DNA of 40,579 nt, taken from the NCBI GenBank assembly GCA_016207165.1, contig JACQQD010000006.1, forward strand, positions 1 to 40,579. Direction: 5' to 3'. Within the stretch, counting starts at the first letter, position 1; each line of letters starts with the position of its first letter. Under the pieces are notes generated by a model. It made no database searches. It had not been told where the DNA came from and saw nothing but the letters and a program-made list of their open reading frames with translations. Shown here piece after piece: positions 1-40,579 of this stretch. Both the position numbers and the translations under genes were made by a program. The stretch comes from Candidatus Micrarchaeota archaeon. Lineage in GTDB: Archaea; Micrarchaeota; Micrarchaeia; Norongarragalinales; Norongarragalinaceae.

Positions 1-288
1 AAAGGAACGGCGGACCTGGTGTGCGCGCACAAGGCCGATCAATTGTACCCCGTGGTTTCGGCGGCATCCATTTTAGCGAAAGTCACCCGCGACGAAAAGC
101 TGCAAGAAATCAAGGAATTGGTGGGCGAGGACTTTGGTTCAGGCTACAGCCACGACGAGAAAACCATTTCTTTTTTGAAGAGGCACTGGAAAGACAAAAC
201 CCATCCCATCCATGGATTTGTGCGCAGCCAATGGGCGACGGCCAAGAACCTGTCAGTCAGCCAGTTCAAGTTGGACGAATTCGTGTAA
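1..288 (+). CDS. rnhB: Ribonuclease HII, C-terminal part (5' truncated by window edge)
   Basis: HKAD..YPVVSAASILAKVTRD and DFGSGY motifs; C-terminal PIP-box-like QFKLDEFV; the frame is open from base 1. Confidence 0.93.
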   Translation, partial: KGTADLVCAHKADQLYPVVSAASILAKVTRDEKLQEIKELVGEDFGSGYSHDEKTISFLKRHWKDKTHPIHGFVRSQWATAKNLSVSQFKLDEFV

Positions 289-342
289 AAAGAGAAAAAC
301 GAAAAAAAGAGGGAATAGGGGCAAACGCCCCAAAATTCAAAA

Positions 343-1041
343 TCAAATGACGCGTTCCAGCGTCTTTTGCTTCTTCTTGGCTACAGCGGCAATGGTGTCT
401 TTGGTGCCCAAGCCGATGGCAATGGCCAATCCCAGGCCCAGCGCCAAGGCAGCGGCGCCAATCACCAAAAAGAACGTGGTCTTGAGGATGTCCACGTCCG
501 CGTTGGGAAGCACCAGCGGGAAGGCAATGACTAACGCCGTGTAGACGATGAACGCCTCCAACCCCAAGCCCACCAGCTTGGCAAACGGAGTCTTGGATGC
601 CTTGACGCGGTCGGTGATGTAGTCCCCGGCCAAAAGCGCCAACACCAAAACCGTCACGCCCTGGATTAACAAAGGCACGTAGCCGACAAACCAGCTGACG
701 AGGTTTTCCAAGAAAGCCAGTTGTACGACGTTGGCGGCCACGCCCAAGAAGACGGCGTACGTAATCAACTTGACGAAACTGCTTAAAATGCCTGTAACGG
801 TAAAGCCAAGCAACGCGTCATGGACGCCCCGTTTTTCAAGTTTGTGTTCAAGCTGGATGCCTTCCAGAAACGCGTGCAAGACGCGCACCAGGATGCGTCC
901 AACAATCCACCCTAAAACCAAGAAGAACAGGACGACGATAATGCTTGCCAGTCCGACCACGAAATCCTTTGCCACGGTGGAAACGGCTTGGGACAAGTTC
1001 GAAGCCAACAAACTCAACGATTCACTGATTAGGTCAGCCAT
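343..1041 (-). CDS. Multi-TM protein, MscS/CmpX conserved-TM-helix type
   Basis: Repeated hydrophobic helices (FFLVLGWIVGRIL...; YVPLLIQGVTVLVLALLAGD); C-terminal ALGLGLAIAIGLGTKD; ATG 1041 has a GGGTGA RBS. Confidence 0.7.
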   Translation of the reverse strand: MADLISESLSLLASNLSQAVSTVAKDFVVGLASIIVVLFFLVLGWIVGRILVRVLHAFLEGIQLEHKLEKRGVHDALLGFTVTGILSSFVKLITYAVFLGVAANVVQLAFLENLVSWFVGYVPLLIQGVTVLVLALLAGDYITDRVKASKTPFAKLVGLGLEAFIVYTALVIAFPLVLPNADVDILKTTFFLVIGAAALALGLGLAIAIGLGTKDTIAAVAKKKQKTLERVI

Positions 1042-1202
1042 ACTTACTGAATCACCCGCAAACATAACGACATTAGCTTTTTAAAGGCTTCGAAAGGATT
1101 CGTTTTTTGACGAAGCCCCTTTCGTCCCGCTTTTCGGGCATAGATTTAAAACGACTTCTTTCCACAATGCGTTTTCTTCAATCTTGAGTTGGTTTCCTCA
1201 AT

Positions 1203-1598
1203 ATGGTTCAGTACCACAAGCGTTCCAAATCCAAGTCCTCCGGCTCCGGCGGGCGCCGCCGGTCGGCGGCCGACAAGCGCAAAGCGCATTGGGGCGGATT
1301 TTTCGCCCATGCCAAGCTGGGCGCCCAGCACGTCGTCAATGCGTTCCGCACGCGCGGCGGCCAAAAAAAAGCGGCCGTCCACCACGCGCTGTACGCCAAC
1401 GTCTCGGACGGCAAAAACGTGCAGAAAACCAAGATTTTGACGGTCAAGGATTCCCCGGACAACCGCCATTTTGCTCGAGAGAACGTGGTGACGCGGGGTG
1501 CCCTCGTCGAGACGGAATTGGGCTTGGCGAAAGTCACCAGCCGCCCGGGCCAGCATGGCGTGGTCAATGCCGTGCTCCAGGGCAAACCGAAAGCTTAA
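1203..1598 (+). CDS. rps8e: 30S ribosomal protein S8e
   Basis: RSKSKSSGSGGR, RTRGG, NRHFARENVVTRGALVETELGLAKVTSRPGQHGVVNAVL. Confidence 0.96.
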   Translation: MVQYHKRSKSKSSGSGGRRRSAADKRKAHWGGFFAHAKLGAQHVVNAFRTRGGQKKAAVHHALYANVSDGKNVQKTKILTVKDSPDNRHFARENVVTRGALVETELGLAKVTSRPGQHGVVNAVLQGKPKA

Positions 1599-1621
1599 TA
1601 ACCCAAGACCATTAGCTTTTA

Positions 1622-1629
1622 TTTATAAA
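1622..1629 (+). promoter_or_regulatory. TATA box of probable gar1-tfb transcript (leaderless)
   Basis: TTTATAAA about 25 nt upstream of ATG 1655. Confidence 0.55.
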
Positions 1630-1654
1630 CTTTTCGTTCCAGCGACTTTGTTGT

Positions 1655-1870
1655 ATGGCGTCCTTTCTTGTGGTGCGATTGACCAAAAACGGGTTTGCAT
1701 TGCTTGAGTCCGATGACGGCCTCCCGATCAAGTCGCGTCTGACGTTGTACCGGGGCAACCAGCCGGCCGCCGTGGTGGTAGACACCTTGGCATCGGTTGA
1801 GAAGCCCTTGTACTTGGCGGAACCCCGCGTTCCGCTTCTGGTGGGCGCCGTGCTGGAGTCCAAAAGGTGA
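1655..1870 (+). CDS. gar1: H/ACA RNP protein Gar1/Naf1 family
   Basis: 71 aa, beta-rich, with VVVDTLASVEKPLY (compare Gar1 VxDxxGPVxxPY); immediately upstream of tfb, a known archaeal linkage. Confidence 0.7.
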   Translation: MASFLVVRLTKNGFALLESDDGLPIKSRLTLYRGNQPAAVVVDTLASVEKPLYLAEPRVPLLVGAVLESKR

Positions 1871-1879
1871 AACGGTTTC

Positions 1880-2785
1880 ATGAACGTAAAATGTCCGGAT
1901 TGTGGCAGCGAGAACTTGCGTAAAAGCGCGGTCCGCGGCGAAATTGTCTGCAAACAATGTGGTTTGGTCGTTGAAGAGGACCTCATCCAGGAGGGGCCTG
2001 AGTGGCGGGCCTTTGACGCGGAACAGCGCAATTCGCGCGCCCGGGCAGGAGCGCCGCTCAAGTACATGTCGCCGAACAAGGGTTTGGTCACGGAAATCGA
2101 CCAGTACAACCGGGACGTGCGCGGCGGCAAGATCGCTCCCTCTCAACAGGCTCAATTGTACCGCATGCGCAAGTGGCACAAGCGGGCGTCCATCTCCAAC
2201 AGCATCGAGCGGAACCTCGCCATTGCGTTGACGGAACTTAACCGGGTCGCGTCGCATTTGGGTTTGCAGGAAAGCATCCGCGAGTCCGCGGCGCTTTTGT
2301 ACCGCAAATGCGTGGAAAAGGGCCTCATTCGCGGCCGCCAAATCGAGTCGGTGGTGTCCGCTGTCATTTACGCCATCTGCCGCCAGTACGGCATTCCCCG
2401 CACGTTGGATGAGATTTCTTCCGTCGCCGAGATTCCCAAGAAGGAAATCGGGCGGACGTATCGGCTGATCACCCAGGAATTGGGCATCAAGGTGCCGTTG
2501 ACGAATCCCCAGTTCTACATTACGCGTTTCGTCACGGCGTTGAAATTGTCAGGCGAAACGCAGAAGAAGGCCGTCGAAATTCTGGAGCAGGCCATGCAGA
2601 AAGGCCTCATTTCTGGACGCGGGCCCATGGGCGTGGCGGCGGCGGCGGTGTACATTGCTTCGGTTCTCACCGACGAGCGGCGCACGCAGAAGGAAGTGGC
2701 GGACGTGGCCGGAGTCACGGAAGTCACGATTCGGAACCGGTACCGTGAATTGAAGAACGCGTTGGATTTGAAGGTTAGCATTTGA
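1880..2785 (+). CDS. tfb: Transcription initiation factor IIB
   Basis: Zn ribbon CPDC..CKQCG, GPEWRAF B-finger, two cyclin repeats, VTEVTIRNRYREL. Confidence 0.98.
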   Translation: MNVKCPDCGSENLRKSAVRGEIVCKQCGLVVEEDLIQEGPEWRAFDAEQRNSRARAGAPLKYMSPNKGLVTEIDQYNRDVRGGKIAPSQQAQLYRMRKWHKRASISNSIERNLAIALTELNRVASHLGLQESIRESAALLYRKCVEKGLIRGRQIESVVSAVIYAICRQYGIPRTLDEISSVAEIPKKEIGRTYRLITQELGIKVPLTNPQFYITRFVTALKLSGETQKKAVEILEQAMQKGLISGRGPMGVAAAAVYIASVLTDERRTQKEVADVAGVTEVTIRNRYRELKNALDLKVSI

Positions 2786-2897
2786 TTCGCGCACTCAACC
2801 GGGGGTGGGCCGACCAGTGAGGGGGCGGAGCCCCCTGGGTGGTCAATCGGTACCGTGAATTGAAGAACGCGTTGGACTTGAAAGTCAGCATTTGATT
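2735..2897 (+). repeat. 53-bp direct repeat (2735-2787 and 2845-2897) duplicating the tfb 3' end
   Basis: 49/53 identical; the four differences are all synonymous third positions (AAC/AAT, GAT/GAC, AAG/AAA, GTT/GTC). Confidence 0.92.
2812..2844. other. GC-rich hairpin between the tfb repeat copies
   Basis: AGGGGGC-GGA-GCCCCCT (2820-2836) enclosed by GACCA...TGGTC. Confidence 0.75.
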
Positions 2898-2903
2898 TTT
2901 TTT
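2896..2903 (+). terminator. Oligo-T terminator after second copy of the tfb end
   Basis: T8 run directly after the TGA of copy 2. Confidence 0.5.
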
Positions 2904-2935
2904 GGGCGTGATTCAAGGCCCGCATTTTTTATTCT

Positions 2936-3481
2936 ATGTTTGGGTTAGTCCTTGGCATGCGTCCTTTGTTCTTGGCTGTGTTGCTGGTTTTCCTGATTCT
3001 TTTTTTCGGGTTTGCCTTGAATTTCCGCATCGTGCAAAAACCGGTCAGCGACTGTACTCAGGACGGAGGATTCGGTTTGGTCAGTGCCTTGGGGGATTCA
3101 TGGCCGCTTGAATCCGGATTCATCGCGAAGGAAATCGGGTACGGGTTGCGCGAGCCGGTTTTTTACTCGATTGCTTACGATTTTTTTATGCATGAAAATC
3201 GAACCATTGATGCGTCGCGCGTGGTTGACGCATTGGCTTTGTACCGAGGTAATTCCATCCCGCCGGAACGCATCCGTTTTGCCTGCGGCGGGCCGGAATG
3301 CTCGGCCAACTACGTGTTGAATGAGAGCGGTTTTTCTCCGCGTTGCCTGTTGGAAAACTACTTCGTGGTGTGCGGGGCGAACGTGTCTGCCGGTGGCATG
3401 GCGTGCGTGGGCTTGTCGTCGGACCGGGATGAGGCCAAGAACGCGTGTCTGGATGCGTGCGGCTTGGCTGGACGGGTTTGA
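2936..3481 (+). CDS. Hypothetical membrane-anchored/secreted protein
   Basis: N-terminal hydrophobic helix, several Cys in the C-terminal region; no family recognised. Confidence 0.6.
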   Translation: MFGLVLGMRPLFLAVLLVFLILFFGFALNFRIVQKPVSDCTQDGGFGLVSALGDSWPLESGFIAKEIGYGLREPVFYSIAYDFFMHENRTIDASRVVDALALYRGNSIPPERIRFACGGPECSANYVLNESGFSPRCLLENYFVVCGANVSAGGMACVGLSSDRDEAKNACLDACGLAGRV

Positions 3482-3666
3482 TTTCGTCAACCGTCGCTTT
3501 GGATTTTGTTTTTAAACGTCGGCCGGAAGATTTGTTTCATGAGCGACCCGAAAAAGACCAAGGAGGCCAAAGGCAAGTCGGTGGAAAAGCCGGTGCGTTG
3601 CGTGGACTGCGGGTGCCTGGTGTGCCGGTGCAAGCCGTCGTGTTGCGGCGGCGGTTGCGGCTGTTT

Positions 3667-4293
3667 TTAGGGTTGAACGAATTGTTTCAAGAACCAAATC
3701 AAGTGCTTTCTAGCCATTTCGCCTTTCTGTCGCGCTTTGGCCAGTTGGCTTGGCGTCAACGTGATGTCACGAACGGGTTGCCTTGGAGCAGTTCGGGCCA
3801 AGCCGAGTATTTTGGCCAGAAACTCTCCGAAGCGGTCTCTTCGTTGGAATTCCCAGGTTTTTTTCAGTAATTCTTTTCGGCGCTCTTCGGATGCCACCGG
3901 AAACCAGTCTTCGCCTTTGTCTTGGACGTGTTGTTGAAGCTGTCGCAGAAGATTGTCGAACTCGTTTTTTTCGGCGCGGCTCAGGGTTTCTGGCTTGTCG
4001 TCGGTCCGCCGCGCCCAGAACTTGTCTTCGTGGACGAGGTGTTTTCCTCGAAAAACGCGGCGGTAGGTGGGCTGGTTTTCATGGAGGGCGCGGAAAACCA
4101 GGTGTTCGGCTCCATCCTCATCCTTGAAGTAGGTTACCGCCACCCCGCGGTGTTCGTCGGGCGCCCAGTGCACCAACGTGCCCAATTCCGGGTGCAGGTG
4201 CTGTAATTCAACAGGAAAAAAGTGGCCTTGGACGGCGGGAAGCGGGTATTGTTCCGTTTGGCGGATTGCCTCAATGATTTTTCTAAAGGGCAT
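3667..4293 (-). CDS. Hypothetical protein
   Basis: 208-aa ORF with natural composition and an AT-rich upstream region; no family recognised. Confidence 0.6.
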   Translation of the reverse strand: MPFRKIIEAIRQTEQYPLPAVQGHFFPVELQHLHPELGTLVHWAPDEHRGVAVTYFKDEDGAEHLVFRALHENQPTYRRVFRGKHLVHEDKFWARRTDDKPETLSRAEKNEFDNLLRQLQQHVQDKGEDWFPVASEERRKELLKKTWEFQRRDRFGEFLAKILGLARTAPRQPVRDITLTPSQLAKARQKGEMARKHLIWFLKQFVQP

Positions 4294-4350
4294 GGCGATT
4301 GTTTTTTTCCGCGCACGTAACTTATACTTGTGGGTCTAATTTTTTTCTGT

Positions 4351-4647
4351 ATGAAGGCCTACTTGGTGATTTCAGGCAACGTTCAGGGCGTGGGCTACCG
4401 GTTTTTCGTGAAGTCCAAGGCCGACGAGCTGGGCGTGAACGGGTTTGTGCGGAATCGGAAGGACGGGGCCGTGGACGTTTTTGGGTTGTTTAAGGACGAA
4501 GAGCACTTGCGGTCGTTTCTGAAGGCGATTTTCCGGACGAGTTCCAGCGATTTCGGCTTGCACGTGCGGGGAATCAAGATTCACCGGGAAGACGAATCGG
4601 GTTTCCTGGACTTCGGTGGCTTTGCGGATTTCCAACTCCGTTTATGA
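4351..4647 (+). CDS. acyP: Acylphosphatase
   Basis: ISGNVQGVGYR and GFVRNRKDGAV signatures; ATG at 4351. Confidence 0.93.
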   Translation: MKAYLVISGNVQGVGYRFFVKSKADELGVNGFVRNRKDGAVDVFGLFKDEEHLRSFLKAIFRTSSSDFGLHVRGIKIHREDESGFLDFGGFADFQLRL

Positions 4648-4696
4648 ATCCTTTAAGTAGGTTCGATTCGTTGGGTGTTTTGAGGGTGGTTGGTTT

Positions 4697-5038
4697 ATGA
4701 AGAAATCCAAGTCCGGTAAGATGGCGGAAGCCATGGCGTGCGAAGATTGCCAGCGTGATCCCTGTTGTTGTGAGAACGAATGCGAGTGCGGGCATGGTGG
4801 AGAGTCGTGTTGTGATTCTTGTGGGACGTGCGGTTCGGGTTGCGGGCCCATGCATGCGGGATGGGGTTTTTGGGAGTTCAAACTCAAGTTTTTGGCGGTT
4901 GGGTTGATTGGGTTGGGTGTATTGTGGTATTTGCGGAATGCGGGCGTGATTCCGGGTGACTTGTTTTGGCCTGTTGTGTTCGTTTTGGGCGGCTTGGCGT
5001 TGTTGGCCAAGTCTTACATGATGCGCCGTAGCTGGTGA
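4697..5038 (+). CDS. Small membrane protein with Cys-rich N-terminus and two TM helices
   Basis: CEDC..CCC..CEC..CCDSCGTC..C followed by LIGLGVLWYL..FWPVVFVLGGL (LiaF/DUF5668-like TM pair). Confidence 0.7.
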   Translation: MKKSKSGKMAEAMACEDCQRDPCCCENECECGHGGESCCDSCGTCGSGCGPMHAGWGFWEFKLKFLAVGLIGLGVLWYLRNAGVIPGDLFWPVVFVLGGLALLAKSYMMRRSW

Positions 5039-6060
5039 ATGTTTGCATCGGTTTTCAGGCCCGTGGGCGCGTAGTGCGTCCGCGTGGCCTTGAACTTTTT
5101 CTTTCTTAATTTTTCAATCAGGGCGTCCATTTTGGGCGCCGGTTTTCCTACGTGGTGCACGTCGTAAAAGTACGGCGGACGGCCTTGCTCGTTTTCCAAG
5201 ACTTCAAGCAGGTGCTTCGTTTTTTCGTCGGGCGCGTTTTGCTTCATGGCGTTTAGGATGCGGACGTCGTTGACGTCGGAGACCCAAAGCGGGCCGGCGA
5301 CTTGGACGTTTTTGCATTTCAGGGGTTTCGTGTCGCGGGCCAAGGTTTCGGGGTCGAAATGGACGTGGCCGATGTGTGTGAGGCTTTCATCGGCTTTCTG
5401 CGCGCTTTTTTCGACCAACACCATGATTTTGGCGAAGTGGTCTTGGTAGAACGAAAAAAGCGGCGTGATGCCGGCGTCCTGCATGGCGGCTTGACGCGCG
5501 ACAAACCCCAGGATGATACGCAGTGCCAATTCGTGGGCAAAGTCCACGTAAAGCGGCGCCGCGTCGTACCGGCGTTGGGCCGGCTGGTTTTTTCTCCCGC
5601 ACAGCGTCGCCAAGTCGGTGGCCGTCACGCTTAGAATCGCTTTTTTGTGGCACGCGCGCAACGCGTTTTGGATGAAGGGGGCCGGAGTTCCAAAGGGATC
5701 CACTTCCACGACGTCAAAGGGCTTGGTCTGCGTGCAGAAGTGGTTGAATTCGTCGCACGCAAATTCGGCGTTCTGGACATGGTTTTGTTCCGCGTTTTTT
5801 CGGGCCAGTTCCAACGCCCTGGGATTGGCGTCCAAAAACGTGATGGCGTCCAACGGGTTTTCCAGTGCGTAGCGGATGCCGCGGATGCCAGTGGCGCAGA
5901 AACCGTCCAGAACGTGCCTTGATTTCAGGTGCGGCAGGGCCGCGCCCAAGGCGAGACTGGAGAGCGTCCGGTTGAACGCCATGCGAGGGTTGTAGAACAC
6001 AGATTCGTCGTCGGGGACGAGAATTTTCGCTCCGGCTTCCCGGATTTCCTTAAGTTTCAT
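5014..6060 (-). CDS. trm1: tRNA (guanine26-N2)-dimethyltransferase
   Basis: VFYNPRMAFNR, LDGFCATGIRGIRY, DPFGTP, VTATD, GPLW, RTHYAPTGLKTDA. Confidence 0.96.
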   Translation of the reverse strand: MKLKEIREAGAKILVPDDESVFYNPRMAFNRTLSSLALGAALPHLKSRHVLDGFCATGIRGIRYALENPLDAITFLDANPRALELARKNAEQNHVQNAEFACDEFNHFCTQTKPFDVVEVDPFGTPAPFIQNALRACHKKAILSVTATDLATLCGRKNQPAQRRYDAAPLYVDFAHELALRIILGFVARQAAMQDAGITPLFSFYQDHFAKIMVLVEKSAQKADESLTHIGHVHFDPETLARDTKPLKCKNVQVAGPLWVSDVNDVRILNAMKQNAPDEKTKHLLEVLENEQGRPPYFYDVHHVGKPAPKMDALIEKLRKKKFKATRTHYAPTGLKTDANIHQLRRIM

Positions 6061-6105
6061 GAATAGGGGTTCAGGAGGTTTCGGGTGTTAAATCAGTTTG
6101 CGTTT

Positions 6106-6366
6106 TTAGGCGACGGAGACGTTGGTGCCAACGCTTTGGCCCGGCAGGCCTTTTTCGAATTGGGCGACCACTCGGCCTTTTCCGCCGTGAAGCCGCGTGA
6201 TTTTGCCTTTGATGGACTTTGGGGTTTTGCCGGGCGACTTCCATTCGACGTTTTTGCCCAAGAGTTTTTCCGCGTCTTTGCGGTCCTTGGCGCCCGCGTC
6301 CAGGATGTATTGGTAGTCGTAGACGGTGTGGCGTCCGCGGCGTGGGCTCACGATTTTTGCGTTCAT
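6106..6366 (-). CDS. rpl35ae: 50S ribosomal protein L35Ae
   Basis: LLGKNVEWKSPG..IKGKITRLHGGKGRVVAQFEKGLPGQ; GAGGT RBS. Confidence 0.93.
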   Translation of the reverse strand: MNAKIVSPRRGRHTVYDYQYILDAGAKDRKDAEKLLGKNVEWKSPGKTPKSIKGKITRLHGGKGRVVAQFEKGLPGQSVGTNVSVA

Positions 6367-6436
6367 GAAAATGACCTCTAAAAGTCGGGATTCTATCGTG
6401 GAAAGTCGGCTTTATAAATAATGGGCTTTGGTGGTA

Positions 6437-7804
6437 ATGCGGATGATTGGTCAAGTCGTGTACAAGAGTTTTTCGACGAATCCGGACTACTTTGTGCTGT
6501 GTGAGAAAGGAGTGGTGCGGGTCGTCCAGCGCGAGACGACGTCGGACCACGAAATCGGGGAGTTCGTTCAACTGCATGGCGCCTTGAAGAGAAACGTATT
6601 GTATGCGTCGTCCGTGGAATTGCTTTCCGATGAAAAAGAGCGGGAGGCGCAAAAAGAGGCGGCCGTTTGGACGGAGGCGCTTTTGATTGGAAGGGATTTT
6701 GACGCCTTGGTGGAGGCCCCGGCGCTGGAAAAAATGAAGCCCGTTTTCAGGCAGGCGGCCGAAGCGCTTGAGCGGGCCGTCATTGGCATGCAGCCCATTT
6801 TGGTGCGGTTTGACGAGGATGCCGACGGCATCACTTCGGCGTTGTACTTGCAGTCGTTGGTGGAGCACTACATTGAAAAAAGCGGTTTGCCTTACCCGCA
6901 TTCATTTTTCAAGGCGTTTCAGAGCGAAGCCCCCATTTTCGAAAAAAAGCACCTCCAGCACCTGGAAGCGGTGGCCTCGGATTTTGCGCGCGAGCCGCTG
7001 GTGGTTCTGTTGGATCACGGCGGCAACGAGGAGAGTTTTCCGGCGCTTAAGGCGGCCAAGGCGTTGGGGTGGGATTTGATGTTGGTGGACCACCACCCGC
7101 CTTTCCAGGATTCCCTGGCTTTGTTTGACGTGGCGGTGCACCCGGCGCAGCACGGCGGCTCGTCGGCGGAAAATACCGGGCTTTTGATGTACCACGTGGC
7201 CTCGGCGGTGTTTGCCGCCCCCGCGTCTTGGGCGCATTTTGCCATGCAGGGCGACCGAAGCCCTTACGCCCTAAAAAAGTTCTTCAAAGAACCTATTGTC
7301 TTGGATTACGCGTCGCTTCAAAACTGGCCGCTCAAAAAGTACCGTGCGTTGTTGTCGGACAAAAACCAAGTCGACGTGCTTTACCAGCGGTGCCTTCGCT
7401 TGAGAGAGGAGTCCGTCCGGGAGGCCTTCAAGCGACGGAACGTTCAGCTTTTTGGTTCCGTGAACGTGCAGTGGCTGGACATTTCGTACCTGAAATCCGA
7501 TTACCCGCCCAAAGGCGGAGTGGTTCAGGGGCTTCACGAGCACGTGGAGAACGAAGGGCCGCTGGTCACCGTCGGTTTTGACAAGGAACGCGTGATTTTT
7601 CGGGCCAACGCGGGCGCGGAAGAGGCGGGGTTTAAGGCGAATGCCTGGATTTCGGATTTGAAAAAGAGGCCTGGCATTGTTGCGTCGGGCGGCGGACACG
7701 CGCGGGCGGCGTCCATGCGCCTCAAGCCCGGCAAGCTGAACGCGGCGCGGAGCTGGCTGGAAGAGCGGTTCAAAAAAGTTTTCGGTCCCGGAAGTCAAAG
7801 CTAG
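6437..7804 (+). CDS. RecJ-like DHH/DHHA1 phosphoesterase with N-terminal OB-like region
   Basis: DEDADGITS, LLDHG, VDHH and GGGHARAAS motifs; TTTATAAA upstream. Confidence 0.88.
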   Translation: MRMIGQVVYKSFSTNPDYFVLCEKGVVRVVQRETTSDHEIGEFVQLHGALKRNVLYASSVELLSDEKEREAQKEAAVWTEALLIGRDFDALVEAPALEKMKPVFRQAAEALERAVIGMQPILVRFDEDADGITSALYLQSLVEHYIEKSGLPYPHSFFKAFQSEAPIFEKKHLQHLEAVASDFAREPLVVLLDHGGNEESFPALKAAKALGWDLMLVDHHPPFQDSLALFDVAVHPAQHGGSSAENTGLLMYHVASAVFAAPASWAHFAMQGDRSPYALKKFFKEPIVLDYASLQNWPLKKYRALLSDKNQVDVLYQRCLRLREESVREAFKRRNVQLFGSVNVQWLDISYLKSDYPPKGGVVQGLHEHVENEGPLVTVGFDKERVIFRANAGAEEAGFKANAWISDLKKRPGIVASGGGHARAASMRLKPGKLNAARSWLEERFKKVFGPGSQS

Positions 7805-7832
7805 CTTGTCACTTTTCCAAACGATTGTAACC

Positions 7833-8552
7833 TTATTCTTTTTCGAATCCAGGTAACGTTCGGAGGTTGACGATGTCTTCCCGAAAGTGTCGTCCAAGCA
7901 TGCCTTGGGTGGCGTTGCGGATTAATCCGATGGCTTCGTCGTGGCTTTTTGCAGGTATGGAAATGCGGATTAAGTGTTGGTCCATCGCAGGCATTTGTTC
8001 GAAGGGATCGTTTGGCTCGCGTTCTTCGCCTTCTCCTGCAATTCTTACGACTCGTATACCTCCTGGTCGAACTGGAAATTCTTTGACGTGCGTTACGGCG
8101 TCTACGTCGAAGCCAAAAATCTCTTGCAATCTTTTCAAAGCTGTACCAAGCTCCGAATGGTCTTTGAACATTTTTGCTTCAAGTCCAATCAGGACGATGC
8201 CGGAGGAGAGTGCGGGGTATATGGGCACGGCTCCACGCTCCACGTGTCCAAGAAGTTTGGAAATGTCGCCTTCGTTGAGCGCTTCCCGGATTTCTTCGTG
8301 TCTGTGTGGGTTTAGCAACGCGAATTTCAGTAGCGCAAATCTTCCGTCCGACAGGGCGTTCTCTATTCCGCCGTGAGGTCTTGCGTAGATTAAATAGGTG
8401 GGGCCTGTTGGGTTTACGCCCTCGCGCGGAAATCCAAGGGTGAAATCATTTAACTCGACTTTTCCGCCGACTGATTTGATTTTTTTTTCGAATTCAGGCG
8501 GCAATTTTTGTCTATGAACAAAGATGAAACTCTTTTGACTTTCCAAGAACAT
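7833..8552 (-). CDS. Hypothetical protein, lower GC than flanks
   Basis: 239-aa ORF with its own TTAAAA box; visibly AT-richer than neighbours; no family recognised. Confidence 0.6.
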   Translation of the reverse strand: MFLESQKSFIFVHRQKLPPEFEKKIKSVGGKVELNDFTLGFPREGVNPTGPTYLIYARPHGGIENALSDGRFALLKFALLNPHRHEEIREALNEGDISKLLGHVERGAVPIYPALSSGIVLIGLEAKMFKDHSELGTALKRLQEIFGFDVDAVTHVKEFPVRPGGIRVVRIAGEGEEREPNDPFEQMPAMDQHLIRISIPAKSHDEAIGLIRNATQGMLGRHFREDIVNLRTLPGFEKE

Positions 8553-8693
8553 GTTTAACTTCGTTCTTTTGAGGCTTTTTTTAAGTTTCTTTTATCGATT
8601 GGCGTTTCATATTTTGTTCGTCAAGGTCACCGGCCAGCTGGCCTCAAGGCTATTAATGCCGTTTTTTCCCATTTTCTTGCAGGTGAAAAAACC

Positions 8694-9128
8694 GTGTTGT
8701 CGAAGTTCTCCATTTACAAGCCGAACAAAGCCGGTCGGGGGTCGGCGGTTCAATTCGATTTCAACCCGGACAAGCCGTGCGTCTTTTTGGAGGGCGCGCC
8801 GCAGTCTGGGGAAAAGCAGTTTGACTGGGGCCAAAAAGTCGTCGTCAAGCTCTCCATCATGGAGTTGGCGAAGTTGTTGACCGTTCTGGAGGGTCCGGCC
8901 AAGACCGTCAAATTGTTCCACGACTCCACGAAGAGTCCGACGGCGGAGGGCTCGACCTTGAAGAACACGGTGGTGGAAGTCACCAAAGGCGACTTCGGCT
9001 TTTTCCTCAAGGCGTCCGCGCAAAGCGCCACCGGAGTCAAAAGCGTGGCCATTGGCGTTGGAGACGAGGAAGCCAAGGCGTTAAGCGTTCTGTTCCGCCG
9101 CGCCATTGCCCGCGTCTACGGCTGGTAA
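8694..9128 (+). CDS. Whirly-like ssDNA-binding protein
   Basis: FSIYK, FDWGQKVVVKLSIMEL, LFHD, GFFLKAS and terminal VYGW match plant Whirly motifs in order; AGGTGA RBS at 8681. Confidence 0.72.
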   Translation: MLSKFSIYKPNKAGRGSAVQFDFNPDKPCVFLEGAPQSGEKQFDWGQKVVVKLSIMELAKLLTVLEGPAKTVKLFHDSTKSPTAEGSTLKNTVVEVTKGDFGFFLKASAQSATGVKSVAIGVGDEEAKALSVLFRRAIARVYGW

Positions 9129-9132
9129 ACTT

Positions 9133-10587
9133 CTACTTGCCGGCGGCCGTGGCTTCGGAGTGGCTTTCCGCGTCGCGGAAGCCTCCTTCCGCGCGGAAGA
9201 ACATGAACGCGGCCAGCACCAACAAGACGATGGCCGCCAGGATGAGGCCGTCCGCCAGCGACCCGGTGAACAAGCCGGTGGCGATTCCGCTTTGTCCAAT
9301 GGCTGGAGCGTTGTGCGTGGCCACGGGTTGGCCGTCAACCAACACCGTGAGGACGGGGTTGGCCGCGTCGGCGGTGGTGCGCGTGACGGTCACCTTGATT
9401 TCAGCTTGGCCGTGGGGTGGCGCCGTTACGGTGGTGGAGACGTACGTCCATCCCTCTGGAAGGTTGGAGACCTGGACGGTGACGTTGCGAATGGGCGTGT
9501 CCTGGTTGTTTTGCACCAGGACGGTCCACGCCAATCCATCGGTTGACGTTTCAGTGATTTGCGTGACGATGGTGGATTGGCAGGAAGAAACATCGGCGAT
9601 GACCCAGGCGGTGCCTTCGCTGAATTGGCTTTTCGCGTTGACAGCCACCACGTTCTCGTTTAAGCGCAACGACGACGGGTCCAGCACCAAATTCAGGGTG
9701 CGCTCTTCGCCTGGCGCTAATGTCGCGGAGGCCGGGGACAAGGCGTCGCCGGTGATCTGGAAGGTTTGCACGCGGGTGCCGGTGTTGCGCACTTGAACGG
9801 GAAGCGCGCTTAATTCGCATTGGCGGACCGACGCGCGTTCCGGCACGCGGAGAACGGCGGCGTCATCGTGCTGTGCTTGGATGCAGGCTTGGGCTTGGCC
9901 CAGGACGATGCCTTGGCGAAGCACTTGGATGGTCACGTAGTGCGTACCCGCGGAGAGGGCCTGGATGTAGGCGACGGTGGCGGCCAACTCGTTTTGTTGC
10001 AGGGTCGTGGTGCCGTCTTCAAGAACGGTGCGCGTCGCCGTCTCGTCCTCGACGGCGTGCAAGTCCACGGTGACGGCGGCTCCGGTGTTGTGGATGCGGA
10101 TGCGCTTGGCAAACGTTTGGCCCACGGTGACGGGGGTGCAGGATTCGCCGGCATCCACTTGCATGGCGTAATGCGTGGCGTCAAACTCGTGGGAGAAGTA
10201 AAGCGATTGCGGCCTTTCCAATGCCGCGTCAAGGGGTTGGACGTGAATGTATTTTTCGCAGTTTTTTCGCGGTTCGTGGGTTAGTTGCAGGGTTTTAGTC
10301 TGTGTATTGGTTCCATTGGAGGCCTTGATTCGGATGGTTTCCGTGCCCACCAGGCAGTCGGGGGCCAAAAGTTTGATGAGGGCGTGGTCGCCGTATTGCG
10401 TGACTTGGGCGTTGGTGTACTCTGATTCTACGGAGAACGCGGCGTTTTCCGAGGAGTAGGCGTAGACTTGCGCGACGGTGCCCTGCGTGTGCACGGCGTC
10501 GTACGAGACGTCCATCGAAAAGCCTTGCACGCCCACGATGCTCAGCAGCAAGAGGGCGCCGGCGATTGGAAAGGAAAACTTACCCAT
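9133..10587 (-). CDS. Secreted, C-terminally anchored surface protein with Ig-like/CARDB-like domains
   Basis: Signal peptide, VQVRNTG / IHNTG / LPEGW beta-sandwich motifs, Thr-rich, C-terminal ATGLFTG plus TM helix. Confidence 0.78.
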   Translation of the reverse strand: MGKFSFPIAGALLLLSIVGVQGFSMDVSYDAVHTQGTVAQVYAYSSENAAFSVESEYTNAQVTQYGDHALIKLLAPDCLVGTETIRIKASNGTNTQTKTLQLTHEPRKNCEKYIHVQPLDAALERPQSLYFSHEFDATHYAMQVDAGESCTPVTVGQTFAKRIRIHNTGAAVTVDLHAVEDETATRTVLEDGTTTLQQNELAATVAYIQALSAGTHYVTIQVLRQGIVLGQAQACIQAQHDDAAVLRVPERASVRQCELSALPVQVRNTGTRVQTFQITGDALSPASATLAPGEERTLNLVLDPSSLRLNENVVAVNAKSQFSEGTAWVIADVSSCQSTIVTQITETSTDGLAWTVLVQNNQDTPIRNVTVQVSNLPEGWTYVSTTVTAPPHGQAEIKVTVTRTTADAANPVLTVLVDGQPVATHNAPAIGQSGIATGLFTGSLADGLILAAIVLLVLAAFMFFRAEGGFRDAESHSEATAAGK

Positions 10588-10711
10588 GATTCCACCTTGT
10601 TACTATCCATGAGTAAATACATTTATAAAGATTTGGCTCCACGTATTTTTCACTGACGTGTAGAGACATGGAGCGAGGTTTAAATAGGTGACCGACGTGA
10701 ATAGTTCGGAT

Positions 10712-11452
10712 ATGGCCGTTGACCCCCAGATTATCGAGTCGTTGCGCCGTTTGGGTTTGAATCAGTACGAAGCCAAGGCCTATGGGGCGTTGTGTTCGCA
10801 CGGCAGCCAGACGGTGGGAATGCTCAGCGAGCGCGCGGACGTGCCGCGGGCCCGTTCGTACGACGTTTTGATGAGCTTGCAGGAGAAGGGGTTTGTCTCC
10901 ATGCAGCAGGGCCGTCCGGTCCGCTATTCGGCGATGCCTCTGGATGAGGCCGTGGTGACTCTTCGGAAGCAAAAGCAGGCTTCGTTGTTTGATGAACTTC
11001 AGAAAATCGAGGAGATTTCCAAGTCTCTTTCCTCCAAGCTCAAGCCCGTCCAGACGGCTACGCCTCCCTCCGAGGAGCGGGTGTGGACGCTCAAGGGCCG
11101 CGACGCGATTTATTCCCGCATGGGTTCCATGATTGTTTCTTCAAAGAAAGTAGTGCACTTGGCTTCGCATGCCAACGGTTTTGAGCGCAAGTTCAAGGCG
11201 CACCAAAAGGATTTGGTCAAGGCCAAGACCCGGGGCGTCAAGCTCCACTTCTATTCGCCCAGTGTCCCGGGTGACGCCGCGGAATTGGCGGACCAGCACG
11301 TGGACGTGGAGCATCCGTCGCGCATGCTGGTCACGGACAAGGAGGCCCTTCTTTTTTTGACGGCGCCGAAAACCCCGGCGGATGAGGAAGTCGCGTTGTG
11401 GGTCAAGAGCCCGCACGTGGTCGAAACCCTGCAGAACGCGTTGAAGGCATAG
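10712..11452 (+). CDS. TrmB-family transcriptional regulator
   Basis: LRRLGLNQYEAKAY..VPRARSYDVLMSLQEKGFV..GRPVRY; TTTAAATA box upstream favours ATG 10712. Confidence 0.92.
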   Translation: MAVDPQIIESLRRLGLNQYEAKAYGALCSHGSQTVGMLSERADVPRARSYDVLMSLQEKGFVSMQQGRPVRYSAMPLDEAVVTLRKQKQASLFDELQKIEEISKSLSSKLKPVQTATPPSEERVWTLKGRDAIYSRMGSMIVSSKKVVHLASHANGFERKFKAHQKDLVKAKTRGVKLHFYSPSVPGDAAELADQHVDVEHPSRMLVTDKEALLFLTAPKTPADEEVALWVKSPHVVETLQNALKA

Positions 11453-11505
11453 TTCTTTTTTTTAAGCGTTCCGCTGGGGCATACGTAGTTTTGCTTTTTA
11501 GGGTG

Positions 11506-12255
11506 TTACGCCGGCGTGGGTTCGGATTGAATTTCCGGTTTCTTGGATTCCGCGTCGGTTTTTTCTTCGGTTTCCGTTTCGGCTTTCGGGGCTTCCGATG
11601 GCGCGGCGGCCTGGTTTTCTTCGGAAGCGGGTTGTTCGCGGGCCTTCTTTTGGCGCTCCAATTCGATGACTTCCGTTTCGTCGAAGACCTCGTACAGTTC
11701 GGTTTTGTAGACTTCCACGCGTTTGATGGGCGTGATTTTCTTGAGGAGGTTGTGGATCTTGGGGGAGATTTTGTTGTAGAGCACGTCTTGGATGAAGTCG
11801 CCGAAGCGCGCTTCCTGGACGAGTTTTTTCAGTTCGGCTTCCGCCATGTTGCGGAGCACTTTTTTCTTGGGCGTGCTGCAGGGAACCGCGGTGACCACGA
11901 GCATTTTGACGGTGAACTTGACGCCGTCCTTGCTTTCGGTTTCAAGCACGACGCGCAGCAATTCGCGTCGGCGGCGTCCCAGGGTGCTGAGGTATTCGCG
12001 GGAGGCCTCGTGTCCGATGAACTTGGTGTACGCGTTTTGGTTCTTGATGGATTCGACGCGGATGCGAATCGTCGTGTACATGTGCGAGATGTCGTGCGTG
12101 ATTTCCTTGAGTGGCAACGCCAAGATTCGGTTGAGGAGGTGGTCTTCGTCGGAGGCCACGATTTGGGCGACTTGGACTTCGCCGAGGAATTTGGGGGAAA
12201 TGATGTTGTACCAGGATTTCTGTTTCCAGGTGTCCATCACTTTTTTCTGAGCCAA
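11506..12255 (-). CDS. rps3ae: 30S ribosomal protein S3Ae (eS1) with acidic tail
   Basis: DTWKQKSWYNIISP, TKFIGHE..REY, KKITPIKRVEVYK; TTG start with GGTGA RBS. Confidence 0.95.
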   Translation of the reverse strand: MAQKKVMDTWKQKSWYNIISPKFLGEVQVAQIVASDEDHLLNRILALPLKEITHDISHMYTTIRIRVESIKNQNAYTKFIGHEASREYLSTLGRRRRELLRVVLETESKDGVKFTVKMLVVTAVPCSTPKKKVLRNMAEAELKKLVQEARFGDFIQDVLYNKISPKIHNLLKKITPIKRVEVYKTELYEVFDETEVIELERQKKAREQPASEENQAAAPSEAPKAETETEEKTDAESKKPEIQSEPTPA

Positions 12256-12256
12256 C

Positions 12257-12700
12257 TCATTTCACCAGCAGGGCGGCTTCGTCGGGGTCGTACTTCCAGT
12301 CGGCGGGAAGTTGGTGGCCGCGGTAGTACTTGACGAGCCGCTTGATTTTGGATTCCACGTGCACGTGCTTGATTTTGTTGGCCTTGTCTCTGGGGTTCTT
12401 TTTGAGGTGTTCTTTGAGGCCAACGGCTTTTTGGATGAGGGCCATGAGGTCGTCGGGGTACTTGGATTCCCAGTGGTTTTCCTTGAGCACGTCGCCAAGG
12501 GATTTTTCGTATAAGACGGAGGCGGTGGGCACGCCGTACTCGTCGCGCAGGATGCGGCCGATTTCGGCTTTTTTCTTGCCTTCCTTGACCAGCCGCTCAA
12601 TGACGTTGAGGATTTCGTTTTTGTCGGCGGTCATCCACGCGTAGCTGCCTGGCGTTTTGGGCTTGTGCGACTTGGCGCGGCCTTTTTTTCGCGTATGCAT
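12257..12700 (-). CDS. rps15: 30S ribosomal protein S15 (S13e type)
   Basis: MHTRKKGRAKS, IGRILRDEYGVP, PDDLMALI, ESKIKRLVKYY. Confidence 0.96.
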   Translation of the reverse strand: MHTRKKGRAKSHKPKTPGSYAWMTADKNEILNVIERLVKEGKKKAEIGRILRDEYGVPTASVLYEKSLGDVLKENHWESKYPDDLMALIQKAVGLKEHLKKNPRDKANKIKHVHVESKIKRLVKYYRGHQLPADWKYDPDEAALLVK

Positions 12701-12799
12701 TCTAGCCAGTTGGTATCACTTCGCTTCGTGGACGAGTTTAGTGTTTGAATCGTCCAAAAAGAGCGTATTTTTGATATCGGGAGCCCTTTATAAGTGTTT

Positions 12800-15196
12800 T
12801 CAGGTGCGGGGCGCCGTGCAGGTGACTTCCAGGGCGTCTTTTTTTTCCGCGTTTTGAACGACGTCAAATTCCAGGGCCCGGATTTTGGCGATGGCTTTCA
12901 AGTCGTCTTGCACGTCGGCCATTTGCTTGCATAGCGTTTCGGAGGCTTTGATGGTGGCGGAGGGCAATTCCACGTTGAGTGCCATGGCGTTTTGGGCCTT
13001 GAATTTGCGGATTTGCGAGAGCGCTTCGTGCAAGGCGTTGGCGACGGATTCGTATTGCTCGTTGACTAGGTCTTCTTGGAAGCTGGGCCATTTTTGGCTG
13101 TGAATGGAATCGTTGCCGTACAGGTGGTGCCAGAGTTCTTCGGTGACAAATGGAGAGAAGGGGGCCAGCATTTTGAGCGTGGCTTCCAGCACTTCCAACA
13201 GGGTTTCCTGGGCCGCCCGCTTGGATGGGGAGTCGTCGCCGTAGACGCGGTGCTTGACATCCTCTAAGTACAAGTCGCAGACGTCGTGCCAGAAGAAGCT
13301 CTGCAGGGCGGTGAGGGCTTCGTAGTACTGGTAGTTTTTCAGGGAGTTCGTCGTGTCGCGAATGGTTTTTTGGAGGCGGCTTTCAATCCAGTGGTCCGTC
13401 ACGTGTTTTTGGTGAGTGCCTTTCAGATGGCTTCCGGCGGCTTTCTGGATGAATTTCGAGGCGTTCCACACCTTGTTCAAAAAGCTTTGCGCGTGGGTGA
13501 CGTCTTTCCAGTAAAACACGTTGTCTTTGCCGGTGGATCCCGCCAGCGCCGCCCATTGGCGGAGGGCGTCGACTCCGGCCTTGCCGATGACGTCTTTGGC
13601 TTCCACGTAGTTGCCCAGGGACTTGGACATTTTCTTGCCGTCGTCGCCCAGCACCATGCCGTTAATCAGCATGTCGGAAAACGGTGCTTGGCCGGTCAGG
13701 CGGAGGCAGCGGTAGGTGGTGTAAAACGCCCAGGTGCGGATGATGTCCGTTCCTTGGGGCCGCACCGTTACGGGGTACAGTTTTTGGAATCGGTTTTCGT
13801 TGTCCGGCCAGCCGGAAATAATCAGCGGGGTGATGGAGGAGTCCACCCATCCGTCGCAGATGCTCGTCTCGCCGACGGGCTCTTTTCCGCATTGCTTGCA
13901 GTTTCTCGGCGCTTTGTCTTTGGAGGGGTCTACGGGAAGCGTTTTTTCGTCTGGGGTGATGACGTCGCCGCAGTCGGGGCAGTACCAGAATGGAAGGGGG
14001 ATGCCGAAGACGCGTTGGCGGGAGATGCACCAGTCCCATTCCAATCCTTCCACCCAGTCCAAAAGCAGTTGGCGCATGTGTTCGGGAACCCACCGCATTT
14101 GGGCGGAGGCGTGTTTGACGTCGTTTTCGTATCCTTTCAGTTTGATGAACCATTGGGTGGAGGAGAGAAACTCGATGGGTTTTTTACAACGGTCGTGGAT
14201 TTTGACTTGTTGATTGATTTTCTTCTGGCCCAAAAGCAGGCCCGCGGTTTTGAGGTCTTCCAGGATTTTTTCCTTGGCTTGCGTGGCTTTCAGGCCGTCG
14301 TAGGCTCCGGCGTTCTGGAGGCGTCCGGCGTGGTCCATGGCTTTGACGATCGGGAGTTTGTGGCGGTAGGCCCACACGACGTCTTGTTTGTCGCCGAAGG
14401 TGGAAATCATGACGGCTCCAGAGCCGAATTCTTTGTCTACGTCTACGTCTGAAATGATGGGCACTTCCTGGTCGTGGATGGGGACGCGGACTTTTTTTCC
14501 GACGGCGTTCTTGTAGCGCTCGTCGGAGGGGTGGACGGCTACCGCCACGGTCGCGTGCAAGAGTTCAGGCCGCGTGGTGGCAATGGTTAGATTTGGGCCG
14601 TTGACGCCTTCGAACTTTAAGTCATTGAGGAAGCCTTCCTGCGCCAAGTCGTCGACTTCGGCTTTGGCGATGGCGGACCGGCAGTACGTACAGAAAAGCA
14701 CGGGGTGTTCGGCGCGGTAGACGTCGCCTTGGTTGAACATCTTCAACAGCGAGTACTGGACTTTGCGGTGGTAGTCCGGGTCGATGGTGTAGTATTCTTG
14801 GCTCCAGTCGATGGAAAAACCGAGTTGCTTCATTTGGGGTTTCATGGTGCCCACCACGTCGTGGGTCCACTCCAGGCATTTTTTCCGGAATTCTTCTTTG
14901 GATAGGTTTTTTCCGTATTTTTTTTCGACTTTCACTTCGGTGGGAAATCCGTGGCAGTCCCATCCTTGAGGAAAAAGCACTTCAAAGCCCGACATGCGCT
15001 TGAAGCGGGCGGCGAAATCCATGTAACACCAGTTCAGGACGCCTCCCATGTGGAATTCCCCGGTGGGAAACGGCGGCGGGGTGTCGATGACGTAGAAGGG
15101 TTTCTTGCTTTGGATGCGGAACTTGTAGGCGTCGTTTTTCTCCCAGGTTTCGCGCCATTTTTTTTCGATGGTTGCCGCGTCGTATTTGTCCAGCAT
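12800..15196 (-). CDS. valS: Valine--tRNA ligase (archaeal type)
   Basis: DTPPPFPTGEFHMG, GWDCHG, ATTRPE, DWCISRQR, DIIRTWAF, KMSKS. Confidence 0.96.
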   Translation of the reverse strand: MLDKYDAATIEKKWRETWEKNDAYKFRIQSKKPFYVIDTPPPFPTGEFHMGGVLNWCYMDFAARFKRMSGFEVLFPQGWDCHGFPTEVKVEKKYGKNLSKEEFRKKCLEWTHDVVGTMKPQMKQLGFSIDWSQEYYTIDPDYHRKVQYSLLKMFNQGDVYRAEHPVLFCTYCRSAIAKAEVDDLAQEGFLNDLKFEGVNGPNLTIATTRPELLHATVAVAVHPSDERYKNAVGKKVRVPIHDQEVPIISDVDVDKEFGSGAVMISTFGDKQDVVWAYRHKLPIVKAMDHAGRLQNAGAYDGLKATQAKEKILEDLKTAGLLLGQKKINQQVKIHDRCKKPIEFLSSTQWFIKLKGYENDVKHASAQMRWVPEHMRQLLLDWVEGLEWDWCISRQRVFGIPLPFWYCPDCGDVITPDEKTLPVDPSKDKAPRNCKQCGKEPVGETSICDGWVDSSITPLIISGWPDNENRFQKLYPVTVRPQGTDIIRTWAFYTTYRCLRLTGQAPFSDMLINGMVLGDDGKKMSKSLGNYVEAKDVIGKAGVDALRQWAALAGSTGKDNVFYWKDVTHAQSFLNKVWNASKFIQKAAGSHLKGTHQKHVTDHWIESRLQKTIRDTTNSLKNYQYYEALTALQSFFWHDVCDLYLEDVKHRVYGDDSPSKRAAQETLLEVLEATLKMLAPFSPFVTEELWHHLYGNDSIHSQKWPSFQEDLVNEQYESVANALHEALSQIRKFKAQNAMALNVELPSATIKASETLCKQMADVQDDLKAIAKIRALEFDVVQNAEKKDALEVTCTAPRT

Positions 15197-15276
15197 GGTT
15201 TATCCGCCAAGAAATCGTTGGGAACAGTTACTGGAAAAGACGTATTATAAAAAGGGCGGGTTTTCGGCGGGTCGCG

Positions 15277-15342
15277 TCACCGGTTTTTCGCGGGGCGCGG
15301 TTTGGGTTCAGCGTCTTCGATGACGTCCATTTCGTATCCCAT
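15277..15342 (-). CDS. Putative 21-aa microprotein (MGYEMDVIEDAEPKPRPAKNR)
   Basis: Ideal GAGGTGA RBS 6 nt before ATG; fills the gap between the PhoU-type gene and valS; not in the ORF track. Confidence 0.45.
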   Translation of the reverse strand: MGYEMDVIEDAEPKPRPAKNR

Positions 15343-15398
15343 TGTTTTTCACCTCGACGTCCTGATGGCGGGACGCGCTATAGGGTTTTGGGTGTAGA

Positions 15399-16304
15399 CT
15401 ATATAGCGCGGGCGGCGGCCATGTCGATGGTCATTTCCGCGATGTCGGTGGAGTAGTCCAGGATTCGCTGGAGGTTGTAGGTCAGGAAATCGTTTTTGTC
15501 CAGTCCCGTTTTTTCCTGGGCCGCGCGTTGGATGGTCTTTTCCGCCAAGTCGGCGTCCTGTTTGAACAACGCGTCCATGGCTTGGTTGTACGTTTCCAGG
15601 GCGTGGAGCAAGGGTTTTTGGAAGGACTTGTGTTGGGCGGGGGTGAGGTGTTTGGAGAACAGGTAGGCGTGGTCCGCGATTTTTTCCAGGCTTTTCAAGA
15701 CGATGACGAAGTACGGCCCGCATTCGTGGACGCGGGGATCGGTTTGCGGCGTGTGGTGGAGTTGGCGGAAGGCCAAAATGTAGAAGCGGTCGGCTTCTCG
15801 TTCCAGGGACTCCACGTCCACGGTTTTTTTTCGGGTGGGCGCCTCGGCAAGGGTTTCCAGCATGCTTTGGTTTAGGAAATGCAGGCGTTTGAGCGTCGCG
15901 TGAAACGAGACTTCGGTGTGCGTCAGGAGGTTTTGGAACAGGATGCCGTCCTCGGTTTCTTCCACGGCTTCCAGTCCCGCGACTTTTTCCTTGATCAGCT
16001 CCTTGATGGCGTGTCGCCTGGTTTTTGGGGCTTGCACGAAGAATTTGTTGGCGCCGTTGAGATACGCGGCGATGACCCGGCGCAGTTGCGCGTGGGGTTC
16101 TTCGACGGGGATGCGCTCGGTTTCGCGGGGTTTTTGGGTCTGGGCGGATACGGTCAGGGTGTCGCCGTGTTCGCTGATGCGCACGGCGTCGCCTTTGGAC
16201 AGGCGGCCTTCAACCCATTTTTTGGGTAGCGAAACGATGTAGGTGCTGCCGCCGGTTTTCTGGATGCGGCGGTATGCGGACCGGTGCGTGTCGGGATTCT
16301 TCAT
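15399..16304 (-). CDS. phoU: AbrB-PhoU phosphate uptake regulator
   Basis: RRIQKTGGSTYIVSLPKKW AbrB domain; LEKIADHA and LQRILDYSTDIAE PhoU repeats; ATGA overlap with the pit stop sets the start at 16304. Confidence 0.9.
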   Translation of the reverse strand: MKNPDTHRSAYRRIQKTGGSTYIVSLPKKWVEGRLSKGDAVRISEHGDTLTVSAQTQKPRETERIPVEEPHAQLRRVIAAYLNGANKFFVQAPKTRRHAIKELIKEKVAGLEAVEETEDGILFQNLLTHTEVSFHATLKRLHFLNQSMLETLAEAPTRKKTVDVESLEREADRFYILAFRQLHHTPQTDPRVHECGPYFVIVLKSLEKIADHAYLFSKHLTPAQHKSFQKPLLHALETYNQAMDALFKQDADLAEKTIQRAAQEKTGLDKNDFLTYNLQRILDYSTDIAEMTIDMAAARAI

Positions 16305-17311
16305 AGGATGGCTCCAAGCAACGTGTAGGCGGCCCCGGCTACGGCGGCGCTTACGGGGATGGTGACGATCCACGCGGTCACAATGTCGCGACTGAGTCCC
16401 CACTTCACGCTTTTGACGCCGTGGGCGGCGCCGACGCCCATGATGGATCCGGCAATGGCGTGCGTGGTGCTGACTGGCACGCCAAGTCCGGCCATGTTGG
16501 CCAGGACCAGTCCGCCCGCGGTTTCCGCGCAGAAGCCCTGGTAGGGTTTGAGGTGCGTGATTTTGTGGGCCATGGTCTTGACGATTCGCCAGCCTCCGAA
16601 GAAGGTGCCTAAGGATATGGAGACGTGTGCGGCGAGAATGACCCAGAGGGGTACGTCAAACGTGGTTAGGAACCCGCCGGCGACCAAGAGGATGGTGATA
16701 ATGCCCATGGTTTTTTGCGCGTCGTTGGTGCCGTGGGTGACGGAATAGAAAAAGGCGGAGACCAGCTGGAGTTTTCGGAAATGTTTGTTGATTTTTTGCG
16801 CCGGCGTTTTTCGAAGCGTTCGCATGACCAAGAGCGCCAGGATGAATGCGCCTAAAAGTCCCAGGGCGGGCGAGACGATCATGAACAGAAGCACTTTGCC
16901 GATGCCTTCGCCCAAAAGGAAGCGGGGTCCGACGGCAATCCACGCCGCGCCGATGAGTCCGCCGATCAGCGCGTGGGAACTGGACACGGGGATGCCGAAG
17001 TACCATGTGACGACGTCCCACGTGGTGGCGCCGATGAGCGCGGCCAATATCAATAGGACGAAGCTTTCCATGGGAATGACGGCTTGGATGGCTTTCGTGT
17101 CGATGATGCCTTTGCCGATGGTGGCGGCAATGGCTGTTGAGAAAAAAAGAGGGCCCACGAGGTTGCCGACCGCGGCCATGCCCACGGCCTGAAGCGGGGT
17201 CAGCACGCGCGTGGCGATGATGGTTGAGATGGCGTTGGCGGAGTCGTGAAAGCCATTCATGAAGTCGAAAACAAGGGCCGTTGCGATGGTCAGTACGATG
17301 AGTTCAATCAT
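16301..17311 (-). CDS. pitA: PiT-family inorganic phosphate transporter
   Basis: NGFHDSANAIST, PVSSSHALIG, HGTNDAQK, PVSTTH. Confidence 0.96.
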   Translation of the reverse strand: MIELIVLTIATALVFDFMNGFHDSANAISTIIATRVLTPLQAVGMAAVGNLVGPLFFSTAIAATIGKGIIDTKAIQAVIPMESFVLLILAALIGATTWDVVTWYFGIPVSSSHALIGGLIGAAWIAVGPRFLLGEGIGKVLLFMIVSPALGLLGAFILALLVMRTLRKTPAQKINKHFRKLQLVSAFFYSVTHGTNDAQKTMGIITILLVAGGFLTTFDVPLWVILAAHVSISLGTFFGGWRIVKTMAHKITHLKPYQGFCAETAGGLVLANMAGLGVPVSTTHAIAGSIMGVGAAHGVKSVKWGLSRDIVTAWIVTIPVSAAVAGAAYTLLGAIL

Positions 17312-17321
17312 GTGGGCTGGA

Positions 17322-17960
17322 TCACGCGTGTTTCATGACGATGTCGGTTAGGACGTTGGCGGCGCGTTCAACATCGTCGGTGGCGTGTTCCAGAGCGTCC
17401 AGCACCTGTTTTTCTTTGAGCAACTGGATGGCGTCGCTGGTTTTGAACAACTTGGCCAACGTTTGAGTGTACACTTCGTCGGCTTCGTTTTCCAGGCGGT
17501 TTAGTTCCTCGCATCCTTGGGAGGCCATGTGGATGGTCTTCGGGTGTCTGAGCGCTTTGACGGTTTCCTCAAGGAGTTGCGTTTGCTGGTACACGAGGTC
17601 GGACAGCTTGATCATTCCGGGCGTGGCGTTCTGGATTTCGTAAACGGCGAGGTACTTGGCGGCGACGTTGATCCAGTCCAATACGTCGTCCAGCGCCGTG
17701 GCCAAGGCGGAAATGTCGGCGTGGTCCAGGGGGACGATGAATGATTTGTTCAATTCAACGTAAAGCTCGTGCATGAGGTCGTCTCCGGCTTGTTCAATGG
17801 CCTTGATTTCTTGCGCGGTTTTTTTGGGATTCTGGTAGTTGTGCATCAGAGCCTGGAGTTTGGTGGCGGCTTGGTGCGCGATTTGGGTTTGTTTTTCAAG
17901 CTTTTCGAAGAAAACCTGGTCCTGAGGAACGAGCATGTGCTTGAGTCGGGTCAACGCCAT
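17322..17960 (-). CDS. DUF47 / PiT accessory (PhoU-like) protein
   Basis: IEQAGD..L..SFIVPLDHADI..LATALDDVLD; LENEAD; LEHATD; adjacent to pit. Confidence 0.9.
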   Translation of the reverse strand: MALTRLKHMLVPQDQVFFEKLEKQTQIAHQAATKLQALMHNYQNPKKTAQEIKAIEQAGDDLMHELYVELNKSFIVPLDHADISALATALDDVLDWINVAAKYLAVYEIQNATPGMIKLSDLVYQQTQLLEETVKALRHPKTIHMASQGCEELNRLENEADEVYTQTLAKLFKTSDAIQLLKEKQVLDALEHATDDVERAANVLTDIVMKHA

Positions 17961-18126
17961 TTCGTTTCACGTTTGTTTTTGGAAGTTGTTGCGGCCATAT
18001 GGCTCCATATAGCTTATCATTGTTTCTATATATTTGCGTGTTGGGCTTGGACTCGGCGGAATTCGTTTCGCGGTTGGAGAAAAAAAACAGGAATCTTTTT
18101 GTGCGTTCCGTGCCGGTACGGCCGGA

Positions 18127-18318
18127 TCAGGCTTTCTTTTTGGCTTCGGCTTTTCCTTTTTCGAAGCGCCCCGTCCACTTGAGTTTGCGGGGGTTGCGTT
18201 TTTGTTCGGTGTACTTTTCGCAGCGGCGGGAGCAGTAGTGAATCGAGGTGCCGTCTTTTTTGTAGAACGTGACGCCGGTTCCAAGGGGGTACTCCTTTGA
18301 GCAAAAAGAGCATTTCAT
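18127..18318 (-). CDS. rpl24e: 50S ribosomal protein L24e
   Basis: [24 protein letters not shown]. Confidence 0.96.
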
Positions 18319-18587
18319 GGTCGGATTCTCTTCTTTTTCTTGATGGATTTGGCTTCGCGTTCTGTTTCTCGAAGCACGATGATGTCGCCGACTTTGATGG
18401 GGCCCTTGACGTTGCGGCGGATGACGTTGCCTTCGTCGCGGCCTTCCAGGACTTTAGCCATGACTTGCTTGACTTCGCCGAATACCCCGGTGCGGCCCAC
18501 GATTTCCATGACTTCCGCGTTGAAGCCCTCGTACTGGGGCGCGGCGTCCGGCTTTTCTTTTTCTTGGGGTTGGGGGGCTTTGGCCAT
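18315..18587 (-). CDS. rps28e: 30S ribosomal protein S28e
   Basis: [33 protein letters not shown]. Confidence 0.96.
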
Positions 18588-18608
18588 GGCAGTAAATCAC
18601 GCGGGGCG

Positions 18609-18980
18609 TTACGCTTTCTTTTCTCCTTTGTAGAGTCCGGCGACTTTCTGGCTGACGGACTTGACTTCGTCGTCGGCTCCCTTCGTCACGGCGACGGCGG
18701 CCGTGCCCACGGAGAGTCCGGCGGCTTCGCCCAAGGATTTCTTGTCCTTGGCGTAGGCAAAGGGAATGCGTTTTTCCTGGCACAACATGGGCAAGTGCAT
18801 GACGATTTCTTCGGGGTCCACGTCTTCGGCGATCACCACGAGTTTGGCTTCGCCGCGCTCAATGGCTTTCGTGGTTTCGTTGGTTCCCTTTCGCAGTCCC
18901 GCGCGTCCGGCTTGCACGGCTTCCAGGGCGTTCTGCCGCACGTCTTGCGGCGTATCGAATTTCACGTAGGACTTAGCCAT
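18609..18980 (-). CDS. rpl7ae: 50S ribosomal protein L7Ae
   Basis: [34 protein letters not shown]; GAGGTG RBS. Confidence 0.97.
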
Positions 18981-19061
18981 CTAAAAACACCTCATTTCAT
19001 CGGCTTGCTGATAAGAAGCGTTTTTTCCTTGTGCGGTTCTGGTTTTAAAAGCCTGCTGGTT

Positions 19062-20690
19062 TCAGGGGTGGGCGAAGTAGAATATTTTGACCCCGTTTTG
19101 TTCGTGGTCAAAGCGGGCGTAGCCGTACCGTTCGAATTGGACTGTGGTTCCTTGTTTCAAGGAGGAAACCGCGGGTTCCGCTACGCCTTGGTGTTCGGAG
19201 CCATCCGGTTCAATGACTTTCACGGGCACTCCGGGGCTGGCCACCCATTGGATTTTGGGTTTTCCGGCGTGTTCTTGGTCCGCGCTTTTGTTTCCGGAGG
19301 GCAAGTCCACGTTGCAGAGGTCCTTGAGGCGAATGGTCTTTGCGGTGTGGGTGTCGGCGTCTTTTTTGGCGATGTAAAGCGTGGGGGTGACGGGCACGTC
19401 GCGGGTTTGTTTGGCTCCGGGGTGCGTGGGCCATTGCAGCGTTTTTTCTTCCAACCCCGTTTCCAGGGCCACGGGGTCTTCCACGAAGAAGAAGTGGGGG
19501 GCGTCTTGCAGGGCTTCTTTGTTGTACGTGTACAAAATGTTCCAGTCCAGGGTGCTGTCGCGGGGCTTGATGCCCAACGCAATCATGTATTTTCGGATGG
19601 CTTGCGGTTGGATGCCTCTTTTTCTTAAGGCCAAAAGCGTGGGGAGGCGGACGTCGTCCCACCCGCTGTATTTCCCTTCTTTGATGCCTTGGATGATGTC
19701 GGATTTGTGCGCCATGGCGCCTTCGATGTGAAGCATTCCGTATTCCAGGGTGTACGGGGCTTTCCAGCCGAAGTAGTCGTAGATGTAGCGTTGCTTGTCG
19801 GCGTTCAGCTCGTGTTCTTTTCCGCGCAACACCAAGTTGATGCCCATGAGGTGGTCGTCGATGGCCGCGGCAAAGTTGTAGAGGGGCCACACGCGGTATT
19901 TTTTTCCGACGCGGGGGTGTTCGCCTTCCACGATGCGCATGGCCGGCCAATCCCGGAGGGACGCGTTTTCGTGTTGCATGTCCGTCTTGATGCGGAGGAC
20001 GGCTTTTCCTTCCTTGGTGCGCGTGTGCATGTCTTTGAATTCGCGGAGGGCTTGCGCCGGAGTTTGGCTGCGGCACCCGCAGGTAATTGCTTGGGCCCGG
20101 TTTTTTTGGAGTTTTTCAGGGATGCAGGAACACACGTAGGCGTGGCCCATTTCAATGAGTTTTTCGGCGTGTTCGTAGTAGATGGGCAGGCGCTCGCTTT
20201 GGATGACGGTCTTGGTTATGCGGCACTCCAGCCACGCGGCGTCTTTCGGAATGGCTTCGTAGGCCTCGGGCATGGGTTTCTTGGTTTTGGGGTCGGTGTC
20301 TTCCAGTCGGAGCATGAGTTGGCCGTGGGTTTTTTTCGCGTACTCGTCGCAAAGCACGAGGTTTTTGGCGTGGCCGATGTGCAAAAACCCGGAAGGGTTT
20401 GGGGCGACGCGGGTGATCACGCGGGAAATCGGTACTTCCGGCAGCTTTTCTTCCCGGCCGCTTTTGGGGGCCTGGAATTCAAATTGGGATAGCTCTTTTT
20501 GGGCCTCGTCGTCCGGTAGTGCGTTGACGTCGGCGCAGGCTTGTTCCAAAAGCGTTTTGAGGCCCGGCACGTCGTTTTTGGCTTCCGGTACTTCGGCGAT
20601 GACTTTGCCGACCAGCGCCGAGGCTTGCGCGCGTCCGTGGTCGTGCCGGTTTTTCAGAGCCCACTTTCGGGCCACGGTTTCAAGGTTCAT
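19062..20690 (-). CDS. gltX: Glutamate--tRNA ligase (archaeal type)
   Basis: RVAPNPSGFLHIGH, LRLEDTDP, WPLYNF, GWDDVRLPT, QFERYGY. Confidence 0.96.
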   Translation of the reverse strand: MNLETVARKWALKNRHDHGRAQASALVGKVIAEVPEAKNDVPGLKTLLEQACADVNALPDDEAQKELSQFEFQAPKSGREEKLPEVPISRVITRVAPNPSGFLHIGHAKNLVLCDEYAKKTHGQLMLRLEDTDPKTKKPMPEAYEAIPKDAAWLECRITKTVIQSERLPIYYEHAEKLIEMGHAYVCSCIPEKLQKNRAQAITCGCRSQTPAQALREFKDMHTRTKEGKAVLRIKTDMQHENASLRDWPAMRIVEGEHPRVGKKYRVWPLYNFAAAIDDHLMGINLVLRGKEHELNADKQRYIYDYFGWKAPYTLEYGMLHIEGAMAHKSDIIQGIKEGKYSGWDDVRLPTLLALRKRGIQPQAIRKYMIALGIKPRDSTLDWNILYTYNKEALQDAPHFFFVEDPVALETGLEEKTLQWPTHPGAKQTRDVPVTPTLYIAKKDADTHTAKTIRLKDLCNVDLPSGNKSADQEHAGKPKIQWVASPGVPVKVIEPDGSEHQGVAEPAVSSLKQGTTVQFERYGYARFDHEQNGVKIFYFAHP

Positions 20691-20757
20691 GGTGTCTGGT
20701 GTGCTGTATGGGCGACTTCCTTATTTTTAATGTGCGTTTGGCTATTTTGTTGATACG

Positions 20758-21840
20758 ATGCGAAGCGACGTGCTGGTGGTGGGGGCCAGCGTAGTGGGGG
20801 GCGTGGCCGCCAAAGAGCTGGCCCAAAAAGGCATTCAAACCACGCTGTTGTCCGACAAGGCCCACGTCGGAAAAGACGGCAAGTGCACTTCGATCATCTC
20901 TGCAAGCGGGTTGGAAAAAACCGGCATTGGTTTTCGGGAAGCATTGGTGCACGAAATATTCGGCGCGAACATCCGGTGTGGCAAGGCCAGGTTGGAGGTC
21001 CGGACGAAAAAGCCGGTAGCGCACGTGCTGGATCGGTTCCAGTTGGATGCGCTCAGCGTCAGCCAGGCCCAAGACGCCGGCGCCGAGTTGGTGACGGACG
21101 CCCGTTTTTCGGCGTGGCACGAGAAAACCGCTCAGACCAAGGCGGGAAAAATTCGGGCCCAATTCTTGGTGGGCGCGGACGGCGTGGGCTCGACGGTGGC
21201 GGCGGTTTGCGGGTTTCCCAAGCTTTCGAATTTGGTGGTGGCTTGGGAAGGCGAGTTTGAAGGCGCGACGCTGGTGGACCCGAGGGTGGTGGACGTGTTC
21301 TTGGATTACCCGGGCTTGTTTGCGTGGGCGGTTCCGGCTGGACCCAAGACGGTGCGCATCGGTTTGGCGGTGCGGCCCCCGCATGATTTGGCGTCCCACA
21401 AAAAACGCTTGCTTTTTGACGCGGTGGTTGAACGCATGCGTTCCGGTTCCGTGTTGGCGCGCGAGTTTTACCACGCCATTCCTCTTTCCTACCGCAGAAA
21501 GACCCAGCTTGGGGACGTGTGTTTGGTGGGGGATGCGGCGGGGCAGGCCAAGGCGACGACGGGCGGCGGCATCGTGTTTGGTTCTCTTTGCGCCCGGGAA
21601 CTGGCCACCTCCATCAAGGACCATCTGGGCGGCACGCCCTTGGATTATGAGGCTCGTTGGCGCAAAACGTATGCCGGAACCTTGGATGCCCATCGGTGGA
21701 TTCGGAAAACCTTGGACGTTTTGCCTTGGGGGGTCTCGGCGTTCGGTTTGTCGGCGCTTTCCGCTATTGGTTTTGGCGGTTTTTTGGAGAAGAAAGGCGA
21801 CATGGATTTTATTGTAAAGTCCGGCTCCGGCGTTGCCTGA
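20758..21840 (+). CDS. Geranylgeranyl reductase family FAD oxidoreductase
   Basis: DVLVVGA Rossmann start, DRFQLD, VGADG, FAWAVP, LVGDAAGQAKATTGGGI. Confidence 0.88.
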   Translation: MRSDVLVVGASVVGGVAAKELAQKGIQTTLLSDKAHVGKDGKCTSIISASGLEKTGIGFREALVHEIFGANIRCGKARLEVRTKKPVAHVLDRFQLDALSVSQAQDAGAELVTDARFSAWHEKTAQTKAGKIRAQFLVGADGVGSTVAAVCGFPKLSNLVVAWEGEFEGATLVDPRVVDVFLDYPGLFAWAVPAGPKTVRIGLAVRPPHDLASHKKRLLFDAVVERMRSGSVLAREFYHAIPLSYRRKTQLGDVCLVGDAAGQAKATTGGGIVFGSLCARELATSIKDHLGGTPLDYEARWRKTYAGTLDAHRWIRKTLDVLPWGVSAFGLSALSAIGFGGFLEKKGDMDFIVKSGSGVA

Positions 21841-22663
21841 CTTTTTGGTAGGCGGCCGTCATTTTTCGTCCGGTGATGGCGTCGTATGCTCGCATGAATG
21901 CCAGGGTTTCTTCTTCAGTGGGTGGTCGCTTGAATTCGGTCCAAAGCTTCCGGAGTTCTGATGCCAAGGCCACGGATTTGGCGCCGGTTCGTGGAAGCGT
22001 CCACTCCCAGTCAATCAGTTTCAGTTCAACGGGCAAATGGTCTTGTCCTATTCGTACCAATATGTTTTCGGGATGTAAGTCGCCGTGGGAAATGCCGGCG
22101 TTGTGGGCCTTGCCCAACGCCATGCCTGCCAACGTGGCCATGAACGTGCGCCGCTCAGTTTTCCATGAGGGATCCCTTTTTTGCCATTCGACCCGTTCGC
22201 GGTACTCGTTTAGTGGCATGAACCCATGCTGGAATTGGTAGACCAAGTAGTGGTGGCTGCCGTGTTGGACCATTCCGATGGGTTCGACCCCGTGTTCGGG
22301 ACTGATGTCGTTCCACCGCGCGGAAGTGAGAAATTCGCTGAGAGGCCGCCGCATTCCCGTGGTTTGGAACGCTTTTTTGATGAGGATGTGGCCGCCGTGG
22401 TGGTCTTCGAGGACAAAAAAGTGTTGACCCGTAAGCGGCTTCTTCTTTGCTTTGATGAGTTCTTCGATCCGTTTGGCGGATTCCGGGTGGGCGCGTTTCA
22501 TCCGTCTGAGCGTTTCTTCGGTGGCCGACTCCAAGGCGTCTTGGCTTTTCCAGATTGATGCATCGAACAAATGCTTGTATTTGGACCACGTGTACACGTT
22601 GATTCCCGGTCCAATTTTCAGTTCTTGGAGGCCACGCGGCCATTCAAGGTATCGTGTCGTCAT
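21809..22663 (-). CDS. Atypical protein-kinase-like fold protein (Kdo/RIO/Bud32-like)
   Basis: Catalytic loop HGDLHPENIL, LKLIDWE metal-binding motif, ILIKK lysine. Confidence 0.75.
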   Translation of the reverse strand: MTTRYLEWPRGLQELKIGPGINVYTWSKYKHLFDASIWKSQDALESATEETLRRMKRAHPESAKRIEELIKAKKKPLTGQHFFVLEDHHGGHILIKKAFQTTGMRRPLSEFLTSARWNDISPEHGVEPIGMVQHGSHHYLVYQFQHGFMPLNEYRERVEWQKRDPSWKTERRTFMATLAGMALGKAHNAGISHGDLHPENILVRIGQDHLPVELKLIDWEWTLPRTGAKSVALASELRKLWTEFKRPPTEEETLAFMRAYDAITGRKMTAAYQKVRQRRSRTLQ

Positions 22664-22741
22664 CTGGGTTGACTTGGCAGCGCAAGATTTTAAAGCACGG
22701 TTTGCCTTTCCTTGTTTCCCATTTCACAGAGTTATCCTTTC

Positions 22742-23149
22742 ATGACCAGCACCCCGTTTTTGAAGTTGCCGGCGGACGCGACCCTGTGGGTTCATGAAGA
22801 CGCCGCGTGGTGGCGGCTGAACTTGGATCACGCGTGGCTCAAGGAAGGCAAGCCCTACCACGGGGTTCTGCAGGCCGAGGTGTTGCCCAACGACGGCGGC
22901 CACGTGCTGACGCTGGGGGTGGACACGTCGGAGGGCGCGCACGTGTTTTCCTTTTCTTTTTCCGACCAGGGCGTCAAGCCGTTCGACCAGAATTCCGAGG
23001 CCGCCGAAAAAAAAGCGCTCAAGATCGCTTCGGAACTCTTGCACCACTTTCCGGAAAACCGGTTGAAATCCGAATTGCAAAGCCACGTGCGCCAGCGGCT
23101 CAGTCATTTGGAGTTGACTGCCGAGCAGAGCGTGTGGGACCGGTTGTAG
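22742..23149 (+). CDS. Hypothetical protein
   Basis: 135-aa ORF with host-like codon usage; no family recognised. Confidence 0.55.
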   Translation: MTSTPFLKLPADATLWVHEDAAWWRLNLDHAWLKEGKPYHGVLQAEVLPNDGGHVLTLGVDTSEGAHVFSFSFSDQGVKPFDQNSEAAEKKALKIASELLHHFPENRLKSELQSHVRQRLSHLELTAEQSVWDRL

Positions 23150-23839
23150 TTACTTTCCGAAGCGGCGTTGCGTTCCGCCGTAAAAATCGAGGGCGTCTTG
23201 CAGGTCTTCTTGCTGGAATTCCGGCCACAATTTGTCCGAGAAGTAGACTTCCGCGTACGCGTTCTGCCACGGCAGAAACCCGCTTAAGCGTTGGACGGCT
23301 CCGGTGCGGATGACGAGGTCCACGGGTTGCTGGCTGTACAGATAGCGGGCGAACGTGGTTTCGTCGATGTCGGCAATTTTGCCCGCCTTAAAATCCAGGG
23401 CGGCAAGGCGTGCCGCTGACGCGATTTCGTCCCTGCCCGAGTACGCGATGGCGACTCCAAGTTCCCGCGAGCGGTCCGCGGTTTTTTCCTCGACGACGCG
23501 AATTTTTTCTTGGATGGTTTTCGGAAGCAGTTGGGTTTTTCCGAAGAATCGCACGCGCAAGTCGGCTTTCTTGAGGGCGGGGTCCTCCAGGGCCCGGTCC
23601 AGTTGCCGGTTCATGAGCTGGAACAAGACTTCCAGTTCCAGTCGGCTGCGCTTCCGGTAATTCTCAAGGGACAGCGCCCACACGCGCAGCGACTGGACGG
23701 GCGTGTCCTGGAGCCATTGGACGACTTGCTCGATTTTGGAAAAACCGTTTTTGTACGCGTCCGCCAGACTGAGGTGGTTTTTGTGGGCGAAGCGCCGGTT
23801 ACCGTCTGGAATGACGGCCACGCTGGAGGGGTAACGCAT
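23150..23839 (-). CDS. uppS: cis-prenyltransferase (undecaprenyl-PP synthase family)
   Basis: IPDGNRR, LSLEN, YSGRDE, DLVIRTG..RLSGFLPWQ..YAE, WPEF, RRFGK. Confidence 0.96.
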   Translation of the reverse strand: MRYPSSVAVIPDGNRRFAHKNHLSLADAYKNGFSKIEQVVQWLQDTPVQSLRVWALSLENYRKRSRLELEVLFQLMNRQLDRALEDPALKKADLRVRFFGKTQLLPKTIQEKIRVVEEKTADRSRELGVAIAYSGRDEIASAARLAALDFKAGKIADIDETTFARYLYSQQPVDLVIRTGAVQRLSGFLPWQNAYAEVYFSDKLWPEFQQEDLQDALDFYGGTQRRFGK

Positions 23840-23908
23840 GATTTTTAGAGGAGTCGTCGGTTTTTAATACCTGTCGACCTTGAAATACTTCGGAACGCTT
23901 TTTCTTGG

Positions 23909-24253
23909 ATGGAAATGGCAAGGACGCCGTGCATTGTGGTGGACTCGTTTTGGGGCCGCTTGAGGGGACTCATGTTTTCCGCCAAAGTGACGTTGCCGCT
24001 TTTGTTCGTTTTTGAATCTCCTGGCCGGCATGCCATTCACTCGTTTTTTTGTCCCGCGTTTGACGCCGTGTTCGTAGGAGGAGATGGACGCGTCGTGGAC
24101 GTGTTTGAAGTGCGGTCTTGGGGCCCGTGGTTTGCCCCCAAGAAAGACGCGAAGTTCTTGGTGGAAGCCAAGCCGGGTTTCGCGCGGAAAATCAGGGAAG
24201 GCCAAGTCGTCGTCAGGGTGGACCCGGATGAAGCTTGGCTGGACGTTGCGTGA
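23909..24253 (+). CDS. DUF192 family protein
   Basis: DSFWGRLRGLMF..LLFVF..IHSFF..FDAVF..VE. Confidence 0.85.
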   Translation: MEMARTPCIVVDSFWGRLRGLMFSAKVTLPLLFVFESPGRHAIHSFFCPAFDAVFVGGDGRVVDVFEVRSWGPWFAPKKDAKFLVEAKPGFARKIREGQVVVRVDPDEAWLDVA

Positions 24254-25487
24254 ATCCGGCGCGTACCGCGTGCCGTGGAATCTGGGCGCGTTGACGGATC
24301 GCCAGCGCGGGGTCTTGGATGCGTTGCTGGACGCGTACGCCTTGCACCCACCCCGGGACACGCTTCGGAAAACCTTGGAGGCGGCCTTGGAAGCGTTGTG
24401 CTTTGCGCGGCGCATCCGGTGGGACGCGTCGTGGGCTCAATCCGTACTCTATTTCGCCGAACAGAATCTCGCGGGATTTGGCGTGTTATCTCATTTCTTG
24501 TCGGACGACGACCTGGAAGAAATCGCGGTGGTGGGCATCGGCAAGCCCGTGTACGTGTTTGTCCGCGGCCAGGGTTGGCTTGAAACCAATGCCGCCGTTA
24601 CGTCCCTGGATTTCGCGGTGGACTGCGTCAACAAGATGGCCAGGCCCCTGGGCCGCCGGCTTACGGCCAGCCAGCCCCGGTTGTCCGCCGTCTTGCCGGA
24701 CGGTTCGCGCCTGCATGCGTGCATGGCGCCGGTGGCGTTGGAAGGCATTCAGATTTCCATTCGCAAGTTCCGAAAAACTCCGTTTTCCGTCGGGGAATTG
24801 GTGGCCGATGGTTTTTTGCCTTCGCGCGCGGCGGCGGTTTTATCGTTGGCCATGCAGGCCGACGCGTCGGTGGTCGTCGCCGGCAACACGGGCTCCGGCA
24901 AGACGACGTTGTTGAACGCGTTGTCCGAGTTCGTGCCGGCGTCGGAGCGCATTGTCGCCATCGAGGACGCGCCGGAATTGTCTTGGCCGCATGCCCACCA
25001 GGTGCGTTTGGTCGGCGAGCCTTCCGTGTTTTCCGGTTTGGTGGCCGACACGTTGCGCATGCGGCCGGACCGAGTCGTCGTGGGAGAAATGCGCCGGGCT
25101 CAGGAAGTCGCCGCGTTTTTTGACGTGCTTTTGTCGGGTCAGGCCAAGGGCGCGTACGCGACGTTCCACGCGGAATCCGCCCAGGACGTTGTGTCGCGCC
25201 TGGAATTTCTCGGACTCAACCCCAGGGACGTGTCGGCGTTGGACTTCGTCGTGGTGCTCAAGCGCTTTTCCGACGCATCCGCTGGAAGAGAGAAGCGGAT
25301 TTTCGAGGAGTTCGCGTTTTTGGAGCAAGGCGCCGCGTGCCCTGTGTTGGTGGGTTCGTCGGTGAACCCCCTGTTTTTCCGGTCCAAGGCATTCCGGAAA
25401 ATCAGCCGCAGCCATGGCCTGAATCCGGTGGCGTTCCGGAAAAAAATGGATGCGGAGGCGAAAAAATGGATCTTCAAGACGCCTTGA
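24228..25487 (+). CDS. TadA/CpaF-type secretion/pilus ATPase
   Basis: SIRKF, Walker A AGNTGSGKTT, IEDAPEL, RMRPDRVVVGEMR, TFHA. Confidence 0.92.
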   Translation: MKLGWTLRESGAYRVPWNLGALTDRQRGVLDALLDAYALHPPRDTLRKTLEAALEALCFARRIRWDASWAQSVLYFAEQNLAGFGVLSHFLSDDDLEEIAVVGIGKPVYVFVRGQGWLETNAAVTSLDFAVDCVNKMARPLGRRLTASQPRLSAVLPDGSRLHACMAPVALEGIQISIRKFRKTPFSVGELVADGFLPSRAAAVLSLAMQADASVVVAGNTGSGKTTLLNALSEFVPASERIVAIEDAPELSWPHAHQVRLVGEPSVFSGLVADTLRMRPDRVVVGEMRRAQEVAAFFDVLLSGQAKGAYATFHAESAQDVVSRLEFLGLNPRDVSALDFVVVLKRFSDASAGREKRIFEEFAFLEQGAACPVLVGSSVNPLFFRSKAFRKISRSHGLNPVAFRKKMDAEAKKWIFKTP

Positions 25488-26203
25488 CTCAGGCGGGCTG
25501 GAACGTGTTGCCTTTTTCCTATCGAATGCTGTGCGCGGGGGTTGCGCTTCTGGTTGGCGTGGGTTCAGCCATGTTTTTTCAGGAGTTGGCGGCGGGTGTT
25601 TCCGGCGTGATTTGTTTTTGGGTTCTGCAGGCGTTGCCCGCTGTTTTCGCGCAAAAACGCGCCGATGACTTGGAAGCGGATTTGTCGGTGGCGTTGCGGC
25701 TCATGGCCGTTCAACTTCCGTTTTCCGGGTTTGAATGCGCGGTGGAAAACGCGGTGAAAACCGGTTTGCCCAATTGTCATCCCGCGTTGTTGGCGTGGGC
25801 GCGGGCGGTGGAATCCGGGGAAAGCGTTTCCACGTCGCTTCGCCGGCTTTCGTCGCAAACCAATTCCTTGTGGGTTCGGAAAGCCGCGATGCAGATTCTT
25901 TTTTCCTATCGGCAGGGAAGCGGCGCCCCGCTTTTGGCGTTGGCCGACGAGCTGTCGGCGCGTCACGTGGAAAAAAGGCGGTTGTTCGCGTCCAAAACCG
26001 TTTTTTTGAGTGCGTGGTTCGTGGTGCTGGGGTCTTTGGTGCCCATGATGCTGGCGGCGTACGTGTTGGTGGGTTCCGCCTTCTTGTCGTTCTCGTTTTC
26101 CCCGGAATTCGTGTTGGCGGGTTTTGCATTGGGGTTGCCGTTGGTGTTGGGTTTGGTGGTATTCTATGCGTTCCTGGTGGCGCCGGGTGGTCTGCGTGGC
26201 TGA
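25466..26203 (+). CDS. TadB/TadC (T2SS-F) membrane platform protein
   Basis: TM helices plus LEADLSVALRLMA..ESGESV..SL; overlaps the ATPase gene. Confidence 0.75.
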   Translation: MDLQDALTQAGWNVLPFSYRMLCAGVALLVGVGSAMFFQELAAGVSGVICFWVLQALPAVFAQKRADDLEADLSVALRLMAVQLPFSGFECAVENAVKTGLPNCHPALLAWARAVESGESVSTSLRRLSSQTNSLWVRKAAMQILFSYRQGSGAPLLALADELSARHVEKRRLFASKTVFLSAWFVVLGSLVPMMLAAYVLVGSAFLSFSFSPEFVLAGFALGLPLVLGLVVFYAFLVAPGGLRG

Positions 26204-26840
26204 CTTTCTCTCGTGGTGGACGGCCCAACGGGACGCCGAGGCGTTGGACGGCCAGTTGCCGGCGGCGTTGTTTTCGTTGGCCAGCCTTGACTCGCATGTT
26301 TCCGTGGAGGACGCGTTCTTGGAGGTGGCGGTGGCGTCGCCTTCGCCTCTTAGAGAGGCTTTCCAAGGCGTGGTCCGGCAATTGAAGTCTGGTGTGGGCT
26401 TCTCGCAAGCCATGGATGCCCTTCGCCGAAGGTATCCATCCGCGTTGTTGGCGCGGGTGACGGGTTTGTGGGCGTCGGCGTACCAGAGTGGGGCCGACAT
26501 GTCGGAGGCATACCGGAGCGTGGCGGAGGAAGCGTTTTTGTTCCAACGATTGCAGGCCGAACGCAGGCAGAGTTTTGCCGTGCAGAAGTACACGCTTTGG
26601 GCGGGCTTGGTCTTGGTGCCAGGGCTTTTGGGACTGCTTTTCTCGTGGGTGGCTGACCCGACTTCGCCGTATGTCCACGCCGTGTTCTTCGGCCTTCAAG
26701 TGTACTTGGTTTTGTTTTCGGTTTTGTCGGCGCTTTTGGTGGGCGTGGTGGACGGGTCCATGCGGTTGGTGCTTCGCGACGCCATGGTGTTTGCGGGTGT
26801 CAGCTTCCTGGTGTTTCACGGCGTCCAGGCCCTGGGTTAA
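26196..26840 (+). CDS. Second TadB/TadC (T2SS-F) membrane protein
   Basis: QLPAALFSLAS..SPLREAF..VRQLKSGVGFSQAM..YQSGADM; GTG start overlapping the previous stop. Confidence 0.78.
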   Translation: MADFLSWWTAQRDAEALDGQLPAALFSLASLDSHVSVEDAFLEVAVASPSPLREAFQGVVRQLKSGVGFSQAMDALRRRYPSALLARVTGLWASAYQSGADMSEAYRSVAEEAFLFQRLQAERRQSFAVQKYTLWAGLVLVPGLLGLLFSWVADPTSPYVHAVFFGLQVYLVLFSVLSALLVGVVDGSMRLVLRDAMVFAGVSFLVFHGVQALG

Positions 26841-26879
26841 AAAACGCCGACGCCGTAACGGGTTGGAGGTCTGAATTTC

Positions 26880-27605
26880 ATGACGGTAACCATTCGAGAA
26901 ATCGAGAAAATTCCGTTGAAAAATCCCCGCGTCATCGAAGGTTTTCCTGGGGTGGGCATGGTCGGCACCATTTGCGCGTCGTACTTGGCGGAAAAGCTGG
27001 ACATGACGTGGGTGGGCTCCATGCATTCCGCGCAATTCCCGCCGATTTCCGCCATCCACGACTTCAAGCCCATGTCGCCGGCCCGCATTTACGCTTCCAA
27101 GAAGTACAACCTCATCGTGCTTTTTTCGGAGTTCGTCATTCCCGCCAACATCGTGTATCCGCTTTCCAACGTGATTCTGGATTTCGCGAAGGCCAAGAAG
27201 GCCTCGGTGCTGTATTCGTTGGCGGGCATTGCCACGCCCAACCCTGAGGAAAAACTCTACGGCATTGCCTCCACGACGAAAATGTCTGAGACGCTCAAGA
27301 AGCAAGGCGTTGAACTGATCAAGGAAGGCGCCACGCAAGGCGTTTCCGGCATCTTGATTGCCGAGTGCGCGGCGCGAAGGATTCCGGCCGCCAACTTGTT
27401 GGTGCAGACCGCGGCGCCGCTGGATCCCGTCGCCTCCGCGTTTCTGTTGGACAAAGTCTCTGACATGCTTTCCTTGGGCTTGGACACCGCTGCCTTGAAG
27501 CGCCAAGGCGAGAAAGTGCAATCCAAGATCCAGGAATCCATGGACAAAATGCGGGCGCTTCACGAAGACTACAAGAAAATGGAACAGAACCCCATGTATG
27601 GATAG
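26880..27605 (+). CDS. PAC2 family proteasome assembly chaperone
   Basis: IEGFPGVGMVGTI, FPP..P.RIY, GVSGILI, DPVAS, C-terminal MYG. Confidence 0.92.
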   Translation: MTVTIREIEKIPLKNPRVIEGFPGVGMVGTICASYLAEKLDMTWVGSMHSAQFPPISAIHDFKPMSPARIYASKKYNLIVLFSEFVIPANIVYPLSNVILDFAKAKKASVLYSLAGIATPNPEEKLYGIASTTKMSETLKKQGVELIKEGATQGVSGILIAECAARRIPAANLLVQTAAPLDPVASAFLLDKVSDMLSLGLDTAALKRQGEKVQSKIQESMDKMRALHEDYKKMEQNPMYG

Positions 27606-27611
27606 ATTTCC

Positions 27612-27941
27612 ATGAAAAAGCGTTGGTGGGCCTGGTTTCTCGTCTGGACGATTCCCTTTGCCGCGTTAACGCTTTTCTTCGCACCGCTTCTGTTTTGGGG
27701 TCTGACCGCGTTTTTCGCTCTCTACGCCGTTCTGGCGTGGGAGCGGGCCGGCTTCACGTCGGACTTCCGGAAATTCAAGGAGCAACTCAAGGACCCCCAG
27801 CCCCTGGCGGAATTGGCTCTGATGGGTGTCGTGGTCCTTCTGTTCTTGTTGTTGGCCGTGGGCTCGCCCTCCGAATCTCTCCTGGTTTTAGTCGCCTTGG
27901 TGCCCGTCCTGGCCGCCATGGCGTTTCCCGCCAAACAATAA
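27612..27941 (+). CDS. Small multi-TM hypothetical protein
   Basis: About four hydrophobic segments, host codon usage, directly after PAC2. Confidence 0.65.
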   Translation: MKKRWWAWFLVWTIPFAALTLFFAPLLFWGLTAFFALYAVLAWERAGFTSDFRKFKEQLKDPQPLAELALMGVVVLLFLLLAVGSPSESLLVLVALVPVLAAMAFPAKQ

Positions 27942-27967
27942 AGAATCCGCTTCGTCACCTCTTTTTT

Positions 27968-28053
27968 GCAGGGGTGACAGAGCTTGGCCAAACGTGCAGG
28001 GCTTAGGACCCTGTCCCTTTGTGGGTTCGTGGGTTCAAATCCCACCCCCTGCA
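27968..28053 (+). tRNA. tRNA-Leu(TAG), intronless, CCA not encoded
   Basis: Acceptor GCAGGGG/CCCCTGC+A; anticodon arm CAGGG-CTTAGGA-CCCTG; long variable arm; GGTTCAAATCC T-loop. Confidence 0.95.
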
Positions 28054-28054
28054 T
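28043..28054 (+). repeat. attL core: CACCCCCTGCAT (tRNA 3' end)
   Basis: Identical 12-mer at 33731-33742. Confidence 0.85.
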
Positions 28055-28058
28055 TCTT

Positions 28059-28078
28059 ACTTAAGCTGAAAGCACGAA
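28059..28078. repeat. Left terminal inverted repeat (pairs with 33702-33721)
   Basis: ACTTAAGCTGAAAGCACGAA versus reverse complement of 33702-33721 ACTTAATCTGAAAGCACGGA: 18/20. Confidence 0.85.
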
Positions 28079-28168
28079 CTTGACTGGCTCGTTCTCACAA
28101 GTATATCACTAGTTTTGGGCAATTTATAGACTGCTCTCTCTGCCTTTTTGCTACTTTATTTTTACGCC

Positions 28169-28531
28169 GTAGTGTTCGTGTTGTGTGTGCGGATGCGACA
28201 TCAGTCTGGTTCCATTCATAGCCTTTAGTTATGAATTTAGAATATATGATTTAACATAATTGTTATGTGTATATATTTCTATTATATAATTTCTTTTAAT
28301 TTTTATCATTTTTAACATCTACATATGTAATGTATTCATAATATAAAATCTATTTCTTTTGTTTTTTTTGTTCACTTAGCTTAGTTCTAGTCTTCTCATC
28401 ATTCATATTAATTAACTTTCATTTATTCTGTTGCTTTATGGGTATTTTGTACTGTTTTTTGATTTTTTGCGTTTTTCGTTTCTTTGTAGTGTTCGTGTCG
28501 TGTGTGCGGATGCGATGTCAGTCCGGTGCCA
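28169..28531 (+). repeat. 46-bp direct repeat (28169-28214, 28486-28531) flanking a very AT-rich spacer
   Basis: 41/46 identical, 317-bp offset, weaker similarity extending on both sides. Confidence 0.85.
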
Positions 28532-28622
28532 GTCTAACTTTTTTATTATGAGTTTTACTAGTGATGCAAACCTTTAAATTCAATTGGCGGTACTTTATTC
28601 TTCTTCAATTTGGGGTGGGCAT

Positions 28623-29162
28623 ATGTCCGATTTGCTAAAAATGAAAAAAATTGCTCAGGAAATTCAACAAGCCGTATCTGAATTGGATGAGCCTTACCGG
28701 GTAATCGCTTTCCGGGTTTTTCTGGAAAACGTGACTCGCCAACCTGAAGCTCAAACGCGAGTGAAGCCCAATTCCATAAACGATGACCGTCCGGTCAAGT
28801 TAACTCCCGAAAATAATGAGTCGGTTGATGATATTTCTGCCCGAATTAATCGAACGGCTCACCCTGAAATCTCACTTTTGAAAACTGCAAAAGACCGCGC
28901 ACTGTTTATCCTAAAGATTGTTAAGGATGAAGCGGGACGTGACGGTCTTCAGCCGAGTCAGATTACTCAAGTCCTTGACCAAGTCTTTCGTTTGAAGGTC
29001 ACGCAGTATGCTATCAGCATGGCTTTGGGCACTGAGACTAAGTTCGTTGACAGAAAGCCGGTTTCGGGAGTCGGCGGTAAAGCATATGTATACCGAATTA
29101 TGGCGCCAGGCGAAGAGTACTTGGAAAAAATTATCAAAGAGGCGAACCAAAATGGACCATGA
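28623..29162 (+). CDS. Hypothetical protein, N-terminal helical hairpin plus probable C-terminal winged helix
   Basis: GLQPSQITQVL..ISMAL..FVDR..AYVYRIMAPGEEYL wHTH pattern; TTTAAA box and GGGGTGG RBS upstream. Confidence 0.7.
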   Translation: MSDLLKMKKIAQEIQQAVSELDEPYRVIAFRVFLENVTRQPEAQTRVKPNSINDDRPVKLTPENNESVDDISARINRTAHPEISLLKTAKDRALFILKIVKDEAGRDGLQPSQITQVLDQVFRLKVTQYAISMALGTETKFVDRKPVSGVGGKAYVYRIMAPGEEYLEKIIKEANQNGP

Positions 29163-29607
29163 ACACTTGCGATTAGCCATCAATACGGCGAAGGAAGCAG
29201 CTAGTCATGAGGCGGAGTACGGACGTGAGGTATTTACTGCGGTCTTAACCTCGGAACTGGTTTTGGCTGGTGGTAGTGCACCTACGGTCCGGCCTATCCT
29301 TACAAAATCTCTATCTCTTGGTGAATTGCTTAATTCCAAGTCGCCAAAAAATGACGTCCAAAAAACTTTGGTTTTCGGCTATTACTTGGAAGCCGTAAAA
29401 AAGCTGAAAGAGTTTTCATCTAAAGATATCTATGCCTGCTATCGTGAAGCGAAAGAACGAGTGCCCCCTAACATCAGTGACAAAATTAAGATGAATGTTC
29501 AACGCGCGTGGATGTCCACTACTGGCAAAGATGGCATCAGTCTCACCTACTCACTAACCTCCACCGGTGTTAGTGCAGTTGAACAAGGGTTCGTCTCAGA
29601 GGATTGA
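29152..29607 (+). CDS. Hypothetical winged-helix protein
   Basis: KTLVFGYYLE..FSSKDI..CY..P.NISD..W...YSLTSTGVSAVE; overlaps the upstream gene. Confidence 0.72.
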   Translation: MDHEHLRLAINTAKEAASHEAEYGREVFTAVLTSELVLAGGSAPTVRPILTKSLSLGELLNSKSPKNDVQKTLVFGYYLEAVKKLKEFSSKDIYACYREAKERVPPNISDKIKMNVQRAWMSTTGKDGISLTYSLTSTGVSAVEQGFVSED

Positions 29608-29614
29608 CTTTTCG

Positions 29615-30304
29615 ATGTTTGATTCACTGAAAAAATATCAACGGATTCTACTCGTTCTTTACGAGGAAAATAAGAAGGGCAACCCTAAGCTTTCTTCCGA
29701 ACAGATTTCAGCACTCAGCCTTAGTAAGTATGATTTGCCGTTTACTCCAAAGGAAATTGCCAACACTTTGAATCCATTGTCTGGGAAAAAGGTGGTTCGG
29801 ACCGGCCAGCCGGTTACCTATCAAATCATCAGACCAGGCATTCTTGAAATTGAGAGTTTGCAGAATATTCCGGCCATTCTGCCTAATTCCGATTCCAAGC
29901 TTTCCCCCGAAGTTTTGGCCGCCCTTGGAAATTCATTTTCGGGGGAAGTGCGAGAACTCAGTTTCGCAATGAAAAATCAATGCCCGATTTCTGCTTCTGT
30001 TTTGCTCCGGAGAATTTTAGAAAAGCTGCTAATCCGTGTTTTTCTAAAACACGTCCAAAAGACGGAATTAGTTAGTGCAAACGGCGATTACCGTAGCTTG
30101 TCTTTTCTTCTTGACTTGGCTCAAAGTACCAAAATTTACGGTGGCGTGATTTTAAACACCCGAAATGCCTCCAACCTTGATAAAATGAAATTCCTTGGTG
30201 ATACCGCCGCTCATAATCCGTCGATTACTCCTTCGATTGTCGATGTTCAAACCCATTTGGCATACTATTCTGTTGCTGTAACCGAAATTGCTCAGCATCA
30301 GTAA
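29615..30304 (+). CDS. wHTH plus DUF4145-like HEPN domain protein
   Basis: N-terminal wHTH ending YQIIRPGI; SVLLRRILE and KFLGDTAAH (R/KxxG[ND]xxAH pattern). Confidence 0.72.
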   Translation: MFDSLKKYQRILLVLYEENKKGNPKLSSEQISALSLSKYDLPFTPKEIANTLNPLSGKKVVRTGQPVTYQIIRPGILEIESLQNIPAILPNSDSKLSPEVLAALGNSFSGEVRELSFAMKNQCPISASVLLRRILEKLLIRVFLKHVQKTELVSANGDYRSLSFLLDLAQSTKIYGGVILNTRNASNLDKMKFLGDTAAHNPSITPSIVDVQTHLAYYSVAVTEIAQHQ

Positions 30305-30660
30305 CCCAATAACTTGCGTTTGCGGATTTTCCACGGGTTGAAAACGAGCGCAACCCGTGGAGCAATATATAAAGAAAACCCGCGGGTTTACCGCGGAGAA
30401 CGCCTCTAAACCTATTTCAAACCCCCGAATTTGGCGTTTTCGGTTCCTACGAATTTGTCTATATTGCTTTGTCTATTCCTTCTTTTTCAGGAATCTTTTG
30501 TGTCTTCGCTCGTAACCCGACGCGAAAACTTTTCCGACCACTCGATTCTATTCCATATATAGTTCGTGACGCGTAACCCGCTCAAAAAACGCCTCCAACT
30601 CAGCCTTGGGACGCCTAAAACTGGGTTTTTGTTTGCTACGAATATTGGTATGGTTTAAGG

Positions 30661-31422
30661 TTAGCGTCTGGTGTCTGCCTTTCGAGGATAGACGACTCCA
30701 ACAATCATGTACGTGTTGAACCGGTAGTGTGAGCCCATGATGAAGTAGACTGGCCCATTTTCTGTGACTTTTTTGAGCATTTTTTCCCGGACTTTTTGGT
30801 GGACTTCATTTTCGTCCCGATATTTTCCAGCTTTGCGATAGTCTTCGCAGTTGCTGTACAGTTCACCGACTTCCCAATCTTCGCATAGGCACTCGTGGAC
30901 CCGGCCGTCCTGGTCGTCTTTGAAAATGTACCGATACTTGTATTTTGGTATGTCCAATTGGATAGCTTTTTGACCGGTCAAAGTTGTTTGAGCACTTTTT
31001 GTGACCAGCGCTTCATAGTGCTGATTTGTAGTCGGCGCAAAATCCAAAATAGTCGGTTTTACTACGCCAATCGAGGCGTTCTTAGGTGTTTCAGCCTCTA
31101 ACTCTTCAATACTCGTGATGCGCGGAAAAAGGAGCGCTTCGATTTCATTGAAAGACGCTTCGCCTAACGGCTTGATGGTGGCTGGTTTGATTTTGCGGCT
31201 TTCGGGTCGGTGGTCGGATGGTTTTTCGCTTTCCAGTTCGTATTCAATCCACATTTTCTTCTTGAAATTTAATGGACTGGAGCCCCAGAAAATACTCCAA
31301 GGTATAGGGTATACTCTGCGCCACTCGCCTTTGTCGGTAATGCCTGCCACGCAGATTAGGTGTTCGTACTTTTGACTGATTTCTGGCGTGGCTTTGGCCA
31401 GTACGAGTAACTTTTCTCTCAT
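30661..31422 (-). CDS. Uncharacterised DUF488-associated protein (probably dual-OB-like)
   Basis: LAKATP.IS.KY..ICVAGI..GEWRRVYPIP, FKKKMWIE, DHRPES, CEDWE; ATGA-coupled to the DUF488 gene. Confidence 0.7.
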   Translation of the reverse strand: MREKLLVLAKATPEISQKYEHLICVAGITDKGEWRRVYPIPWSIFWGSSPLNFKKKMWIEYELESEKPSDHRPESRKIKPATIKPLGEASFNEIEALLFPRITSIEELEAETPKNASIGVVKPTILDFAPTTNQHYEALVTKSAQTTLTGQKAIQLDIPKYKYRYIFKDDQDGRVHECLCEDWEVGELYSNCEDYRKAGKYRDENEVHQKVREKMLKKVTENGPVYFIMGSHYRFNTYMIVGVVYPRKADTRR

Positions 31423-32264
31423 AGGTGAGTCACTTTTTTCCCAGTTATTTTTTCAAGGCTTTCACTTAACGTGCCGCGGTGGCAGGAATTTACGTGCTTT
31501 TCAAAACAAAGCAGGACCACTCTTTTTTTTTCACTAACTTTTGCAATATCTTGAATGGCGTTCATTTCGCCTGGCAGAATCGTATTTCCGTAGAATTGGA
31601 ACAACTTTTTGTAATCTTCCGGCGTGTTCAACTCTTTACGATATTTTCCTTCGATGCCCAGTTCGGGTTTATGCCAGTATTCGATGTCGACGTTCTTGAG
31701 TGTGTGTGCCAGTCGGGTCCCAATGAAAGCGAAATTCATGCTGAACGCGTTGTCACGTACGTCAATTAGCAAGTCGATTTGGTTCTGAATCAACGCGTCA
31801 AGGAATGAATCAATGTCATTTCCTTCGTATCCTATTGAAAACATCCCAGGTTCAGGTTGGTGTTGGAGGTGAGCTGTCAGCACGCTTTTGACTGCATATT
31901 CGGGATACTTACTATATGTGTAATCAATAATGTCATCTTGATTTTTGAATCGGTTAGCGATGCCTTCGATGGCTTCCCTTTCGCCTGAAGAAATATTTTT
32001 GGCCAATTCTTGGCCCTTTTGGCTCAATTCACTATTTTCTCGAATCAGACCTAAGCTTTGCAATTCGGTCAAGTCGGAGTAAATATTGTTTGAAAATGGT
32101 CCGAACTTATGCGGGTAAAATGAGTAAAATCGGATTTTTTGACCTATTTCGGTTTCTTTTCCAATAATGAATAGGAGTTTGACTAGAACCGTCTTCGTGA
32201 CCTTTTTTCCCTGTTTTTGGAGGGTGTAAACCAAGTGCAATAGTGTCTTTTGGCGTTTGCGCAT
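31419..32264 (-). CDS. SocA/Panacea-like wHTH fused to DUF488 domain
   Basis: KTVLVKLLF..YSFYPHKFGPFS..IYSDL..L; then FSIGYEG..LIDVR..Y.H.PELG..LLCFE..CHR. Confidence 0.85.
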   Translation of the reverse strand: MRKRQKTLLHLVYTLQKQGKKVTKTVLVKLLFIIGKETEIGQKIRFYSFYPHKFGPFSNNIYSDLTELQSLGLIRENSELSQKGQELAKNISSGEREAIEGIANRFKNQDDIIDYTYSKYPEYAVKSVLTAHLQHQPEPGMFSIGYEGNDIDSFLDALIQNQIDLLIDVRDNAFSMNFAFIGTRLAHTLKNVDIEYWHKPELGIEGKYRKELNTPEDYKKLFQFYGNTILPGEMNAIQDIAKVSEKKRVVLLCFEKHVNSCHRGTLSESLEKITGKKVTHL

Positions 32265-32371
32265 GGATGTTTCACATGAAAACGGCATTTAAACGTTCTT
32301 GGACCTCTTGGCCGGTGGCTTTAATCGAGCGAATCATCTCTCGTTAGAACTTTTTGAGCCCGGATTACGGG

Positions 32372-32414
32372 AAGTTAACTAAACAGTTAACTTGAGTTAA
32401 GTAATTACTTAACT
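32372..32414. promoter_or_regulatory. Two adjacent palindromes built on AGTTAA
   Basis: AAGTTAACT-aaac-AGTTAACTT (32372-32393) and perfect 20-bp AGTTAAGTAATTACTTAACT (32395-32414). Confidence 0.6.
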
Positions 32415-33628
32415 TCAAATCCTTCAAAATTTTTCAATAAACCCGTTGCCATCGCTTTTTCCGCTAAGTATTCTTTGAACTCAGGATTCGCCAATAGTTG
32501 GCGCATTAAATCATCTTCCATCTGTCGGGGTTGGCCCACAGTCGCGGCTGTGGCTTCATCGAGCGGTGTGCCACATCGGTGGCAGAACTTGGACGCCGGT
32601 GAGTTGGTTTCTTTGCAGCGGAGGCATGACTTGAGTTGGATGGCGCCTTCTTTGGTTTCATCGTTTTTGTCTTCCATGTGGTAGAGTTTGAGCAGGCTTT
32701 GGTCAACGTCCCGTCCGCTTAAATGGACGTAGGTGGCGGCCATGTCTGAGCACTGAGTCCAACCAAAGTATTCTTTCATTTGCGCTTCCGTGAGCTTGGA
32801 GGCAAGAAAGGTGGCGCGGCTGTGACGGAACAAGTGCGGGTACACTTTCTTGGTGATTCCCGCTTCTTTGGCGAGCTTTTTCAGCATCACGTAGATGGAT
32901 TGGCACTCTGCGGGAGATTCTTTTTGGTAGGCGTTGTTGGAACGGGGTGGCCATAGCCATGATTCGGTTTCATTGTTGGGATGAATTTCCAGCCATTTGC
33001 CGAGTTCGGATACGGATTGAATGATTCGGACGCGTCGGTCTCCGGTTTTACCGGTGACACGCAAGACGGCACCGTGTTGGTCGAATTGGACATTCTTGAT
33101 TTTTAGGGAAAGCATTTCGCCGATTCTACAACCGGATTCGTAAAGTACCAAAACCAGTGCTTTGTCGCGGGGGTGATGAGCGGATTGAGCCATTCTATAG
33201 ACTTCGGCTTCGGTCAGTAGTTCTTCGGGTAGCTTTTTGGCGGTGTTTTTGAGTTTGGGTCTGAGCCACTTGGTTTCGGGCGGGTTTTCCTCGTCGTTGC
33301 CTTTCAGCCACCTGTAAAACAGCTTCAGGACGACTTTGAAGTCATATTTGCTCCATTCCGCATAGGGTCGCCGCTCGATTTCGCCGACCAAGGCAATCAT
33401 GTCTTGTTTGGAAGCTTCGTCAAAGCCTTTTCCAAGCCATTTGGCCAAGTATCGTAGGCAGTAAATGACTTTGACGATGCGAAAACCGCTCGTTCCTTGC
33501 GCCAGACGGTTTTCTGTGAAACCCACAATCAATTTCCGGTTGGCGGGCGAAACCGACGAGTCTTTTTCCAATCTTCCTAGGGCTAATTCCAATTTCTGCT
33601 GGCTTTTGTGTATTGGGCTTCTGCTCAT
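32405..33628 (-). CDS. Tyrosine recombinase/integrase with C-terminal Zn ribbon
   Basis: YESGCRIGE, GKTG, HLFRHSRAT, FGW..MAATYVHL, CLRC..N..FCHRCG; GGAGG RBS before ATG 33628. Confidence 0.95.
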   Translation of the reverse strand: MSRSPIHKSQQKLELALGRLEKDSSVSPANRKLIVGFTENRLAQGTSGFRIVKVIYCLRYLAKWLGKGFDEASKQDMIALVGEIERRPYAEWSKYDFKVVLKLFYRWLKGNDEENPPETKWLRPKLKNTAKKLPEELLTEAEVYRMAQSAHHPRDKALVLVLYESGCRIGEMLSLKIKNVQFDQHGAVLRVTGKTGDRRVRIIQSVSELGKWLEIHPNNETESWLWPPRSNNAYQKESPAECQSIYVMLKKLAKEAGITKKVYPHLFRHSRATFLASKLTEAQMKEYFGWTQCSDMAATYVHLSGRDVDQSLLKLYHMEDKNDETKEGAIQLKSCLRCKETNSPASKFCHRCGTPLDEATAATVGQPRQMEDDLMRQLLANPEFKEYLAEKAMATGLLKNFEGFEVK

Positions 33629-33701
33629 CGGTATTTCCTCCGTGAGCACGAGACCTCTTATTTTTTGATGCAAAATTTGGTACGATTGTACCAAAATCTC
33701 A

Positions 33702-33721
33702 TCCGTGCTTTCAGATTAAGT
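33702..33721. repeat. Right terminal inverted repeat
   Basis: TCCGTGCTTTCAGATTAAGT, inverted 18/20 match to 28059-28078. Confidence 0.85.
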
Positions 33722-33730
33722 CTGGGCTTA

Positions 33731-33742
33731 CACCCCCTGCAT
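33731..33742 (+). repeat. attR core: duplicate of tRNA-Leu 3' end
   Basis: CACCCCCTGCAT identical to 28043-28054; about 100 bp upstream of the integrase start. Confidence 0.85.
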
Positions 33743-33847
33743 CCGTCTTTTTGTTATAGTCACAAAACTTTTTATTCGACGTGCGCCTGGGACTATTGTA
33801 ACCACCTTGTTTTTCAACGAAAACGTGCTTCTGGAATCGATGTGATT

Positions 33848-34648
33848 ATGGCGTTGTCTGCGTCGGCCAGAAAACCCGTGGTTTTGGCAAAATACATCGA
33901 CTGGAAGTTTACCGAAGGCGAGGAACGATTTCGAGGCGTGACAGGGGAGCACGCCGTCAACCTTGCGAATAAACGGGGCGTGGTGTTGGCTTCGAACAAG
34001 GAATTGGACCGACGGCTGGTCTTGACGCGGGAATGGGAGGATGAACAATACATTTACCCGGCGTGGTCCGGCACCTTGGTGGTCACCGCGCCGTTTGGCG
34101 TCTCGTTTGGCGACGCCGTGAACAAGGCCAATGAGTTGTCCCGCAAGGAGGACTCTGGCATCACGTATGCGTTCAAGGTGCCGGAAAAATATTTGGGTGC
34201 GGTTAACGCCGCTTTGGTCGTGGAACACGGTTTTGACGCCCGTGGCGAGCCCGTGTTTGAGTTTCGCAACGAAGGGCGTAACGGGCGTTTGGTTCATGTT
34301 CACGACGAGCGTAGAATCCACCTAGTCAAAAACGTTCCCCACGAACGTGGGTGGTACGTGCCGGACCCCTGGTTCGGCCTTCCCGTGGGCAAGTTGGTTG
34401 AGCCGTGGCCTGACCGCCCCCGGCACGTGGGTGAGCTGGCGCCGTGGGGTCGCGGTCTCCGGCGCGTTTTTGGCTTTGGCAACTGGTTTTCGTTGATTGT
34501 TCGCGGCTGGGGTCAACTGGATTACGGCTACGAAGAGAATGTTGACCCCCTCATCACGGGCGGTGATATGTCGTCGGATCGTTACGGCGCCCTTGGTTTT
34601 TCGCCGGTTTCAAGAAAGCCGTTGAGGCGTCATAAACGGAATCCGTGA
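33848..34648 (+). CDS. Hypothetical protein resembling DPANN DGR-target (CLec-like) proteins
   Basis: YPAWSGTL, P..GWY.PD..GLPVG, C-terminal LIVRG..Y....SDRYGAL; the family resemblance is recalled, not searched. Confidence 0.6.
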   Translation: MALSASARKPVVLAKYIDWKFTEGEERFRGVTGEHAVNLANKRGVVLASNKELDRRLVLTREWEDEQYIYPAWSGTLVVTAPFGVSFGDAVNKANELSRKEDSGITYAFKVPEKYLGAVNAALVVEHGFDARGEPVFEFRNEGRNGRLVHVHDERRIHLVKNVPHERGWYVPDPWFGLPVGKLVEPWPDRPRHVGELAPWGRGLRRVFGFGNWFSLIVRGWGQLDYGYEENVDPLITGGDMSSDRYGALGFSPVSRKPLRRHKRNP

Positions 34649-34747
34649 GGCGGTATTTTTTCCCATTGTTTCGCGTTGCGTTGGGCGTGTATTTGCATGC
34701 ATGTCGCCATGACCGGGTTTTAAATAGGATTGGACGTTAGCCTCGTC

Positions 34748-35773
34748 ATGACTCGTGCCCTCGTCCTTTTGGTATTTGGCTTTTTTCTTTTGGGTTGCGT
34801 TACGTCCGCGCCGTCCAACGGCCCGACGGCGTCTCCAACGTCTTTGGTTTCCGCAACGCCCATCCCGACGCAGGACGATGCAGGCCCCACGCCATACGCT
34901 TCGGTTTACCCTTCATATGAACCCGCTCCCGCGTACGACGCGCCTCCCTGGATTTCAGGCTCGTCCGCGCGGCCGTCCAACCCGGACCGCGGAGAACCTT
35001 TCGTCATAACCGCAAGTGCCCAAGACGATGTCGGCATCCAGACGATTTCGTGGGAATCAACGGACTCGTTTTCCATCCAGCCGGAATCCGCGTCGTTCGA
35101 CTGCGGACAACAGAAATCGTGTTCGGCGTCGTTTACGTTTAAAGCCGCCACCGAAGGCATGATAACCATTTCCGTTTACGCCACGGATTCTTCCGGTAAA
35201 GCGTCGCCAAGAAGCGCCATGGACATAACCGTACGCCCCTTCGACTACAAGGAGCCTACGCCGACGCCTGCACCCAGCGTTTCCAGTGGCCCGGTGTGCG
35301 GCAACAACGCGTGCGACGAAAAAGAAGGCTTCGAGGTATGCCCGGTGGATTGTCCGTACGCCGGTTTTGCGTGTGCCAACGGTAAATGCGAGGGCGGTGA
35401 GTCGTACGAGTCCTGTCCCCAGGACTGCGGCCTCAGCGACATCATTGGGTCTTCGTGCGGGGATGGCGCGTGCGAACCCGGCGAAGACGCCAACTACTGT
35501 CCGAAAGACTGTGCGTCCATCAAGCCGAATTGCGGTAACAACGTGTGCGACGCCTGGGAGACGGAGTCCACGTGCCTCGCAGACTGTGAAGGCGTGGGTG
35601 CTGACGCGGCGTCATGTTCTTCCAACGCCGCGTGCGGCTACCGCGAGATTTGCCGGAGCGGGAAATGCGTGAAAGTGGATTGCACCAACGACGGCCAATG
35701 CGGCTACGGAAAGGAATGCGAAGGCAACCGGTGCGTGCGGTGTCCATCCGGGCCCTACGGGCCGGCCTGCTAG
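34748..35773 (+). CDS. Lipoprotein with Ig-like domain and Cys-rich repeats
   Basis: Lipobox FLLG-C, Pro/Thr linker, ITASAQDDVGI Ig-like domain, 4x C[GA][ND]xxC..E...C..DC and 2x C....C.....C...C repeats. Confidence 0.85.
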   Translation: MTRALVLLVFGFFLLGCVTSAPSNGPTASPTSLVSATPIPTQDDAGPTPYASVYPSYEPAPAYDAPPWISGSSARPSNPDRGEPFVITASAQDDVGIQTISWESTDSFSIQPESASFDCGQQKSCSASFTFKAATEGMITISVYATDSSGKASPRSAMDITVRPFDYKEPTPTPAPSVSSGPVCGNNACDEKEGFEVCPVDCPYAGFACANGKCEGGESYESCPQDCGLSDIIGSSCGDGACEPGEDANYCPKDCASIKPNCGNNVCDAWETESTCLADCEGVGADAASCSSNAACGYREICRSGKCVKVDCTNDGQCGYGKECEGNRCVRCPSGPYGPAC

Positions 35774-35831
35774 CCTTTTTCAGGGCCGTGTTCTCGGCAT
35801 TGCTTTTTAAACTGGCCGTCGTGTGGTCTTC

Positions 35832-36548
35832 ATGGCCGCACCGCTGCCTCCGCTTTTGGCCGAAACGATGTTATTTGCCAATGCGTTGGTCATCGCTTTG
35901 GTCGCTTGGGCCGTTCACCGCACGGTGCAGTCGTTGAAGTGGCCGCAAAACACGCGTAATTTGGTCTTCGGCGTATCAACTGCCGTTCTGGTGGGTTGGT
36001 TTGTTGCAGCGTATTTCCTCGCCGAGACCGGTTTTTTTCAGGGTACGACGTTCTTGTTTCCCCACATTGGCTTGCTTTTTTTGCCCATCGTGTTGGGTTT
36101 GTGGCTGATTTTTTCCGAGCGCTTCAAACCGGTTTTTGGCGTCCTTCCTTTGGCTTTGATTTTCGGGATTCAAACGTTCCGGTTGTTGGGCTGGTATTTT
36201 CTGGATTTGCATGCGCGGGGCTTGATGCCAGCCGAGTTTGCGCTTCCTTCGGGTTGGGGCGACGTTTTGATCGGCATTACCGCTCCGGTGGTTGCGTACG
36301 CCTATTTCGTGAAAAAGCCGTACGCCAAAAAACTGGCGATTGGATGGAACGTGGCGGGGTTGGCTGATTTGGCGACGGCCATCTTTCTCGGGTTTTTCAC
36401 CTCTCCAACGCCGTATCAGGCCTTGGCGCTTGACTTGCCCAACAGCCTTTTGTTCGCGTTTCCGCTGGCGCTTATTCCCACGTTTGCTGTGCCGCTCTCG
36501 ATTCTTCTGCATGCGGCATCACTCAAGGCGCTGTCCGTGCCGCGTTGA
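35832..36548 (+). CDS. Conserved-looking multi-TM membrane protein
   Basis: IQTFRLLG..F, P.FALPSGWGD.LIG, WNVAGLADL, FPLALIPTFAVP; about seven TM segments. Confidence 0.8.
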   Translation: MAAPLPPLLAETMLFANALVIALVAWAVHRTVQSLKWPQNTRNLVFGVSTAVLVGWFVAAYFLAETGFFQGTTFLFPHIGLLFLPIVLGLWLIFSERFKPVFGVLPLALIFGIQTFRLLGWYFLDLHARGLMPAEFALPSGWGDVLIGITAPVVAYAYFVKKPYAKKLAIGWNVAGLADLATAIFLGFFTSPTPYQALALDLPNSLLFAFPLALIPTFAVPLSILLHAASLKALSVPR

Positions 36549-36630
36549 TTCGTTGAATTTTTCTTGCGTGCTGCCGGTTTTTAATTTCGTTTTCCTAGTG
36601 TTTGGACGGAATGCCGAGGGGTAAACGCTT

Positions 36631-37872
36631 TTGGGAACGCCTGATGGAAATCGGTTTGACGTCATCGTCTGCGGGGCAGGGCCGGCGGGCAGCGCGTGCG
36701 CCTATTACTTGGGCCAGGCGGGCTTTTCGGTGTTGTTGTTGGACCGCGCGCGTTTTCCCAGGGACAAGATTTGCGCGGACAACAAGTCCTGGATTTGCAC
36801 GTCGATTCTCAAGGACATGGGGCTCTGGAATGATTTCTTGAAATTGCCGAAACAGGAAATTTCGGCCATGATTTTCAGCACGCCTGGAGGTCACGAGATC
36901 CGGGTGCCGCTTTCAGAAGAAAAAATTCATTCCGATGGCCCCCATTACAACGTGCGCCGGAAACTCTTTGATGGTTTCTTGTTTCAAGCCGCCAAAAAGC
37001 AAAGGACCGTGAAGGCGTTGGAGGGCTTTCAAGTTCTGGGGGTGTTGAAAGAAAACGGGCGCGTGGTCGGCGTCAATGGGTTGGATTTCAAGGGCCGCCG
37101 CCGAAGCTTTTTTGCGTCCGTGGTGGTCGGCGCGGATGGTTCGCAGAGCGTGGTGGCCAAGTCGGCGGGAATCAATCCCGTGGTGGCCGAGCGGCATGCC
37201 ACCAACGCGCGCGTGTACTTCAAGGGCGTGTCATGCGACCGGCATGCCGTGGAATTGCATTACTTGGAGGGCGTCAACCCCGGTTATTTCTGGATTTTTC
37301 CGGTGGATGGCGGGCTCTGCAACGTGGGCGTTGGGCTTCGGACGCAGGACGTTCAAAGAAGGCGTCTCAATCCCGTCAAGGAACTGACCCGCATCATTGA
37401 TTCGCCGCGATTCAGGACTCGTTTTTCCAAGGCCCGGCAAATCGTTCCCGTCGGCGTTTGGGGTGTCACGGTCGGCGGAACAAAGAAGCGGCCGTTCTCG
37501 GGGGCCGGATTCGTTTTGTGCGGGGACGCGGCCAACACGGCCGTCACGTTTGCGGGGGAGGGCGTGGGGCCGGCGATGCGGTCCGGGAAAATTGCCGCGG
37601 AGCAAGTCGGTTTGGCGTTGCATCAAGGCGACGTTTCGGCCAAAAGTCTCAGGCGGTATGACGACGTGCTATGGCGAATCATTGGTCCGGAAAATCGGGC
37701 TATGGCGTCGTTGGAGTTTTTGATCAAAAACCCGGCGGTTTTTGATTTTGCCGTCAAGCGGGGCGCGGGTCGGGGCGACCTGGCGAAACTGGCGTCGGAC
37801 ATCGCGTCGGATTACCGCAATGCGGCAAGGATTTGGTCGCCGTCCACGCTGTTTAAGCTGTTGGGTGGCTAA
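36631..37872 (+). CDS. Second geranylgeranyl reductase family FAD oxidoreductase
   Basis: DVIVCGAGPAGS, FPRDKIC, VGADG, PGYFWIFP, GDAA..FAGEGVGPAMRSG. Confidence 0.9.
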   Translation: MGTPDGNRFDVIVCGAGPAGSACAYYLGQAGFSVLLLDRARFPRDKICADNKSWICTSILKDMGLWNDFLKLPKQEISAMIFSTPGGHEIRVPLSEEKIHSDGPHYNVRRKLFDGFLFQAAKKQRTVKALEGFQVLGVLKENGRVVGVNGLDFKGRRRSFFASVVVGADGSQSVVAKSAGINPVVAERHATNARVYFKGVSCDRHAVELHYLEGVNPGYFWIFPVDGGLCNVGVGLRTQDVQRRRLNPVKELTRIIDSPRFRTRFSKARQIVPVGVWGVTVGGTKKRPFSGAGFVLCGDAANTAVTFAGEGVGPAMRSGKIAAEQVGLALHQGDVSAKSLRRYDDVLWRIIGPENRAMASLEFLIKNPAVFDFAVKRGAGRGDLAKLASDIASDYRNAARIWSPSTLFKLLGG

Positions 37873-37882
37873 GCCGTAATGG

Positions 37883-38038
37883 ATGGAAGAAAAGCGCGTG
37901 GGGTCAAGCACCCTCTTTCTATGCGGCGAGTGCGGGTTGGCGTACCTGGAAAAAAGTTGCGTGGAAAAGTGCGAGGCGTGGTGCAAGAAGCACTCGTCCT
38001 GCCCCATTGAAATTATCTCGCATGCGGTAGCCGACTGA
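37883..38038 (+). CDS. 51-aa Cys/His-rich (Zn-finger-like) small protein
   Basis: MEEKRVGSSTLFLCGECGLAYLEKSCVEKCEAWCKKHSSCPIEIISHAVAD; below the ORF-track length cutoff. Confidence 0.7.
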   Translation: MEEKRVGSSTLFLCGECGLAYLEKSCVEKCEAWCKKHSSCPIEIISHAVAD

Positions 38039-38092
38039 GTTTTTCCTAAAATTTAGCCTTCCTTTTTGTGGGTCAAGATGGCGTCGCGTTTT

Positions 38093-38473
38093 TCAGGGCT
38101 TTTTCTTTTGGAAGTCCAGGCACACCGAATTGATGCAGTACCTTTTTCCAGTGGGTCCGGGCCCGTCGTCAAAAACGTGTCCGAGGTGTCCGCCGCACTT
38201 TTTGCAAAGCACTTCCACGCGTGCCATGCCGTGCGAGTCATCGGCTTTCGTCACGATTTTGTCTTTGTTGGCTTCGAAAAAACTGGGCCAGCCGGTGCCG
38301 GAATCGAATTTGGTTTCCGACGAGAATAATTCGGTGCCGCATCCGGTGCAGCGGTAAGCGCCTTTTTCGTGGTGGTTCCAGTACGTTCCGGAAAAGGCGG
38401 CCTCCGTGCCTTTTTCGCGCAGGACGCGGTATTGTTCCGGCGAGAGTTTTTCCTTCCAGTCTTTTTCGGCCAT
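38093..38473 (-). CDS. msrB: Methionine-R-sulfoxide reductase
   Basis: [42 protein letters not shown]. Confidence 0.97.
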
Positions 38474-38525
38474 GGGGCAAATGGTTTATTGGGGTTGCCG
38501 TGTTTTTAGGTGTTGGGTTGAATCA

Positions 38526-39572
38526 ATGAAGACTTCCGAGACGCCAATGCAATGGCTCCAGAACTGGCATGGGGATTGGAGCCTGCTTTCGTGTTCCTAT
38601 TTTGGACAACAGTACACGCAGAGCATTGGCCCCGAATTGGGGTGCGTCATCCCTCGGTGCGTGCTGGTTGTTCAAGCCGGGCATTCGGCGTGCTTTTTTC
38701 CCAAGGATGATTTGGATGCGTTCGGTGGATTTCTGGCAAGACGGGTGGCCGACGATTCTGCGTTGCCGAAAAAATGGGCGGGGCAAATGAAGCAGGCCGC
38801 CGATGTCTCGTTGCTGGAGTGCCAGAAAACTGGACGGGTTTCGCGGGAGCGCTTTGATGCGGTCTGGGACGCGCTGTACGGTTTTGTCGGACCCAATCTA
38901 GCGGTAAAGAAAGTCGTGGACTACTTGCCAGAAAAACTTCTCAAGCGCCACTTGCCGGTTTTGGAGGACGCGCGCGTGAATGCCGAGCCCGTGTACGCAA
39001 AATCCGAGGAATTCATGCGGAACACGTTTGAATCCATTTCCAAAAAGACGGGCGTGCCAGCGAAGTGGGTGGGTGGCTGTCTCAAAAAAGAACTAGATCG
39101 GTTTTGGCGGTCGGGAGCACTGCCGTCCGAATCCGTTCTGGAAAAGCGTTTTGCGTTGTCCGTGCTGTTTTTTGACCGTGGCAAGGCCGCGCTTTCAACG
39201 GGACGTGCCGCGGAAAAAATTCGGGATTCCGTGAAGTCCGTCTCCGGCGGGAAACTCCGTGGCCATTGTGCGTACCCCGGCGTGGTTGAAGGTACGGTGC
39301 GGGTCGTGTTGGATCCCGTCAAAGCGAAAAACTTCCGGCAAGGCGACGTGTTGGTGGCGGGCATGACGCGGCCCGAGTTTTTGCCGTTGATGAAAAAAGC
39401 GTCGGCGGTGGTCACCGACGCCGGCGGGATCCTGTCGCATGCCGCCATCGTGTGCCGCGAACTGGGGGTTCCGTGCGTGGTGGGCACTTTGTCGGCGACG
39501 ACGCGGCTTAAGGACGGCGATTGGGTTGTCGTTGACGCAAAAAACGGCGTGGTGCGCGTGAAGGGCCACTGA
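38526..39572 (+). CDS. Stand-alone PEP-utiliser swivelling (phospho-His) domain protein
   Basis: C-terminal GDVLVAGMTRPEF..VTDAGGILSHAAIVCRELGVPCVVG; no ATP-grasp domain recognisable. Confidence 0.88.
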   Translation: MKTSETPMQWLQNWHGDWSLLSCSYFGQQYTQSIGPELGCVIPRCVLVVQAGHSACFFPKDDLDAFGGFLARRVADDSALPKKWAGQMKQAADVSLLECQKTGRVSRERFDAVWDALYGFVGPNLAVKKVVDYLPEKLLKRHLPVLEDARVNAEPVYAKSEEFMRNTFESISKKTGVPAKWVGGCLKKELDRFWRSGALPSESVLEKRFALSVLFFDRGKAALSTGRAAEKIRDSVKSVSGGKLRGHCAYPGVVEGTVRVVLDPVKAKNFRQGDVLVAGMTRPEFLPLMKKASAVVTDAGGILSHAAIVCRELGVPCVVGTLSATTRLKDGDWVVVDAKNGVVRVKGH

Positions 39573-39767
39573 ACGGTTCCGACTTTTTTTTAAATTGCGT
39601 TTTCTGGCTTTACTTGTCTCTTCGTTTTTCCATCGGATTTGGCGTTTTCAGGTTCCAGATTCCCGAATTTCATTTATTGGAGTTGTTTTATGACTGTATT
39701 TCGTTTTTGGGGTTCTATCCGCCCTTTTTTTATGAATTGGATGGGGTCTGCGGGGTTCGCGTTTCGG

Positions 39768-39782
39768 AAGATATTTAAAGGG
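39768..39782 (+). promoter_or_regulatory. Probable rRNA promoter (BRE/TATA)
   Basis: AAGATATTTAAAGGG about 250 nt upstream of 16S, followed by a hairpin-rich leader (for example TGCTCCCACG..CGTGGGAGCA at 40002-40031). Confidence 0.55.
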
Positions 39783-40033
39783 AGGTCGTGAAGATTGAAA
39801 GGCACGTTTTGGGTTTGCCAACGCGTGTTTTTCTAATGCTACCGTTCCCGGCGGACCCAGAGCATTCTGTCTATGAGGGTTCCGCTTTGTCAAACGGTGG
39901 CGTACGTGAGTATCCGAACCAAGCGACCCATGGCGGGGCGTTCATTCGGTTATGAGGCAGGCTCTGTAAGCAGTTAAGTTATAGGGTTCTTGCGACCCGT
40001 ATGCTCCCACGTCTCCCAAGGCGTGGGAGCACA

Positions 40034-40579
<546 letters not shown>

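Follow-up and report, generated by a model that had tools for sequence, protein, structure and literature searches.

Whirly proteins are still described as plant-specific in recent literature (PMC9070903, PMC11359715), and in one study they count among the eukaryotic parts of the plastid nucleoid (PMC4758235). A short open reading frame from a tiny groundwater archaeon of the Micrarchaeota (DPANN) raises the question of whether such a protein also exists in archaea, and what it might do there. The window analyzed here, a stretch of 40,579 nucleotides, carries this frame at 8694..9128 on the + strand. The four sequencing runs listed are groundwater DNA metagenomes from one study, with no RNA run among them.

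A Whirly-domain gene in Micrarchaeota

The gene is real and native in composition. It opens with a GTG codon and encodes 144 residues, as a sequence-only reading of this DNA had described, and the open reading frame, a Pfam match, a phmmer search of the PDB and an AlphaFold2 (AF2) model all bear on its assignment. Homologues share the same start position. A Shine-Dalgarno-like GGTGA (8682..8686, + strand) lies 7 nt 5' of the GTG, and TATTAAT (8651..8657, + strand), about 40 nt 5' of the start codon, is a candidate archaeal TATA box within the 141-nt divergent intergenic region upstream of the gene; both were read from the letters and their roles are putative. A scan for sigma-70 promoters, a model not relevant to archaea, gave 0 sites. 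The GC3 of the gene is 0.79, against 0.72–0.76 in its housekeeping neighbours, and the host genome holds a single copy. We rejected the possibility of a chance ORF, and the opposite-strand frames at 8607-9023 and 8750-9106 are shadows of the frame with GC3 0.79.

The protein matches the Pfam Whirly family (PF08536) at 55.3 bits, against a gathering cut-off of 23 (E 8.3e-15), over residues 29–131, corresponding to positions 32–134 of the 136 in the profile. This was the search that the sequence-only reading had proposed. When all PDB sequences were searched with phmmer, six plant Whirly sequences were matched, including AtWHY1 (4koo, E 1.7e-9), AtWHY3 (4koq, E 4.7e-9), potato PBF-2 p24 (1l3a, E 8.7e-8) and WHY2 chains (E 5e-4 to 9e-4), and the sole non-Whirly row was a flavin reductase at E 0.51. 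The family profile recovered six plant Whirly sequences from the PDB at E 9e-11 to 4e-10. Neither phmmer nor the profile matched MRP1/2 in the PDB, and the OB-fold domains sought (Pfam SSB, Ssb-like_OB and tRNA_anti-codon) gave no match in the protein. As judged from these sequence comparisons, the 144-residue protein is a true member of the Whirly domain family, and its resemblance to the plant proteins lies far beyond chance. It adds one more member to an established family: databases already name relatives "Whirly transcription factor", and the family assignment can be reached by automatic annotation. We found no paper studying these database-labelled relatives, although the bacterial and archaeal outgroup sequences of PMC11712025 (Figure S4) may contain some.

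Plant Whirlies and the archaeal protein have the motifs FDW, FHD and a C-terminal GW in common; FDW (in the strand 4 region), FHD and the C-terminal W are conserved and align with the same residues of WHY1, WHY3 and PBF-2. H76 does not vary across 133 family sequences, in which W45 and E126 are also almost constant (at least 90%). The 48 Micrarchaeia copies share conserved basic positions (K9, K12, K27, K48, K52, K60, K80, K90, K98 and K106) and conserved aromatic positions (Y8, F31, F43, W45, F75, F103 and W144). The protein has a pI of 9.49 (family median 9.12), which, like the conserved Lys and aromatic positions, would suit ssDNA binding. All 47 related loci match the family profile. The sequence-only reading had paired the protein colinearly with plant Whirlies over its whole length. 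The phmmer alignments reproduce the pairings at APQSGEKQFDW...LSIMEL, KLFHD, GFFLKAS and the C-terminal YGW, but not that at the N-terminal FSIYK; the first two strands cannot be aligned to the plant proteins by sequence, and both single-sequence and profile alignments start at about residue 29–35.

That reading had also noticed an altered KGKAAL motif. This motif of the first strand is indeed absent, and the archaeal family carries a YKPNK..G.A.QFDFN block in its place. Plant work ties KGKAAL to ssDNA binding and 24-mer assembly. A review (PMC9070903) describes KGKAAL as common to higher plants but absent from the Whirly-like proteins of algae and Marchantia; thus, the motif defines a higher-plant subfamily and not the Whirly domain family. 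Plant WHY proteins also have an N-terminal organelle transit peptide and a C-terminal autoregulatory tail, the latter described in PMC9070903, whereas the archaeal frame is a stand-alone, minimal Whirly domain with neither, and host and gene context differ as well. Without KGKAAL, transit peptide or C-terminal tail, the archaeal protein falls outside the higher-plant WHY1/WHY2 subfamily.

Predicted fold and structural relatives

The AF2 model (pLDDT 95.8, pTM 0.88) consists of two repeats, the first comprising strands 5–9, 17–24, 29–39 and 49–53 and helix 55–65, the second strands 71–77, 89–99, 102–111 and 114–122 and helix 124–141. This β4-α-β4-α topology, which is that of the plant members of PF08536 (AtWHY1/2/3, StWHY2 and potato PBF-2 p24), accounts for residues 5 to 141, with nothing folded outside the domain.

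The model superimposes on AtWHY1 (4koo_A) with a VIA-align Z of 18.7 (135 residues, rmsd 2.0 Å), and on the WHY1/2/3 and PBF-2 structures as a group with Z 17.5–18.7 (127–135 residues, rmsd 1.7–2.7 Å, 18–28% identity). The best Foldseek matches are all plant Whirlies (TM 0.74–0.80). The structural superposition on a plant Whirly spans residues 1–144, including the N-terminal part that does not align by sequence. Outside the plant proteins, Trypanosoma brucei MRP1/MRP2 share the Whirly-type fold (Z 15.9–16.4) but give no sequence match; they form a tetrameric whirligig (PMC7549692), which is a heterotetramer and binds RNA. Scores then drop to Pur-α (Z 6.9–8.0). Like PC4, bacterial YdbC/DUF2128 and the Shedu sPC4/Whirly sensors, Pur-α has the β4-α repeat and binds single-stranded nucleic acid (PMC7549692, PMC10441436), but this PC4-like superfamily is a much weaker structural match and uses other oligomeric arrangements. 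With high confidence, the AF2 monomer model is predicted to adopt a two-repeat β4-α fold of the Whirly/PC4 type and not an OB fold. The Whirly/PC4 fold that the sequence-only reading had proposed for an archaeon is thus borne out by PF08536, Foldseek and the Z of 18.7 to AtWHY1.

Archaeal OB-fold RPA/SSB proteins have a different fold for a similar proposed ssDNA-binding activity, and ThermoDBP provides a precedent for a non-OB archaeal SSB, replacing the classical SSB in some crenarchaea (PMC4041433). While ThermoDBP stands in for SSB, the archaeal Whirly coexists with OB proteins: separate genes of the same genome encode a 381-residue replication-factor-A-like protein and a 101-residue Ssb-like OB protein. 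We therefore rejected a replacement of RPA by the Whirly protein. The earlier proposal of a non-OB SSB holds for the fold, but the protein would be an additional SSB and not a substitute. The genome further encodes a RecJ_archaeal/GAN-type nuclease (391 bits against a cut-off of 360), two histone-fold proteins over cut-off, an Alba and RadA.

Gene neighbourhood and inheritance

Upstream of the Whirly gene, on the same strand, lies a gene for a RecJ-family DHH phosphoesterase of 458 residues (6428..7804, with an alternative start at 6437). The neighbour that the sequence-only reading had placed here is real, scoring 33.5 bits to Pfam DHH (cut-off 28.1), with a sub-threshold 24.9 bits to DHHA1 (cut-off 25.9). 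Its best NCBIfam match is HAN_nuclease, at 93.1 bits, far under the cut-off of 840, and PADLOC gave no match for the protein. Both HAN and this protein are RecJ-family DHH proteins, but the DnaJ-zinc-finger and S1 domains of HAN (PMC6158738) were undetected here. We call the protein HAN-like because of the low score and because only DHH/DHHA1 domains were found.

Between the DHH and Whirly genes lies an orphan frame of 239 residues on the opposite strand (7833..8552, − strand), which the earlier reading had missed. It matches no Pfam, NCBIfam, PHROGs or PADLOC family, occurs in the host genome only (1 of 68 genomes of the order), and has a GC of 0.483 and a GC3 of 0.487, against a genome GC of 0.564. 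Because it splits the pair on the opposite strand, a single operon or co-transcription of the DHH and Whirly genes is excluded in this window.

A DHH-family gene is upstream and co-oriented in 20 of the 47 related loci, or 20 of 42 when the count is limited to loci whose upstream flank reaches 1 kb or more. Two classes contribute. The HAN-like class is upstream and co-oriented in 14 of the 47 loci, abutting the Whirly gene in 10 (a gap of at most 38 nt, or an overlap). A short DHH class accounts for six loci of one family (f2) and is non-orthologous to the HAN-like class (at most 30 bits to the others); it weakly resembles NrnA-type oligoribonuclease/pAp phosphatase (23.7–33 bits against a cut-off of 350), and the HAN-like orthologue of this family is found on another contig. 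Five loci of one genus show the order DHH, monofunctional/EndoIII-like glycosylase, Whirly, with RadA 1–3 kb from the Whirly gene in two of them. With the genus as the unit, DHH and Whirly are adjacent in 9 of the 22 genera that could be evaluated, and all nine belong to a single order; our own DHH profile found no match in the eight loci from other orders. The HAN-like DHH gene is the ancestral upstream neighbour of Whirly in the order of the host.

RecJ-like genes are present in 34 of 40 Whirly-positive genomes and in 20 of 28 Whirly-negative ones, leaving six Whirly-positive genomes without a match, and with this flat presence/absence table over 68 genomes we rejected an obligate Whirly–RecJ pair. 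In addition, the adjacency of the HAN-like gene sits inside a wider conserved housekeeping block: among 38 loci, TFB lies within about 1–7.5 kb of Whirly in 20, S8e is nearby in 15, Trm1 in 14 and TrmB in 13. The pairing may thus reflect inherited gene order and not functional coupling. Of the RecJ-like partnership suggested by the sequence-only reading, the recurrent upstream DHH gene stands, while the orphan frame in this window and the lack of any presence/absence dependence count against it.

The Whirly gene is present in 40 of the 68 genomes of the order and absent from 28. With 13 genome families its tree needs 13 label changes, against a minimum of 12 and a mean of 28 after shuffling, and follows genome taxonomy; the gene is vertically inherited within the order, with losses. 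A profile search of genome contigs found four loci, all in Micrarchaeota or Micrarchaeia, and a further profile search found 30 metagenome loci. The searches also gave 316 representative hits. Members of the family are present in phage-like contigs and in eukaryotes other than plants as well; the trees contain no plant Whirly sequence, and a search seeded with three eukaryotic members gave four proteins.

The phage-borne Whirlies belong to the same Pfam family (65.8 bits for the copy at locus L093) but form a different clade. They are likewise stand-alone, although larger at about 170–200 residues. Their first strand carries a plant-like YKG, and some of them have an insertion rich in Cys. A phage Whirly matched in BFVD aligns to the archaeal protein with a TM of 0.66 and 25% identity. 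The phage-like loci are unidirectional arrays with head protease, RNase H, Pol A exonuclease and homing endonuclease genes, in which Whirly adjoins RNase H (two loci) or a Pol A 3'-5' exonuclease (two loci). No DHH match was found in 142,057 bases of these loci.

Proposed function and origin of the family

We propose that the archaeal Whirly protein is an accessory ssDNA binder in DNA repair, working as a Whirly tetramer alongside DHH exonucleases, and we regard this explanation as a whole as reasonably likely. By analogy with plant WHY1/2/3, its helices would mediate assembly into a whirligig homotetramer. Gene context suggests that the protein would act in repair or recombination and not as a replicative SSB, coating ssDNA made or processed by DHH-family exonucleases. 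The partner would be the HAN-like RecJ paralogue in most families, and the short NrnA-like DHH protein with the EndoIII-like glycosylase in one. The coated ssDNA may then be protected, or channelled to RadA-dependent repair, as has been proposed for plant organelles, where Whirly suppresses microhomology-mediated rearrangements (for the mechanism of the plant family, see PMC3245945). The missing KGKAAL motif, the first two strands that fail to align with plant proteins by sequence, and the lack of a DHH match in the phage-like loci weigh against this proposal.

The substrate could instead be RNA, since MRP1/2 and maize WHY1 bind RNA (PMC3245945), and the main task of the protein could be to bind RNA during its turnover or processing, with no part in DNA repair. 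This is improbable in our view. The guide-RNA-binding MRP1/MRP2 are the second-best structural relatives at Z 15.9–16.4, yet sequence searches match only the plant ssDNA-binding Whirlies and never MRP1/2. The weakly NrnA-like neighbour in f2 (23.7–33 bits against 350) and the tRNA and ribosome genes of the block (Trm1, S8e, L35Ae, S3Ae and S15) would suit an RNA role; against this, the f2 operon includes a DNA glycosylase, with RadA nearby, the phage-like clade adjoins RNase H and DNA-polymerase exonuclease genes, and the main neighbour is of the RecJ family and HAN-like, HAN being a 3'-5' exonuclease with a probable role in DNA repair (PMC6158738).

The database name "Whirly transcription factor" would fit a PC4-like cofactor that stabilizes melted promoter DNA together with TFB, and the Whirly fold does fall within the PC4-like superfamily (PMC7549692). 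In the window, TFB is encoded at 1880-2785 on the same strand; it lies upstream within about 1–7.5 kb in 20 of 38 related loci, in four of which (L033, L052, L057 and L068) it is the nearest upstream gene of the block, at about 1–1.7 kb, and in 13 of the 38 a regulator of the TrmB family follows downstream. However, TFB comes close to Whirly in loci that lack the intervening Trm1, L35Ae and DHH genes, which looks like the collapse of one syntenic block. TFB is also absent near Whirly in f2 and in the eight loci of other orders, and absence of the gene from 28 of 68 genomes would be unexpected for a general transcription factor. We consider such a role very unlikely.

There is similarly little to commend a role as an abundant architectural protein of the nucleoid, compacting the chromosome in the way reported for WHIRLY1 of barley and maize. 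The archaeal protein is small and basic (pI 9.49), and plant Whirlies form higher-order assemblies (PMC3245945, PMC9070903), but the genome already encodes two histone-fold proteins and Alba, and a core chromatin role sits poorly with so patchy a distribution (40 of 68). Furthermore, two plant features were not observed here: the second lysine of KGKAAL, linked to 24-mer assembly, and PRAPP, the compaction motif of WHIRLY1 in monocots.

Finally, recent acquisition from a phage or defence island, for example as an sPC4/Whirly sensor like the N-terminal domains of Shedu nucleases, is largely refuted and scarcely credible: the top BFVD match is "Whirly transcription factor [uncultured Caudovirales phage]" (E 2.1e-6), a whole clade of the family lies in phage-like contigs, and Shedu and Menshen use sPC4/Whirly-fold sensor domains (PMC10441436, PMC12065111), but the archaeal gene has native composition, a housekeeping setting and a tree that follows genome taxonomy, its product is not fused to a nuclease, PADLOC and PHROGs match neither it nor its neighbours, tblastn of the protein finds no match in 50,697 phage records (nor does tblastn of protein P0073), and the viral contigs hold no relative of the Micrarchaeia clade.

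Returning to the accessory ssDNA binder, a broader history can be sketched, which we offer tentatively and hold to be rather unlikely. Instead of being a plant invention, Whirly could be an old accessory ssDNA-binding module of both prokaryotes and viruses, of which a vertically inherited Micrarchaeia lineage would form a small repair module with DHH exonucleases, and with a glycosylase in one genus, while a phage lineage with the plant-like YKG first strand would sit in phage replication modules and be the nearest relative, in the prokaryotic world, of the Whirlies of eukaryotic organelles. In that case the plant proteins would be a further example, beside the phage-type RNA polymerase and the Twinkle helicase, of phage-derived proteins in organelle DNA maintenance.

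With neither transit peptide nor regulatory tail, the minimal 144-residue Whirly is a simple system in which to study the fold, and would be a putative second non-OB ssDNA binder of archaea after ThermoDBP. It also yields the testable hypothesis that archaea with small genomes may handle resected DNA with a Whirly protein alongside DHH exonucleases. Together, the archaeal protein, the phage clade and the non-plant eukaryotic members reopen the question of the origin of the plant organellar family.

The Whirly gene and its predicted fold

The ORF listing gives a 144-aa frame at 8694..9128 (+) with a GTG start, a position shared by its homologues. Two putative signals were read from the sequence on the same strand, a GGTGA element 7 nt upstream of the GTG and a TATTAAT element ~40 nt upstream of the start, in the 141-nt divergent intergenic region. 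GC3 in this frame (0.79) resembles that of the surrounding housekeeping genes (0.72–0.76), and two opposite-strand ORFs overlapping the gene were therefore rejected as shadows.

The protein matched the Pfam Whirly family PF08536 over residues 29–131 (E 8.3e-15, 55.3 bits versus a gathering cut-off of 23), and an NCBIfam scan of the 144 residues returned no matching model. A phmmer search of all PDB sequences retrieved six plant Whirly sequences, AtWHY1 (E 1.7e-9), AtWHY3 (4.7e-9), potato PBF-2 p24 (8.7e-8) and three WHY2 sequences (5e-4 to 9e-4), while the sole non-Whirly row was unrelated (E 0.51). These matches confirm the proposal, made in a sequence-only reading, of a Whirly ORF in an archaeon. 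The colinear pairings with plant sequences offered there hold from residue 29 onwards, up to the GW at the C-terminus, but the FSIYK pairing falls outside both sequence alignments.

We aligned the protein with 132 others from homologue searches, leaving out truncated matches by eye. His76 is invariant among the 133 sequences, and Trp45 and Glu126 are at least 90% conserved. The AlphaFold2 model built from this alignment (mean pLDDT 95.8, pTM 0.88) comprises four strands, a helix, four strands and a second helix. Against the PDB, Foldseek placed plant WHY3, PBF-2, WHY1 and WHY2 at the top ranks (E 1.6e-8 to 2.4e-7, TM 0.74–0.80), with trypanosome MRP1/MRP2 at TM 0.68–0.71 and Pur-alpha at 0.33–0.40. 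VIA-align gave the same order: AtWHY1 (4koo_A; Z 18.7, rmsd 2.0 Å, 135 residues), other plant Whirlies (Z 17.5–18.6), MRP1/2 (Z 15.9–16.4) and Pur-alpha, for which Z falls to 8.0. Thus, the profile score, the predicted fold and the conserved residues place the protein in the Whirly domain family, and the fold originally read from the sequence was right.

The plant KGKAAL motif, noted at the outset as altered, is indeed replaced in the archaeal family, by YKPNK..G.A.QFDFN. According to the review PMC9070903, higher plants have KGKAAL in common, and the Whirly-like proteins of green algae and Marchantia are without it. The missing motif therefore puts the protein outside the higher-plant subfamily, yet still within the Whirly domain family.

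Distribution, inheritance and a phage-borne clade

The source genome (1.27 Mb, 12 contigs, 90% complete) carries one Whirly copy. The relatives that carry organism names belong to Candidatus Micrarchaeota and Micrarchaeia MAGs, one labelled Norongarragalinales and one Diapherotrites. When the phylum was sampled evenly, 39 of 401 genomes carried the family, mostly from the same order and from a few further families in its class, and four large families had none (0/30, 0/94, 0/83 and 0/76 genomes). Within the order it is found in 40 of 68 genomes, or 15 of the 22 that are at least 90% complete. A tree of 48 Micrarchaeia copies shows 13 family-label changes for 13 genome families (minimum 12, shuffled mean 28, with none of 200 shuffles as low), which fits vertical descent plus losses.

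Of 1.84 billion cluster representatives searched exhaustively with phmmer, 316 matched at E ≤0.001, most of them 140–190 aa long. Named members beyond Micrarchaeota include proteins of non-plant eukaryotes, from Thecamonas trahens (P0067), Amoeba proteus (P0111) and Picozoa (P0114); the first strand is archaeal-like in the Thecamonas and Amoeba homologues and plant-like, YKGK, in that of Picozoa. One 158-aa protein (P0183) carries a Gloeobacteraceae cyanobacterium MAG label; its contig is so short (4,844 bases) that the label may stem from faulty binning. Were the protein truly cyanobacterial, it would be relevant to a plastid-related origin.

A quick tree of 186 family rows (P0194, a short match, was left out) gathered 47 of the 48 Micrarchaeia copies in one 72-row clade (SH-aLRT 99). 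A further 35 rows adjoin it at SH-aLRT 91, which is not decisive. The Picozoa sequence is among them, as is a group whose first strand is plant-like (YKG) and which has an HDPGAKS motif; in several of its members a Cys-rich (CxxC...CxxC) segment is inserted between strands 2 and 3. BFVD lists a phage protein under the name 'Whirly transcription factor [uncultured Caudovirales phage]'. Scanning metagenomes with seven YKG-group members as seeds gave 30 loci (L092–L121), with Whirly genes at, for example, L093 4699-5262, L109 4174-4725 and L112 5977-6531. The 16 of these loci that were examined have small genes, nearly all on one strand, at GC 0.26–0.47; from 100 neighbours and Whirly, 57 ORFs were scanned against PHROGs, and 44 ORFs were scanned against Pfam. 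A head-maturation protease lies a few genes upstream of Whirly in six loci, RNase H immediately downstream in two, and in two the next gene downstream (0.4–0.5 kb) is a Pol A 3'-5' exonuclease; GIY-YIG and HNH homing endonucleases and an AAA ATPase also occur. Given this layout and gene content, the YKG clade is phage-borne, amid replication genes. This supports a role in DNA metabolism for the family but provides no DHH link, since a search of 142,057 bases of these loci found no DHH gene.

Adjacency to DHH-family genes

The local gene order is an RNase HII fragment, S8e, TFB, Trm1 (-), L35Ae (-), a HAN-like DHH gene (6428-7804), an orphan ORF (-), Whirly, a putative surface protein gene (-), TrmB, S3Ae (-), S15 (-) and a class-I aminoacyl-tRNA synthetase (-). 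Trm1, DHH and TrmB were named by Pfam and the other neighbours by reading their translations. The 239-aa orphan ORF (7833-8552, -), between the DHH and Whirly genes, has a GC of 0.483 and GC3 of 0.487 (the genome as a whole has a GC of 0.564), is present in 1 of the 68 genomes of the order, and gave no match to Pfam, NCBIfam, PHROGs or PADLOC families. It has the appearance of a recent insertion, one that split an ancestral DHH-Whirly pair. Two other products nearby are a 113-aa ORF (4697-5038, +), in which an N-terminal half very rich in Cys (many CxC/CxxC) precedes hydrophobic segments that resemble membrane spans, and a 484-aa protein (9133-10587, -), whose N-terminus resembles a signal sequence, whose C-terminal part has a hydrophobic segment and for which Pfam gives only weak Ig-like or fibronectin-like hints. 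The latter is probably a surface protein, and 10 of 38 related loci have it next to Whirly on the downstream side.

We compared 47 other Whirly loci, five with <1 kb of upstream sequence. A co-oriented DHH-family gene lies upstream in 20, and in 14 of these it is an orthologue of the HAN-like gene, ten abutting Whirly (gap ≤38 nt or overlap). The remaining six, all from one genome family of the order (f2), encode a short DHH/DHHA1 protein of 322–389 aa that scores ≤30 bits against the HAN-like and GAN-type classes; in those genomes the HAN-like orthologue is on a different contig from Whirly. Five loci of one f2 genus form a tight array of a short NrnA-like DHH gene, a monofunctional/EndoIII-like HhH-GPD glycosylase (NF053634, 142.5 bits, under the cut-off of 400) and Whirly (L049 6074-8354, L065 6942-9131, and L055, L085 and L086), with RadA 1–3 kb away in L049 and L065. 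The non-orthologous DHH adjacency of f2 as a whole, seen in two genera, is the best sign of true coupling.

Conserved gene order alone could also bring the two genes together. HAN-like adjacency is embedded in a widely conserved block (in the first 38 loci TFB occurs in 20, S8e in 15, Trm1 in 14, TrmB in 13 and, by BLAST, a RecJ-like gene in 12), and the RecJ-like gene, present in 54 of 68 genomes order-wide, accompanies Whirly in 34 of 40 genomes but also occurs in 20 of 28 that lack it. Of 22 evaluable genera, 9 show DHH adjacency, and these belong to a single order; the eight loci of other orders gave no match to the DHH profile. The suggested partnership with a RecJ-like exonuclease is thus partly supported: the upstream DHH genes and their second class in f2 favour it, whereas the orphan-split pair, the conserved block and the genomes without Whirly weigh against it.

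In one genus of another order, ~300-aa proteins at L032 4986-5885 (+) and L035 11909-12823 (+), 1–3 kb from Whirly on the opposite strand, show sub-threshold DHHA1 scores (23.8 and 24.3 bits versus 25.9), a weak hint of a third association. Separately, some genomes of other orders have longer Whirly ORFs, with the domain C-terminal in a longest ORF of 249–349 aa (L032 2909-3958, -; L035 7956-8771, -; L059 7593-8342, +; and the 327-aa protein P0020); the N-terminal extension is either real or reflects an early in-frame start.

A putative accessory ssDNA binder

Automatic annotation had already flagged the family, through precomputed PF08536 annotations in the protein collection and an NCBI record of the same lineage, 'Whirly transcription factor [Candidatus Norongarragalina meridionalis]'; JGI names another likewise. 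The word Whirly is absent from the paper on that organism (PMC8561730). Full-text searching for Whirly with Micrarchaeota found no paper, and with DPANN, among the matches listed, only a Shedu preprint in which the two words are unrelated. PMC13392464 mentions, as an aside, that members of the Whirly/Pur-alpha family occur across the three domains. The protein is a taxonomically unexpected new member of a known family, with no study of it found in the literature searched.

The same genome encodes a 381-aa replication-factor-A-like protein, a 101-aa Ssb-like OB protein (PF21473, 46.2 bits), a RecJ_archaeal/GAN-type nuclease (391 bits versus 360), two histone-fold proteins above cut-off, one Alba and RadA; a bacterial SSB model had no match in this 90% complete assembly. 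The Whirly protein, proposed initially as a non-OB SSB, is a putative additional binder beside the OB-fold proteins and no substitute for them. It plausibly binds ssDNA and forms a tetramer. On balance we favor, as its likeliest function, that of an accessory tetrameric ssDNA binder that would act in repair alongside predicted DHH exonucleases.

Follow-up and report, generated by a model that had tools for sequence, protein, structure and literature searches.

The three adjacent genes g1, g2 and g3 of a Micrarchaeota-like groundwater archaeon are best explained as one operon of a sparse, widespread and unnamed multi-gene conflict module, in which two to five small proteins are followed by a winged-helix-HEPN protein, a reading that has about an even chance of being correct. 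The module is most likely of the abortive-infection or toxin-antitoxin-like type, with a putative HEPN effector. HEPN RNases are recurrent effectors in prokaryotic immunity and in toxin-antitoxin systems, and the systems that employ them differ in the way the RNase is restrained and triggered; to these the module would add a control scheme that is new to the searched literature, namely paralogous winged-helix subunits encoded ahead of a winged-helix-HEPN protein with a Lys-for-Arg variant of the motif. Micrarchaeota and Patescibacteria have very small genomes, and their defence repertoires are poorly known. The reading starts from what the analysis shows of the packing of the genes, the predicted folds of g1 and g3, the conservation of the motif, the recurrence of the operon and the borders of the island that carries it.

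The trio rides on a 5.7-kb integrase island at a tRNA-Leu gene. The window (the whole stretch of 40,579 nucleotides that was analysed) contains the following features of the island:

27967..28054, + strand: tRNA-Leu, the integration target (ARAGORN; Rfam tRNA, 47.4 bits)
28043..28053, + strand: left 11-nt direct repeat CACCCCCTGCA, the att core at the tRNA 3′ end
28059..28076, + strand: left arm of an 18-nt inverted repeat, just inside the island end, 94% complementary to the right arm
28169..28555, + strand: AT-rich leader (GC 0.38) with two 70-nt direct repeats (28169-28238 and 28486-28555, 80% identical)
28573-28579, + strand: TATA-like TTTAAAT upstream of g1, a putative element from sequence
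28612-28619, + strand: purine-rich GGGGTGGG upstream of g1, likewise putative
28623..29162, + strand: g1, 179 aa (ATG 28623, TGA 29160-29162)
29152..29607, + strand: g2, 151 aa (ATG 29152, TGA 29605-29607)
29615..30304, + strand: g3, 229 aa (ATG 29615)
30661..31422, − strand: PDC-M19B, a candidate defence gene, cargo separate from the trio (PADLOC PDLC04507, E 1.5e-45)
31419..32288, − strand: PDC-M19A, also cargo separate from the trio (PADLOC PDLC04505, E 5.1e-74)
32405..33694, − strand: tyrosine integrase with a C-terminal zinc ribbon (Pfam Phage_integrase, E 7.1e-20)
33704-33721, + strand: right arm of the 18-nt inverted repeat, at the right island end (33704..33741)
33731-33741, + strand: right copy of the 11-nt direct repeat

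The ORF coordinates bear out the tight packing reported in the initial annotation: g1 and g2 overlap by 11 nt, and 7 nt separate g2 from g3. The chosen starts are supported by database proteins of equal length (P0001, 229 aa; P0153, 179 aa) and further by a relative at locus L002 with the same N-terminus, MFDSLK; a TTTAAAT/GGGTGG pair at L002 also resembles the elements upstream of g1. All sequence strings quoted in that annotation, that is, the g1 and g2 hairpins EPYRVIAFRVFL and AEYGREVFTAVL, the wing motifs YRIMAPG, YSLTSTG and YQIIRPG, and LLRRILE and KFLGDTAAH, were found as given. Because the pattern Y-x-[IL]-x3-G occurs four times in the ~11,300 residues of the other long ORFs of the window (trio left out), one occurrence in each of three adjacent small proteins is unlikely to be due to chance (estimate, ~3e-4). 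In the models of g1 and g3, the pattern is predicted to fall on wing strand 2 and on the turn that leads to the next helix.

In the AF2 model of g3 (pLDDT 96.3), a predicted winged helix (residues 1-87) is followed by a predicted DUF4145-like HEPN domain (102-229), a four-helix up-and-down bundle with the insert between helices 2 and 3 that is typical of this fold. The best structural matches of the C-terminal domain are HEPN proteins throughout, with VIA Z scores of 11.1 for 2hsb (117 residues, rmsd 3.1), 9.7 for 1ylm, 9.4 for 5yep, 9.3 for 7ae2, 9.2 for both 1ufb and 3o10 and 8.9 for AbiA (8oz7); values of 9-11, below 13, are, however, attainable by unrelated helical bundles, a caveat to HEPN kinship. 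With the model as query, Foldseek found nothing in the PDB at E<=0.001. At the sequence level, g3 scores 17.6-17.8 bits against Pfam DUF4145 (PF13643), below the gathering cut-off of 23.1, and 21 of 70 g3 relatives match DUF4145 at E<=0.01 (best E 1.4e-7); judged by sequence, g3 is related to DUF4145 but lies outside the curated Pfam boundary. Distant relatives of the g3 HEPN domain are fused to AbiTii (P0131, AbiTii-DUF4145) and to a GHKL ATPase.

The motif of g3 reads K192-x2-G195-D196-x3-H200, with R132 and E136 in the first HEPN helix and H200 placed by the model at the end of helix 182-200. The canonical HEPN R-x4-6-H at the end of helix 3 is absent, as g3 has Gly at -5; a basic residue does lie eight positions before the His. 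The g3 family comprises 412 representatives (E<=1e-3) among 1.84 billion. R132, E136 and H200 are invariant across 70 aligned members, and x-x2-G-[DN]-x3-H is present in 120 of 136 full-length representatives, with Lys (114), Arg (5) or Ala (1) at -8 from the His. The proposal that the third gene encodes a winged helix and a DUF4145-like HEPN domain with Lys replacing Arg is upheld by the AF2 model, the VIA comparisons and this census.

With Lys for Arg in 114 of 120 sequences, and Asp usually in place of Asn, which count against the conflict module, the catalytic competence of the g3 HEPN domain is putative, and the replacement of the catalytic-motif Arg is one of the points that favour regarding the trio as transcription regulators of the mobile element, with a non-catalytic HEPN-like domain in g3 that would bind a ligand or nucleotide, or dimerise, and thereby control DNA binding. 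Winged helices of the PadR/MarR kind occur, or apparently occur, in all three proteins, the leader holds two 70-nt direct repeats, and several HEPN families without catalytic residues bind nucleotidyltransferase substrates, according to the available text of PMC3710099. Still, this regulatory role appears improbable: the His, the Gly-Asp and the first-helix R-x3-E are nearly invariant across the bacterial and archaeal family, a degree of conservation that suggests an active site and not a scaffold, Lys and Arg interchange at one motif position, and many loci lie outside recognisable mobile elements. If the Lys variant is active, the sequence definition used for finding HEPN nucleases broadens.

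Among the known systems closest to the putative conflict module is RAZR (PD-T7-4), a DUF4145 HEPN RNase defence protein that, in the accessible part of its description, requires R146 and H154 (PMC13017515). As far as that text goes, RAZR and g3 each place a C-terminal DUF4145-type HEPN domain after a small N-terminal recognition domain, the basic-to-His spacing is the same (R146/H154 versus K192/H200), and abortive infection through RNA cleavage can by analogy serve as a working model for both. However, RAZR is described there as a single gene with a zinc-finger N-terminus and Arg, whereas g3 has a winged-helix N-terminus and Lys, and the HEPN gene of the module is accompanied by two to five partner genes; g3 has neither the N-terminal Cys4 zinc ribbon nor a match to the PADLOC model of RAZR/PD-T7-4. 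DUF4145-like families including ‘c2405’ (Anantharaman et al. 2013, PMC3710099) belong to the same HEPN clade as g3, and the portions of that paper at hand list DUF4145 fusions and operons with REase, helicases, sigma-type HTH, AbiJ-NTD1, DpnII-NTD and others; they contain no fusion to a winged helix that has tandem winged-helix partners. BxaP (PMC10799925) and Ishtar1 (bioRxiv 10.64898/2026.07.06.735840) share with g3 a presumed DUF4145/HEPN effector and an association with defence loci; in the available text on them, they differ in being single proteins with an N-terminal HEPN domain and unrelated C-terminal domains, without winged-helix partners. The searched literature on DUF4145, HEPN and winged-helix/PadR proteins does not describe an operon of the trio type.

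The AF2 model of g1 (pLDDT 77.6) predicts a helical hairpin (residues 2-38), a disordered linker (40-64) and a PadR-like winged helix with a C-terminal helix (84-179). Residues 85-179 of g1 (VIA Z 10.1, 87 aligned, rmsd 2.5) and 1-86 of g3 (Z 10.3) superpose in the models on the winged helix of Bacillus subtilis PadR (5x11), both with the three-helix core, beta-hairpin wing and following helix of PadR-like proteins, and the g1 match continues through the helix after the wing; the winged helix ascribed to g1 in the initial annotation is confirmed to this extent. The two differ from PadR regulators in the extra hairpin and linker of g1, in the fusion of g3 to HEPN and in the lack of a Pfam PadR match; no Pfam family was detected at E<=1 in g1 or g2. 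From its sequence, g2 probably has a helical N-terminal segment and resembles a winged helix in its C-terminal part; it has no match in Pfam, PADLOC, NCBIfam or the PDB. Profiles of g1, g2 and g3 found nothing meaningful among PDB sequences, and searches of the ESM Atlas with g1 and g2 returned unnamed clusters only (scores 0.91-0.95), which serve as leads. The paralogy of g1 and g2 that had been proposed lacks sequence support (hhalign E 0.09, wing only), the heterodimerisation suggested along with it is conjectural, and profile comparisons of g2 with the g3 family (E 0.27), with the ‘famB’ small proteins (E 0.53) and, for its hairpin, with the first-gene family of the bacterial operons (E 0.19) were not significant. 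A complex prediction for g1, g2 and g3, scored for g3 versus the other two only, gave a score of 0.00 (mark 0.32), a result that speaks neither for nor against binding.

The missing Pfam matches of g1 and g2 are the sole point in favour of reading the three ORFs as chance frames or decayed, functionless remnants, which is barely credible. Trio relatives with 35-53% identity retain length and gene order in other lineages, g1 and g3 have confident fold predictions, and the identical sequence is present in contigs from four groundwater DNA runs of one study, which cover the island; accordingly, this reading was rejected as contradicted by conservation.

The exact trio is rare. Database searches yielded five g1 proteins (four relatives besides its own cluster) and three g2 proteins (two relatives besides its own cluster), and the full trio recurs at L002, L023 and L029, which represent one lineage, and in a near-identical fragment, L022, so that the exact families occur together in just two lineages, that of the window included. 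At L025, the gene next to a g1 relative is related to g3 (hhalign E 1.7e-6), and the locus has a third winged-helix gene. The co-occurrence elsewhere that the initial annotation made a condition is borne out, for the exact gene set in one other lineage and more widely for a looser pattern: at 13 of the 16 loci that carry g3 relatives, in Acidobacteriota, Omnitrophota, Patescibacteria and Micrarchaeota, two to five tightly linked small genes, mostly winged-helix paralogues, lie upstream on the same strand. The widely conserved unit is several small winged-helix genes ahead of a winged-helix-HEPN gene. Twenty-nine small ORFs from the loci with g3 relatives cluster as winged-helix proteins, the other four of the 33 cluster members being g1-family proteins, those of L024 and L025 among them, and in 11 of 18 cases the N-terminus of the HEPN protein resembles small proteins of this kind (E 0.007 to 9e-17). 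Most of the small proteins of the module have a short helical N-terminal extension followed by a PadR-like winged helix. Profile comparison matches the g1 hairpin to first-gene proteins of the bacterial operons over 40 columns (hhalign E 1.5e-5, probability 80%); besides this match, no relatives of g1 and g2 were detected in these operons, which counts against the conflict module. The g3 family is patchy: within the phylum it occurs in 6 of 401 genomes, and neither of two genomes of the same genus has it.

As the initial annotation expected of a novel system, PADLOC-DB 2.0.0 returned no significant match to g1, g2 or g3 (the single sub-threshold match of g3 was DrmC, E 0.015), and none of 28 scanned proteins, 26 of them operon proteins from eight related loci, matched below E 0.005. 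PADLOC-recognised defence genes lie within four genes of only 4 of 16 related loci, a raw count that weighs against a defence role. Neighbours that favour the conflict module are restriction-modification genes at L002, L005 and L010, PD-T7-1 at L011, PDC-S18 at L010 and a TIR gene at L004, along with the Gp49 and recombinase genes named below. Conflict or mobile genes are absent at 6 of the 16 loci (L007, L009, L012, L013, L014 and L016); the named neighbours of L012, L013 and L016 are housekeeping genes, L013 being located between rpsG and fusA.

HigB-like Gp49 genes (L003, L005, L006) and serine recombinases (L010, L011) also adjoin related loci, in keeping with a tripartite toxin-antitoxin system that would stabilise the 5.7-kb island without a direct antiviral role, a possible but unlikely alternative that overlaps the conflict module in mechanism and differs in purpose. 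By analogy with omega-epsilon-zeta, g1 would act as autoregulator and g2 as antitoxin to the HEPN toxin g3. The small genes are upstream and translationally coupled (11-nt overlap, 7-nt gap), the integrase island is bordered by att repeats, and HEPN proteins serve as toxins in HEPN-MNT pairs according to the available text of PMC3710099. Such pairs of types II and VII (SO_3166/SO_3165, 5yep; 7ae2) share with the trio the HEPN fold (Z 9.3-9.4, within the range noted above) and a small operon with partner genes upstream. They differ in motif and spacing and in the own winged helix of g3, and the trio has no adjacent minimal nucleotidyltransferase; neither MNT nor another known antitoxin family turned up, and g1 and g2 have no match in Pfam, NCBIfam or PADLOC. 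Furthermore, loci differ in how many small genes they have, from two to five, and these genes are paralogous to the N-terminal domain of the toxin itself, which is unusual for antitoxins. Addiction modules are common on plasmids, whereas the g3 family is absent from the 72,556 plasmid and 50,697 phage records searched; viral contigs yielded one weak match.

As to how the conflict module would operate, we infer subunit binding, RNase activity, a trigger and a defence role along the following lines. The small winged-helix subunits would bind nucleic acid, either their own operator or invader DNA or RNA, and would join via their helical N-termini, holding the HEPN subunit apart or inactive. Upon infection, or once labile partners are lost, the HEPN domains would pair and form a composite site around the invariant His200, which would cut RNA and arrest the cell, resulting in abortive infection or post-segregational killing. 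A more specific proposal, tentative and on balance doubtful, is a new multi-subunit immune sensor in which a tethered scaffold of paralogous winged-helix proteins responds to foreign DNA or RNA by switching on the Lys/His variant HEPN RNase. If so, the scaffold would be a hetero-oligomer joined by helical N-terminal tethers that assembles winged-helix-HEPN subunits, and the sensor, moving on mini-islands, would be common to DPANN archaea, CPR bacteria and Acidobacteriota.

The 11-nt repeat that borders the island has two exact matches in the window versus none in 100 shuffles, and the GC content rises past the right end from ~0.45 to 0.585 beyond 34000. The integrase matches NCBIfam XerA_Arch below the cut-off (E 2e-28). 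Among the same four DNA runs, no contig bridges an empty att site, and neither excision nor absence polymorphism was seen, an outcome that carries no weight by itself; no RNA run is listed among the sequencing runs with the island sequence. PDC-M19A contains DUF488 (Pfam E 1.9e-20) and a SocA/Panacea-like N-terminus (SocA_Panacea E 0.0018, below cut-off), and no paper on PDC-M19 was found in the literature; with this second candidate system and the trio on one compact 5.7-kb island, the window copy is a handy unit for cloning and testing.

In the leader, no significant structure was found by folding, Rfam searches over 27900-34000 detected the tRNA only and did not match the repeats, and a search of 41 related genomes with the leader DNA gave short matches only (21-29 nt); the two 70-nt repeats could be operator or element sites. 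Finally, a 278-aa ORF at L024, the match of which to the g3 family is not significant (E 0.28), might, at a guess from its R-N-x5-H string, be a candidate HEPN protein.

The three tandem genes g1, g2 and g3 are genuine and conserved; they form a variant of HEPN-based conflict systems that apparently has no name yet. The tight packing described in the initial annotation, made from the sequence without database searches, was recovered in full, as was every peptide string that it quoted from the three translations:

28623-29162, + strand: g1, 179 aa
29152-29607, + strand: g2, 151 aa, 11-nt overlap with g1
29615-30304, + strand: g3, 229 aa, winged helix and HEPN, following g2 after a 7-nt gap

In about 11,300 residues from the other long ORFs of the window, the shared motif Y-x-[IL]-x3-G appears just 4 times, and in the models of g1 and g3 it maps to the second wing strand and the next turn. 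The observation is confirmed, and the accompanying interpretation is partly supported.

The AlphaFold2 model of g3, built from an alignment of 70 relatives, has a mean pLDDT of 96.3 and was scanned against all 48,161 PDB representatives. Residues 1-87 fold as a MarR/PadR/F93-type winged helix (Z 9-11), and the best matches of residues 102-229 are HEPN proteins, namely 2hsb (Z 11.1), YutE (1ylm, 9.7), SO_3166 (5yep, 9.4), a HEPN toxin (7ae2, 9.3), TT1696 (1ufb, 9.2), the sacsin HEPN domain (3o10, 9.2) and AbiA (8oz7, 8.9), with Z values that lie within reach of unrelated helical bundles; Foldseek returned zero matches to the model at E<=0.001. Independent support for the HEPN assignment comes from sequence comparison, which points to DUF4145, a member of the HEPN clan according to the consulted part of the 2013 HEPN survey (PMC3710099): g3 itself scores 17.6 bits, below the Pfam cut-off of 23.1, and 21 of the 70 relatives match at E<=0.01 (best E 1.4e-7).

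In the alignment of the g3 family, R132, E136 and H200 never vary, and K192, G195, D196 and A199 hardly do. The pattern x-x2-G-[DN]-x3-H is present in 120 of the 136 full-length representatives, with position -8 occupied by Lys in 114, Arg in 5 and Ala in 1, and position -4 by Asp in 109 and Asn in 11; the R-x3-E of the first helix is found in 132 of the 136. A purely regulatory protein with a non-catalytic HEPN domain is less likely, because the His, the Gly-Asp and the R-x3-E are near-invariant. In RAZR (PD-T7-4), an experimentally studied single-gene DUF4145 RNase, R146 and H154 are described as required in the part of the report available (PMC13017515), and the spacing of the basic residue from the His, -8, is the same in both proteins; hence the Lys of g3 takes the Arg position of DUF4145. 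The earlier claim of a Lys at the usual Arg position accordingly holds for DUF4145 but not for the classical R-x4-6-H motif. The 2013 survey, in the part consulted, also lists a DUF4145-like family, "c2405", with a conserved H and no R (PMC3710099).

In the model of g1 (pLDDT 77.6), residues 2-38 make a helical hairpin, residues 40-64 are a disordered linker (pLDDT below 50), and residues 84-179 (pLDDT about 80-93) form a winged helix plus trailing helix, a match in structure to PadR-family proteins such as 5x11 (Z 10.1). No match to g2 was found in Pfam, PADLOC, NCBIfam or PDB sequences, and its winged helix is predicted from the sequence pattern. The proposed paralogy of g1 and g2 was not borne out, their profile comparison giving E 0.09 over the wing only; that between g1 and the winged helix of g3 is likewise weak (E 0.0046, probability 7.6%). 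Over 40 columns, the N-terminal hairpin of g1 aligns to the leading gene of the acidobacterial operons (E 1.5e-5, probability 80%).

The exact trio recurs in another Micrarchaeota genome in the same order, with similar junctions and 46-53% identity; three loci (L002, L023 and L029), all of a single lineage, represent it. It is also present in a near-identical metagenome fragment, L022. Counting their own clusters, g1 has 5 database proteins, plus the L002 copy, and g2 has 3; these precise families are limited to a few lineages. The g3 family is represented by 412 sequences at E<=1e-3 among 1.84 billion, and full-length relatives were followed at 16 genome loci from Acidobacteriota, Omnitrophota, Patescibacteria and Micrarchaeota. 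At 13 of these, the g3 relative is immediately preceded by 2-5 small, closely linked ORFs of the same strand; in the others they are two and further off (L015), decayed (L017) or absent (L014). Co-occurrence of the genes elsewhere, a premise of the initial proposal, stands for this looser unit, but the exact trio is confined to one other lineage and the L022 fragment. By single-linkage phmmer clustering, 29 of the small ORFs belong to one winged-helix cluster, which reaches 33 members with four g1-family proteins, including those of L024 and L025, and six further ORFs make up another family, famB. In its N-terminal domain, the HEPN protein resembles a small upstream protein in 11 of 18 cases (E 0.007 to 9e-17), at L010 a famB protein, and domains have therefore been shuffled between partners and effector. 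The conserved unit is a winged-helix-HEPN protein preceded by several small proteins that have short helical N-termini and are mostly of the winged-helix type.

Two loci depart from this layout. The gene order at L025 is a winged-helix gene (125 aa), a g3 relative (257 aa; hhalign E 1.7e-6, probability 90%, K-x7-H once more) and a g1 relative (152 aa). On L024 (5980-7651), a bacterial metagenome contig of high G+C, a second winged helix is joined to a g1 relative, and this extra domain is the only link of the g1 family to the large cluster; the next ORF (278 aa) carries an R-N-x5-H string and a winged-helix-like C-terminal part, with neither significant similarity to the g3 family nor a Pfam match. 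At L013 (3785-5769, a Gottesmanbacteria MAG), a four-gene module sits between the genes for ribosomal protein S7 (rpsG) and EF-G (fusA), within the conserved str operon region.

In PADLOC-DB 2.0.0, neither g1, g2 and g3 nor 26 operon proteins of eight related loci had a significant match, and Pfam and NCBIfam offered no name beyond the sub-threshold DUF4145 match. A full-text search of the literature outside subscription journals found no description of the operon; within the databases and literature searched the module is apparently unnamed. The DUF4145 defence proteins RAZR, BxaP and Ishtar1 are, in the portions of the sources available, single genes with other partner domains (PMC13017515, PMC10799925, bioRxiv 10.64898/2026.07.06.735840), and the DUF4145 fusion list of the 2013 survey, as far as consulted, does not include a winged-helix-HEPN protein with winged-helix partners (PMC3710099).

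The trio is read most economically as a conflict module with a HEPN effector, a putative RNase that would be under the control of winged-helix partners with the same recognition domain as its own. Since HEPN domains are generally dimers with a composite site (PMC13017515, in the part available), it is plausible by analogy that the subunits are held apart and assemble on a trigger. Such a module may serve abortive infection or element addiction, purposes that sequence does not distinguish.

The trio lies in a stretch where G+C drops from about 0.57-0.60 to 0.38-0.49 (28,000-34,000), which starts at the 3' end of a tRNA-Leu gene and ends just past a tyrosine integrase gene:

27967-28054: tRNA-Leu
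28043-28053 and 33731-33741: 11-nt direct repeat CACCCCCTGCA (2 matches, 0 in 100 shuffles)
28059-28076 and 33704-33721: arms of an 18-nt inverted repeat, each just inside a direct-repeat copy
30661-31422, - strand: PDC-M19B (PADLOC E 1.5e-45)
31419-32288, - strand: PDC-M19A (PADLOC E 5.1e-74)
32405-33694, - strand: tyrosine integrase

We read 28043-33741 as a 5.7-kb element integrated at tRNA-Leu, with the trio, the convergent pair of the PADLOC candidate system PDC-M19 and the integrase as its cargo. Replication and structural genes are absent, so the element resembles a minimal integrative defence island. In PDC-M19A, DUF488 is joined to an N-terminus resembling SocA/Panacea (Pfam E 0.0018, below the cut-off); PDC-M19B had no match in a Pfam search, and a full-text literature search found no paper on the system. 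The AT-rich leader 5' of g1 holds two 70-nt direct repeats (28169-28238 and 28486-28555; 80% identical, 317 nt apart), with no Rfam match, significant fold or long match elsewhere in the genome, which could be operator or element sites. Downstream of g3 there is a 10-bp inverted repeat (30331-30340/30351-30360), and 69 nt between 30357 and 30427 are missing from contigs of two groundwater runs (X2 and X3), a small intergenic length variant 3' of g3.

The genome (1.27 Mb, 12 contigs, 90% complete) has Micrarchaeota MAGs as its closest relatives in the collections searched; the L002 genome and genome G308 belong to one family. Among genomes sampled from the phylum, the g3 family turned up in 6 of 401; neither of two congeneric genomes has it, and 1 of 20 others of the same family does. 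Searches of plasmid and phage records did not detect it, and viral contigs gave one weak match only. Around the 16 loci, the four nearest ORFs of at least 110 aa per side (110 proteins) were compared with Pfam and PADLOC. Restriction-modification genes lie near g3 relatives at L002, L005 and L010, a DndB/DpdB-like gene and PDC-S05 at L005, PDC-S18 at L010, PD-T7-1 at L011, HigB-like Gp49 genes at L003, L005 and L006, a TIR gene at L004, large serine recombinases at L010 and L011, and PD-(D/E)XK "homing endonuclease" matches at L008, L015 and L017. Conflict or mobile genes are absent among the scanned neighbors at L007, L009, L012, L013, L014 and L016, and the named neighbors at L012, L013 and L016 are housekeeping genes. 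PADLOC-recognized systems are thus near 4 of the 16 loci and some conflict or mobile gene near about 10, a suggestive pattern of raw counts for which enrichment is not claimed. At L011, a Terriglobia MAG, the four-gene module is flanked by the PD-T7-1 match (4622-6004, - strand, E 4.9e-168), about 560 nt upstream, and by the serine recombinase, directly downstream. More distant relatives of the HEPN domain include a fusion to AbiTii (P0131) and, at L032 in another archaeon of the same class, one to a GHKL ATPase. The latter protein (1462-3162, - strand, 566 aa) joins HATPase_c_3 (E 3.1e-24) to a DUF4145 domain scoring 26.1 bits, above the Pfam cut-off, and its gene adjoins an ORF judged by eye to be a putative DNA methyltransferase fragment.
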